Shown here: one piece after another, positions 1-26,984 of the stretch | Position numbering within the stretch: position 1 is the first letter of the stretch | Layout: the number at the start of each line of letters is the position of its first letter | The notes under the pieces: generated by a model | Database searches by the model: none | The model's input: the letters and a program-made list of their open reading frames with translations, nothing else | What the model was told of the DNA's origin: nothing | Source: a virus | Lineage: Duplodnaviria > Heunggongvirae > Uroviricota > Caudoviricetes | Length of the DNA: 26,984 bases | IMG/VR virus record: IMGVR_UViG_2645727948_000013 | Direction: 5' to 3' (one strand) | Made by a program: the position numbers and the translations under genes

Positions 1-10517: not shown

Positions 10518-11165
10518 TCACCATTCATAGGGTAAATTAAGCGCTTTTAAACCTTGCTGGAAAGTATTAAGAGATCCGTTTTTTTGTTGTTCCATTTTTT
10601 CGCGTGCAGCTTTCTCATACTGCTCCATCCGTTGGTTATACTCTTGCAATTCCTCCGGGGAGAGGTTTCCCATTGGGGAGTTTGTACCCGGCCCCCTGGC
10701 TCGTTCTTCAAGCGTACCCTGTACGTTTTGATGGCGCATTCCTGGGGCATTTCTTATTGAGTCAATGCCATTTCTTCCAACATCTTCTTTATTAACGGCA
10801 TTGCTCGCCACCAGCACACCCCAGCTAGGGATAGCAAAATCAGGAGCGGTTTCGCATGCCTTTACCATATAATCGAAAGTGCTTCGATTGATCTCGTTTG
10901 CGTCGGGATTTAACAGGCGAGAATATTGATATTTAGCATTTTCGTTGGTTGCGACTTTATACAGTTCTTGCTGCACCATCGCTTCAGAAAGTTTAAGGCG
11001 TTTCATATCTGACAGTAACTTCTTGCGCATGGATTCGTCTTGACTGACAGCAAAGCCGTAAACGTGCCCAAGGTATTTCGTATAATCGGTACAAATCTCC
11101 TTTACGCTTGATGCTGCATTAACAGTCCCAGCCATAAATAATAACGGTAGTAATAGTTTTCTCAT
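10518..11165 (-). CDS. Sim-like periplasmic superinfection-exclusion protein precursor, 215 aa from the RBS-supported start
   Basis: The track ORF 10518..11192 has no SD at its first ATG. The internal ATG at 11165 has a GGTGAGG SD and gives MRKLLLPLLFMAGTVNA (signal peptide). The C-terminal part shares GMRxxxVQGTLEERARGxGT with the Sit-like protein. Confidence 0.6.
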   Translation of the reverse strand: MRKLLLPLLFMAGTVNAASSVKEICTDYTKYLGHVYGFAVSQDESMRKKLLSDMKRLKLSEAMVQQELYKVATNENAKYQYSRLLNPDANEINRSTFDYMVKACETAPDFAIPSWGVLVASNAVNKEDVGRNGIDSIRNAPGMRHQNVQGTLEERARGPGTNSPMGNLSPEELQEYNQRMEQYEKAAREKMEQQKNGSLNTFQQGLKALNLPYEW

Positions 11166-11260
11166 TATAACCTCACCTGCCTTATAACTCATTTAGGGTA
11201 CATATTTTCGCCTTTAAAAAAAAGAGGTTATTAGATCCAATTGTGTATTTATTAAGCATG

Positions 11261-11277
11261 CAATGCTCTAATAGATT
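11261..11277 (+). promoter_or_regulatory. C1 repressor operator-like site (Op51-like) in the immI promoter region
   Basis: AATGCTCTAATAGATTT versus the P1 C1 operator consensus ATTGCTCTAATAAATTT (two mismatches), upstream of c4/icd/ant. Confidence 0.55.
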
Positions 11278-11299
11278 TGTATTTTTAAGTCGCGAATGC

Positions 11300-11590
11300 T
11301 ATCTTTTCGCATCATATTGACCTTTTAATCGTTCAGGCTTATAGTTCCGCCGTCGTAGCAAATTCTGCGACCGGGTTTAGCAGCCTGAATACTTACGCGG
11401 ACAACCGCAGATTTCCGATATTGCGGTATTTTTGTGTCCGTAAACCACGTTACGCCCGAATTATGGTGGGGCGTGATGGGGAGGCTTCGGCCTGCTGGTT
11501 TCGTAAGTGCCAGTCTGCTAACCCCGTCACGTCCTGCCACCTGTTTAGCAGCGGGTCGCAGGTTGTTTATCAACTTACGAGGCCGTAACT
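11300..11590 (+). ncRNA. c4: immI leader region expected to encode the c4 antisense repressor RNA (exact ends not determined)
   Basis: By position between the C1 operator and icd, as in P1. The motif tttagcagc occurs twice (about 11366 and 11543). No structure-based prediction was possible by eye. Confidence 0.35.
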
Positions 11591-11812
11591 ATGGTTAATG
11601 CCAATCCTTGCGCACGCCAAGAATTCATCTGGCGTTTCTATTCCTGTAAAAAACACCACTATCACTTCGTTATCGCAGCAACAGAAGACGAAGCACGCTC
11701 TCAATTGCCTGATGGCCCCTGCATTTTTACTGCCCGTTTTTCAACTAACTCGCGCAATTCACTTAGTTACTGGAGCCTCCCCTTCTCTGCCGACGTTCAG
11801 GGGGGTTTATGA
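11591..11812 (+). CDS. icd: Icd, cell-division inhibitor of the immI operon, 73 aa
   Basis: 73-aa ORF whose stop overlaps the ant1 start (ATGA), matching P1 icd in size and arrangement. Confidence 0.7.
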   Translation: MVNANPCARQEFIWRFYSCKKHHYHFVIAATEDEARSQLPDGPCIFTARFSTNSRNSLSYWSLPFSADVQGGL

Positions 11813-12843
11813 AAACACCTCTCGTCACCCGTAATGAAATAGCCGAAGCGATCGCCTTGCATACTGCCTGTATGCCGACACGGGAGATCCCCGGCGCAAT
11901 TGCTAACTATTTCATGATAACCAGACGTTTTTATACCCGAACAGATAAGGCTGTGATCAACAGGCTACTGATAGCCGAGATCAGGGATTATTTGATTGAA
12001 CAAGGACGTCTACGTTACGCAACAGTGGCAGCAGAAATGAGAAAGGAGGCACATAGAATGACCGGTAATAATTTAAATGTTGAAAAACCAGCACCTGTTG
12101 CTTCAGCTACGCCAGCACCAGCCCTGAATGTCATCTCCAACACCGGAGACACAATCGACAGCCAAACATTGTTGAAGATGGTCAATGAGGCACGGAAATT
12201 ATGTAGCGAAAAACCAGTTCGCAACAATGATTTCATTGCCAGAGTTAAGGATGAGCTTGAAGGAGAAACCTACGAAATTTTCGTAGGTCAAAAAAACGGC
12301 GCAGAAATAGATATTATAACCATGACCTACAAACAAGCCCTGCGAGTTGCCGCGCGCGAGTCAAAAGCGGTCCGCCGTTCGCTGATCGACAAACTGGAAG
12401 AATTACAGCAGGCAAACTCCCCTACCCCATCGATCCCCCAGACATTACCAGAAGCCCTACGCCTGGCTGCCGAGTTAGCAGAACAGAAAATGCAGTTGGA
12501 ACAACAGCTGGTGGCCGCAGCCCCTAAAGTCGATTTTGCCGACCGGGTATCAGTGGCCAATGGAATCCTGATCGGGAACTTTGCAAAGGTCGTTGGACTT
12601 AAGCAAAACGCCCTTTTCTCATGGTTGCGCCAGAATGGCATTCTCATGGCTTTTGGAGCGCGCAAAAACGTACCGCGCCAACAGTACATCAACGCCGGGT
12701 ATTTCACGGTGAAAGAAGTGGTGCTGGATGATGAAAATGGCTACCAGATACGGCTGACGCCCCAATTAACGGGTAAAGGCCAGCAGTGGTTAACTCGCAA
12801 GCTACTTGATGCTGGTTTGTTAAAACCAGTAGCAATAGGTTAA
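11809..12843 (+). CDS. ant1: Antirepressor Ant1, 344 aa
   Basis: The C-terminal domain is the phage antirepressor (AntA/KilAC-type) fold and is also shared with the C-terminal half of the KilA protein downstream. The gene directly follows icd. Confidence 0.85.
   Translation: MKTPLVTRNEIAEAIALHTACMPTREIPGAIANYFMITRRFYTRTDKAVINRLLIAEIRDYLIEQGRLRYATVAAEMRKEAHRMTGNNLNVEKPAPVASATPAPALNVISNTGDTIDSQTLLKMVNEARKLCSEKPVRNNDFIARVKDELEGETYEIFVGQKNGAEIDIITMTYKQALRVAARESKAVRRSLIDKLEELQQANSPTPSIPQTLPEALRLAAELAEQKMQLEQQLVAAAPKVDFADRVSVANGILIGNFAKVVGLKQNALFSWLRQNGILMAFGARKNVPRQQYINAGYFTVKEVVLDDENGYQIRLTPQLTGKGQQWLTRKLLDAGLLKPVAIG
12058..12843 (+). CDS. ant2: Antirepressor Ant2, in-frame internal start within ant1, 261 aa
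   Basis: Internal ATG at 12058 preceded by a perfect AAAGGAGG SD at 8-nt spacing. P1 is known to make Ant1 and Ant2 from nested in-frame starts. Confidence 0.6.
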   Translation: MTGNNLNVEKPAPVASATPAPALNVISNTGDTIDSQTLLKMVNEARKLCSEKPVRNNDFIARVKDELEGETYEIFVGQKNGAEIDIITMTYKQALRVAARESKAVRRSLIDKLEELQQANSPTPSIPQTLPEALRLAAELAEQKMQLEQQLVAAAPKVDFADRVSVANGILIGNFAKVVGLKQNALFSWLRQNGILMAFGARKNVPRQQYINAGYFTVKEVVLDDENGYQIRLTPQLTGKGQQWLTRKLLDAGLLKPVAIG

Positions 12844-12850
12844 CAAAAGA

Positions 12851-12882
12851 AAAAAACCTGCCAGCAAACTGGCAGGTTTCTG
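12851..12882 (+). terminator. Intrinsic terminator after ant
   Basis: Stem-loop aacctgccag-caaa-ctggcaggtt followed by TTTCT. Confidence 0.55.
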
Positions 12883-12920
12883 AGCAGATCGTCCAACCCG
12901 ATCTGGATCGAGTCAGAAAA

Positions 12921-12938
12921 ATTTGCTCTAATAAATTT
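12921..12938 (+). promoter_or_regulatory. C1 repressor operator-like site (Op53-like) upstream of kilA-repL
   Basis: TTTGCTCTAATAAATTT differs from the C1 operator consensus at one position. It sits upstream of the kilA start at 13008. Confidence 0.6.
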
Positions 12939-13007
12939 CGTTTTCTAAGTGCAAAGAATCACCATTTCGAGCTGGTGATTGAAGGTTGATGCAAATTTGG
13001 AGAAAAA

Positions 13008-13808
13008 ATGCAACAAACATTCAATGCGGATATGAATATATCAAACCTTCATCAAAATGTCGATCCTTCAACCACTCTGCCCGTTATTTGTGGTGTTGAA
13101 ATTACGACCGACCGCGCTGGCCGTTACAACCTTAATGCTCTACACAGAGCGAGCGGACTCGGTGCCCATAAAGCGCCAGCTCAATGGCTAAGAACGCTGT
13201 CAGCTAAACAGCTCATCGAAGAGCTTGAAAAAGAAACTATGCAGAATTGCATAGTTTCGTTCGAAGGCCGTGGCGGCGGCACTTTTGCCCATGAATTGCT
13301 CGCAGTGGAGTACGCTGGTTGGATTTCTCCCGCGTTTCGGCTGAAGGTAAACCAGACATTTATCGACTATCGAGCCGGAAGATTACAACCTGCTATTCCG
13401 CAGAGTCTCCCTGAAGCTCTCCGTTTGGCTGCCGACCTGGCAGAGCAAAAGCAACGGCTGGAACAAAAAATGCTTATGGATGCACCTAAAGTCGAATTCG
13501 CCGAACGCGTTGCTACCGCCAGCGGGGTTCTAATCGGCAACTATGCCAAAGTGCTCGGTCTGGGCCAAAACTATCTCTTCACCTGGTTGCGTGATAACGG
13601 AATTCTGATCGCAACCGGTGAACGCAGGAACGTCCCCAAACAAGAATACATATCCCGTGGGTATTTCACCCTTAAAGAAACCGTGATCGATACAAGCAAT
13701 GGAAGCAGGATTTCTTTCACGACTCGTATAACCGGCAAAGGTCAGCAGTGGCTGATGAAGCGATTGCTTGATGCTGGTGTGCTGGTACCTGTCGCGGCAA
13801 CGCGCTAA
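13008..13808 (+). CDS. kilA: KilA (KilA-N domain N-terminus, antirepressor-type C-terminal domain), 266 aa
   Basis: KilA-N-like segment (YNLNALHRASG...AQWLRT...) and a C-terminal domain paralogous to Ant. Size and position match P1 kilA. Confidence 0.8.
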   Translation: MQQTFNADMNISNLHQNVDPSTTLPVICGVEITTDRAGRYNLNALHRASGLGAHKAPAQWLRTLSAKQLIEELEKETMQNCIVSFEGRGGGTFAHELLAVEYAGWISPAFRLKVNQTFIDYRAGRLQPAIPQSLPEALRLAADLAEQKQRLEQKMLMDAPKVEFAERVATASGVLIGNYAKVLGLGQNYLFTWLRDNGILIATGERRNVPKQEYISRGYFTLKETVIDTSNGSRISFTTRITGKGQQWLMKRLLDAGVLVPVAATR

Positions 13809-13837
13809 CAGACGTAGTAAGAACCACCAGCATTGTA

Positions 13838-14683
13838 ATGCTGGCTAAAGTCACTTTCCTGAGCTGTATAACGATGAGCGATTTTACTTTTTCTGGCTAT
13901 GAATTGGCCTGCTTTGTAACACACTCCGGTCTATCCCGTAGCGCCGGGCATATCCTGTCGCAATGTGCAAATCTAGCGGCAACAACCAGTGAATACTTCA
14001 TTCACAAGCCTCACCGCCTGATCGCGGCAGAAACTGGTTATAGCCAATCAACCGTCGTTCGTGCATTCCGTGAAGCTGTAAACAAAGGAATTCTGTCTGT
14101 AGAGATTGTTATCGGCGATCACCGTGAACGTCGCGCTAACCTGTACCGGTTTACACCATCCTTTTTGGCCTTCGCACAACAAGCCAAAAATGCGCTGATT
14201 GAAAGCAAATTAAAGATCTCTTCAGCGGCAACCAAGGTTAAAGCTGTTCTCGCTAAGACATTGGCTTTATTTAATTTTTTATCCACCCCCCCATGTCAAA
14301 ATGATACCCCCTCCCCCTGTCAGGATGACGTGGCAATAAAGAATAAGAAGTCACAAGTTAAAAAAACAAAAAGATCAGTTTCCGGCGGTGCCGGAACGAC
14401 CAGACTCAAAAAATTGACTTCATGGATCGCTGAGGCAAAAGCAAAGGCTGACAATCTGCGGTTATCCAAAAAACGCGCTCAAAAACATGAGTTCAAGCAG
14501 AAAGTAGAGGCGGCAGCGCGGAAATATGCTTACCTGAAGGACAAGCGTTCTCCTGATATTGGCGGGATATCAAACTTCGATAATCTGCCGCATTGCATGA
14601 CGGTAAACGAAGCTCTTAATGCGGTTTTAGCCAAAAATAAAGATAACGAACAATGGGGTATACCGGCAGGATTCAGAGGGTGA
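13838..14683 (+). CDS. repL: RepL, lytic-replicon replication protein, 281 aa
   Basis: Follows kilA in the same operon under the Op53-like operator. HTH-like segment (ETGYSQSTVVRAFREAVNKGIL) and a basic C-terminus. Size matches P1 RepL as recalled. Confidence 0.7.
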   Translation: MLAKVTFLSCITMSDFTFSGYELACFVTHSGLSRSAGHILSQCANLAATTSEYFIHKPHRLIAAETGYSQSTVVRAFREAVNKGILSVEIVIGDHRERRANLYRFTPSFLAFAQQAKNALIESKLKISSAATKVKAVLAKTLALFNFLSTPPCQNDTPSPCQDDVAIKNKKSQVKKTKRSVSGGAGTTRLKKLTSWIAEAKAKADNLRLSKKRAQKHEFKQKVEAAARKYAYLKDKRSPDIGGISNFDNLPHCMTVNEALNAVLAKNKDNEQWGIPAGFRG

Positions 14684-14733
14684 TAGATTGCTCTAATCTG
14701 GAGTCACCTGGCGTTTTCAGTTTGAGGTCGGAG

Positions 14734-14979
14734 ATGCAATCTGATTTTTTACAGTTAGCGATCGCTTTTGCAGGATATGTTTGTATTGGCTTCTGTGTAT
14801 ACATGATCAGCCGAAAAATGCTTGTCGATATCGACCGCAAAGAACAAGCAGAGGAGATCTTAGTATGGATTTTCTTTGGCGCGGTCTGGCCATTAGGGAT
14901 CATGTTTGCTGCAACATTTCTTCTGATGTGGATATTCACCCTTCCAGGTGATTTCTATAGAAAAAAAGCCAGACATTGA
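14734..14979 (+). CDS. Small two-helix membrane protein, 81 aa from the SD-supported ATG (track ORF starts at 14653)
   Basis: GAGG SD 6 nt before the ATG at 14734. Two hydrophobic helices (LAIAFAGYVCIGFCVYMI and ILVWIFFGAVWPLGIMFAATFLLMWIF). The longer form would overlap the repL 3' end. Confidence 0.45.
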   Translation: MQSDFLQLAIAFAGYVCIGFCVYMISRKMLVDIDRKEQAEEILVWIFFGAVWPLGIMFAATFLLMWIFTLPGDFYRKKARH

Positions 14980-15003
14980 TACAATCGTTGCGGGTGCTTG
15001 AGG

Positions 15004-15038
15004 CTATCTGCTTCAGGCATTACCCGAAAAGCAGATAG
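15004..15038 (+). other. 10-bp perfect inverted repeat (ctatctgctt / aagcagatag, 15-nt loop)
   Basis: Read directly. It lies between the small membrane gene and the mok/hok locus and could be a terminator-like or 5' mRNA structure. Confidence 0.4.
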
Positions 15039-15102
15039 AAGAAAGCCCCAGATAACATTACGCGTCCTGCAAGACGCTTAACATTAATCTGAGGCCATAT
15101 CT

Positions 15103-15309
15103 ATGCTTAGCATACGTAGATTAGCCTCTTACCGACCAAAAGGTCAAGGAGAAGCAGGCTATGAAGCAGCAAAAAGCGATGTTAATCGCTCTGATCGTCA
15201 TCTGTTTAACCGTCATTGTGACGGCACTGGTAACGAGGAAAGACCTCTGCGAGGTACGAATCCGAACCGGCCAGACGGAGGTCACTGTCTTCACAGCCTA
15301 CGAATCTGA
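15103..15309 (+). CDS. mok: mok-like overlapping reading frame (modulator of hok translation), 68 aa
   Basis: ATG-initiated ORF that starts 58 nt upstream of hok, in a different frame, and ends 7 nt before the hok stop, as in hok/mok/sok loci. Confidence 0.45.
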   Translation: MLSIRRLASYRPKGQGEAGYEAAKSDVNRSDRHLFNRHCDGTGNEERPLRGTNPNRPDGGHCLHSLRI

Positions 15310-15316
15310 AAGGTAA
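15161..15316 (+). CDS. hok: Hok/Gef-family type I toxin, 51 aa
   Basis: Translation MKQQKAMLIALIVICLTVIVTALVTRKDLCEVRIRTGQTEVTVFTAYESER is near-identical in pattern to E. coli HokC/Gef as recalled. AAGGAG SD upstream. Confidence 0.85.
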   Translation: MKQQKAMLIALIVICLTVIVTALVTRKDLCEVRIRTGQTEVTVFTAYESER

Positions 15317-15390
15317 GAGACCTGGCGGGGAGAGATCCTCGCCACTCTTCGTGTGTCAGGTATCCTCAATGCACCCTTTCCTCTCCAAAT

Positions 15391-15415
15391 AAAAAAGCTC
15401 CCGAAGGAGCTTTAA
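15391..15415. terminator. Bidirectional intrinsic terminator between hok (+) and the structural operon (-)
   Basis: Stem aaagctcc / ggagcttt with a cgaa loop. On the minus strand it is followed by TTTTTTATTT. Confidence 0.65.
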
Positions 15416-15432
15416 AATACAAGGGATGACTC

Positions 15433-15942
15433 TTAATCCCACTCAATCCAGTTGTAGACGATACGAAGTGACGGGCGCACAGCGGCAGTCACATCTTCGG
15501 TACTAAAGTCGATTGCATCACTGTAGATTTTGCAGTCCAACATTTCAATTGTTGTAGCAGCTTTTGTCACAGCGTTAACCCCGGAAGATTTGGATTCAGG
15601 GGTAGCAGCCATCGTGATATCAACATAGTCCTTCGCCGCAATGCGATCCTTGATGAACTGAAGAATATCGCCTTCGATAGTCTCCACGCACTGGACCTGG
15701 ATTTCCCCAGAGTTTCGAATTGGTCCGTGCTGGTTGAACTTCACACCATTCGGACCATAGTCCTCCACATCCTCGCGGGTCATTTCAGGAATTTGCGACG
15801 TGCGAACCAGTACGCTGATATCTTCATGGCCTGCAAAAGTGAGCTGGAATTCAGAAGATACCAGTCGTTCGCCTTTGGCCGCGTTGGCAGTATAGCGGCC
15901 CTTAATAAATTTACGGTTTCCCTTAGTGTTATTGTGCCCCAT
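15433..15942 (-). CDS. Tail tube protein (T4 gp19-like), 169 aa
   Basis: Size and C-terminal ...VYNWIEWD resemble myovirus tube proteins. AAAAGGA RBS. Confidence 0.6.
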   Translation of the reverse strand: MGHNNTKGNRKFIKGRYTANAAKGERLVSSEFQLTFAGHEDISVLVRTSQIPEMTREDVEDYGPNGVKFNQHGPIRNSGEIQVQCVETIEGDILQFIKDRIAAKDYVDITMAATPESKSSGVNAVTKAATTIEMLDCKIYSDAIDFSTEDVTAAVRPSLRIVYNWIEWD

Positions 15943-15953
15943 ATAAAATCCTT

Positions 15954-16535
15954 TTACTGGAACGCCCGAACAATATCGGAGCTGTTATATATCGAAGAAC
16001 CGGTCAACTGGAGGTTGACGGTGTTTTTCAGGAAATGCCCATTGCTGTCCCTGGGCGCATCGAGATCGAAACTTATGTCCTGGATAGCGACATCAATGAT
16101 GTTGATCCGGCGACCAATGTTTAGCGTCACGCGCTCCGGGATTCGACCACCAATACTGGCATCTTTAAGTTCCGGGCTAATCATCGCTGACAATGCGGCG
16201 ATAGCTCCTGAAACCTCCGTGAATGGGTCAAACAAAGCGATGAAAGTTACTGGCAGCGTGAAAGTCGGCGGTGTTCCCCCTTCCCAAACCATTAAGCTGT
16301 TCCAACGGGCAACCGACGTTGTTTCAGTACCAACCTGCGCAAAACCACTGAAGGCACCAGCAACAGATCCCATGGACATACCGGTAAACGGCGCTTCCCA
16401 ATTCTGGGCCATGTTCATTGCCGCCCCCTGGCTGATATATCCGGTAACCTGGTACTGAGAGTTCGTTAAAGTAACTTTCAGAAATGGCGATACACCGTCA
16501 GCCTGGCTGTAAACCCCATAAGGAATAGGTGCCAT
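15954..16535 (-). CDS. Tail structural protein, 193 aa
   Basis: ATG at 16535. Its AGGAGGA SD lies 28 nt upstream, separated from the ATG by a hairpin. Confidence 0.6.
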   Translation of the reverse strand: MAPIPYGVYSQADGVSPFLKVTLTNSQYQVTGYISQGAAMNMAQNWEAPFTGMSMGSVAGAFSGFAQVGTETTSVARWNSLMVWEGGTPPTFTLPVTFIALFDPFTEVSGAIAALSAMISPELKDASIGGRIPERVTLNIGRRINIIDVAIQDISFDLDAPRDSNGHFLKNTVNLQLTGSSIYNSSDIVRAFQ

Positions 16536-16545
16536 TCAAGTTAAA

Positions 16546-16563
16546 GGCCGGAGTTCTCCGGCC
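16546..16563 (-). promoter_or_regulatory. Hairpin between the SD and start codon of the 193-aa gene (split RBS)
   Basis: ggccggag / ctccggcc inverted repeat sits between AGGAGGA (16564..16570) and the ATG (16535). Folding would bring the SD to normal spacing. Confidence 0.4.
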
Positions 16564-16570
16564 TCCTCCT

Positions 16571-17386
16571 TTAGCCAAGGCGCTTACGGCGCAGTTTCAT
16601 TGACTTTTTGCGGGCAAGTTTTGCCGCGCCGGTCTGGGCTTTTCGACGCGCTTTTTTCAGCGCCGATTTTTGAGCCGCAGTCAGACGTTTTTTACGCAGG
16701 CGTTTACGGATGAGTTTGATCTCACCGTTACGAACAACCTTCTTAAATGCTTCAGTCAGCATTTCATCAGAAGTGCCAGCAACAACAAACGCCGCTTCCA
16801 GTTCGTCGCGGTCGTCGCTATCTAAACCAGCGATAGAGGCACCAACATCAGCAGCTGCGTCGTCGTCTTCATCGTCAGCCAGTGCTTCGATCAGGTCATC
16901 ATCTACACCGCATGCTGCGAGGAAGTCAGCAACATTTGCCCATGCTTCGTTATAGGCATCGTCCTGTTCTTCTGTAACTTCGGAGTCGTCGTCATCAGAG
17001 ATACCAGCGATAGCCTGAACGAAACCATCAAGGGAGTCGAAAGTCAGATCACCGCTATCAGCCCAGGCGAAAACGGCGTCGGCCGCATCACTCAACGCAT
17101 TTTGCATAGCACTTCGATTTGCAGCTTCCAGAATCATCTGGTGCGCCTGTTCGACGGTCCATTCTTTACCGTCTTTCCCTTCCAGGATTTGCTCAGGAGC
17201 CTGGGCAGATGGAACGTTATCGTTAGTCTGTGCCGCCGGTTCCGGATTATTATTAATAACCGGATCTGTTGGCGGTTCGGCGCTTGCTCGGGCAGACTCC
17301 ATCAGCTGCACAGGATCAGAGTTCAAAGCGAAACGAGACAGTCCATTCCCCAAAAATGCCCCGGATTGAAAAAAGTTTTTGCTCAT
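16571..17386 (-). CDS. Acidic, probably disordered virion/morphogenetic protein with a poly-basic C-terminal tail, 271 aa
   Basis: AAGGGAA RBS. Asp/Glu-rich runs (DDDDSEVTEEQDD, ADDEDDDAAADV) and a C-terminus RKRLRKKRLTAAQKSALKKARRKAQTGAAKLARKKSMKLRRKRLG. Confidence 0.65.
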   Translation of the reverse strand: MSKNFFQSGAFLGNGLSRFALNSDPVQLMESARASAEPPTDPVINNNPEPAAQTNDNVPSAQAPEQILEGKDGKEWTVEQAHQMILEAANRSAMQNALSDAADAVFAWADSGDLTFDSLDGFVQAIAGISDDDDSEVTEEQDDAYNEAWANVADFLAACGVDDDLIEALADDEDDDAAADVGASIAGLDSDDRDELEAAFVVAGTSDEMLTEAFKKVVRNGEIKLIRKRLRKKRLTAAQKSALKKARRKAQTGAAKLARKKSMKLRRKRLG

Positions 17387-17395
17387 TGTATTCCC

Positions 17396-18985
17396 TTACT
17401 TAATAAGCAGCGGTACGCCCTGGATACGACGGGCTACGCCAGTCGGGCAGCAGGCCCAGACTACTTCCCATTTATCGAATTCCGCCTGCGTAACTTTCAG
17501 CACATACGGTTCTGTACCGTCAGCATCAGGATCACGAGGAGCCACCAGAGCGCCGGAGGCGACAAAGCGATCTAAAAGTTTGGTCATCCCTTTAGTCAGG
17601 CCAGCCGCAGTAATACCGTCCGGGCTATGCTTCATCTGTCGGGCTAACTGGACAAAGAAACGGCTGATTGCATTCATCAGGGATGGGACGTGCTGGAAGT
17701 GCAGATAGTTATCCTGCGTGCAGCAAGTTAAAGCATCGTCGATGATCATCTGGCCAGAGGTGCCAACAGATACTTTATTGAGACGGCCCTTGACCATTGC
17801 TTCTTCGTCCGGGGTATCTTCCGGATACAGCGGTTGAATTGACGCACGAGCAATGACGGCACGTTCTTCACCAGCCGGTGAGTAATGCCAACCGCCGACA
17901 TCAGAGTTTTTCTTGACGCCACGAGCTTTCGCCGCATACGCCACGCCAGACAGACCAAAGACCACACGGGATTGGGTCCATTTGTCTTTGCAGGAGAACG
18001 GGTAGTGATAGACAGAACAGCTTACATAATCGGTACCAAGTAAACCGGTATCCTCAACAGCTGGTAGTGCTTCTGCGTACGTTAATGTCGGTTTGACATC
18101 AAAGAAGCCATCAATCAGGCGATCTGCACAGATTTTACCTAATGCGGTGATAGCCGCATTGTCATAGCAGCCCAGGCCAAGAACAGCGGTGTACATGTAC
18201 GGCGCATTGTTCAGAACTTTCACCGCACGCAGGTACGCAGCTGTTGATATTTTCGACTGATCACCGTTGGTACCACCAGTGAACGCCAACGATTTTTTAT
18301 TTGTTACTTTCGCCGTCGAAATCAGCTCTTCATTAACAACCGCGCGCAGATATTTAGAACGGGCTTCCAGAGCCGTAGGCAGATAACACAAGCGGCCCAT
18401 GTCATCTTTCGCTTCTTCCGCCAAAGACACAGTGTGTGTCTCCAGGGTCGTTACCACGCCGAGCGAAGTCGTCTGGGTCAGTTTTAAGAGGAAGCGTTCA
18501 TTACCCGCGCTGTCCGCTGTTGCCGTTTCGATGGTTAACTCACGGGTAGGTGAAATACACGGATCACCATCATCAACGTAGATAGCAAAGGCTTCGCCGC
18601 TATCAAGTTCAATTTCAGAACCGTATGGCAACGCACTGTAAGCCGGTTCGCCTGATTCATCGAACATAATAATCGGGAACTTCGCATCATCCGGAACAGC
18701 ACGGACAACATAACCAGACGTTTGCTGAATAGCTTCGTACACATGGCGAATTGGTTCGAACTGTGAGCCGGAAGACGGCTTCAGCGGTTCGCCGAGAACA
18801 TCTTCGTAATTGGACTCAGTAACCGCAAGAACAGTAAACGGCTTGCCACGCGCAAATACGCCAATACCAGCCCACAAGCTGCTATTTAATGCAACACCGG
18901 TAGATAACGTCGCATCGGCATTGATCGGGCTAACCGCGACGCCGGATGCATTACCTAATGACTGTTGAATTGAATATTGAGACAT
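17396..18985 (-). CDS. Putative tail sheath protein (P1 gp22-like), 529 aa
   Basis: ATG with AGGGAAAG RBS. Size and position upstream of the tube gene are consistent with a contractile sheath. Confidence 0.6.
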   Translation of the reverse strand: MSQYSIQQSLGNASGVAVSPINADATLSTGVALNSSLWAGIGVFARGKPFTVLAVTESNYEDVLGEPLKPSSGSQFEPIRHVYEAIQQTSGYVVRAVPDDAKFPIIMFDESGEPAYSALPYGSEIELDSGEAFAIYVDDGDPCISPTRELTIETATADSAGNERFLLKLTQTTSLGVVTTLETHTVSLAEEAKDDMGRLCYLPTALEARSKYLRAVVNEELISTAKVTNKKSLAFTGGTNGDQSKISTAAYLRAVKVLNNAPYMYTAVLGLGCYDNAAITALGKICADRLIDGFFDVKPTLTYAEALPAVEDTGLLGTDYVSCSVYHYPFSCKDKWTQSRVVFGLSGVAYAAKARGVKKNSDVGGWHYSPAGEERAVIARASIQPLYPEDTPDEEAMVKGRLNKVSVGTSGQMIIDDALTCCTQDNYLHFQHVPSLMNAISRFFVQLARQMKHSPDGITAAGLTKGMTKLLDRFVASGALVAPRDPDADGTEPYVLKVTQAEFDKWEVVWACCPTGVARRIQGVPLLIK

Positions 18986-19000
18986 AACTTTCCCTGTTAT

Positions 19001-19019
19001 GCGCCCCGCACGGGGGCGC
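19001..19019 (-). other. GC-rich intercistronic hairpin (gcgcccc / ggggcgc)
   Basis: Between the gp23-like stop and the sheath RBS. No U-tract, so possibly a processing or attenuation signal. Confidence 0.3.
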
Positions 19020-19045
19020 TATGTTAAACGGAGAACTTCCCCTGA

Positions 19046-20752
19046 TTACTCAGAGTCACCGGCATCAATCGTGTCGCCGCTAATGAAGTTAAGCCCGCCT
19101 TTTTTGGCCATTGTCAGCGTTACACGAGTGAAGTAATCAGCGCCGTTGCGTGGGTGCATATCGTTGATAGCCGAACCCCACAGCGTGGTACGGTTGACCA
19201 GCGCCGGAGTGGTCGGATGCTGGAACGGGATGGCCGGGACAGCATCACCAGTCACGAAGCCTGCTTTACCCGGATTTTCATCACGGACGTAGCACAGCAC
19301 ATCCATCGAGCTGAACTGAATGTTCTCTGTCGTTAAGTTCTTACAAATACCAGCAGGTACTTCGTACACTTTCACGTTACCGAACAGGGTACCGATGTAG
19401 TGAACATACGGAGTCTGGATATAGTCTTCGGCTGGCTGGAAGAAATCCTTCGGCAACTGTTTGAAGAAAGATGCTGCATCAGCACCAGCAAACATCCCCA
19501 TCGCACCAGAAGATCTAACGCGCTCAATAATGTCGCGATATACAGTCTGGAATTTGCCACGAATGATGGTTGCCCATACATCAAAGGACTGGTTAACCGG
19601 CAGAGCGATGTCAAAGGTGTCGGTCGCAAGAGTACGCCAGATCATGATGCGAAGACGCAGCATATCCTGTTCATGAGACAGGTATTCCTTCAGGGTGCGG
19701 AACTGTAGGGAACCCAGGTCCAGACCAAATTCACGCTGTGCTTCATACGCCGCCTGTACCGTGTGCTCAGCCGCGATAACGAACTGGCTTGGGAACAGGG
19801 TGTATTTCTTCATTTCGTGGTTGATCAGCGGGATCAGCTCAGGAGCGGCTTCAATATTGATTTCCGTCTCAATTGCGATCTCAGTGCCTTTATCCGGCGC
19901 TTTGGAGAACGACAGGGCAATCTGACCAATGTTGTAGTTCAGAGAGCAGGTAACAGTGATTTGCTCACCAGCAGCATTAGTAAACGAGTGAAGTAGGCTG
20001 CCGGAACCGTTATCAACAACAGACTTAATACGGTTAACGTAGATATTAGTGCGACCTTTTCGGATTGGTACATTCTGGCCTTCGAAGTCTTCCATCTTGA
20101 AGGTTGCGGTTTTGCTGGTGCCATCGGAGCTTGCCACCAGCACATAGCGGCGGCGTAACTGGCTGTACACACCGACGGATTGCATGTCCAGAACATCACC
20201 AGCAGCATAAGAACCAAAAGAGGAACCTGCCACGTTAAAGACTTCATAGATGTCGGACTGGTCACGCGTAACCGGAATGAAGGTACACGCATCAGCGGTA
20301 GCTGCCCCCAACTGAACAGGCAGGATCATCGCGAGGAATAAAGGCAGACGCATAACACCGTCAGAAACGCTCATCATCTCTGCTGCGACGGATTCCAGCA
20401 TCGCTTTATTAGTGGCATCCATGCTATTGCGGGTGGACTCAATCAGGCAGTTTTCCAGCGTCTGGTGGCAGGAGGCCAGAATTTCCGGACGCGGCATAGA
20501 TTTATGTGCTGCGGCGTAGTCAGCCAGTGCACTTGCCCACGCTGTAGCGATTTGAGCGGTGGCATTATCAGAGATACCCGCAAAAACCGGGTCTTTACGT
20601 GCAGCTTCAAGGATAGATGCGGCACGCGCGGCATCATCTTTAATGAATTGGTTATCAGTACCGAACTGCGCAGTGCTTGCCCAGCCAAGCACAGCTTTAG
20701 AGCGTTTTGCGATATCTGCAATACGATTCTGGTATTCGCGTAAGTTACTCAA
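19046..20752 (-). CDS. Major virion structural protein (P1 gp23-like, putative major head protein), 568 aa from a TTG start
   Basis: The ORF track start at 20773 is TTG with no SD. The TTG at 20752 is preceded by AAGGAAGAG. The first in-frame ATG is about 90 codons downstream, so the start is uncertain. Confidence 0.65.
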   Translation of the reverse strand: MSNLREYQNRIADIAKRSKAVLGWASTAQFGTDNQFIKDDAARAASILEAARKDPVFAGISDNATAQIATAWASALADYAAAHKSMPRPEILASCHQTLENCLIESTRNSMDATNKAMLESVAAEMMSVSDGVMRLPLFLAMILPVQLGAATADACTFIPVTRDQSDIYEVFNVAGSSFGSYAAGDVLDMQSVGVYSQLRRRYVLVASSDGTSKTATFKMEDFEGQNVPIRKGRTNIYVNRIKSVVDNGSGSLLHSFTNAAGEQITVTCSLNYNIGQIALSFSKAPDKGTEIAIETEINIEAAPELIPLINHEMKKYTLFPSQFVIAAEHTVQAAYEAQREFGLDLGSLQFRTLKEYLSHEQDMLRLRIMIWRTLATDTFDIALPVNQSFDVWATIIRGKFQTVYRDIIERVRSSGAMGMFAGADAASFFKQLPKDFFQPAEDYIQTPYVHYIGTLFGNVKVYEVPAGICKNLTTENIQFSSMDVLCYVRDENPGKAGFVTGDAVPAIPFQHPTTPALVNRTTLWGSAINDMHPRNGADYFTRVTLTMAKKGGLNFISGDTIDAGDSE

Positions 20753-20813
20753 TTTACTCTTCCTTAAACACAAGGCACTTGTGTGAATCCCTTTTCGGAA
20801 GAGATTTTATTGA

Positions 20814-20832
20814 AAGTCACTTGTTGACTTTC
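20814..20832 (-). promoter_or_regulatory. Palindrome aaagtca-cttgt-tgacttt upstream of the gp23-like gene (candidate late-promoter operator)
   Basis: 7-bp perfect inverted repeat read directly, 60 to 80 bp upstream of the putative start. Confidence 0.3.
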
Positions 20833-20886
20833 TCGTGACAAGCAATTTTTTTATTTTTTTCGGGAGTAGGGGCGGAAGGTAAAATC

Positions 20887-20975
20887 CAAGGTGAAATCGT
20901 GGCGATTTCACCTTGAAATTTTAGATGGATTTACTTTAAAAACAGTAGGTTAATAGTGAAATTTGAATGGCGAAA
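20887..20975 (-). promoter_or_regulatory. parS: parS partition site (ParB box A / box B motifs flanking an IHF-type site)
   Basis: Minus strand reads TCGCCATTCAAATTTCACTATTAAC ... ATTTCAAGGTGAAATCGCCACGATTTCACCTTGG, matching the P1 parS arms (ATTTCAC heptamers, TCGCCA hexamers) as recalled. It lies immediately downstream of parB. Confidence 0.85.
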
Positions 20976-20977
20976 GT

Positions 20978-21979
20978 TTAAGGCTTCGGCTTTTTATCGA
21001 GGCTCTTTCTAAGGATATGCCCAATCATCCTGTCGAGTTCTTCCTGTAGCTCTTTTGAAAGTCGATTAAACTCATAAGAAAATGCACGGCCTTTCACGCG
21101 CTTCCTTGCAAAGCGATCCTTGTCCTCAAATTTCCATAATTCAGTAACTACGGACTTATCTTTAGAACCTTTATCCGTGAGTAGTGAGGCTTCCTTTGTT
21201 ATCAAGCGCAGGATTTTATTTTTAACTTCATCTTCGGCCATTTCTTCAATGGATAAGATGTCGTTTATTTCCGGGGATATGTTTTGAATAAGCTGATCAA
21301 ACTCTAAATTCTTGTTCCCCATTTCGTCGCCAACAGCACAAAGCGTTTTGTAGTCCGAAAAGGTTAATTCCGACTGCACAGGGAAAAGGGCGACTAATTC
21401 TTCCGGAGCACTCGCTGCCTGGAGAGCACGCGTGACCTTCGCCTGAGACAGCCCTTCTTTGGCTGCAATATCCTTCTGACTCATCCCATCATTTTTCATT
21501 CGCATCAAACGCAGACCTATTTCTCGAATGCTGTGCTGCAATGCTGTCTGAACGTCTTTCGCTAAATTTTGCGCTTCCTGAACGCTGATCTCCTGGTCCG
21601 TGACTAAAACCCGCAACCCTACGTTCTCTAAGATGGCAGAAGCTCGACGCCGGGAACCATCCAAAATTTCAATTTTCCCTGTAGCCCGTCTAACACCTAT
21701 TGCAGGGTAAAATTGCTGATGCTTAATAGTGCTTCGGATACTTTTTAATGATTTTGGCGTAAGAGATGCCTGGTCACGCCCGTTGTTATGCTGATCAACA
21801 AAGGTATCGCTTTCTACCTGGTTCGGAGGTATTACCTCTTCAATAAATGTGGCCTGGCGACCAGTTGATAACTTGAATACCTGCTCGACTCGATCGCCAG
21901 AGGCTGAAGAACTATCAAATCCGCTTAATATTGAAGGATTAAGGGTTCGCCCAATTGTTGGTCTGTTTTTCTTTGACAT
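20978..21979 (-). CDS. parB: Partition protein ParB, 333 aa
   Basis: Translation MSKKNRPTIGRTLNPSILSGF... ends ...DKKPKP. Size and sequence match P1 ParB as recalled. parS follows directly. Confidence 0.9.
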   Translation of the reverse strand: MSKKNRPTIGRTLNPSILSGFDSSSASGDRVEQVFKLSTGRQATFIEEVIPPNQVESDTFVDQHNNGRDQASLTPKSLKSIRSTIKHQQFYPAIGVRRATGKIEILDGSRRRASAILENVGLRVLVTDQEISVQEAQNLAKDVQTALQHSIREIGLRLMRMKNDGMSQKDIAAKEGLSQAKVTRALQAASAPEELVALFPVQSELTFSDYKTLCAVGDEMGNKNLEFDQLIQNISPEINDILSIEEMAEDEVKNKILRLITKEASLLTDKGSKDKSVVTELWKFEDKDRFARKRVKGRAFSYEFNRLSKELQEELDRMIGHILRKSLDKKPKP

Positions 21980-21995
21980 GGGGGTTTCTTACTCC

Positions 21996-23192
21996 TCAGT
22001 TAGATCTGATAAATTCAATACGGTCAAAAACTGCTTTAGCAAAATCTTCCGCGGCAATTCGCGCGTTCTTCAATGCATCAGCACTACCAACATACGTTGC
22101 CGGGTTAGCTGAAATAACAGTGTCAAAAGACTCGCCGCAGCGTTCAAAACCGTCAAGGCGAGGGAGGACGACATCAAGCATATCCCCACCGAACACTTCT
22201 TTAGCCAGGCTATGGCAATACTTATGGTCTGCCTTGTTACTCAACTTGGACATAAAACCAATGTTAGTCGCAAGCTGGCACTCGCAGCCTTCATCCGAAA
22301 TGAGTTTCACCAACTCAGGAAGGCGGGCAACGTATTTAAGCGATGAGTGGAAATCAACCGTTGCAGGCGGCAGAGGTGTAAACAGTATATTGGCCGAGGC
22401 CAAAGCATTTTTCAGGAAGGCGTCAAGGTGAGGACCACTATCAACGAGGATAAAGTCATAATCGCTCTTCAGCTTATCAATCACATTTTCTTTCAGGACA
22501 GCATGGATGTTCTGACCCGGTAGATGCTCATTGCACAGCTCTCTCCAATCGGATGCAATAAAGGCATCGTCAATCGACGCAGGCATAACGTCAACCCCAG
22601 GTACAACAGAAGGAACAATAAACTCCTCTAACAGCTCTTCACGGCTTACATTCTGCAACATAGCCTGTGCAGATGTTGCGTTTACGATACCAATAGAGTG
22701 TTTATGGCTTAAAAACATCGTTGCTGAAGATTGCGGATCAAGGTCAATAACCAGAATCCTTAAATCTTCCATCAGAAGATGAGGGTGAGCACGCATTGCA
22801 TGCGCCAGAGAAACCGTCGATACAGTTTTTGACACACCGCCTTTAAGATTGGAGATGAAAATCACATACGCTTCGCTGTAGCGATCCCGGTATTTTGGCA
22901 CTCCGCGATGTTCATATATGTCAATGATGTTCTGAATTGACATCGCATATTTCATTGAAGAGCCAGCAGGGCGTTTATCGAAAACATAACCCTTTTCTTC
23001 CATTTCACTCACGGCATAGTCAACGTTCGCTCGAGTCAGTAGAGGCAATTTTGCCAGTGCCGCTTTCGCATAGACCTGGTAAAACTCGTTCGCGTGTAGC
23101 TCATCCTTTTGCAACTGTACTTGTTCAGTCAGAACATTGAGCATTCTGTTTGCTCTTTGAGCAACCTTGTGAAGCTGGCTGGAATCACTCAT
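21996..23192 (-). CDS. parA: Partition ATPase ParA (type Ia, with N-terminal DNA-binding extension), 398 aa
   Basis: Deviant Walker A (KGGVSKT), 398 aa, AAGGATGG RBS. Matches P1 ParA as recalled. Confidence 0.9.
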   Translation of the reverse strand: MSDSSQLHKVAQRANRMLNVLTEQVQLQKDELHANEFYQVYAKAALAKLPLLTRANVDYAVSEMEEKGYVFDKRPAGSSMKYAMSIQNIIDIYEHRGVPKYRDRYSEAYVIFISNLKGGVSKTVSTVSLAHAMRAHPHLLMEDLRILVIDLDPQSSATMFLSHKHSIGIVNATSAQAMLQNVSREELLEEFIVPSVVPGVDVMPASIDDAFIASDWRELCNEHLPGQNIHAVLKENVIDKLKSDYDFILVDSGPHLDAFLKNALASANILFTPLPPATVDFHSSLKYVARLPELVKLISDEGCECQLATNIGFMSKLSNKADHKYCHSLAKEVFGGDMLDVVLPRLDGFERCGESFDTVISANPATYVGSADALKNARIAAEDFAKAVFDRIEFIRSN

Positions 23193-23238
23193 CGAAAGCC
23201 ATCCTTTATGCTGTATTTTTGAATTTAATTAAAAATGC

Positions 23239-23261
23239 TGCATAAAATAATAATGTATGCA
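23239..23261. promoter_or_regulatory. par operon operator-like inverted repeat (TGCATA-N11-TATGCA)
   Basis: AT-rich inverted repeat directly upstream of parA, where ParA autoregulation is expected. Confidence 0.4.
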
Positions 23262-23332
23262 CAGATGCTTGTACATAGCATTCTCTGCATGTTTGGTTCA
23301 TTTTGCACGATTGAGAGTTACAAGGAGGGCAC

Positions 23333-23357
23333 AAAAAAGCCCCGTTCAGGGGCATCA
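23333..23357 (-). terminator. Intrinsic terminator after the T5orf172-domain gene
   Basis: Minus strand: gcccc-tgaac-ggggc followed by TTTTTTGTG, 4 nt after the stop at 23361. Confidence 0.65.
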
Positions 23358-23360
23358 GTG

Positions 23361-24170
23361 TTATTTGCTAAGAGCAGCGAATAATCGTTCGAAATCGATA
23401 GTATCTATAGCACGCGTAAGCGCCGGAAGTTCAGCCTCAAAGTACCCGTGTCGATCGTAAAAGAAGGGACCGAAGAGCGAGGCATGTTGGATTCTACTTC
23501 GCCCCAGCCCGGACACACAGTTAAGCCCATTACCGGCTAAAAGGCTAAAAAACTTCTCTGGATTATCGTGGTAAAGCTGGGAATCAATGGTGGCAGTTAA
23601 CTCTTCCATAGGGAAGCACACCCGCCTTGTCTCCCAGGAATATTTAGTCCGAAGCATAAACATTGCTTTCAGCAATTCACATTGAGCGCGGATCGCGTCC
23701 GGTTCATAGCCAGATATGGAGACATAAGCCACGTCCCTCATTCCTGCGTCATCTTTGAAAGTCACGATAGAAGTAACATCCAGCTCTTTTTCGAAAGAGC
23801 GGGCAGCATCTACTGGACGCTGAAGTAAATCATTCGACTTAATGCGCTCGAGAATCCCTCCCCACATATCATTTAGATATTCGATATGAGCCAAAACCTT
23901 ATCAAGACACTCTCGTGTAAACCATTCAGTATGCCCGCCACCAGCGCTTTTCTCCCACGGCGCATTCCAGGGGAAAAAGGTTGCGTGTAAAGCCCGCTCA
24001 AGATTAACTATTGCCAAACGCGTACCACGATAGACCCGTGAAAGCGCAAAATCGGGACTCACTTGTAGCCCTTTAAACCGTGCCAATGGACCACATGAAA
24101 TGCCGATTTTAAAAGTATCTCCATTCTCCGGCACCAGAACGTAGAGGTAGTGTTGTTTCTCTTCTTGCAT
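23361..24170 (-). CDS. T5orf172 (GIY-YIG-like) domain protein with an uncharacterised C-terminal domain, 269 aa
   Basis: N-terminus HYLYVLVPENGDTFKIGIS...R...LERALHATF...GGHTEWF fits the T5orf172/MUG113 pattern (YxYxL..KIG..R..E..LH..F..G..EWF). Weak SD. Has its own terminator. Confidence 0.7.
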   Translation of the reverse strand: MQEEKQHYLYVLVPENGDTFKIGISCGPLARFKGLQVSPDFALSRVYRGTRLAIVNLERALHATFFPWNAPWEKSAGGGHTEWFTRECLDKVLAHIEYLNDMWGGILERIKSNDLLQRPVDAARSFEKELDVTSIVTFKDDAGMRDVAYVSISGYEPDAIRAQCELLKAMFMLRTKYSWETRRVCFPMEELTATIDSQLYHDNPEKFFSLLAGNGLNCVSGLGRSRIQHASLFGPFFYDRHGYFEAELPALTRAIDTIDFERLFAALSK

Positions 24171-24204
24171 ATCAATACCACTGCTTGATGAGAACCGCGC
24201 AAAT

Positions 24205-24460
24205 GTTGACTATGCGCGAAAGTTAATGTGAATAGTTGACTATGCGCGATGTGACTACAGTCAAAAGTTGACTGTAGTCGATTTAACTCCACCAAAGATC
24301 GACTATGTAAGATATTGTCGGGAGAAACGTTGACTATACGCGATGAAATGACCCTAAAAGCCATCTCAATAGCGACTTGCAGAATATTGACGCCAGCAAA
24401 AATCCACCAGCGTCAACGAATGTCGCCTATAGTCAACTTCTCGCTATCGCATATAGTCAA
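24205..24460. repeat. incA-like iteron array (about 9 RepA-binding repeats, both orientations)
   Basis: Repeated GTTGACTAT(G/A)CGCGA and complement (C)GC(G/A)TATAGTCAAC units at about 24205, 24235, 24254/24267 (palindromic pair), 24300, 24329, 24409, 24424 and 24445. Confidence 0.8.
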
Positions 24461-24462
24461 TA

Positions 24463-25347
24463 TTATGGATTGCGCTTATGGATCTGGAAGCCGATTTTCC
24501 TGCCGTTTTTTATTTCTGAAAATTTAAGATATTCAATAGCTTCCAAATCTTTCATGGCTTTTCTGATAACGCTATTTTGCACGCTAACGGATGATTTGAG
24601 ATTAAGCCTTGCTCTAAGGCGCTCAATGCTGACAGGTGCCGGGTTGGCGGGTAGAGCCTCAAAGAATGTATACAGTACCTTGGCCGTCTCTTTGCGCCCG
24701 AGCTTATCCAGCATCTTCAGCTTCAGGATTCGCTTATAGTCAACATAGTAAAGTTCAGATAGCTGTTTCTGCGGCTGGATCTCGATAACATCAAGCTCGG
24801 TATTCAGGCTGCTATATGCCAACAAGTTGACGTTAATGTTATTGAGATGACCTTTTGCCGCCGGGAAGCGGAATTTGACAACTGTCTGCTGAATGCGTGT
24901 CAGAGAGTCATCAATACTTTTACGGAACGCCTTTGAAAGGCGCTTACGTGGATAGCCGCATCGATCGGCAAACTCGGAGAATGGCAGGGTGATTATGCCG
25001 TCATCATCAGGTGCGTAGTCAAACAACGCGGAGGTTATGCCCACCCACACCTTAAAATCAGTATCCATATCCAGGCGTGGGCCATGAATTTCAATTCCCT
25101 CATAGCCTTCCTGCTCAACAATTTTAAGGCTTGATAGTTCTTCGGTTGCGTTCGTTGTGTTTGTAGTAACTGACGATCCGCGACGTAGTGCCACATTGGT
25201 AGATTTTAAGGTTGGCACAAACACACCTAAGCGCAACAAAGCGATAGGTTGTATAGTGCTGTTGTTATTGGGCTTCAGGCTGTGGATTTCTCCTGTATTT
25301 CCTGCAACTTCTTCAACGCTAAGGAAGCCTTTACTTTCTTCCGGCAT
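24463..25347 (-). CDS. repA: Plasmid replication initiator RepA (iteron-binding, P1 RepA family), 294 aa
   Basis: Flanked by a 5-iteron origin upstream and a 9-iteron array downstream. GGAGAAA RBS. Segments (LRLGVFVP, GPRLDMDTDFK.W.G) resemble P1 RepA as recalled, but overall the protein looks divergent. Confidence 0.8.
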   Translation of the reverse strand: MPEESKGFLSVEEVAGNTGEIHSLKPNNNSTIQPIALLRLGVFVPTLKSTNVALRRGSSVTTNTTNATEELSSLKIVEQEGYEGIEIHGPRLDMDTDFKVWVGITSALFDYAPDDDGIITLPFSEFADRCGYPRKRLSKAFRKSIDDSLTRIQQTVVKFRFPAAKGHLNNINVNLLAYSSLNTELDVIEIQPQKQLSELYYVDYKRILKLKMLDKLGRKETAKVLYTFFEALPANPAPVSIERLRARLNLKSSVSVQNSVIRKAMKDLEAIEYLKFSEIKNGRKIGFQIHKRNP

Positions 25348-25424
25348 CGTGGTTTCTCCATGTGTGGCGCGGCCTGGCGTTAATTTAGATGACTGTTATC
25401 AACAGCTGTGAATATTCAGGCTCT

Positions 25425-25640
25425 AAAATCGCGTACAGTCAACGTTTCTGTCGCGTATAGTCAACAATAAATCGCGTGCAGTCAACATAAAATCGCACAC
25501 AGTCAACATAAAATCGCGTATAGTCAATGTTGATCCCGTTTCAGGCCATGAACGGCGCGGCTTACAGCGATCCGGGATCTTCTTTGGATCTTCCTAGGTT
25601 CTCTTTGGGATCTGTTTATTGGATCTATGCTGTGGATAAG
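25425..25640. other. Plasmid origin oriR: five phased iterons, GATC cluster and DnaA box
   Basis: Iterons gcg(t/c)a(c/t)agtcaa(c/t) at 25430, 25452, 25474, 25495 and 25516 (21 to 22 bp phasing). Six GATC sites between 25532 and 25625. DnaA box TGTGGATAA at 25631..25639. Confidence 0.8.
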
Positions 25641-25681
25641 TTGAATAAACCGGCCAACATAGCCGGTTGGAAGGAAGGGTA

Positions 25682-26074
25682 TTATTCTACGCTTTCGATA
25701 AGAAGACCATGTTCATAACATTTAAGCTCATCGCCTTCGTACAGGAATTGGTATCCAATACCACCATTTTCATGGACATTAGGGAATAACTCATAACTCA
25801 CTGAAGAGCAAATCACACCAATGCAGCGATCAACGCCTTCTCGTTCTTCAGTGCTGAAAAAATCCTCTTCGGTAAGAACATGAGTACATTGCTCATCAGC
25901 ATAGGTCGGAAATACATGCTCAATGCAATCCGGGTGTTTTAAACCAAGCTGAGCGGCAAGCTCGAAAGCATGACGGTATTGTTCAGATCCTGGCTTGCCA
26001 ACAGTGATGTGCTCAATTTTGTAGATTGAAGTCGCTTTGTTGATAGTTTGCTTTACTGTTACTTTATCAGACAT
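25682..26074 (-). CDS. Hypothetical protein (in the position of P1 UpfA), 130 aa
   Basis: ATG with AAAGGGA RBS, first gene of the cluster downstream of oriR. Cys/His-rich (CIEH, CTH, C..GVIC, CYEH). Confidence 0.6.
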   Translation of the reverse strand: MSDKVTVKQTINKATSIYKIEHITVGKPGSEQYRHAFELAAQLGLKHPDCIEHVFPTYADEQCTHVLTEEDFFSTEEREGVDRCIGVICSSVSYELFPNVHENGGIGYQFLYEGDELKCYEHGLLIESVE

Positions 26075-26085
26075 AAAAATCCCTT

Positions 26086-26337
26086 TTAGTTACCGCTGAT
26101 AGCGCGGTTGTAATCATTAACGTTGCGATTCTTCCTGTTAATCCCCATCAGCATCGTTTCTGTATCGAGGATATACGCTGGCAGATCATCGAAATATTCA
26201 CTGCTAAACTCTGGCATTCTGCACATAAATGCACTTTTGGGGGCAGGGTGGTTAACCTTTGTCGGCGTCGGCGTTAAATTCGCTGATCGACTCCCGGAGC
26301 AACCGCTGAGTGTCAGCAGGAATGCGCTGGCGAACAT
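26086..26337 (-). CDS. Lipoprotein precursor (lipobox LTLSGC), 83 aa from Met28 of the track ORF 26086..26418
   Basis: MFASAFLLTLSGCSGS signal and lipobox followed by a Pro/Thr-rich segment. Start is uncertain (Met1, Met8 or Met28). Overlaps the upstream membrane-protein gene in another frame. Confidence 0.5.
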   Translation of the reverse strand: MFASAFLLTLSGCSGSRSANLTPTPTKVNHPAPKSAFMCRMPEFSSEYFDDLPAYILDTETMLMGINRKNRNVNDYNRAISGN

Positions 26338-26674
26338 TACCCGCCGCAACCAGTTGTTTCTGAACTTCAGCTTTTCGTTCCATTTGCCTGTCAGCATATT
26401 TGGCTTGTTCTGATTCATTTTTCACTTCCTGGCTGTGAAAATGTTGCTCTGCTTTGTTCATCGTCTCAATGGTCTGGTTAAGATCCATTATTGACTTATC
26501 ACGTTCCTTAACAGCCTGATCAAGACTGCCAATTTTCTCGATGGCTTGCTTTAGCTGATGACGTTCCCATGCAAACCCAGCACCAACAAGTGCGCAAATC
26601 AGAACAAGAACACCAGTAGCAGCAAGTTTCTCCTTCAAAGACAAAGCTGTTTTTAACGTAGAAAAGAATGACAT
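26252..26674 (-). CDS. Membrane-anchored coiled-coil periplasmic protein, 140 aa from the SD-supported ATG
   Basis: AGGAGGA SD 5 nt before the ATG at 26674. One N-terminal TM helix (LAATGVLVLICALVGAGFAW) followed by a charged coiled-coil-like region. Confidence 0.55.
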   Translation of the reverse strand: MSFFSTLKTALSLKEKLAATGVLVLICALVGAGFAWERHQLKQAIEKIGSLDQAVKERDKSIMDLNQTIETMNKAEQHFHSQEVKNESEQAKYADRQMERKAEVQKQLVAAGNVRQRIPADTQRLLRESISEFNADADKG

Positions 26675-26763
26675 GTCTTCCTCCTGAAGAAAAATTATCA
26701 ATGAAGTCCTTTGTTACTGTGCCGCTTTGTTTAATTCATCAAGAACAGAATCAGGAACCAAAG

Positions 26764-26838
<75 letters not shown>

Positions 26839-26839
26839 T

Positions 26840-26896
<57 letters not shown>

Positions 26897-26925
26897 CAGA
26901 ACTCGCGCCAGCCTGATTGCAGATA

Positions 26926-26984
26926 TTACTCTTTTTTCTCCGTATCTGCATCGGGTTCATCAGCAAATAGCTTGCCCTGCATCC
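26926..26984 (-). CDS. 3' end of a minus-strand ORF entering from beyond the window (stop at 26926)
   Basis: The frame is open to the window edge, ending ...QGKLFADEPDADTEKKE*. Too short to assess. Confidence 0.2.
   Translation of the reverse strand, partial: MQGKLFADEPDADTEKKE

Follow-up and report, generated by a model that had tools for sequence, protein, structure and literature searches.

A module of about 40 residues is shared by SimA, a predicted periplasmic protein encoded at the superimmunity locus of a P1-like phage, and by the C-terminal part of Sit, the tape-measure protein of the same phage. The similarity is significant at the protein level, and the comparisons described below argue that the sharing is old and that the module has been maintained in both proteins. 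We tentatively propose, at a probability just short of even, that SimA interferes with genome injection by P1-like phages, its module acting as a mimic or decoy of the one in Sit.

The sim locus and the intact simA gene

The window (the whole stretch of DNA that was analysed, 26,984 nt) was 97.6% identical in this region to Escherichia phage vB_EcoM-Ro157c2YLVW (Punavirus, P1-like). By comparison with the P1 record, the locus is the immI/sim neighbourhood of P1. The minus-strand genes follow in the order simA, a gene for a 158-aa secreted protein, pmgC, tub, pmgB and sit, and upstream of simA, in the divergent direction, lie the C1 operator, the C4 antisense RNA with its targets, icd and ant (Table 1). 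The sim locus is placed upstream of the late promoter LPsit, adjoining the C1 operator and the immI operon. The interval that separates simA from the divergent c4-icd-ant operon holds the operator, about 100 nt upstream of the start of SimA, and the homologous place in the P1 record carries the annotated Oc4 and the predicted PsimA. A second C1-operator-like site, with one mismatch to the consensus, was noted upstream of a kilA homologue (12922-12938, plus strand), where it corresponds to OrepL/Op53 of P1. Downstream of the kilA/repL region, Rfam recognised a sok antitoxin RNA (RF01794, 114.9 bits; 14992-15166, plus strand), which suggests a toxin-antitoxin locus of the hok/sok type there.

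The 648-nt simA coding sequence is annotated identically by RefSeq in NC_050153. An alternative in-frame ATG at 11192 would extend the product to 224 aa, and the sequence GTGAGG is found 7 nt upstream of the ATG at 11165. The protein matched the phrog_3933 profile (NCBI 'simA domain protein') over residues 1-215 with E=3.4e-137 and belongs to this family. As originally predicted, it begins with a signal peptide; this is of the Sec type, with cleavage predicted between MRKLLLPLLFMAGTVNA and ASS (VNA followed by A). Residues N16, A17 and S19 are invariant in the family alignment, no lipobox cysteine was found in the signal peptide sequence, and residues 1-15 had AF2 pLDDT values below 50. SimA is thus predicted to be located in the envelope as a soluble periplasmic protein.

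The helical N-domain that follows is the best-conserved and the sole well-folded part of SimA, and it contains two cysteines, C25 and C104, that are invariant in the family alignment. Neither fold nor sequence comparison detected a relative of this domain, with no PDB hit either way, and no catalytic or binding fold was recognisable in it. The whole protein matched no exclusion or defence family in Pfam, PADLOC or NCBIfam. A partial match to the PTP-like phytase family (Pfam PF14566) reached 27.3 bits against a cut-off of 27.0; it was rejected, as the catalytic Cys-x5-Arg loop is missing and the structure gave no support. The Sit-like module consists of the core NAPGMRHQ followed by VQGTLEERARGPGT..MGN. 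It was disordered in the AF2 model (pLDDT 44-65) apart from short helices at residues 133-138 and 152-157. Beyond it, residues 170-208 of the window allele form a long C-terminal helix, which in other alleles is replaced by Cys-containing segments or is absent altogether.

Table 1. Positions in the window of the simA and sit features and of the neighbouring elements
Feature	Position	Strand	Basis
sit, tape-measure protein with transglycosylase domain, 1130 aa	4373..7765	-	Pfam SLT E=8.9e-27
Partial second module copy, Sit aa ~997-1017, GIDGLFDKLRNSPGMRKNNA	4715..4777	-	8/14 identities
Complete module in Sit, aa ~928-972	4850..4984	-	BLASTP, profiles, conservation
SLT lytic transglycosylase domain, Sit aa 748-857	5195..5524	-	Pfam PF01464
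Cassette replaced by simB-simC in P1	9984..11025	.	blastn breakpoints vs P1 and P7
158-aa secreted YfjT-family neighbour, described as co-transcribed	9990..10466	-	ORF; phrog_3429 E=3.4e-80
Full-length simA, 215 aa	10518..11165	-	ORF; phrog_3933 member
Variable C-terminal region of SimA	10521..10658	-	AF2 and family alignment
Sit-like module in SimA, aa ~128-171	10653..10784	-	BLASTP, shuffles, profiles
Conserved helical N-domain of SimA, aa ~20-130, orphan fold	10776..11108	-	AF2 pLDDT 92-97; family alignment
Predicted Sec signal peptide of SimA, aa 1-17, MRKLLLPLLFMAGTVNA	11115..11165	-	Read from sequence
C1 repressor operator (Oc4/Op51-like)	11262..11278	+	Pattern match, 2 mismatches
C4 antisense RNA of the immI region	11459..11544	+	Rfam RF01695, 70.8 bits

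Comparison with the P1 record indicates that the window gene is the intact form of a gene of which the P1 product SimA (P1_gp043, 52 aa, 'putative superimmunity accessory function') is a stump. The locus and the upstream region are the same, and the first 45 residues of P1 SimA, signal peptide included, are identical (45/45) to the 224-aa reading of the window gene. The homology of P1 SimA ends at codon ~47, and the P1 protein has neither the helical domain nor the Sit-like module. At the nucleotide level, homology to P1 breaks off at window position 11026 inside simA and picks up again at 9983, immediately ahead of LPsit and pmgC. In P1, judged by these breakpoints, simB-simC has taken the place of the remainder of simA and of the YfjT-like gene next to it. 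The cassette between the breakpoints in the window has a G+C content of 0.34-0.44, compared with 0.45-0.50 in the flanks.

The window protein had been called Sim-like in the original prediction. The name is justified by its position at the sim locus and by its identity to the 52-aa P1 SimA stump, but does not extend to SimC, and a SimC homologue was rejected as its identity (BLASTP E=29). SimC (Sim) is the exported protein credited with P1 superinfection exclusion in the work of Kliem & Dreiseikelmann 1989, as cited in PMC8546580. In P1 the sim phenotype is ascribed to sim, the gene annotated simC in the P1 record, and simABC are non-essential accessory genes (PMC10695390). SimA shares with SimC its location between pmgC/LPsit and the immI operator, as seen from synteny and breakpoints, and is likewise an exported protein as predicted from its signal peptide. 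SimC, unlike SimA, has no Sit-like motif (E=1.1), and the two share no sequence similarity. P7 has a third cassette at the locus, which encodes Upf50.0 and Upf50.5 (a DUF5384 protein and a glycine-zipper lipoprotein). These are again two exported proteins, unrelated to SimA in sequence and without the module. All the alternative cassettes, that of SimC among them, encode exported proteins, and the sim region is known to be variable among P1-like phage-plasmids (PMC9603915; PMC6906374).

Counterparts of the 158-aa neighbour in eight related loci were assigned to PF27224 (YfjT family). In all eight genomes examined the order of SimA, YfjT-family protein and pmgC-tub-pmgB-sit was identical, and full-length SimA was always directly followed by the YfjT-family gene (8/8). 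SimA and this neighbour may form a two-protein unit.

The SimA family comprised 28 clusters at 90% identity, and every member with an identifiable source was in a P1-like element of Escherichia, Salmonella or Klebsiella (Enterobacteriaceae). In PLSDB, 267 plasmids had a SimA match, which covered at least 80% of the protein in 84 of them. In an evenly sampled listing of these, roughly half matched the first 48 residues only, like the P1-type stump; one group of PLSDB matches stopped right after the module. A scan of genome contigs gave four loci. In the common 163-aa allele (E. coli plasmid pCFSAN004177G_03, L020 2474-4758) SimA ends directly behind the module, and downstream come another, different YfjT-like gene (168 aa) and an additional ORF of 394 aa. 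This new sequence places a recombination joint immediately after the module. Four further alleles (P0002, P0005, P0008 and P0017) are frameshifted at differing break points, in or after the module. They use a common stop-free alternative frame (window 10547-10750, minus strand) and give 205-aa products. A G5 run (CCAGGGGGCCGGG) is present at the end of the SimA module. The frameshifted alleles could be assembly errors, products of decay or the result of a mutational hot spot.

The module shared by SimA and Sit

BLASTP aligned SimA with Sit at 23 identities in 47 positions (43 bits, E=6e-9). The Smith-Waterman score was 101, compared with 40.2 +/- 5.6 for 1000 shuffled sequences (maximum 70), corresponding to a Gumbel p~3e-7. 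The original prediction had proposed a motif common to the C-terminal part of SimA and two segments of Sit, and this protein alignment found it significant. The peptides it quoted are present in both proteins, and its DNA coordinates were right within a few bases. The segments are SimA residues 133-161 (GIDSIRNAPGMRHQNVQGTLEERARGPGT, nt 10683-10769) and Sit residues 943-962 (GMRREVVQGTLEERARGKGT, nt 4880-4939) and 998-1017 (GIDGLFDKLRNSPGMRKNNA, nt 4715-4774). Among 199 ORFs of the window, Sit was the only match of SimA besides itself (E=1e-7), with one other alignment at E = 0.25. The PHROG profiles, which are independent and were built by others, gave reciprocal hits: SimA matched positions 928-972 of 1130 in the Sit family HMM phrog_2533 (E=6.9e-8), and the Sit C-terminus matched positions 129-169 of the SimA family HMM phrog_3933 (E=3.7e-8). 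SimA is no member of phrog_2533, which consists of a helical ruler, the SLT domain and a C-terminal domain; only the module is common to both. The stretch is short and sits in disordered regions, as might be expected of a chance similarity or a low-complexity artefact. The E value, the shuffles and the reciprocal HMM hits, together with a module profile search that recovered both families and nothing else, refuted such an explanation and leave it practically no probability.

P1 Sit is a tape measure detected in virions, with an SLT domain near its C-terminus (PMC9024508). Some 270 residues of Sit lie beyond the transglycosylase domain. An AF2 model of Sit 701-1130 was confident at fragment residues ~11-170 (Sit ~711-870), that is, in the SLT domain only. 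The module had pLDDT values below 50, with helices at places equivalent to the two in SimA, in a model built on a shallow alignment. A disordered module with the same two short helices in both models is as expected for a peptide ligand.

In the Sit proteins of seven other P1/D6-like genomes (1074-1084 aa) the module is single and contiguous. It reads approximately ~LG[IV]xxLxxKFxN[AS][PR]GMRH[EQ]xVQGTLAERAYGxGTxTxMGN and aligns to the entire SimA stretch, the trailing MGN(L/V)SP included. P1-type Sit has an extra ~45 aa after the module (aa ~973-1017; 4715-4850, minus strand), which contain a partial copy, GIDGLFDKLRNSPGMRKNNAPEP. Two Sit segments had been named as the counterparts of the SimA motif. 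Both are present, but since the Sit proteins of other lineages carry one contiguous module, they are not two sources; by this comparison they are one complete ancestral module and a lineage-specific partial duplicate. Of the insertion with the second copy there are two alleles, KLRNSPGMRKNNAPEP and KLINARGMRSNNSPQP, and which of them is present does not depend on the SimA state.

The likeness of the two copies, for which the original prediction had also proposed a DNA comparison, was found at the protein level only. The module DNA of simA and sit in the window was identical at 51 of 81 nt, and identical codons were used at 7 of the 17 identical residues. We extended the within-genome comparison to eight genomes over a fixed length of 27 codons. 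In genomes whose SimA has the full module the DNA identity was 58-63%, against 37-43% in those whose SimA retains the core alone, and in each of the eight genomes the same codon was used at under half of the identical residues. The low DNA identity and the scrambled codons therefore indicated that the sharing is ancient and without recent gene conversion. A recent event of copying or conversion that involved sit and simA was accordingly rejected, given a DNA identity of ~60% with scrambled synonymous sites in all eight genomes.

Across 11 Sit proteins (44-87% identical), conservation was 0.74-0.84 in the module, 0.63-0.73 in the SLT domain and 0.2-0.5 in the flanking linkers. The Sit module is thus an island of conservation, as conserved as the catalytic SLT domain. 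In SimA, every non-frameshifted full-length allele examined kept the NAPGMRHQ core, even where the C-terminus was swapped, the second half of the module was replaced or a stop followed right after the module. The core was also kept in the member with the most divergent N-domain (P0046, 176 aa), whose context was limited to ~1-kb contigs. The second half of the module was missing from about half of the SimA alleles. Taken together, these alignments show purifying selection on the module in both SimA and Sit.

We screened 1.84 billion (1.84e9) representative proteins with a module profile and obtained ten at E<=0.001: three Sit-like (1081-1124 aa, module at ~920-970), three SimA-like (176-222 aa, module at ~130-177), three fragments and one 3090-aa repeat protein (P0045). 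The last was rejected as a carrier of the module, its score being an artefact that sums 27 weak repeats. No host protein and no other phage protein with the module was found among these representatives. At this scale of search the module shows itself private to the Sit-like and SimA-like families.

The direction of transfer could be approached through a 14.9-kb metagenomic contig from a divergent P1-like element (L019). Its Sit is 44% identical and retains the module, and the window SimA aligns to it with 56% identity over 36 aa. On this contig pmgC-tub-pmgB-sit comes straight after bplB, and the sim/immI/kilA/repL block is absent from between them. This arrangement suggests that the tail operon was contiguous in the ancestor and that the immI-lytic replicon block was inserted into it as a whole. 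The module is present in a Sit without the sim/immI insertion and is therefore ancestral in Sit; on these sequences, SimA most probably acquired it from there. The motif had originally been described as copied from Sit. That direction is likely, but the event was ancient, not recent.

We also searched for signs that the two modules change together or bind within the proteins. Covariation between the module of SimA and that of its cognate Sit gave no significant signal in eight divergent genomes; the P/R alternative at the third core position was concordant in five of the eight, which is not significant. The Sit module was essentially invariant across ~70 P1-like IMG/VR loci, whether SimA was full, truncated or a stump. 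In AF2 models, which here involve low-confidence regions and shallow alignments, the module docked on neither the SLT domain nor the SimA N-domain.

Possible functions of the shared module

SimA would be exported to the periplasm by its Sec signal peptide, where a flexible linker behind its compact helical domain would display the linear module of ~40 residues. Sit carries the homologous module after its transglycosylase domain near the C-terminus and would be ejected into the periplasm during infection; by analogy with other tailed phages, its C-terminal end would presumably be released there. The resident SimA module may then compete with the incoming Sit module for its binding partner, which might be part of the host envelope, part of the phage tail tip or hub, or Sit itself. 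P1-like phages would thereby be hindered in injecting their genomes, which amounts to superinfection exclusion. Because a resident motif would be displayed in the periplasm and exclusion proteins acting on tape-measure proteins are known, we rank interference with injection by mimicry first, although we put it at somewhat less than an even chance. Expression in lysogens, the exclusion activity and competition as the mechanism are what we infer for it. The narrower proposal, that SimA is a soluble periplasmic decoy-type exclusion protein whose copy of an indispensable Sit motif out-competes Sit for its docking partner, is possible rather than likely. Its plausibility comes from three features of the module, namely its position in a disordered linker of SimA and Sit alike, its restriction to these two families and the purifying selection that acts on it. 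Against mimicry we counted that the exclusion phenotype is credited to SimC, which is unrelated to SimA, and likewise the missing covariation, the missing docking and the alleles that lack the second half of the module. Our literature search found no report of the SimA-Sit motif or of tape-measure mimicry.

The module might instead be a shared address tag that brings SimA and Sit to one common structure of the envelope, for example the peptidoglycan or a protein of the periplasm or inner membrane. The activity of SimA would then reside in the N-domain and might be unrelated to exclusion, and SimA could serve lysogenic conversion or host fitness. The conservation and folding of SimA, concentrated in the N-domain, are consistent with this, as are C-termini that are freely swapped while the N-domain and the module core stay. 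So is the constant pairing with a secreted YfjT-family protein, from a family that, per its naming after E. coli YfjT, occurs outside P1-like phages too. A general envelope-binding tag, however, would be expected in other proteins, and this module was seen nowhere outside Sit and SimA; moreover, the N-domain has no catalytic or binding fold that could be recognised. We consider the address tag unlikely. A direct action of SimA on Sit, in place of a third partner, has a similarly low probability. SimA might be a poison subunit that co-assembles with the ejected Sit through a self-associating module common to both, or a periplasmic immunity protein that inhibits the Sit transglycosylase. In the latter variant the module would copy an intramolecular SLT-binding segment, and the lysogen would be shielded from lysis-from-without.

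Residues that are kept although synonymous sites are saturated are difficult to reconcile with a neutral relic, in which the stretch would have no function in SimA and would stem from old illegitimate recombination between sit and a gene 6 kb away. The core also persists in the most divergent SimA, P0046, and the alleles truncated by recombination end just after the module and not inside it. Such a relic would fit the closeness of sit and simA on the same strand, the several cassettes that mark the sim locus as a recombination hot spot (PMC9603915), the loss of the second half of the module in many alleles and the existence of frameshifted ones. On balance, we regard it as very improbable.

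If the mimicry proposal is true, SimA would represent the first exclusion mechanism that works by mimicry of a virion protein, and not by binding it or by masking a receptor. This would be a new logic for superinfection exclusion and would help to explain the cassette swapping at the sim locus. Escape of the target would be hard, because the motif is private to P1-like phages and highly constrained in Sit, and a functional site would be marked in the uncharacterised C-terminal part of Sit. P1-like phage-plasmids are important carriers of resistance genes, and the passage of DNA of contractile-tailed phages such as P1 across the periplasm and the inner membrane is poorly understood. A linear motif found both in the C-terminal part of Sit and in a periplasmic protein at the superimmunity locus offers a precise and cheap experimental handle of ~10 residues. 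Regardless of mechanism, the annotation is corrected, in that what is called 'SimA' in P1 is the stump of a longer gene, which many P1-like elements have in its intact form.

Comparison with exclusion systems acting on tape-measure proteins

Several known systems act on the tape-measure protein. The SNIPE defence system associates with that of lambda. T4 Imm binds the tape-measure protein gp29 (bioRxiv 10.64898/2026.03.06.709160), and the exclusion by HK97 gp15 and TP-J34 Ltp is escaped by changes in the tape-measure protein (PMC10883804). T4 Imm, HK97 gp15, Ltp and lactococcal Sie2009 are located in the envelope and block DNA entry through the tape-measure protein. SimA showed no Pfam or PADLOC match that would relate it to any of these four. 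Neither T4 Imm, HK97 gp15 and Ltp nor SNIPE is reported to resemble its target in sequence, and our literature search found no case of an exclusion protein sharing sequence with its tape-measure target. SimA resembles such proteins in its predicted envelope location and in its tie to the tape measure, which in this case runs through the shared module sequence. The four proteins, however, are membrane proteins or lipoproteins that bind the tape-measure protein and share no sequence with it, whereas SimA is predicted to be soluble in the periplasm and carries a copy of a tape-measure motif.

Follow-up and report, generated by a model that had tools for sequence, protein, structure and literature searches.

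The stretch of DNA analysed here, which we call the window, is 26,984 nucleotides long, and its gene content, read along the stretch, is that of a P1-like plasmid prophage. The genes come in the following order: a group of tail-fibre, baseplate and sit genes, then c4-icd-ant, kilA and repL, then bplB, pmgG, 21, 22, 23, parB and parA, and finally the plasmid replicon. We are concerned with the interval between repL (13838..14683) and bplB (15433..15942, minus strand), where three open reading frames are found: one of 81 amino acids (14734..14979), one of 51 (15161..15316) and an overlapping frame of 68 (15103..15309). The last two are the coding part of a hok locus, which an earlier examination of the letters alone, the sequence-only reading, had placed between the kilA-repL lytic replicon and the tail operon. 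The position is confirmed, the neighbours being repL on the left and bplB on the right. The locus lies immediately 3' of the C1-repressed kilA-repL operon, in the same orientation, and is separated from it by a single weak terminator-like hairpin at 14936-14951.

The first of the three frames, orf81, is on the plus strand and codes for a small hydrophobic protein. It matches phrog_3772, a PHROG to which no function is attached, over its full length (E 3e-54), and a Pfam profile search returns no match for it. PGAP calls this frame in NZ_CP037905.1 as well, at the corresponding position, and P1-like phages are the only phage records in which it occurs, the allele of SJ46 being 44% identical. 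The -35 of the hok promoter falls within the 3' end of orf81.

The 51-residue protein, encoded on the plus strand at 15161..15316 with a GGAG 8 nt before its ATG, had been assigned to the Hok/Gef family of toxins, and profile comparisons leave the assignment standing: it matches Pfam PF01848 (HOK_GEF) over profile positions 1-42 of 42, with an E-value of 2.4e-22 and 78.7 bits for a cut-off of 22, and PHROG 251, 'MokW-like host killing', with an E-value of 4.9e-32. The mok frame, 15103..15309 on the same strand, overlaps hok in the +1 frame and is preceded by a GAGG at 15091-15094; residues 11-48 of its 68 match phrog_37205 (E 8.3e-21). Its ATG, at 15103, lies 58 nt 5' of the hok ATG and is out of frame with hok. 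Both the frame and the distance had been reported correctly by the sequence-only reading, but its remark that this is exactly the arrangement of hok/sok systems does not hold generally: of 34 relatives, 22, hokW among them, have their mok ATG 57 nt before that of hok and in the hok frame, and so has an IncFII locus with a Hok identical to the R1 Hok query sequence. A distance of 58 nt for R1 itself is set aside in view of that IncFII locus. Since mok is in frame with hok in the 22 relatives, their Mok is an N-terminally extended Hok. Here mok is out of frame, and the coupling must therefore work as has been proposed for out-of-frame mok; control of hok translation through mok is a feature of the family, and would operate in this locus too.

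Upstream of these frames, a promoter scan finds the hok promoter at 14958..14985 on the plus strand, with a -35 TAGAAA, a spacer of 16 nt and a TG-extended -10 TACAAT. Most relatives have a -10-like hexamer (TACAAT, TAGAAT, TATAAT or TATATT) at the same distance 5' of a conserved GGGYGCTTGAG. From the extended -10 we infer a transcript start at 14992, the first base of the conserved GGGUGCUUGAGG. The core of the hok mRNA, taken from this putative 5' end to the end of the fold-back inhibition (fbi) box, is 14992..15376 on the plus strand, and is the unit that the locus has in common with the hok loci of lambdoid prophages. Its leader matches the Rfam family RF01794 over 14992..15166, plus strand, from model positions 1 to 157, with a score of 114.9 bits for a gathering threshold of 59 (E 8.5e-26).

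For 14992..15376, the minimum free energy (MFE) of the predicted fold is -153.5 kcal/mol, with a z-score of -7.87. In the MFE structure, the tac-like 5' end (14992..15003, plus strand, GGGUGCUUGAGG) forms 12 pairs with the fbi box at the 3' end (15364..15376, plus strand, CCUCAAUGCACCC), and the region of the mok start is paired with 15347-15363. The energy of the tac/fbi duplex, -19.8 kcal/mol, ranks first among all windows. When 36 nt are taken off the 3' end in silico, the 5' end refolds as a local hairpin. As far as computed folds go, the MFE structure together with the refolding of the shortened RNA agrees with the tac/fbi scheme known for hok mRNAs.

Is this fold conserved? A scan of contigs, with one genome per species, gave 47 related loci, from Escherichia, Shigella, Kluyvera, Citrobacter, Photorhabdus, Pantoea and Erwinia, and the alignment was built on the 34 non-identical full-length units, namely 33 fetched loci and the window's own. 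RNAalifold recovers from these 34 units the helix that closes the 5' end on the 3' end, the hairpins of the leader and a hairpin after the stop codon. The consensus structure has 71 pairs, and 97.5% of its cells are paired, versus 39-45% when the partners are slid by 1-3 columns; the structure being derived from the same 34 sequences, this comparison favours it somewhat. Compensatory changes are independent of that bias: 16 pairs are changed on both sides, and no shuffle reaches the observed covariation score. The tac/fbi helix itself has one variable pair (alignment column 4:402), which is U-A in 20 of the 34 units, C-G in 11, U-G in 2 and something else in 1. When the best duplex partner is sought for the first 14 nt of each unit, the 3'-terminal window comes first in 31 of the 34 and fourth in the other 3. 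The fold-back elements tac and fbi, which the sequence-only reading had proposed to look for, are both there, with their 12-pair helix in the MFE and the switch between U-A and C-G among relatives.

The antisense partner is on the opposite strand. By homology to the annotation of sokW in phage 933W, which fixes both ends, the putative Sok RNA is 71 nt long and runs on the minus strand from 15111 down to 15041 (15041..15111). It is predicted to fold into a single-stranded 5' leader of 15 nt, a long hairpin and a tail GGGGCUUUC, with an energy of -29.1 kcal/mol and a z-score of -4.78. The leader is complementary to the mok AUG and to the first mok codons, and the hairpin corresponds to helix 3 of the consensus structure, in which 5 of 10 pairs have compensatory changes among relatives.

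A candidate Sok promoter lies at 15118..15147 on the minus strand, with a -35 TTGACC (15147 down to 15142), an 18-nt spacer and a -10 TAATCT (15123 down to 15118). The -10 hexamer is aligned with TAACCT of sokW and, in the alignment of 34 units, relatives keep TAnnnT at this position. The hexamer of sokW has been put to a functional test: in a promoter-less sokW, made with primers YO-421/422 that change TAACCT, protection against HokW is lost (PMC8621323). A generic promoter scan does not call the Sok promoter of the window, because only 8 of 12 consensus positions match, and we retain it as a candidate because of its homology to sokW. The 18-nt spacer and the out-of-frame position of mok, 58 nt upstream, have one and the same origin, a single extra T (GGTCAAGG versus GGCAAGG). 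Taken on their own, the 8 matching positions and the 18-nt spacer are points against a functional module.

The evidence from Rfam has to be read with care. The consensus of RF01794, although the family is named 'sok', ends in the hok Shine-Dalgarno sequence and AUG, and its match has the orientation of the hok mRNA. The same holds for 933W, whose sokW annotation is on the other strand, and for the IncFII locus. RF01794 is a model of the sense leader; its match therefore validates the hok leader and not, directly, Sok, which is the complement of part of the matched segment. Detection of Sok on the minus strand by a covariance model, as the sequence-only reading had suggested, was abandoned, the match being on the plus strand in the window, in 933W and in the IncFII locus. 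What can be placed on the minus strand, by homology to sokW, is the promoter and the 71-nt hairpin RNA. A promoter, complementarity to the mok start, and a leader followed by a hairpin are all found at the level of the letters, and they point to a Sok antisense gene.

We now compare the locus with the corresponding region of reference P1. A blastn search against NC_005856 finds homology at 13000-14697 and 15391-17000 only: the segment 14698..15390 has no homology to NC_005856, and the P1 order rlfA-rlfB-pmgF between repL and bplB is not encountered in it. Thus 693 bp, containing orf81 and hok/mok/sok, stand in place of the 1826 bp that carry rlfA, rlfB and pmgF in reference P1, a DUF3800 protein being among the products. 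The two contents are unrelated and the flanks are the same: repL and the first 11 bp of Orlf on the left, the hairpin next to bplB on the right. On the left, the window parts from P1 within the annotated C1 operator Orlf/Op55, with ATTGCTCTAAT left in place; the right junction is directly 5' of the hairpin. The sequence-only reading was right that reference P1 has no hok locus at this position.

Within the segment, homology to hokW of 933W spans 14980..15376, from the -10 to fbi, at 86.5% identity. Since the lambdoid homology has exactly these limits, what was inserted is the hok transcript as such, with orf81 as a distinct piece. On the other side, the GC-rich hairpin at 15394..15413 (AAAGCUCCCGAAGGAGCUUU / AAAGCTCCCGAAGGAGCTTT), downstream of bplB, belongs to the P1 backbone, since homology to reference P1 resumes at 15391; it is identical in reference P1, where it lies between bplB and pmgF. 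It had been described as a bidirectional terminator common to hok and the tail operon. It does adjoin hok, but it is a backbone element and is scored as a terminator on the minus strand only: in the hok direction the stem is followed by no more than three T. The hairpin also forms in the MFE structure of the RNA 14992-15416, and it is likely to be the 3' boundary of hok transcripts, although the exact 3' end is uncertain because the native sequence is replaced, 14 nt after fbi, by this backbone hairpin with its three U.

Among characterised systems, the closest is hokW-sokW of the Stx2 prophage Sp5 and phage 933W. Both toxins have 51 amino acids, of which 47 are identical (92%), and over the first 41 codons the coding sequences differ mostly by synonymous changes, the four amino-acid changes being at the C-terminus. 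In the RNA unit, tac and fbi differ by no more than the bulged base, the Sok region is homologous and its -10 is at the same position; both carriers are temperate phages. The differences are these: the mok start is 58 nt from that of hok and out of frame here, against 57 nt and in frame in hokW; the Sok spacer is 18 nt here and 17 nt in sokW; the -35 and the upstream promoter DNA are not the same; the 3' flank is here the P1 backbone hairpin; and the carrier is a plasmid prophage, whereas that of hokW is an integrated lambdoid prophage. HokW is toxic and is neutralised by sokW (PMC8621323).

The hok/sok system of plasmid R1 (parB), and the IncFII locus, have the same parts in the same order: a 5' GGNGCUUGAGGCU, the mok start in a hairpin, hok, a 3' fbi and a Sok antisense to the mok start. 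RF01794 matches the IncFII locus with 87.2 bits and the window with 114.9 bits, and both are carried by low-copy plasmids. In the window, the leader is longer by 16-18 nt, which extend the Sok hairpin, and the transcript borrows the backbone hairpin where R1-type loci have a terminator hairpin of their own after fbi. HokW and R1 Hok are 44% identical (PMC8621323), and the identity between the window's Hok and R1 Hok is only moderate.

In Escherichia and Shigella, the hok loci of chromosomes and prophages, of the hokD/relF and hokC/gef types, have toxins 80-96% identical to that of the window, with the same leader and fbi. Several of the chromosomal copies sampled (L012, L013, L017, L028 and L040) are without the 5' leader or the fbi box, whereas the copy in the window is complete. 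hokD of K-12 is not known to have a mok or a sok; the name hokD that PGAP gives to the window's type of toxin therefore reflects protein similarity, not the architecture of the locus.

How frequent is this version of the slot between repL and bplB? In PLSDB, the allele of the window, orf81 followed by a complete hok/mok/sok, is present in at least 262 records (at least 80% covered, identity at least 99%, and mostly 99.9%); the P1/P7 allele, rlfA-rlfB-pmgF, in 99; and a third allele, that of RCS47 and SJ46, in 125, about a quarter of PLSDB P1-like plasmids. The complete hok allele is the commonest version of the slot in wild P1-like plasmids. It is also found in the phage records MH422554, where it is annotated MokW, MH445380/1, phi456 and Ro157c2YLVW, and PGAP names the hok frame hokD in hundreds of plasmids. 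Acquired cargo, as the sequence-only reading suggested for the locus, is apt in that reference P1 lacks it, but misleading if it suggests rarity or novelty. Conversely, the possibility that it would turn out to be a conserved and already annotated feature of the P1 backbone is realised in this sense: the locus is widespread and already annotated, though absent from the reference.

The third allele deserves a description of its own. Its homology to the window runs through the hok promoter and the leader up to 15123, after which comes a minus-strand open reading frame of about 200 amino acids; because this frame replaces the sequence past 15123, hok is gone and the Sok region is left. The Sok-like RNA is identical in RCS47 and SJ46, and differs from that of the window at 10 of 71 positions, with the same fold and with TAATCT kept. 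This Sok-like gene has an intact -10 and a replacement -35, and its 5' recognition leader is identical to that of the window's Sok at 14 of 15 positions.

Assembling the toxin family, the mok frame, the leader, tac and fbi, and the Sok promoter and hairpin, the claim that a type I toxin locus, hok/mok plus an antisense regulator, lies beside the lytic replicon is upheld, and these elements make it quite probable that the locus is an intact and functional hok/mok/sok toxin-antitoxin module on a P1-like plasmid prophage. Three steps are known traits of the family: 3' processing of the hok mRNA, its refolding, and cleavage of the Sok-hok duplex by RNase III. The mechanism that we propose takes its steps from the family and from hokW-sokW, and its elements from what is observed in the window. 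The extended -10 promoter would constitutively produce, from 14992, a hok mRNA of about 385-425 nt. In the full-length mRNA, the 5' end would be paired with fbi, and the region of the mok start with a 3' segment, making the molecule stable, untranslated and closed to Sok. Slow trimming at the 3' end would remove fbi and let the 5' end refold into its own hairpin, thereby opening the ribosome site of mok.

In cells that hold the plasmid, Sok, 71 nt long and short-lived, would be made continuously and would pair, by its 5' leader, across the mok start; the pairing would block the translation of mok, and hence of hok, and the duplex would be destroyed. Should the supply of Sok stop, be it by loss of the plasmid when the cell divides or by transcriptional shut-off, the stored hok mRNA would be translated, and the 51-residue Hok would insert in the inner membrane, depolarise it and kill the cell. 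For a prophage kept as a low-copy plasmid, what would follow most directly is the killing of plasmid-free segregants. It is natural to conjecture that, if the module is functional, post-segregational killing is most likely its leading role. A close relative plasmid has phd/doc together with a type III restriction-modification system, and hok would therefore be an additional layer of addiction rather than a replacement; the idea that hok replaces phd/doc is ruled out, as the close relative has both. The presence of other addiction systems on the plasmid does weaken any argument from the selective value of a further killing module.

Another role has been studied in the nearest relative. The module might mainly help lysis: on induction Sok would be lost, Hok would damage the inner membrane ahead of holin and endolysin, and earlier lysis would release more virions. 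In Sp5, the sokW RNA vanishes after mitomycin C, HokW comes about 1 h before endolysin R, and deletion of the hokW-sokW locus halves the number of released phages (Takada et al. 2021, PMC8621323). The 92% identity between the toxins and the 86.5% identity between the RNA units are in favour of extending these results to the window, and so is the position of the locus: since hok lies just 3' of the C1-repressed kilA-repL operon, co-oriented with it and with a weak hairpin between, induced read-through could run against the Sok promoter. However, the effect in Sp5 is only two-fold, and P1-like phages with the rlfA-rlfB-pmgF allele, laboratory P1 included, lyse normally without hok; any role in lysis must therefore be auxiliary. 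We consider it possible, but on the less probable side, that lysis help is the main role. It is compatible with post-segregational killing, the two not being mutually exclusive. That hokW-sokW, the nearest relative studied, serves phage release is, for its part, a point against a role in maintenance.

A third use of the same mechanism, which fits any event that stops the transcription of Sok, would be phage exclusion: an invader shuts transcription off, Sok disappears, and Hok kills the cell before the cycle of the invader is completed, a form of abortive infection. As quoted in PMC8621323, R1 hok/sok on a high-copy plasmid lowers the plating efficiency of T4 by 42% and the plaque size by about 85%; as quoted there, this is a modest effect obtained with a multicopy clone, and in the window no defence-specific feature sets the locus apart. 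We find it quite unlikely that exclusion is the main role. There is, finally, the question of whether the locus does anything at all, since the variable repL-bplB slot could harbour an inert, decaying hok remnant that hitch-hikes there. RCS47 and SJ46 do hold a truly decayed version in the same slot, with the hok frame deleted, and the hok unit of the window has another 3' flank in place of its native one. But the promoter, tac, fbi, mok, hok with its Shine-Dalgarno sequence, and the Sok promoter and hairpin are all intact, and the hok differences from hokW over the first 41 codons are of the mostly synonymous kind already described. The sequence-only reading had taken the lack of an antisense promoter or RNA, and of a conserved mRNA fold, as the mark of such a remnant; instead, the Sok promoter and hairpin could be placed and the fold is conserved in 34 units. 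With all the defining elements intact, we reject decay, which strikes us as very improbable. Of a functional module, then, post-segregational killing remains for us the most likely leading role.

The locus is common, ordinary and already partly annotated, and it leaves unchanged what is known of how hok/sok works. Its interest lies elsewhere. At this position, laboratory P1 is a poor guide to wild P1-like phage-plasmids, most of which carry a complete hok/mok/sok or a remnant of it. The current annotation of P1-like plasmids gives the toxin frame only (hokD), and omits mok, Sok and the RNA elements. A full-text search of the literature found no paper describing hok at this position of P1, the papers on P1-like plasmids mentioning hok on other plasmids. 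If functional, the module would be a third maintenance or killing system on elements that spread resistance genes, and a plasmid prophage may offer a setting in which the two roles proposed for phage-borne hok, post-segregational killing and lysis help, can be separated.

The existence of alleles with an orphan Sok suggests a last and more speculative conjecture, which we think rather unlikely: that the repL-bplB slot is an arena for toxin-antitoxin competition, in which the orphan Sok of hok-less alleles serves as an anti-addiction device against a hok-bearing competitor, and, separately, that the position after repL couples the release of Hok to induction. Were this the case, the orphan Sok would neutralise hok mRNA made by a rival P1-like plasmid that carries hok, and read-through against the Sok promoter would supply the trigger that is missing for the loss of Sok in Sp5.

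The P1-like phages RCS47 and SJ46 carry an allele of the locus from which the toxin has disappeared. This hok-less allele, found at positions 3523-3782 of the fetched RCS47 locus and 2635-2887 of the SJ46 locus, corresponds to window positions 14864-15123: the hok promoter, the leader and the entire Sok region are retained, while mok from codon 7 onward, and all beyond it, is gone. In both phages a minus-strand ORF of roughly 200 amino acids, which has no Pfam match, takes the place of the lost mok/hok part. The hok -10 box is spoiled in RCS47, where it reads TACACC. The allele is present in 125 PLSDB plasmids.

The Sok-like RNAs of RCS47 and SJ46 are identical at 70 of 70 positions and differ from the window Sok at 10 of 71. 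Despite these differences the folds are alike, at -28.8 kcal/mol for the RNA of the two phages and -29.1 kcal/mol for that of the window. The promoter of the Sok-like gene keeps its -10 box, TAATCT, and has a new -35-like motif, TTGCTC, at 18 nt. The Sok-like RNA of RCS47 and SJ46 may be an orphan antitoxin.

On its left side the allele swap breaks within the 17-bp C1 operator that is annotated in P1 as Orlf/Op55 (window positions 14687-14703): the window keeps the initial 11 bp (ATTGCTCTAAT), and the final 6 bp differ from P1. Next comes orf81 (14734-14979, +), which encodes a small hydrophobic protein of PHROG 3772, a group of unknown function, and has no Pfam match; its 3' end contains the -35 box of the hok promoter. 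Among phage records orf81 is restricted to P1-like phages, every time immediately 3' of repL. The SJ46 allele is 44% identical, and that of RCS47 is broken by an IS605-family element.

The Rfam family RF01794, named 'sok antitoxin', models the sense strand: what it describes is not the antisense RNA but the leader of the hok mRNA, as far as the AUG of hok. The family matches the window at 14992-15166 (+), the 933W locus at 1504-1678 (+) and the IncFII locus at 232-403 (+); in 933W the annotated sokW lies inside the match, on the opposite strand. Strand calls based on RF01794 can mislead annotation.

Several chromosomal hok copies, from E. coli, Kluyvera and Photorhabdus (L012, L013, L017, L028, L040 and L043), keep the toxin ORF and have lost either the fbi box or the conserved start of the 5' leader; they look like inactivated or rearranged loci.

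The window departs from reference P1 elsewhere too. Its plasmid replicon (23292-25553) is different, with incA and repA swapped out for a Rep3-type initiator (24463-25347, -; Pfam Rep3_N, slightly below cut-off, and Rep3_C) and an ORF with a T5orf172 domain (23361-24170, -), which in a relative is named GIY-YIG nuclease by PGAP; the parA and parB genes are both conserved. The superimmunity (simB/simC) region is swapped for unrelated sequence (9984-11025) with two minus-strand ORFs: one (9990-10466, -) has no Pfam match, the other (10518-11192, -) matches PTPlike_phytase only marginally, at 27.1 bits against a cut-off of 27. Two RNA features of the P1 immunity region are present just as in P1, at 11339-11391 and 11459-11544 (+): the C4 antisense RNA (Rfam RF01695, 70.8 bits) and the a1/b1 sites that it targets (RF03163, 56.2 bits).

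Follow-up and report, generated by a model that had tools for sequence, protein, structure and literature searches.

The window, that is the whole stretch of DNA analysed here (26,984 nucleotides of the viral record IMGVR_UViG_2645727948_000013), carries on its minus strand at 23361..24170, stop codon included, a gene for a 269-aa T5orf172/GIY-YIG protein, which is called gene X in the following and is supported by the ORF list, Pfam and PHROGs. The start codon is at 24168-24170, the N-terminal residues quoted in an earlier note on this DNA are found in this reading frame, and the ORF list of the window holds no rival ORF of more than 67 aa that overlaps it. Its coding status is also supported by a dN/dS of 0.30 and by the full length kept in three diverged relatives. 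Gene X ends in an intrinsic terminator of its own (23339..23353, minus strand, recognised by sequence and fold), built by five G-C pairs and a 5-nt loop, GCCCCTGAACGGGGC, and followed by T6, which bears out the strong terminator described before; a comparable hairpin and T-run are found 3' of the X gene of a variant in contig L053. The gene is located, as the earlier note placed it, between the par promoter Ppar (23275..23247) and an iteron array, whose nearest iteron is at 24205-24219. The existence of gene X was previously known: it is annotated as 'GIY-YIG nuclease family protein' and appears in the literature as the unknown 'gp57', its full length corresponds to phrog_2876, a family given with unknown function in PHROGs, and the allele of the window is identical to that of RCS47. 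No NCBIfam model matches it. Its position at the end of a replicon cassette, its four-branch family confined to one slot and its orphan C-terminal domain appear to be new.

The cassette that contains gene X extends from 23295 to 25553 (minus strand) in the blastn comparison with P1 and is ordered as origin iterons, Rep_3-type repA, control iterons, gene X and terminator, so that gene X is the sole non-replication gene within the exchanged segment. The initiator gene repA (24463..25347, minus strand) encodes a 294-aa Rep_3/RepFIB-like protein of the p0111 type, which matches the Pfam model Rep3_C with 27.3 bits (cut-off 21.1) and Rep3_N marginally, with 22.0 bits (cut-off 22.4), and is 42% identical to P1 RepA and about 45-48% identical to RepFIB RepA. 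The iteron 15-mer TCGCGYATAGTCAAC is present in 12 copies in the window, where 1.08 are expected, and none of 100 shuffles reaches 12. Five origin iterons with a spacing of 21-22 bp are found at 25429..25528 (plus strand), one iteron-like site is located inside repA (24730-24744), and two inverted control iterons abut the repA stop codon (24423..24461, plus strand). The control iterons next to gene X, which are incA-like (24201..24343, minus strand), comprise four clear copies (24205-19, 24235-49, 24267-81 and 24329-43) and a degenerate one at about 24293-24307, with a spacing of about 31 bp. Judged by these matches, the cassette is a Rep_3/RepFIB-like iteron replicon of the PlasmidFinder type 'p0111'.

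The earlier note regarded the iterons as those of P1 incA and gene X as an addition to the P1 layout. The interval indeed holds no gene in canonical P1, P7 and JK004, and gene X is extra in this sense. The identification of the iterons fails, since the core TGTGCTGGAGGG of the 19-bp P1 iteron does not occur anywhere in 23000-25800, where the replicon lies; repA, too, is another allele than that of P1. Homology to P1 is 99.2% up to 23294 and returns, at 95.6%, from 25554 (blastn); between these points the 2,259 bp of the cassette stand in the place of 1,500 bp of P1 that hold incC, repA and incA (61316-62815 of the P1 record). Since the P1 iterons are absent, RepA is only 42% identical and P1 homology is lost over 23295-25553, the region is a replaced replicon and not the P1 replicon with an insertion; the view of an extra gene inserted into the P1 replicon itself is rejected, because the entire incC-repA-incA segment has been exchanged.

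Both flanks of the cassette are of P1 type. At the origin side, a P1-derived half of oriR (25554..25660, homologous to P1 oriR) is kept outside the cassette, with a cluster of GATC sites at 25569, 25576, 25587, 25609 and 25622 and a DnaA box, TGTGGATAA, at 25631-25639, and the divergence of this flank from P1 falls gradually with distance from the cassette. At the other side, the cassette edge lies 19 nt upstream of the -35 element of Ppar, which together with the par operator (23247..23275, minus strand, homologous to the annotated Ppar of P1) belongs to the par module, followed by parA (21996-23192) and parB (20978-21979), both of P1 type and on the minus strand. A search for known RNA families in 23000-25800 returns only a sub-threshold chance match to DUF2800 RNA (21.9 bits, where the gathering score is 60.2).

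Comparison with related elements distributes the backbones over three types, the first in the window, P1 and P7, the second in contigs L003 and L052, and the third in L053 and JK004. The Rep types are distributed otherwise: the p0111 type is found in the window and L003, the P1 type in P1, P7, JK004 and L052, and a third type in L053. There are three par types too, and the identity matrix indicates that backbone, Rep and par modules all reassort. Genes of the X family are found beside all three Rep types, including the P1-type RepA of L052, and are absent from P1, P7 and JK004, where the slot is empty. Among the elements with P1-type rep, the presence of the gene in L052 and its absence from JK004, P1 and P7 amount to a clean indel of about 900 bp (981 bp against 76 bp between the aligned flanks), and the empty spacers of P1, P7 and JK004 contain no remnant of X. 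L003 and L052 have flanks with 96-98.6% identity (up to 99% reported) and differ in the rep and X cassette only, with breakpoints about 190 bp upstream of rep and about 84 bp past the X stop codon, which are the same places as in the pair formed by the window and P1. The par-side breakpoint is sharp in both lineage pairs, 66-84 bp past the stop codon of X, and the ori-side breakpoint is in both of them (window/P1 and L003/L052) a divergence gradient of about 250 bp.

These comparisons show, at the level of sequence, that P1-like phage-plasmids swap the cassette as one unit, and the insertion of a single gene gives way to whole-cassette replacement at the same breakpoints in two P1-like lineages. 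That the breakpoints coincide could have a simple cause, namely that the homology of the flanks starts there. The variable cargo hotspot that had been proposed for this interval is not what is found, as the slot holds either a member of the X family (window, L003, L052 and L053) or nothing (P1, P7 and JK004), and a generic cargo hotspot is rejected for the elements examined. The possibility, raised with the original proposal, that the gene is present in canonical P1 and all relatives in a housekeeping role does not hold either, the gene being absent from P1, P7 and JK004 and dispensable.

The cassette is found at 98-100% identity in the phages RCS47, SJ46, JL22 and phi456 and, over its full length, in 388 PLSDB plasmids; the cassette region of the window is 98.7% identical over the full length to that of the p0111-type element JL22 (PMC9603915). 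In PLSDB, RepA is encoded at at least 99% identity by 392 plasmids and X by 391, a ratio of about 1:1. Among P1-like phage-plasmids, 63 of 119 have the p0111 replicon and 52 of 119 the IncY replicon (PMC10879196). A HMMER scan of 1.84 billion representative proteins returned 82 matches to the X family, about 75 of which are remote T5orf172 proteins matched by the N-terminal 100 aa or so, while the C-terminal 150 aa or so match their own family alone. The protein P0004, encoded in the order Rep-X-ParA-ParB by the P1-like contig L003, is a diverged full-length relative with 44% identity. P0010, from the 93-kb Salmonella enterica contig L052, and P0011, from the faecal metagenome contig L053, were first seen as N-terminal-only matches and are colinear with X over 263 columns in a profile-profile alignment (hhalign probability 99.6%); they are the only members that a set of 5.8 billion proteins added to the family. 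The diverged relatives, with 44%, about 28% and about 25% identity to X, all occupy the Rep-X-ParA slot of P1-like elements. Close copies are found once in genome contigs, at 44 loci of viral contigs (window-type X, mostly full-length) and 28 times in metagenome contigs, which yielded also one remote N-terminal-only match. X of the L052 or L053 type was found neither in viral contigs nor, as close copies, in PLSDB, and no member outside the rep-par slot and no paralogue was found in the searches of the protein set and of plasmid, viral and metagenome contigs. Thus far the X family appears narrow, and each of its four branches is found in the rep-par slot of P1-like elements only.

The protein is laid out as two domains and a flexible linker of about 20 aa. 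The N-terminal catalytic domain (aa 1-105; 23856..24170, minus strand) matches the Pfam family T5orf172 (PF10544) over aa 8-85 with E=7.6e-6 and 26.8 bits (cut-off 20), and its PHROGs match is phrog_681, 'endonuclease' (E 1.1e-9). The match to MUG113 stays at 15.6 bits, under its Pfam cut-off of 22.3, and of the combined T5orf172/MUG113 signature read earlier from the letters the first part therefore stands and the second does not. Residues Y10, K21, G23, R31, E58, H62, G79, E82, W83 and F84 are 94-100% conserved across 76 homologues and are all present in the window protein, which confirms the weight placed before on the EWF and KIG residues. This set comprises the GIY-like tyrosine, the YIG-like K-I-G, the catalytic arginine and the metal-binding glutamate of the E-W-F motif, and is complete in X. 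The predicted model of the domain resembles GIY-YIG/SLX1 and phage T5orf172 proteins, among them annotated homing endonucleases and ICP1 ORF88 (Odn), and has the GIY-YIG (URI) fold. A sequence search of the PDB with the family profile gave no significant match, the top one being a UPF0213 GIY-YIG protein (E 0.37). X is accordingly predicted from its sequence to be a DNA-cutting enzyme of the T5orf172/GIY-YIG type.

The linker (aa 106-126; 23793..23855, minus strand) has low pLDDT, is variable in length and has 7-36% identity among the variants. The C-terminal domain (aa 127-269; 23364..23792, minus strand) is an orphan alpha/beta domain; as the earlier note had it, the C-terminal 165 aa or so have no recognisable motif, and no known sequence family is matched. 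The AlphaFold model was built from four diverse sequences and is of moderate quality (pLDDT 73, with low confidence in the linker at aa 115-126); another model, from three sequences, has a pLDDT of 55 and was excluded from the fold search. With Foldseek, the modelled C-terminal domain weakly resembles the WH1 fold of Rep initiators, its matches being 6h24_A (E 0.044, probability 0.91), then RctB and many RepE54 entries, all with weak scores. Alignments of the domain with Rep, ParA and ParB give hhalign probabilities of at most 0.4% and BLASTP E values above 0.8, and no Pfam Rep family matches it at E of 10 or less. That the domain mimics Rep, ParA or ParB in sequence is thus rejected, BLASTP, hhalign and Pfam being all negative. 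The fold scores being weak and the sequence signal absent, the WH1-like resemblance is taken as a lead rather than a finding, and X is described as carrying an orphan, possibly WH1-like, putative targeting domain.

Gene X evolves much faster than its neighbours. Between the window and L003, RepA is 83%, ParA 89% and the major head protein 80% identical, and X only 44%, distributed as 65% in the N-terminal domain, 19% in the linker and 32% in the C-terminal domain. Over about 30 close alleles, its dN/dS of 0.30 compares with 0.02 for repA, 0.002 for parA and 0.05 for parB. About 10-11 of 71 assessable copies of X are disrupted (about 15%), as compared with about one of 73 for repA and about two of 70 for parA. 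The disruptions comprise the nonsense alleles S112* (five loci), Q228* (two loci, one of them a contig of 103,445 bp) and W68* (one locus), whose three sites are independent of one another, a frameshift and one or two truncations, and some further alleles are substituted at deeply conserved residues (P71S, E73G and T81A). These rates indicate that X is under weak purifying selection, and the broken copies, that it is dispensable for plasmid maintenance.

The arrangement of gene X and the control iterons is conserved. All four variants have 21-31 bp (31 bp in the window) between the last control iteron and the X start codon, and the iteron sequences of these variants are of three kinds, which are unrelated to each other. 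The promoter had been placed within or against the RepA iterons, and it holds that transcription must start in the array or cross it; a convincing sigma-70 promoter was not found there, as the X strand of the array has only weak 8/12 matches at non-conserved positions. There is no terminator between repA and gene X. In view of these two results, read-through from PrepA into X is plausible and seems at least as likely as a promoter inside the iterons. From this anatomy we infer that expression of X is coupled to the RepA-occupied iterons.

The reading we prefer, which we hold tentatively and at somewhat less than an even chance, is that X is a nuclease like those of homing endonuclease genes (HEGs), linked to its replicon and directed against rival P1-like DNA, with an expression tied to RepA-bound iterons. 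X would be a two-domain, probably site-specific endonuclease in which, as in I-TevI, an N-terminal catalytic domain is joined by a linker to a C-terminal targeting domain, and its gene would be tied permanently to the plasmid-replicon cassette of P1-like phage-plasmids. Because its transcription would start at the control iterons occupied by RepA, or run across them, little X would be made in an established lysogen and most of it when RepA is scarce, such as upon entry into a new cell. In a cell shared with a related element that is without X or has another cassette, the enzyme would then cut the rep-par region of that element. X and the linked replicon would spread when the break is repaired from the X-bearing copy (co-conversion) or when the cut element is lost. 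The iterons of the element itself are unlikely to be the target, because the C-terminal domain diverges while the iterons and RepA of the window and L003 stay conserved.

This HEG-like reading is favoured by the intact catalytic core, the I-TevI-like layout, the stand-alone gene, the recombination boundary next to it in two lineage pairs, the presence/absence polymorphism at one locus, the fast divergence of linker and targeting domain and the decay where the gene is fixed. The four deep variants that share one slot beside three Rep types, the similar distance of the start codon from the last iteron in all of them, and the precedent of T5orf172 genes in phages, Odn included, also speak for it. 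The breakpoint next to X is compatible with homing and is not a proof of it. Against homing, X is essentially fixed in p0111-type elements and no empty p0111 allele to home into is found; classic HEG families are spread sporadically, with paralogues at multiple sites, and X is present in a single slot. Nor has X swept through these elements, as those of IncY without X are still common (PMC10879196). Relaxed selection and decay would also fit a gene of little current function. In the extreme case, X would be a relic in decay that no longer has a function and is retained by linkage to repA alone; the dN/dS of X and the recurrence of inactivating changes at conserved residues (W68*, T81A, E73G and P71S) would fit this view. 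We consider this highly improbable: the dN/dS is well under 1 and about 85% of the copies are intact, and four lineages that have diverged to as little as about 25% identity still encode the full-length protein with every catalytic residue, which would be incompatible with pure neutrality.

Other functions were also weighed. X may be an interference nuclease like Odn, whose C-terminal domain would be a diverged WH1 domain of initiator type that recognises the iterons or the RepA of a competing replicon; cutting it would win incompatibility or exclusion contests, and homing would not be required. This proposal overlaps with the preferred one and is specific on the target and on the origin of the domain. 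We regard it as unlikely. The earlier idea that X is a single-gene anti-phage or anti-plasmid defence cargo for the host draws on the nuclease domain, the mobile element and the fast evolution, and a compact single-gene unit with its own terminator is like accessory cargo. None of the 5027 PADLOC models (PADLOC-DB v2) matches X even at E of 1 or less, so that 'defence' rests on the domain class, and with the negative NCBIfam result a known defence family is rejected. In the elements examined the slot never carries other cargo, X is strictly tied to the replicon cassette and not to the known variable regions of P1, its nonsense alleles persist and are common to several loci, and the family is extremely narrow, limited among the 1.84 billion representatives to P1-like elements, unlike widespread defence genes. 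A defence role is doubtful on these grounds, and X gives the impression of a selfish or competitive nuclease rather than of a known anti-phage defence gene. Very unlikely, in our estimate, is a domesticated, non-cutting DNA-binding accessory of the replicon, which would regulate copy number, iteron handcuffing or par expression. Proteins related to T5orf172 can turn into repressors, as described for CapR (PMC8096241, as cited in PMC10448857), and X is located between control iterons and par operator and is possibly co-transcribed with repA; yet every catalytic residue is kept, about 15% of the copies are disrupted (among them the one with Q228* in the contig of 103,445 bp), P1-type replicons work with X, as in L052, or without it, as in P1, P7 and JK004, and X diverges far faster than the replicon that it would regulate.

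A more far-reaching form of the HEG-like reading makes X the driver of replicon-cassette replacement in P1-like phage-plasmids. It joins three propositions, namely that the C-terminal domain is a highly diverged, WH1-like initiator module with specificity for the rep/inc region of P1-like rivals, that RepA occupancy of the control iterons gates expression of X, and that the cut rival loses its replicon or is repaired from the X-bearing copy. Taken together they are clearly unlikely to hold; if they did, an entire incompatibility module would 'home' by means of X, which would explain why IncY/p0111 swaps recur at fixed breakpoints. P1-like phage-plasmids, which divide into the two replicon types IncY and p0111, are important carriers of ESBL and mcr genes. 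X is a concrete and testable candidate for driving or policing replicon swaps and competition between related prophage-plasmids, and makes the question of IncY/p0111 replicon swaps approachable by experiment. If X targets rival replicons, the 'HEG turned inter-element weapon', so far represented by Odn of ICP1 against PLE, would reach enterobacterial plasmid incompatibility, and a new targeting domain for programmable nucleases could be obtained. Should X have no phenotype, the logic of the annotation is still corrected, as a 'GIY-YIG nuclease family protein' would be a replicon-linked selfish gene and not defence cargo.

Among known systems, the T5orf172 genes of ICP1 and other phages are putative HEGs that have essential genes as neighbours and lie where genetically exchanged segments end (Barth, Dunham & Seed 2023, PMC10448857). 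X has in common with them the catalytic domain with its conserved arginine and glutamate, the stand-alone intergenic gene by essential genes at an exchange boundary, and the modular, rapidly diversifying combination of nuclease and targeting domain. The domain order is reversed, the nuclease being N-terminal in X and, in most phage T5orf172 HEGs, C-terminal to zinc-finger CapR/DUF723 domains, and the orphan C-terminal domain of X has no zinc-finger motif. Each genome has one X only, and always in the one slot of a plasmid-prophage replicon, whereas HEGs of the ICP1 type belong to a lytic phage genome. Odn (ICP1 gp88) is a T5orf172 nuclease that cuts the iteron replication origin of a rival element, keeps the catalytic arginine and glutamate, loses its activity with E180A, and has a DNA-binding domain 42% identical to PLE RepA_N (PMC8263062). 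Both enzymes are tied to an iteron replicon in a system where replicon modules swap, and the modelled N-terminal domain of X matches ICP1 ORF88 while its targeting domain is possibly initiator-like. They differ in that the C-terminal domain of X has no detectable Rep sequence similarity and only a weak WH1-like fold, and in that the gene for Odn belongs to the attacker of the replicon and that for X lies within the replicon cassette.

Replicons of P1 and of the RepFIB/Rep_3 group are built like that of the window, with iterons at the origin, an initiator gene under autoregulation and, downstream of it, control iterons that point both ways; in P1 and the classical RepFIB replicons examined no nuclease gene follows the control iterons, and the iteron sequence is another one. 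The GIY-YIG HEGs of phage T4 of the I-TevI and Seg type have, like X, an N-terminal catalytic domain, a flexible linker and a C-terminal targeting domain, and the action of their free-standing genes causes co-conversion or exclusion of flanking markers. X differs from I-TevI in its GIY-YIG subfamily, which is T5orf172, and in its unrelated C-terminal domain, and its cleavage and homing are putative. It is classed here as a variant among the T5orf172 HEG-like nucleases.

The replicon swap cut through oriR, and the flank concerned is window 25554-25660. The initiator-specific iterons were exchanged, and the P1-type GATC cluster remains with the backbone together with the P1-type DnaA box, TGTGGATAA, which is retained at 25631-25639. 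Going outward from the cassette, mismatches per 100 nt fall gradually, from 60 to 21, 8 and 2. An iteron-like site with one mismatch, TCGCTTATAGTCAAC, is found inside the repA coding sequence at window 24730-24744, and the P1-like contig L003 has the same feature at about 9609-9630.

The relative of gene X encoded by L003, protein P0004, has a database gene call of 311 aa, which starts 41 codons 5' of the conserved Met, and the upstream part of this call (L003 10001-10123) runs through the control iterons. Aligning P0004 to the window protein points to M42 as its true start.

Among the IMG/VR loci carrying the window-type gene X region, L039 (IMGVR_UViG_2974549561_000001, 103,445 bp) has a Q228* allele of gene X, and an S112* allele is common to five loci; broken alleles of this gene therefore persist and spread. 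L074 is another of the loci with broken alleles. L028, where repA and parA both carry single-base frameshifts that stem from either sequencing error or decay of the element, was counted as a weak control.

At the right-hand end of the window, the homology to P1 and RCS47 ends at 26763, in the interior of upfB, of which only about 15 aa remain in the window. The final 221 bp (26763-26984) are 99.5% identical to E. coli chromosomal DNA and contain the 5' end of ycaL and the 3' end of a Mor-like gene from a Mu-like prophage. The upfB/chromosome junction is absent from all 5,426 complete E. coli genomes searched and reflects either integration or rearrangement of the P1-like element in a chromosome or a chimeric assembly.

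The region 20978-25553 of the window was compared with L003, with L052 and L053, two further P1-like contigs with diverged relatives of gene X, and with JK004 (L049) and P7 (L050). Judging from these sequences, the rep, X and par modules are reassorted independently across P1-like elements. L053 combines a JK004-like backbone and a third Rep type with P7-type ParA (98% identity) and ParB (93% identity), and JK004 itself has ParAB of the L003/L052 type and a P1-type Rep.

Follow-up and report, generated by a model that had tools for sequence, protein, structure and literature searches.

Organisation of the locus

The locus is part of a 26,984-nucleotide viral DNA (the window, by which the whole stretch analysed is meant) that is colinear with phage P1 (NC_005856, ~37095-64031) at 96-99% identity, with a few blocks swapped. 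One of these non-P1 blocks, within the P1-colinear stretch, is the replicon described here, which is located between a P1-type parA and upfA, the same place as the replicon of P1. Coordinates refer to the plus strand of the window, and the replicon is oriented along the minus strand. The following features were identified:

20891-20973, minus strand: parS centromere, P1 type, outside the cassette (aligns to P1 58912-58994)
20978-21979, minus strand: parB, P1 type (333/333 residues as in P1; Pfam PF08775 ParB)
21996-23192, minus strand: parA, P1 type (397/398 residues as in P1, 99.7%; Pfam HTH_54 and AAA_31)
23190-23275, minus strand: par operator and promoter, P1 type (P1 61211-61296, 3 mismatches)
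23295-23302: left cassette junction, where the P1 alignment stops (P1 ~61315-61323)
23361-24170, minus strand: ORF of 269 aa, T5orf172/GIY-YIG family (Pfam PF10544, residues 8-85, 26.8 bits)
24202-24346: five inverted downstream (incA-like) iterons of 21 bp each, at 24202, 24232, 24264, 24295 and 24326 (~31-bp spacing)
24400-24464: three downstream iterons in origin orientation, at 24400, 24420 and 24444 (scores 9.9, 18.0 and 23.6)
24463-25347, minus strand: repA, p0111-type initiator of 294 aa (ORF with a GGAG ribosome-binding site)
24727-24747, origin orientation: intragenic iteron GATTCGCTTATAGTCAACATA, inside the repA coding sequence (weight-matrix score 19.9)
25396-25404 and 25407-25415: two inverted DnaA-box-like 9-mers, TTATCAACA and ATATTCACA, between the origin iterons and repA
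25426-25531: five direct origin iterons (incC-like), starting at 25426, 25448, 25469, 25490 and 25511 (weight matrix, repeat families)
25532-25625: GATC (Dam-site) cluster, with sites at 25532, 25569, 25576, 25587, 25609 and 25622
25639-25631, minus strand: perfect DnaA box TTATCCACA, the sole perfect one in the 27-kb window
25648-25640, minus strand: degenerate DnaA box TTATTCAAC, adjoining the perfect box
~25640-25650: right cassette junction, at the DnaA boxes (three-way alignment with P1 and L005, a D6-related contig introduced below)

The partition module is of the P1 species, as the initial annotation had proposed from the appearance of the par proteins and of parS, and not of the P7 species. 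Indeed, (i) ParB, identical to its P1 counterpart, shares 42.1% identity with P7 ParB, (ii) ParA shares 57.8% identity with P7 ParA, (iii) every ParB box A and box B motif of parS is identical to that of P1, the five substitutions relative to P1 all falling in the spacer, two within the annotated IHF site, and (iv) a promoter scan recovered the par promoter as TGTACA-17-TATTAT on the minus strand (23275-23247). In the P1 record, parS is annotated as the incB incompatibility determinant.

The 269-aa ORF, which sits between the downstream iteron array and parA, has no counterpart in P1. The protein matches PHROG 2876 over its full length and, weakly, PHROG 681 ('endonuclease'), and no defence-system match was obtained for it with PADLOC. 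In the phage collection, the 12 records that have this ORF are those with the repA of the cassette. A terminator-like hairpin (23353-23339) adjoins it.

The initiator RepA shares 42.7% identity with RepA of P1 (42.3% by tblastn; 42% by BLASTP, E 9e-71, over 272 residues); the RepA proteins of P1 and P7 are identical to each other. Pfam searches gave 27.3 bits for Rep3_C (cut-off 21.1) and 22.0 bits for Rep3_N, just below the cut-off of 22.4. With Rep3_C above its cut-off and homology to P1 RepA, the protein belongs to the Rep_3 initiators (PF01051 / PF21205), and it also matches PHROG 775. No NCBIfam model matches RepA, the GIY-YIG-like ORF or UpfA, and a structure search with the RepA sequence detected no solved structure (best E-value 0.39).

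Iterons were mapped with a weight matrix made from the five origin iterons, the window being scanned at a score of at least 16. Twelve matches were found in the 27-kb window, all within 24202-25531, and 20 shuffles of the window yielded one match at this threshold in total; the iteron repeats are therefore not due to chance. The origin iterons are spaced by 22, 21, 21 and 21 bp and score from 23.6 to 29.9. Their consensus is AAATCGCGTATAGTCAACATA on the plus strand, including a (T/C)AGTCAAC core, and AAyGTTGACTrTrCGCGATTT in the repA sense, with the core repeat TGTTGACTATACGCGAT.

A second iteron array follows the initiator gene (24202-24464) and is composed of eight sites, five inverted and three direct, of which six are clear and two degenerate. 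The inverted sites score, from 24202 to 24326, 22.0, 20.8, 21.0, 10.4 and 23.1, and the site at 24295, decayed here, is a good iteron in L005. Among the direct sites, the one at 24400 is degenerate and the one at 24444 overlaps the repA stop codon, as iteron 9 of P1 abuts the end of repA; RCS47, pO111_2 and L005 have kept all three. Nine bidirectional iterons had been announced in the initial annotation for this side of repA: the array is indeed bidirectional, but eight sites were counted. A half-site at ~24383-24394 might pass for a ninth and may be what had been counted. By analogy with P1, the array may act as a copy-control locus (incA-like), in which the number of working sites is uncertain since one is decayed and one degenerate.

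A further iteron is found inside repA itself. It is kept in L005 (5601-5621), and no intragenic iteron was found in the repA genes of P1, SSU5 and a Klebsiella phage-plasmid. Inside the repA of a 55%-identical relative from Proteus, that relative's own iteron recurs in perfect form; homology of the two intragenic sites (covariation) was considered and rejected, the Proteus copy occupying another codon position and being oppositely oriented.

The GATC cluster beside the origin iterons is the host-factor half of the origin. Its six GATC sites in 94 bp make it the densest 100-bp stretch of the window, for which the mean is 0.45 per 100 bp. The two DnaA-like 9-mers at 25396-25415 have one mismatch each to TTATNCACA, and L005 has a perfect DnaA box at the place matching them. 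With five phased iterons, six GATC sites, one perfect DnaA box and three near ones, the origin follows the P1/RepFIB plan. A standard promoter scan gave no repA promoter within the origin iterons; the best candidate of a relaxed scan, TTGACT (25485-25480) and GACTAT (25462-25457) with a 17-bp spacer, is weak (8/12 positions). The hexamer TTGACT is present in each origin iteron, and the repA promoter is probably located within these iterons. The five phased iterons, the GATC cluster, the DnaA box and repA, reported earlier in a layout described as exactly P1-like, were thus all located by coordinates; the plan is that of P1, but the match is not exact, with an extra iteron inside repA and a 269-aa ORF absent from P1.

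Boundaries and relationships of the cassette

Both flanks of the replicon are closely related to P1. Window positions 15391-23294, which take in parS, parB, parA and the par promoter, align by blastn with P1 53412-61315 at 98.7% identity, and positions 25554-26763 align with P1 62816-64031 at 95.6% identity; between these flanks, the cassette interior gave zero blastn matches to P1. The left junction is ~20 bp upstream of the -35 hexamer of the par promoter. For the right junction, the blastn edge at 25554, inside the origin, was considered and rejected, the GATC half being L005-like (87% identity, versus 72% with P1). In the three-way alignment, the sequence is P1-type outward from ~25650 and L005-type inward. 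Judging from this alignment, the GATC half of the origin came in with the cassette, and its resemblance to P1 reflects conservation across the whole family.

The replaced cassette therefore spans ~23295-25645 (~2.35 kb, versus 1.6 kb in P1) and contains the GIY-YIG-like ORF, the downstream iterons, repA and the origin. The span 24171-25640, singled out in the initial annotation, fits the replicon part of this cassette well. The divergence from P1 suspected there for RepA and the iterons was also found: when aligned with P1 and P7, neither proved identical to P1, the P1 iteron GATGTGTGCTGGAGGGAAA matching TGTTGACTATACGCGAT at ~9/19 positions by inspection of the sequences. The locus is accordingly a mosaic, as had been suggested, in which a P1 partition module and P1 flanks (95.6-98.7% identity) enclose a replicon with a different initiator and different iterons.

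The relationships of RepA were examined among 381 homologues. The nearest ones outside the p0111 cluster are the RepA of L005 (85% identity) and a protein on large Proteus contigs (55%), and the rest are RepFIB- or SSU5-type initiators (44-50%). P1 RepA is the most distant of 13 RepA compared and is nearer to Klebsiella RepFIB-type proteins (51-53%). These relationships are taken to rule out divergence in situ of the P1 replicon itself, with no import of a cassette, a reading that we consider extremely improbable. It would account for the common architecture and parA-upfA location and for the alignment of the GATC/DnaA half with P1 at 72%. However, similarity to P1 changes abruptly at both ends, from highly similar flanks to an interior without blastn match; RepA is closer to many non-P1 proteins (46-85%) than to P1 RepA (42%); its 85% relative lies in a D6-related backbone without P1 flanks; the GATC half is nearer L005 than P1; and an extra gene arrived with the cassette. 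From the sequence relationships, then, the cassette derives from a distinct branch of the RepFIB/P1 RepA family, and its ~2.35 kb took the place of 1.6 kb of P1 backbone.

Replicon type, distribution and compatibility with P1

With the anatomy, homologies, junctions and distribution observed, the element very probably maintains a P1-like phage-plasmid at low copy number and is a replicon of the already published p0111 type, an iteron-controlled theta replicon built on the P1 plan with a different initiator/iteron specificity. It is not the P1/IncY replicon proper, which has a P1-type RepA and a 19-bp iteron, and megablast of the replicon matched no P1 or P7 reference record. The same replicon, with no substantive difference, is present in the p0111-type phage-plasmids RCS47 (FO818745), SJ46 (KU760857), JL22 (ON018986), pO111_2 (NC_013370) and pS51_2 (NZ_CP015997). 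Indeed, RepA is 100% identical to that of RCS47, 99.7-100% across RCS47, SJ46 and JL22, and 99.0% in Ro157c2YLVW. At the DNA level, the replicon shares 99.3% identity with RCS47 and 97.4-97.9% with phi456, SJ46, JL22 and others, and the cassette is 100% identical to pS51_2. Identity to pO111_2 (NC_013370.1, E. coli O111:H- 11128), the reference of the replicon type named p0111 in PlasmidFinder, is 97.8% over all 1,470 bp, which places the element in that type; NC_013370 is presumably the same plasmid as AP010962. The latter is the p0111 reference accession given in the literature (PMC11165635). The p0111 phage-plasmids also have the same GIY-YIG-like neighbour, annotated as two shorter ORFs in pO111_2.

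The replicon is widespread on plasmids. It is carried by 404 plasmids in PLSDB and by 415 of 5,426 complete E. coli genomes, in which 460 of the 468 places are on plasmids, and the host plasmids are roughly 90-100 kb in size. A scan of species-representative genomes returned one Escherichia locus only. P1-like phage-plasmids have been described as carrying either an IncY or a p0111 replication gene; in JL22, repA' (p0111) and the unknown gp57 replace repA (IncY) (PMC9603915). That SJ46 RepA is only 42% identical to P1 RepA was published in 2017 (PMC5241659). Of 226 P1-like elements from Salmonella, 132 are p0111, and ~17 replicon-type switches were inferred on the phage-plasmid tree (PMC11165635). 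The mosaic reading is thus correct, but the mosaic was already described as p0111 type versus IncY, and with IncY/p0111 typing of P1-like phage-plasmids established, its value as a discovery is small. In the literature searched, no description was found of p0111-type iterons or of an iteron inside repA; the iteron map is a small descriptive addition to a known replicon type. The database labels of the initiator are inconsistent ('RepFIB', 'RepB family', 'replication helicase' and, in MOB-suite, 'IncHI1B') and can mislead automated typing.

That the replicon might be an inactive relic, the element being maintained from another origin, is suggested by the decay of one downstream iteron and by the fact that the visible window is 27 kb of the element. 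This is very unlikely: repA is an uninterrupted reading frame, conserved at 99-100% among independent isolates, the pS51_2 region examined has no second plasmid initiator among its annotated genes, the replicon is found on plasmids of the size given above in hundreds of genomes, and JL22, with the same replicon, lysogenises MG1655 (PMC9603915). A working maintenance replicon of p0111 type is the reading retained.

Compatibility with P1 depends on more than the replicon. Because the iterons and RepA differ, incA/incC-type interference with P1 should not be expected, judging from the sequences. The partition site and the immunity region are another matter, the c4 immunity region being P1-type and kept: with a P1-type parS (incB), an identical ParB and a P1-type c4, the element should still interfere with P1. 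The different incompatibility put forward in the initial annotation can therefore hold only for the replicon determinants (incA/incC). As a proxy for the incompatibility tests suggested in the initial annotation, replicon types were counted in the 5,426 complete E. coli genomes: the p0111 replicon is present in 415, the P1 replicon in 361 and either one in 774, so that both replicons are found in 2 genomes (415 + 361 - 774), versus 27.6 expected under independence, a ~14-fold rarity to be read with the strains not being independent samples. No single record among these genomes carries both replicon types.

A broader proposal would be that the cassette confers full compatibility with P1 by creating a new incompatibility group of its own, whose members could live in one cell with IncY phage-plasmids. 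The iterons and RepA, wholly unlike those of P1, the statement that the two types 'can theoretically be compatible' (PMC11165635) and the two complete E. coli genomes that hold both types would agree with it. We nevertheless consider it improbable in view of the identical ParB and P1-type parS (incB in the P1 record), the P1-like c4 region and the shortage of genomes with both types, a shortage seen among strains that are not independent samples. The two types can share a cell but do so far less often than expected, in keeping with continued exclusion by way of the par and immunity functions that they have in common. A replicon swap alone should not free the element from P1, since parS/ParB and immunity remain shared.

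Proposed functioning and comparison with known replicons

The functioning proposed for this p0111-type replicon is drawn, for every binding and regulatory step, from analogy with P1 and other Rep_3 plasmids. In brief, RepA monomers would bind the five phased origin iterons and DnaA the flanking boxes, and the GATC-rich stretch beside the iterons would then be opened, its Dam methylation state gating re-initiation. With the repA promoter within the origin iterons, RepA would repress its own synthesis. The eight downstream iterons would titrate RepA and pair with the origin iterons ('handcuffing'), keeping the copy number low; the intragenic iteron could also take part in titration or handcuffing. 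Finally, the adjoining P1 ParA/ParB/parS system would segregate the copies.

More tentatively, the intragenic iteron could be an extra RepA-binding site that helps to control the copy number, or could impede transcription through repA, and the replicon could move as a cassette between phage-plasmid backbones, the conserved DnaA-box/GATC half being one recombination end and the GIY-YIG-like gene perhaps helping; this combined proposal is a possibility that we consider rather doubtful.

Compared with the oriR-repA-incA region of P1 and P7 (IncY), the element shares (i) DnaA boxes and GATC sites (five listed for P1/P7) at corresponding places, five 21-bp-phased iterons and repA, (ii) direct iterons and ~31-bp-spaced inverted iterons after repA, the first one overlapping the stop codon, and (iii) the neighbouring genes, both initiators being of the Rep_3 family. 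It differs in the iteron itself, in the tandem DnaA-box pair, of which one box is degenerate here, unlike in P1, and in the downstream array, which comprises 3 direct and 6 inverted iterons (9 in total) in P1 versus 8 here.

The closest known system outside the p0111 cluster is L005 (DABKFZ010000018, a 91-kb, D6-related E. coli contig), whose RepA has the 85% identity given above. The two replicons agree in the iteron core, in having five 21-bp origin iterons and an iteron inside repA, in the two orientations of the downstream iterons and, at 87% identity, in the GATC/DnaA half. L005 differs in that D6-like morphogenesis genes surround the replicon, par genes and a GIY-YIG-like ORF are absent next to it, and the four inverted downstream iterons are all intact.

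The RepFIB-/SSU5-type replicons of Enterobacterales, with RepA at 44-50% identity, have the DnaA-box and GATC-heptamer motif, 21-bp-phased iterons and further iterons after repA. In contrast, their iterons are unrelated (e.g. AACCACTGTAGAGAGTA in SSU5 and GTATGCTGTCAGCGGTA in a Klebsiella phage-plasmid), and their initiators are longer (~330-360 aa) and lack an intragenic iteron. In P1, SSU5, the Proteus relative and this element, the DnaA-box and GATC-heptamer half is conserved whereas the iterons are wholly different, and the origin can therefore be seen as a constant host-factor half joined to a variable specificity half.

In summary, P1-like elements combine their replication and partition modules independently of each other: P1 and P7 have rep in common and differ in par, whereas the element studied here has par in common with P1 and a different rep.

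Partition module

In the window, the parS site of the partition module beside the p0111 cassette (the ~2.35-kb block replacing the P1 replicon) has ParB boxes that are all the same as in P1, with five substitutions relative to P1 parS in the spacer (20938-20960), two of which fall within the annotated IHF-binding site. According to a passage of the SJ46 paper, which cites the RCS47 paper, ParA and ParB of RCS47, a P1-like phage with a p0111-type replicon, are identical to those of P7 and distant from those of P1 (PMC5241659). The deposited RCS47 ParA and ParB (808-3022 of its replicon locus, L002) are 100% identical to those of the window (20978-23192). In both elements, ParA shares 99.7% identity with P1 and 58% with P7, and ParB shares 100% with P1 and 42% with P7. 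Judging from these comparisons, the statement in that passage appears to be reversed.

Other blocks differing from P1

A hok/sok type I toxin-antitoxin module (14992-15316) stands in place of P1 rlfA/rlfB, within a block lacking P1 similarity (14698-15390), and comprises:

14992-15166, sok (Rfam sok, 114.9 bits)
15161-15316, Hok/Gef ORF (Pfam, 78.7 bits)

The P1 sim (superimmunity) region is also exchanged for other sequence (9984-11025), which has no blastn match to P1 and contains one ORF of 158 aa and another of 224 aa, the latter giving no more than a borderline match in Pfam. Examined by eye, the translations of both suggest secretion-signal-like N-termini.

The p0111 cassette and its initiator

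In P1-like elements, the p0111 cassette is accompanied by one further ORF:

23361-24170, minus strand, T5orf172/GIY-YIG-family ORF, 269 aa

Within the phage collection, this ORF and this repA occur in the same 12 records; it is missing beside the related replicon of L005, a D6-related E. coli contig. It may be a nuclease that aids the spread of the cassette. The p0111-type initiator is named inconsistently between databases (pS51_2, NZ_CP015997, and phage records), as 'RepFIB replication protein A', 'RepB family plasmid replication initiator' or 'replication helicase', and MOB-suite types pS51_2 (NZ_CP015997) as 'IncHI1B'.

Origin half and intragenic iteron

The origin half with the DnaA box and GATC heptamers (25532-25648) is conserved between the P1, p0111-type, SSU5 and Proteus replicons, which have unrelated iterons. 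This half occurs twice, ~350-375 bp apart, in SSU5 (495-538 and 870-913 of locus L012) and in the Proteus plasmid (4268-4299 and 4618-4649 of locus L007).

The repA coding sequence itself contains a full iteron copy, GATTCGCTTATAGTCAACATA (24727-24747), which is oriented like the origin iterons and encodes Y-V-D-Y-K-R-I. This copy is kept in the variant with 85% RepA identity (L005, 5601-5621) and is absent from repA of P1, SSU5 and a Klebsiella phage-plasmid. In repA of the Proteus relative (55% RepA identity), the iteron of that replicon recurs as a perfect 19-nt copy (L007, 5424-5442), but this one is inverted and lies at a different position within the gene.

Follow-up and report, generated by a model that had tools for sequence, protein, structure and literature searches.

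ppfA and mlp, a predicted overlapped spanin pair beside the replication origin of a P1-like phage-plasmid

The stretch of DNA analysed here (the window, 26,984 nt) comes from a P1-like phage-plasmid (Punavirus). Over bases 25600-26763 it matches phage RCS47 at 100% identity and P1 and P7 at 97.6-98%, and the matching segments carry the annotations ppfA and mlp; in the remainder, the genes run in the same order as in P1, from the tail-fibre gene S to ppfA. A reading made from the sequence only had placed overlapping genes for a membrane-anchored protein and a lipoprotein at 26086-26674 and had named them P1 ppfA and mlp. Both ORFs are present on the minus strand and span exactly this interval, and the 97.6-100% identity to P1, P7, and RCS47 shows that the names are right. 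The features of the locus are the following.

26252..26674, minus strand: ppfA, predicted i-spanin of 140 aa (ORF, RBS, and phrog_89; the 'OIS' gp064 of the SpaninDB P1 entry)
26086..26418, minus strand: mlp, annotated form, predicted o-spanin of 110 aa from the upstream ATG
26086..26349, minus strand: mlp, alternative short form of 87 aa from an internal TTG start
26252..26418, minus strand: dual-coding overlap, read in frame 0 as the 3' end of ppfA and in frame +1 as the 5' end of mlp
25682..26074, minus strand: upfA, 130 aa, phrog_1453 (unknown function), annotated as UpfA in P1
25654..25670, minus strand: terminator-like hairpin directly 3' of upfA, from a consensus scan only
26716..26742, minus strand: site corresponding to P1ppfA, a predicted sigma-70 promoter, as transferred from the NC_005856 annotation

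The ppfA gene is preceded by a Shine-Dalgarno sequence, AGGAGG, located 6 nt before its ATG. As expected for an o-spanin gene of the overlapped class, mlp begins inside ppfA in another frame (+1 relative to ppfA) and outlasts the ppfA stop, extending 166 nt beyond it. Counted from the annotated ATG, the two genes share 167 nt; a start at the TTG at 26349 would reduce this to 98 nt. The upfA ORF begins 11 nt after the mlp stop and is the downstream gene of a ppfA-mlp-upfA unit. The description of the pair as lying next to the origin is accurate: on the oriR side, five iterons are present at 25429-25530 upstream of repA, and only upfA lies between them and mlp.

Iteron arrays in fact flank repA. 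The five upstream copies, with a spacing of 21-22 nt, occupy the oriR/incC position, and further copies are found downstream of repA at 24201-24463, the incA position. The repA gene of the window is the 294-aa type, called 'RepFIB replication protein A' in MH422554, and not the 286-aa RepA of P1; beyond repA, homology to P1 picks up again only at ~25631. Positions 1-540, in the region of the tail-fibre gene S, diverge from P1, P7, and RCS47, whose homology begins at ~480-537. The 5' end of the window matches only phages of the vB_EcoM-673R5/813R1 type, from ~171-186, as expected for the variable part of a tail fibre.

Beyond 26763, homology is lost to every P1-like phage as well as to the 659 plasmid records. 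The last 221 bases (26764-26984) match the end of a Mu-like element at 99-100%, and the terminal gene of this element, on the minus strand and reading toward ppfA, encodes a Mor-family activator. In E. coli chromosomes the same Mu-like end abuts differing host genes (yehR, dmsC, and others). The junction at 26763/26764 thus cuts upfB at a point 89 nt upstream of the ppfA ATG, and it represents either the insertion of a transposable phage into a P1-like plasmid or a chimeric contig.

PpfA contains a single hydrophobic stretch, at about residues 17-36 (Kyte-Doolittle 19-mer mean of 2.35 at 17-35); a hydropathy scan of the 140 aa found no second one. The segment preceding this helix contains Lys, and the protein is predicted to have a type II topology with a single N-terminal TM domain. 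The periplasmic part would comprise 104 residues, of which 36% are charged and none is Cys. In an AlphaFold2 model built with 18 homologous sequences, a helix at residues 13-110 is followed by a break at 111-119 and a second helix at 120-138. The block-mean pLDDT is ~69-79 for residues 11-110 and 52-69 for the break and the last helix, with an overall mean of 69. The model thus has the helical periplasmic domain of an i-spanin, with a break before the C-terminal helix. Together, hydropathy and model bear out the single N-terminal TM helix and the long charged helical region that had been read from the sequence.

The LTLSGC lipobox reported for the overlapping frame is present in Mlp. Its LSGC places the lipidated Cys at position 40 of the long form and Ser at +2; there is no inner-membrane retention residue at +2, in keeping with an o-spanin. 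The mature part of 71 aa contains 6 Pro and 5 Thr, which cluster in LTPTPTKVNHPAP, so that a Pro/Thr-rich mature region, as first described, is correct for the first third of mature Mlp and not for the remainder. Mature Mlp also contains 1 Cys (C65 of the long form, in FMCRMPE), which is invariant in all nine sequences compared (see below). At least one periplasmic Cys is present in 507 of 528 spanin pairs (PMC6139136), as it is here (PpfA 0, mature Mlp 1), and Cys in the o-spanin only is the commonest cysteine pattern (PMC6139136). Any covalent dimer would accordingly be linked through the o-spanin, whose single free Cys has no counterpart in PpfA. A strict six-frame scan of the 27-kb window finds canonical lipoprotein signals in mlp and in one 44-aa ORF inside gene 23 (capsid), and 0.4 such signals are expected per window in shuffled sequence. 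The ppfA/mlp pair exceeds chance expectation.

Both proteins match PHROGs families labelled Rz-like spanin, PpfA matching phrog_89 (5e-25) and Mlp phrog_30284 (2e-77). By BLASTP, Mlp is 37% identical to P2 LysC over 68 aa (E 5e-8), and the alignment takes in the signal peptide, the lipobox, the Pro/Thr stretch, and the second Cys. The match of Mlp to lambda Rz1 is marginal (pairwise BLASTP, E 0.007), and PpfA has no significant match in pairwise BLASTP to either lambda Rz (E 0.27) or P2 LysB (E 58). A Pfam scan of both proteins yielded no match to Rz (PF03245), Rz1, or LysC (PF23793), only sub-threshold coiled-coil noise. Among NCBIfam models, the best match of PpfA is LysB (TIGR03495) at 18.2 bits against a cut-off of 92.75, and that of Mlp is P2_Rz1/LysC (NF038368) at 14-15 bits against a cut-off of 27; neither cut-off is reached. 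As positive controls, lambda Rz (PF03245, 2.6e-54) and P2 LysC do match their own models. Since the curated Pfam and NCBIfam models are not reached and Mlp is homologous to LysC, the pair is assigned, on sequence grounds, to a separate spanin family whose closest characterised relative is the P2 pair.

Very probably, ppfA and mlp constitute the two-component spanin of this P1-like phage-plasmid, of the overlapped class typified by P2 lysB/lysC. This prediction draws on sequence features, on homology to known spanins, on the conservation of the dual-coding region, and on the purifying selection that acts on ppfA and mlp alike. The i-spanin/o-spanin arrangement proposed in the sequence-only reading is supported by the PHROGs matches, the homology to P2 LysC, and the combination of TM helix, lipobox, and +1 frame. 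It is not a new proposal for P1. SpaninDB (Kongari 2018, PMC6139136) lists P1 (NC_005856, gp064) and P7 (Upf62.7/Upf62.4) as having an overlapped ('ovl') spanin pair, and its entries give the same proteins and RBS as the window, save for two Mlp residues. As cited in PMC9025707, the P1 pair was first listed as spanins by Summer et al. in 2007; the i- and o-spanin labels are swapped in Bednarek 2022 (PMC9025707). Earlier still, the 2004 annotation of P1 gave mlp a possible role in the regulation of lysis, by homology (NC_005856 record). The GenBank records MH422554, MH445380, SJ46, and JL22 name the pair Rz/Rz1, and RefSeq calls mlp an 'Rz-like spanin'. The spanin pair and its position beside the origin are already known and catalogued; thus, the finding is correct but ordinary, and its importance beyond correct annotation is slight.

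Spanin genes usually, although not obligatorily, lie in the lysis cassette. Here the neighbours are instead upfA, oriR, repA, and par. In the complete relative MH422554, lyz is located at 13.8 kb, lydA/lydB at 23.3-24.1 kb, and the Rz/Rz1 pair at 57.2-57.8 kb, which puts lyz and lydA/lydB more than 30 kb from the spanin pair. Likewise, the predicted P1 spanins ppfA/mlp have been described as an operon unlinked to the lysis genes (Bednarek 2022, PMC9025707). The MH422554 map and this work confirm that the pair sits outside a lysis cassette. Its position beside oriR is a known feature, because P1 scatters its lysis genes over several operons.

The possibility that other spanins are present, which the sequence-only reading had listed for checking, was addressed in the window and in MH422554. 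A lipoprotein-signal scan and inspection of the ORFs found no other pair of lipoprotein and membrane protein within the window. At window positions 9990-11192 on the minus strand, the position of P1 sim (superimmunity), two ORFs encode proteins of 158 and 224 aa, both with SPase I-type signal peptides. SpaninDB mentions P7 Upf50.0/50.5 in connection with this locus; the two ORFs of the window were considered as a second spanin-like pair and rejected, the signals being of the SPase I type with no lipobox. The scan of the whole MH422554 genome gave two candidates besides mlp, neither of which adjoins lysis genes. The first, a 275-aa SPFH-domain lipoprotein, has Asp at +2 and so is probably kept in the inner membrane; its length and this Asp are unlike an o-spanin, and it was set aside. 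The second is a 173-aa lipoprotein at the sim locus, beside a gene for a 'putative membrane protein' (41,024-42,088), and it forms the one adjacent pair that the scan leaves. The SpaninDB curators first took P7 Upf50.0, the sim-locus equivalent, as Rz and then chose Upf62.7 (PMC6139136). From its content in these sequences, the sim-locus slot appears to hold variable cargo, which in MH422554 is the membrane protein together with the 173-aa lipoprotein.

Upstream of ppfA, the P1 record annotates only predicted sigma-70 promoters, ahead of a (upfC-upfB-)ppfA-mlp-upfA unit next to oriR. A simple consensus scan did not recover the P1ppfA promoter in the window; its counts of sigma-70 promoters and terminators are at chance level, with one terminator site found versus 1.4 expected in shuffles. 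The hairpin at 25654..25670 is likely, if on weak evidence, to mark the end of the ppfA-mlp-upfA unit before oriR. No late (Lpa-type) promoter was found upstream of ppfA in either the window or P1. The motif used for this search was derived from a single example, LPsit, which it recovers in the window, and since it rests on one example, ppfA may still be under late control. LPsit itself is conserved exactly, at 9963-9979 on the minus strand upstream of pmgC, with the -22 box AAATGACTA and the -10 sequence TAGAAT.

Expression of spanins in a lysogen would be harmless. In the published model, spanins are inactive until the murein has been degraded (PMC9025707), and expression in the lysogen would therefore be compatible with a lytic role. 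If transcription is driven by sigma-70, the spanins would already be in the envelope of the lysogen before induction, and in this particular element, read-through from the Mu-like element just upstream would be possible.

Several observations count against a spanin function: the result of CRISPRi knock-down, the failure to reach the curated models, the lack of a detected late promoter, the distance from holin and endolysin genes, and the absence of Cys from PpfA. In a CRISPRi screen covering the whole P1 genome, EOP values were 1.3 and 1.2 when ppfA was knocked down and 0.24 and 0.19 when mlp was, and both genes were scored as non-essential for plaques (PMC10695390). This is consistent with the statement that spanins are dispensable for lysis in shaken laboratory cultures (PMC9025707).

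Alternatively, the pair might serve an envelope function of the plasmid prophage, such as exclusion, envelope maintenance, or replication-linked membrane attachment, and be only spanin-like and expressed from sigma-70 promoters in lysogens. Its place directly beside oriR, repA, and par would suit such a function, as would the tolerated knock-down in plaque assays and the upstream promoters of the P1 record, which are predicted to be of the sigma-70 type only, with none resembling LPsit. However, the search for late promoters is weak, given a motif from one example, and the homology of Mlp to P2 LysC, the PHROG spanin matches of both proteins, and the retention of the full overlapped architecture, including the +1 frame, speak against an envelope role of this kind. 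We consider it improbable.

Conservation of the locus bears on whether both genes are still maintained. A protein search with PpfA returned near-identical copies and a separate clade at 59-64% identity, whose members bear the name ppfA in NCBI entries from Salmonella, Cronobacter, and Klebsiella aerogenes; most of the contigs concerned measure ~14-97 kb. Eight distant ppfA-mlp loci were compared, giving nine sequences with the window. The genes dmt, hrdC, uhr, upfC, upfB, and ppfA, followed by repA and par, are common to all eight relatives, and the 589-nt ppfA-mlp stretch of each aligns to the window without an indel, at a nucleotide identity of 68-71% in the four of the eight for which it was measured. 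The +1 frame is open across an equal span in every relative (8/8). The signal and lipobox ASAFLLTL[SN][GA]C is present in seven of the nine sequences, the other two (L091 and L093) having one h-region substitution each; the lipobox L[SN][GA]C and its Cys are kept in 9/9, and mature Mlp is well conserved. The C-terminus of PpfA is invariant, as are the lipobox Cys and the second Cys of Mlp. Thus, the retention of the lipoprotein frame in relatives, on which the sequence-only reading had been made to depend, is seen in 8/8, each with an open +1 frame and a lipobox.

Selection was estimated by the Nei-Gojobori method. For ppfA, omega is ~0.2 against the relatives. Where mlp does not overlap ppfA, its own frame gives an omega of 0.10-0.11 and the two off-frames give 1.4-2.8. 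The low value in the mlp frame, together with the conserved open frame, indicates that the lipoprotein gene is real and under purifying selection. Within the overlap, omega in the mlp frame is 2-3.9 and resembles that of an off-frame, because ppfA dominates there. The overlap was tested instead by the invariance of ppfA third codon positions in five divergent sequences. Invariance amounts to 18% where only ppfA is encoded and to 17% along the 23 codons that form the N-terminal extension of mlp; between the TTG at 26349 and the stop codon of ppfA it reaches 72%. Conservation at the locus peaks at nt 330-420, counted from the start of ppfA, where 77-83% of the columns are invariant.

Such constraint is hard to reconcile with the idea that ppfA and mlp are decaying remnants of a spanin no longer needed by P1-like phages. 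Decay would agree with the non-essentiality in CRISPRi and with the detachment of the genes from the other lysis genes, and upfB, just upstream, has been cut by the foreign element in the window. Nevertheless, both genes are intact and free of indels in 9/9 lineages, down to ~70% nucleotide identity; their omega values are 0.1-0.2; the PpfA C-terminus and both Mlp cysteines, that of the lipobox and the second one, do not vary; and ~659 plasmid records carry the region. We regard decay as very improbable, somewhat more so than an envelope function. Hardly credible at all is the proposal that the lipoprotein frame is a chance ORF and that only a 46-aa tail, or nothing, is real: gene callers do annotate only an ORF of 46-52 aa after ppfA in many records, and over the first 23 codons of the long ORF the mlp frame is not itself constrained, but from 26349 downstream this is refuted by the conserved signal peptide and lipobox, by a codon 109 that varies among H, D, and Y yet keeps the +1 ATG, by the 72% third-position invariance of ppfA across this part, and by a homology to LysC that spans both the signal peptide and the mature part.

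The spanin reading of the pair leaves the start of Mlp to be considered. SpaninDB remarks that the 39-residue signal of P1 Mlp is too long, that LipoP misses it, and that the start codon may differ (PMC6139136). Several findings point to the internal TTG (26349..26347), which encodes Leu24 of the annotated protein. The corresponding codon is ATG in seven of the eight distant relatives and AGG in one (L091). Residue 109 of PpfA varies among His, Asp, and Tyr (CAT, GAT, TAT), and the T-ending codon always makes the +1 ATG. The jump in ppfA third-position invariance at the TTG, from 17% to 72%, indicates that the dual-coding constraint begins there. Met1 of P2 LysC aligns to the TTG residue of Mlp. 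A start at the TTG gives a canonical 16-residue lipoprotein signal peptide, MRRVMFASAFLLTLSG followed by the lipobox Cys, and it is the only mlp start that passes the strict lipoprotein-signal scan. On the other hand, the upstream ATG, with an AGGAAG/AGGAGG motif 8-9 nt ahead, is kept in 9/9 sequences, and the internal start lacks a Shine-Dalgarno motif ahead of it. L091, with AGG at the internal position, can use the upstream ATG only. The internal TTG is probably an alternative or the true start of Mlp, and both starts may be used; the mature lipoprotein is identical from either. If the TTG is the true start, it would resolve the remark in SpaninDB about a too long signal sequence. The start-codon observation is a small addition to a known pair. 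The combined proposal, that Mlp is made from the internal TTG (or from both starts) and that the ppfA-mlp-upfA unit is sigma-70-driven and not Lpa-dependent, is put forward tentatively, as possible but rather unlikely.

The overlapped mlp gene is systematically mis-annotated. The automatic calls in L083-L087 and L091-L094 contain only an ORF of 45-52 aa after ppfA, or none, whereas mlp is 87-110 aa, and in MH422554 (57202-57342) a signal-less tail is named 'outer membrane lipoprotein Rz1'. Since gene callers miss the mlp overlap and the curated models fail, hundreds of P1-like plasmids keep 'hypothetical proteins' at this position.

A mechanism for the pair can be proposed in which the interaction, sorting, timing, and membrane fusion are taken from the literature on lambda Rz/Rz1 and T4 (PMC6139136, PMC9025707). 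PpfA would adopt an N-in, C-out orientation, its N-terminal helix inserted in the inner membrane and a domain of ~100 residues, mostly helical, extending into the periplasm. Mlp would be exported, lipidated on the lipobox Cys, and cut by signal peptidase II, and with Ser at +2 it would be sorted by Lol to the outer membrane. By analogy, the periplasmic ends of PpfA and Mlp would then bind, forming a complex that crosses the periplasm through the murein mesh. Late in infection, degradation of the murein by the SAR endolysin Lyz would allow the complexes to cluster and fold back, and the inner and outer membranes would be fused or ruptured, completing lysis.

Among known systems, the pair is the same as PpfA (gp064, Upf62.7) and Mlp (gp063, Upf62.4) of P1/P7, the 'P1' family of SpaninDB. 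PpfA is identical to P1 PpfA at 140/140 residues, and Mlp differs from P1 Mlp at two (N7S, A33V). P1 also shares the RBS, the frame, the extent of the overlap, and upfA and repA-oriR as neighbours. Unlike P1, the window has the 294-aa RepFIB-like repA, and foreign DNA interrupts its upfB 89 nt ahead of ppfA.

The likeness to P2 LysB/LysC lies in an o-spanin gene that begins inside the i-spanin gene and outruns its stop. P2 LysC shares with Mlp the lipobox, a TPTP-type stretch, and the C-x-MP cysteine, and the i-spanins are of similar size (PpfA 140 aa, P2 LysB 141 aa). The P2 pair, however, comes after holin, endolysin, and lysA in one lysis cassette, whereas ppfA/mlp lies beside a plasmid origin.

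With lambda Rz/Rz1, the experimentally characterised paradigm, whose mechanism is presumed to be the same for ppfA/mlp, the pair shares a type II inner-membrane protein with a helical periplasmic domain and a small Pro-containing outer-membrane lipoprotein encoded in the +1 frame. Rz1 is wholly embedded in Rz, whereas mlp reaches 166 nt beyond ppfA; lambda Rz has two periplasmic Cys and PpfA none; and the mature lipoprotein is 71 aa in Mlp versus ~40 aa in Rz1. In its cysteine pattern, present in the o-spanin and absent from the periplasmic part of the i-spanin, the pair resembles T4 PseT.3/PseT.2, a likeness of features and not of compared sequences; the T4 genes are separate, whereas ppfA and mlp overlap.
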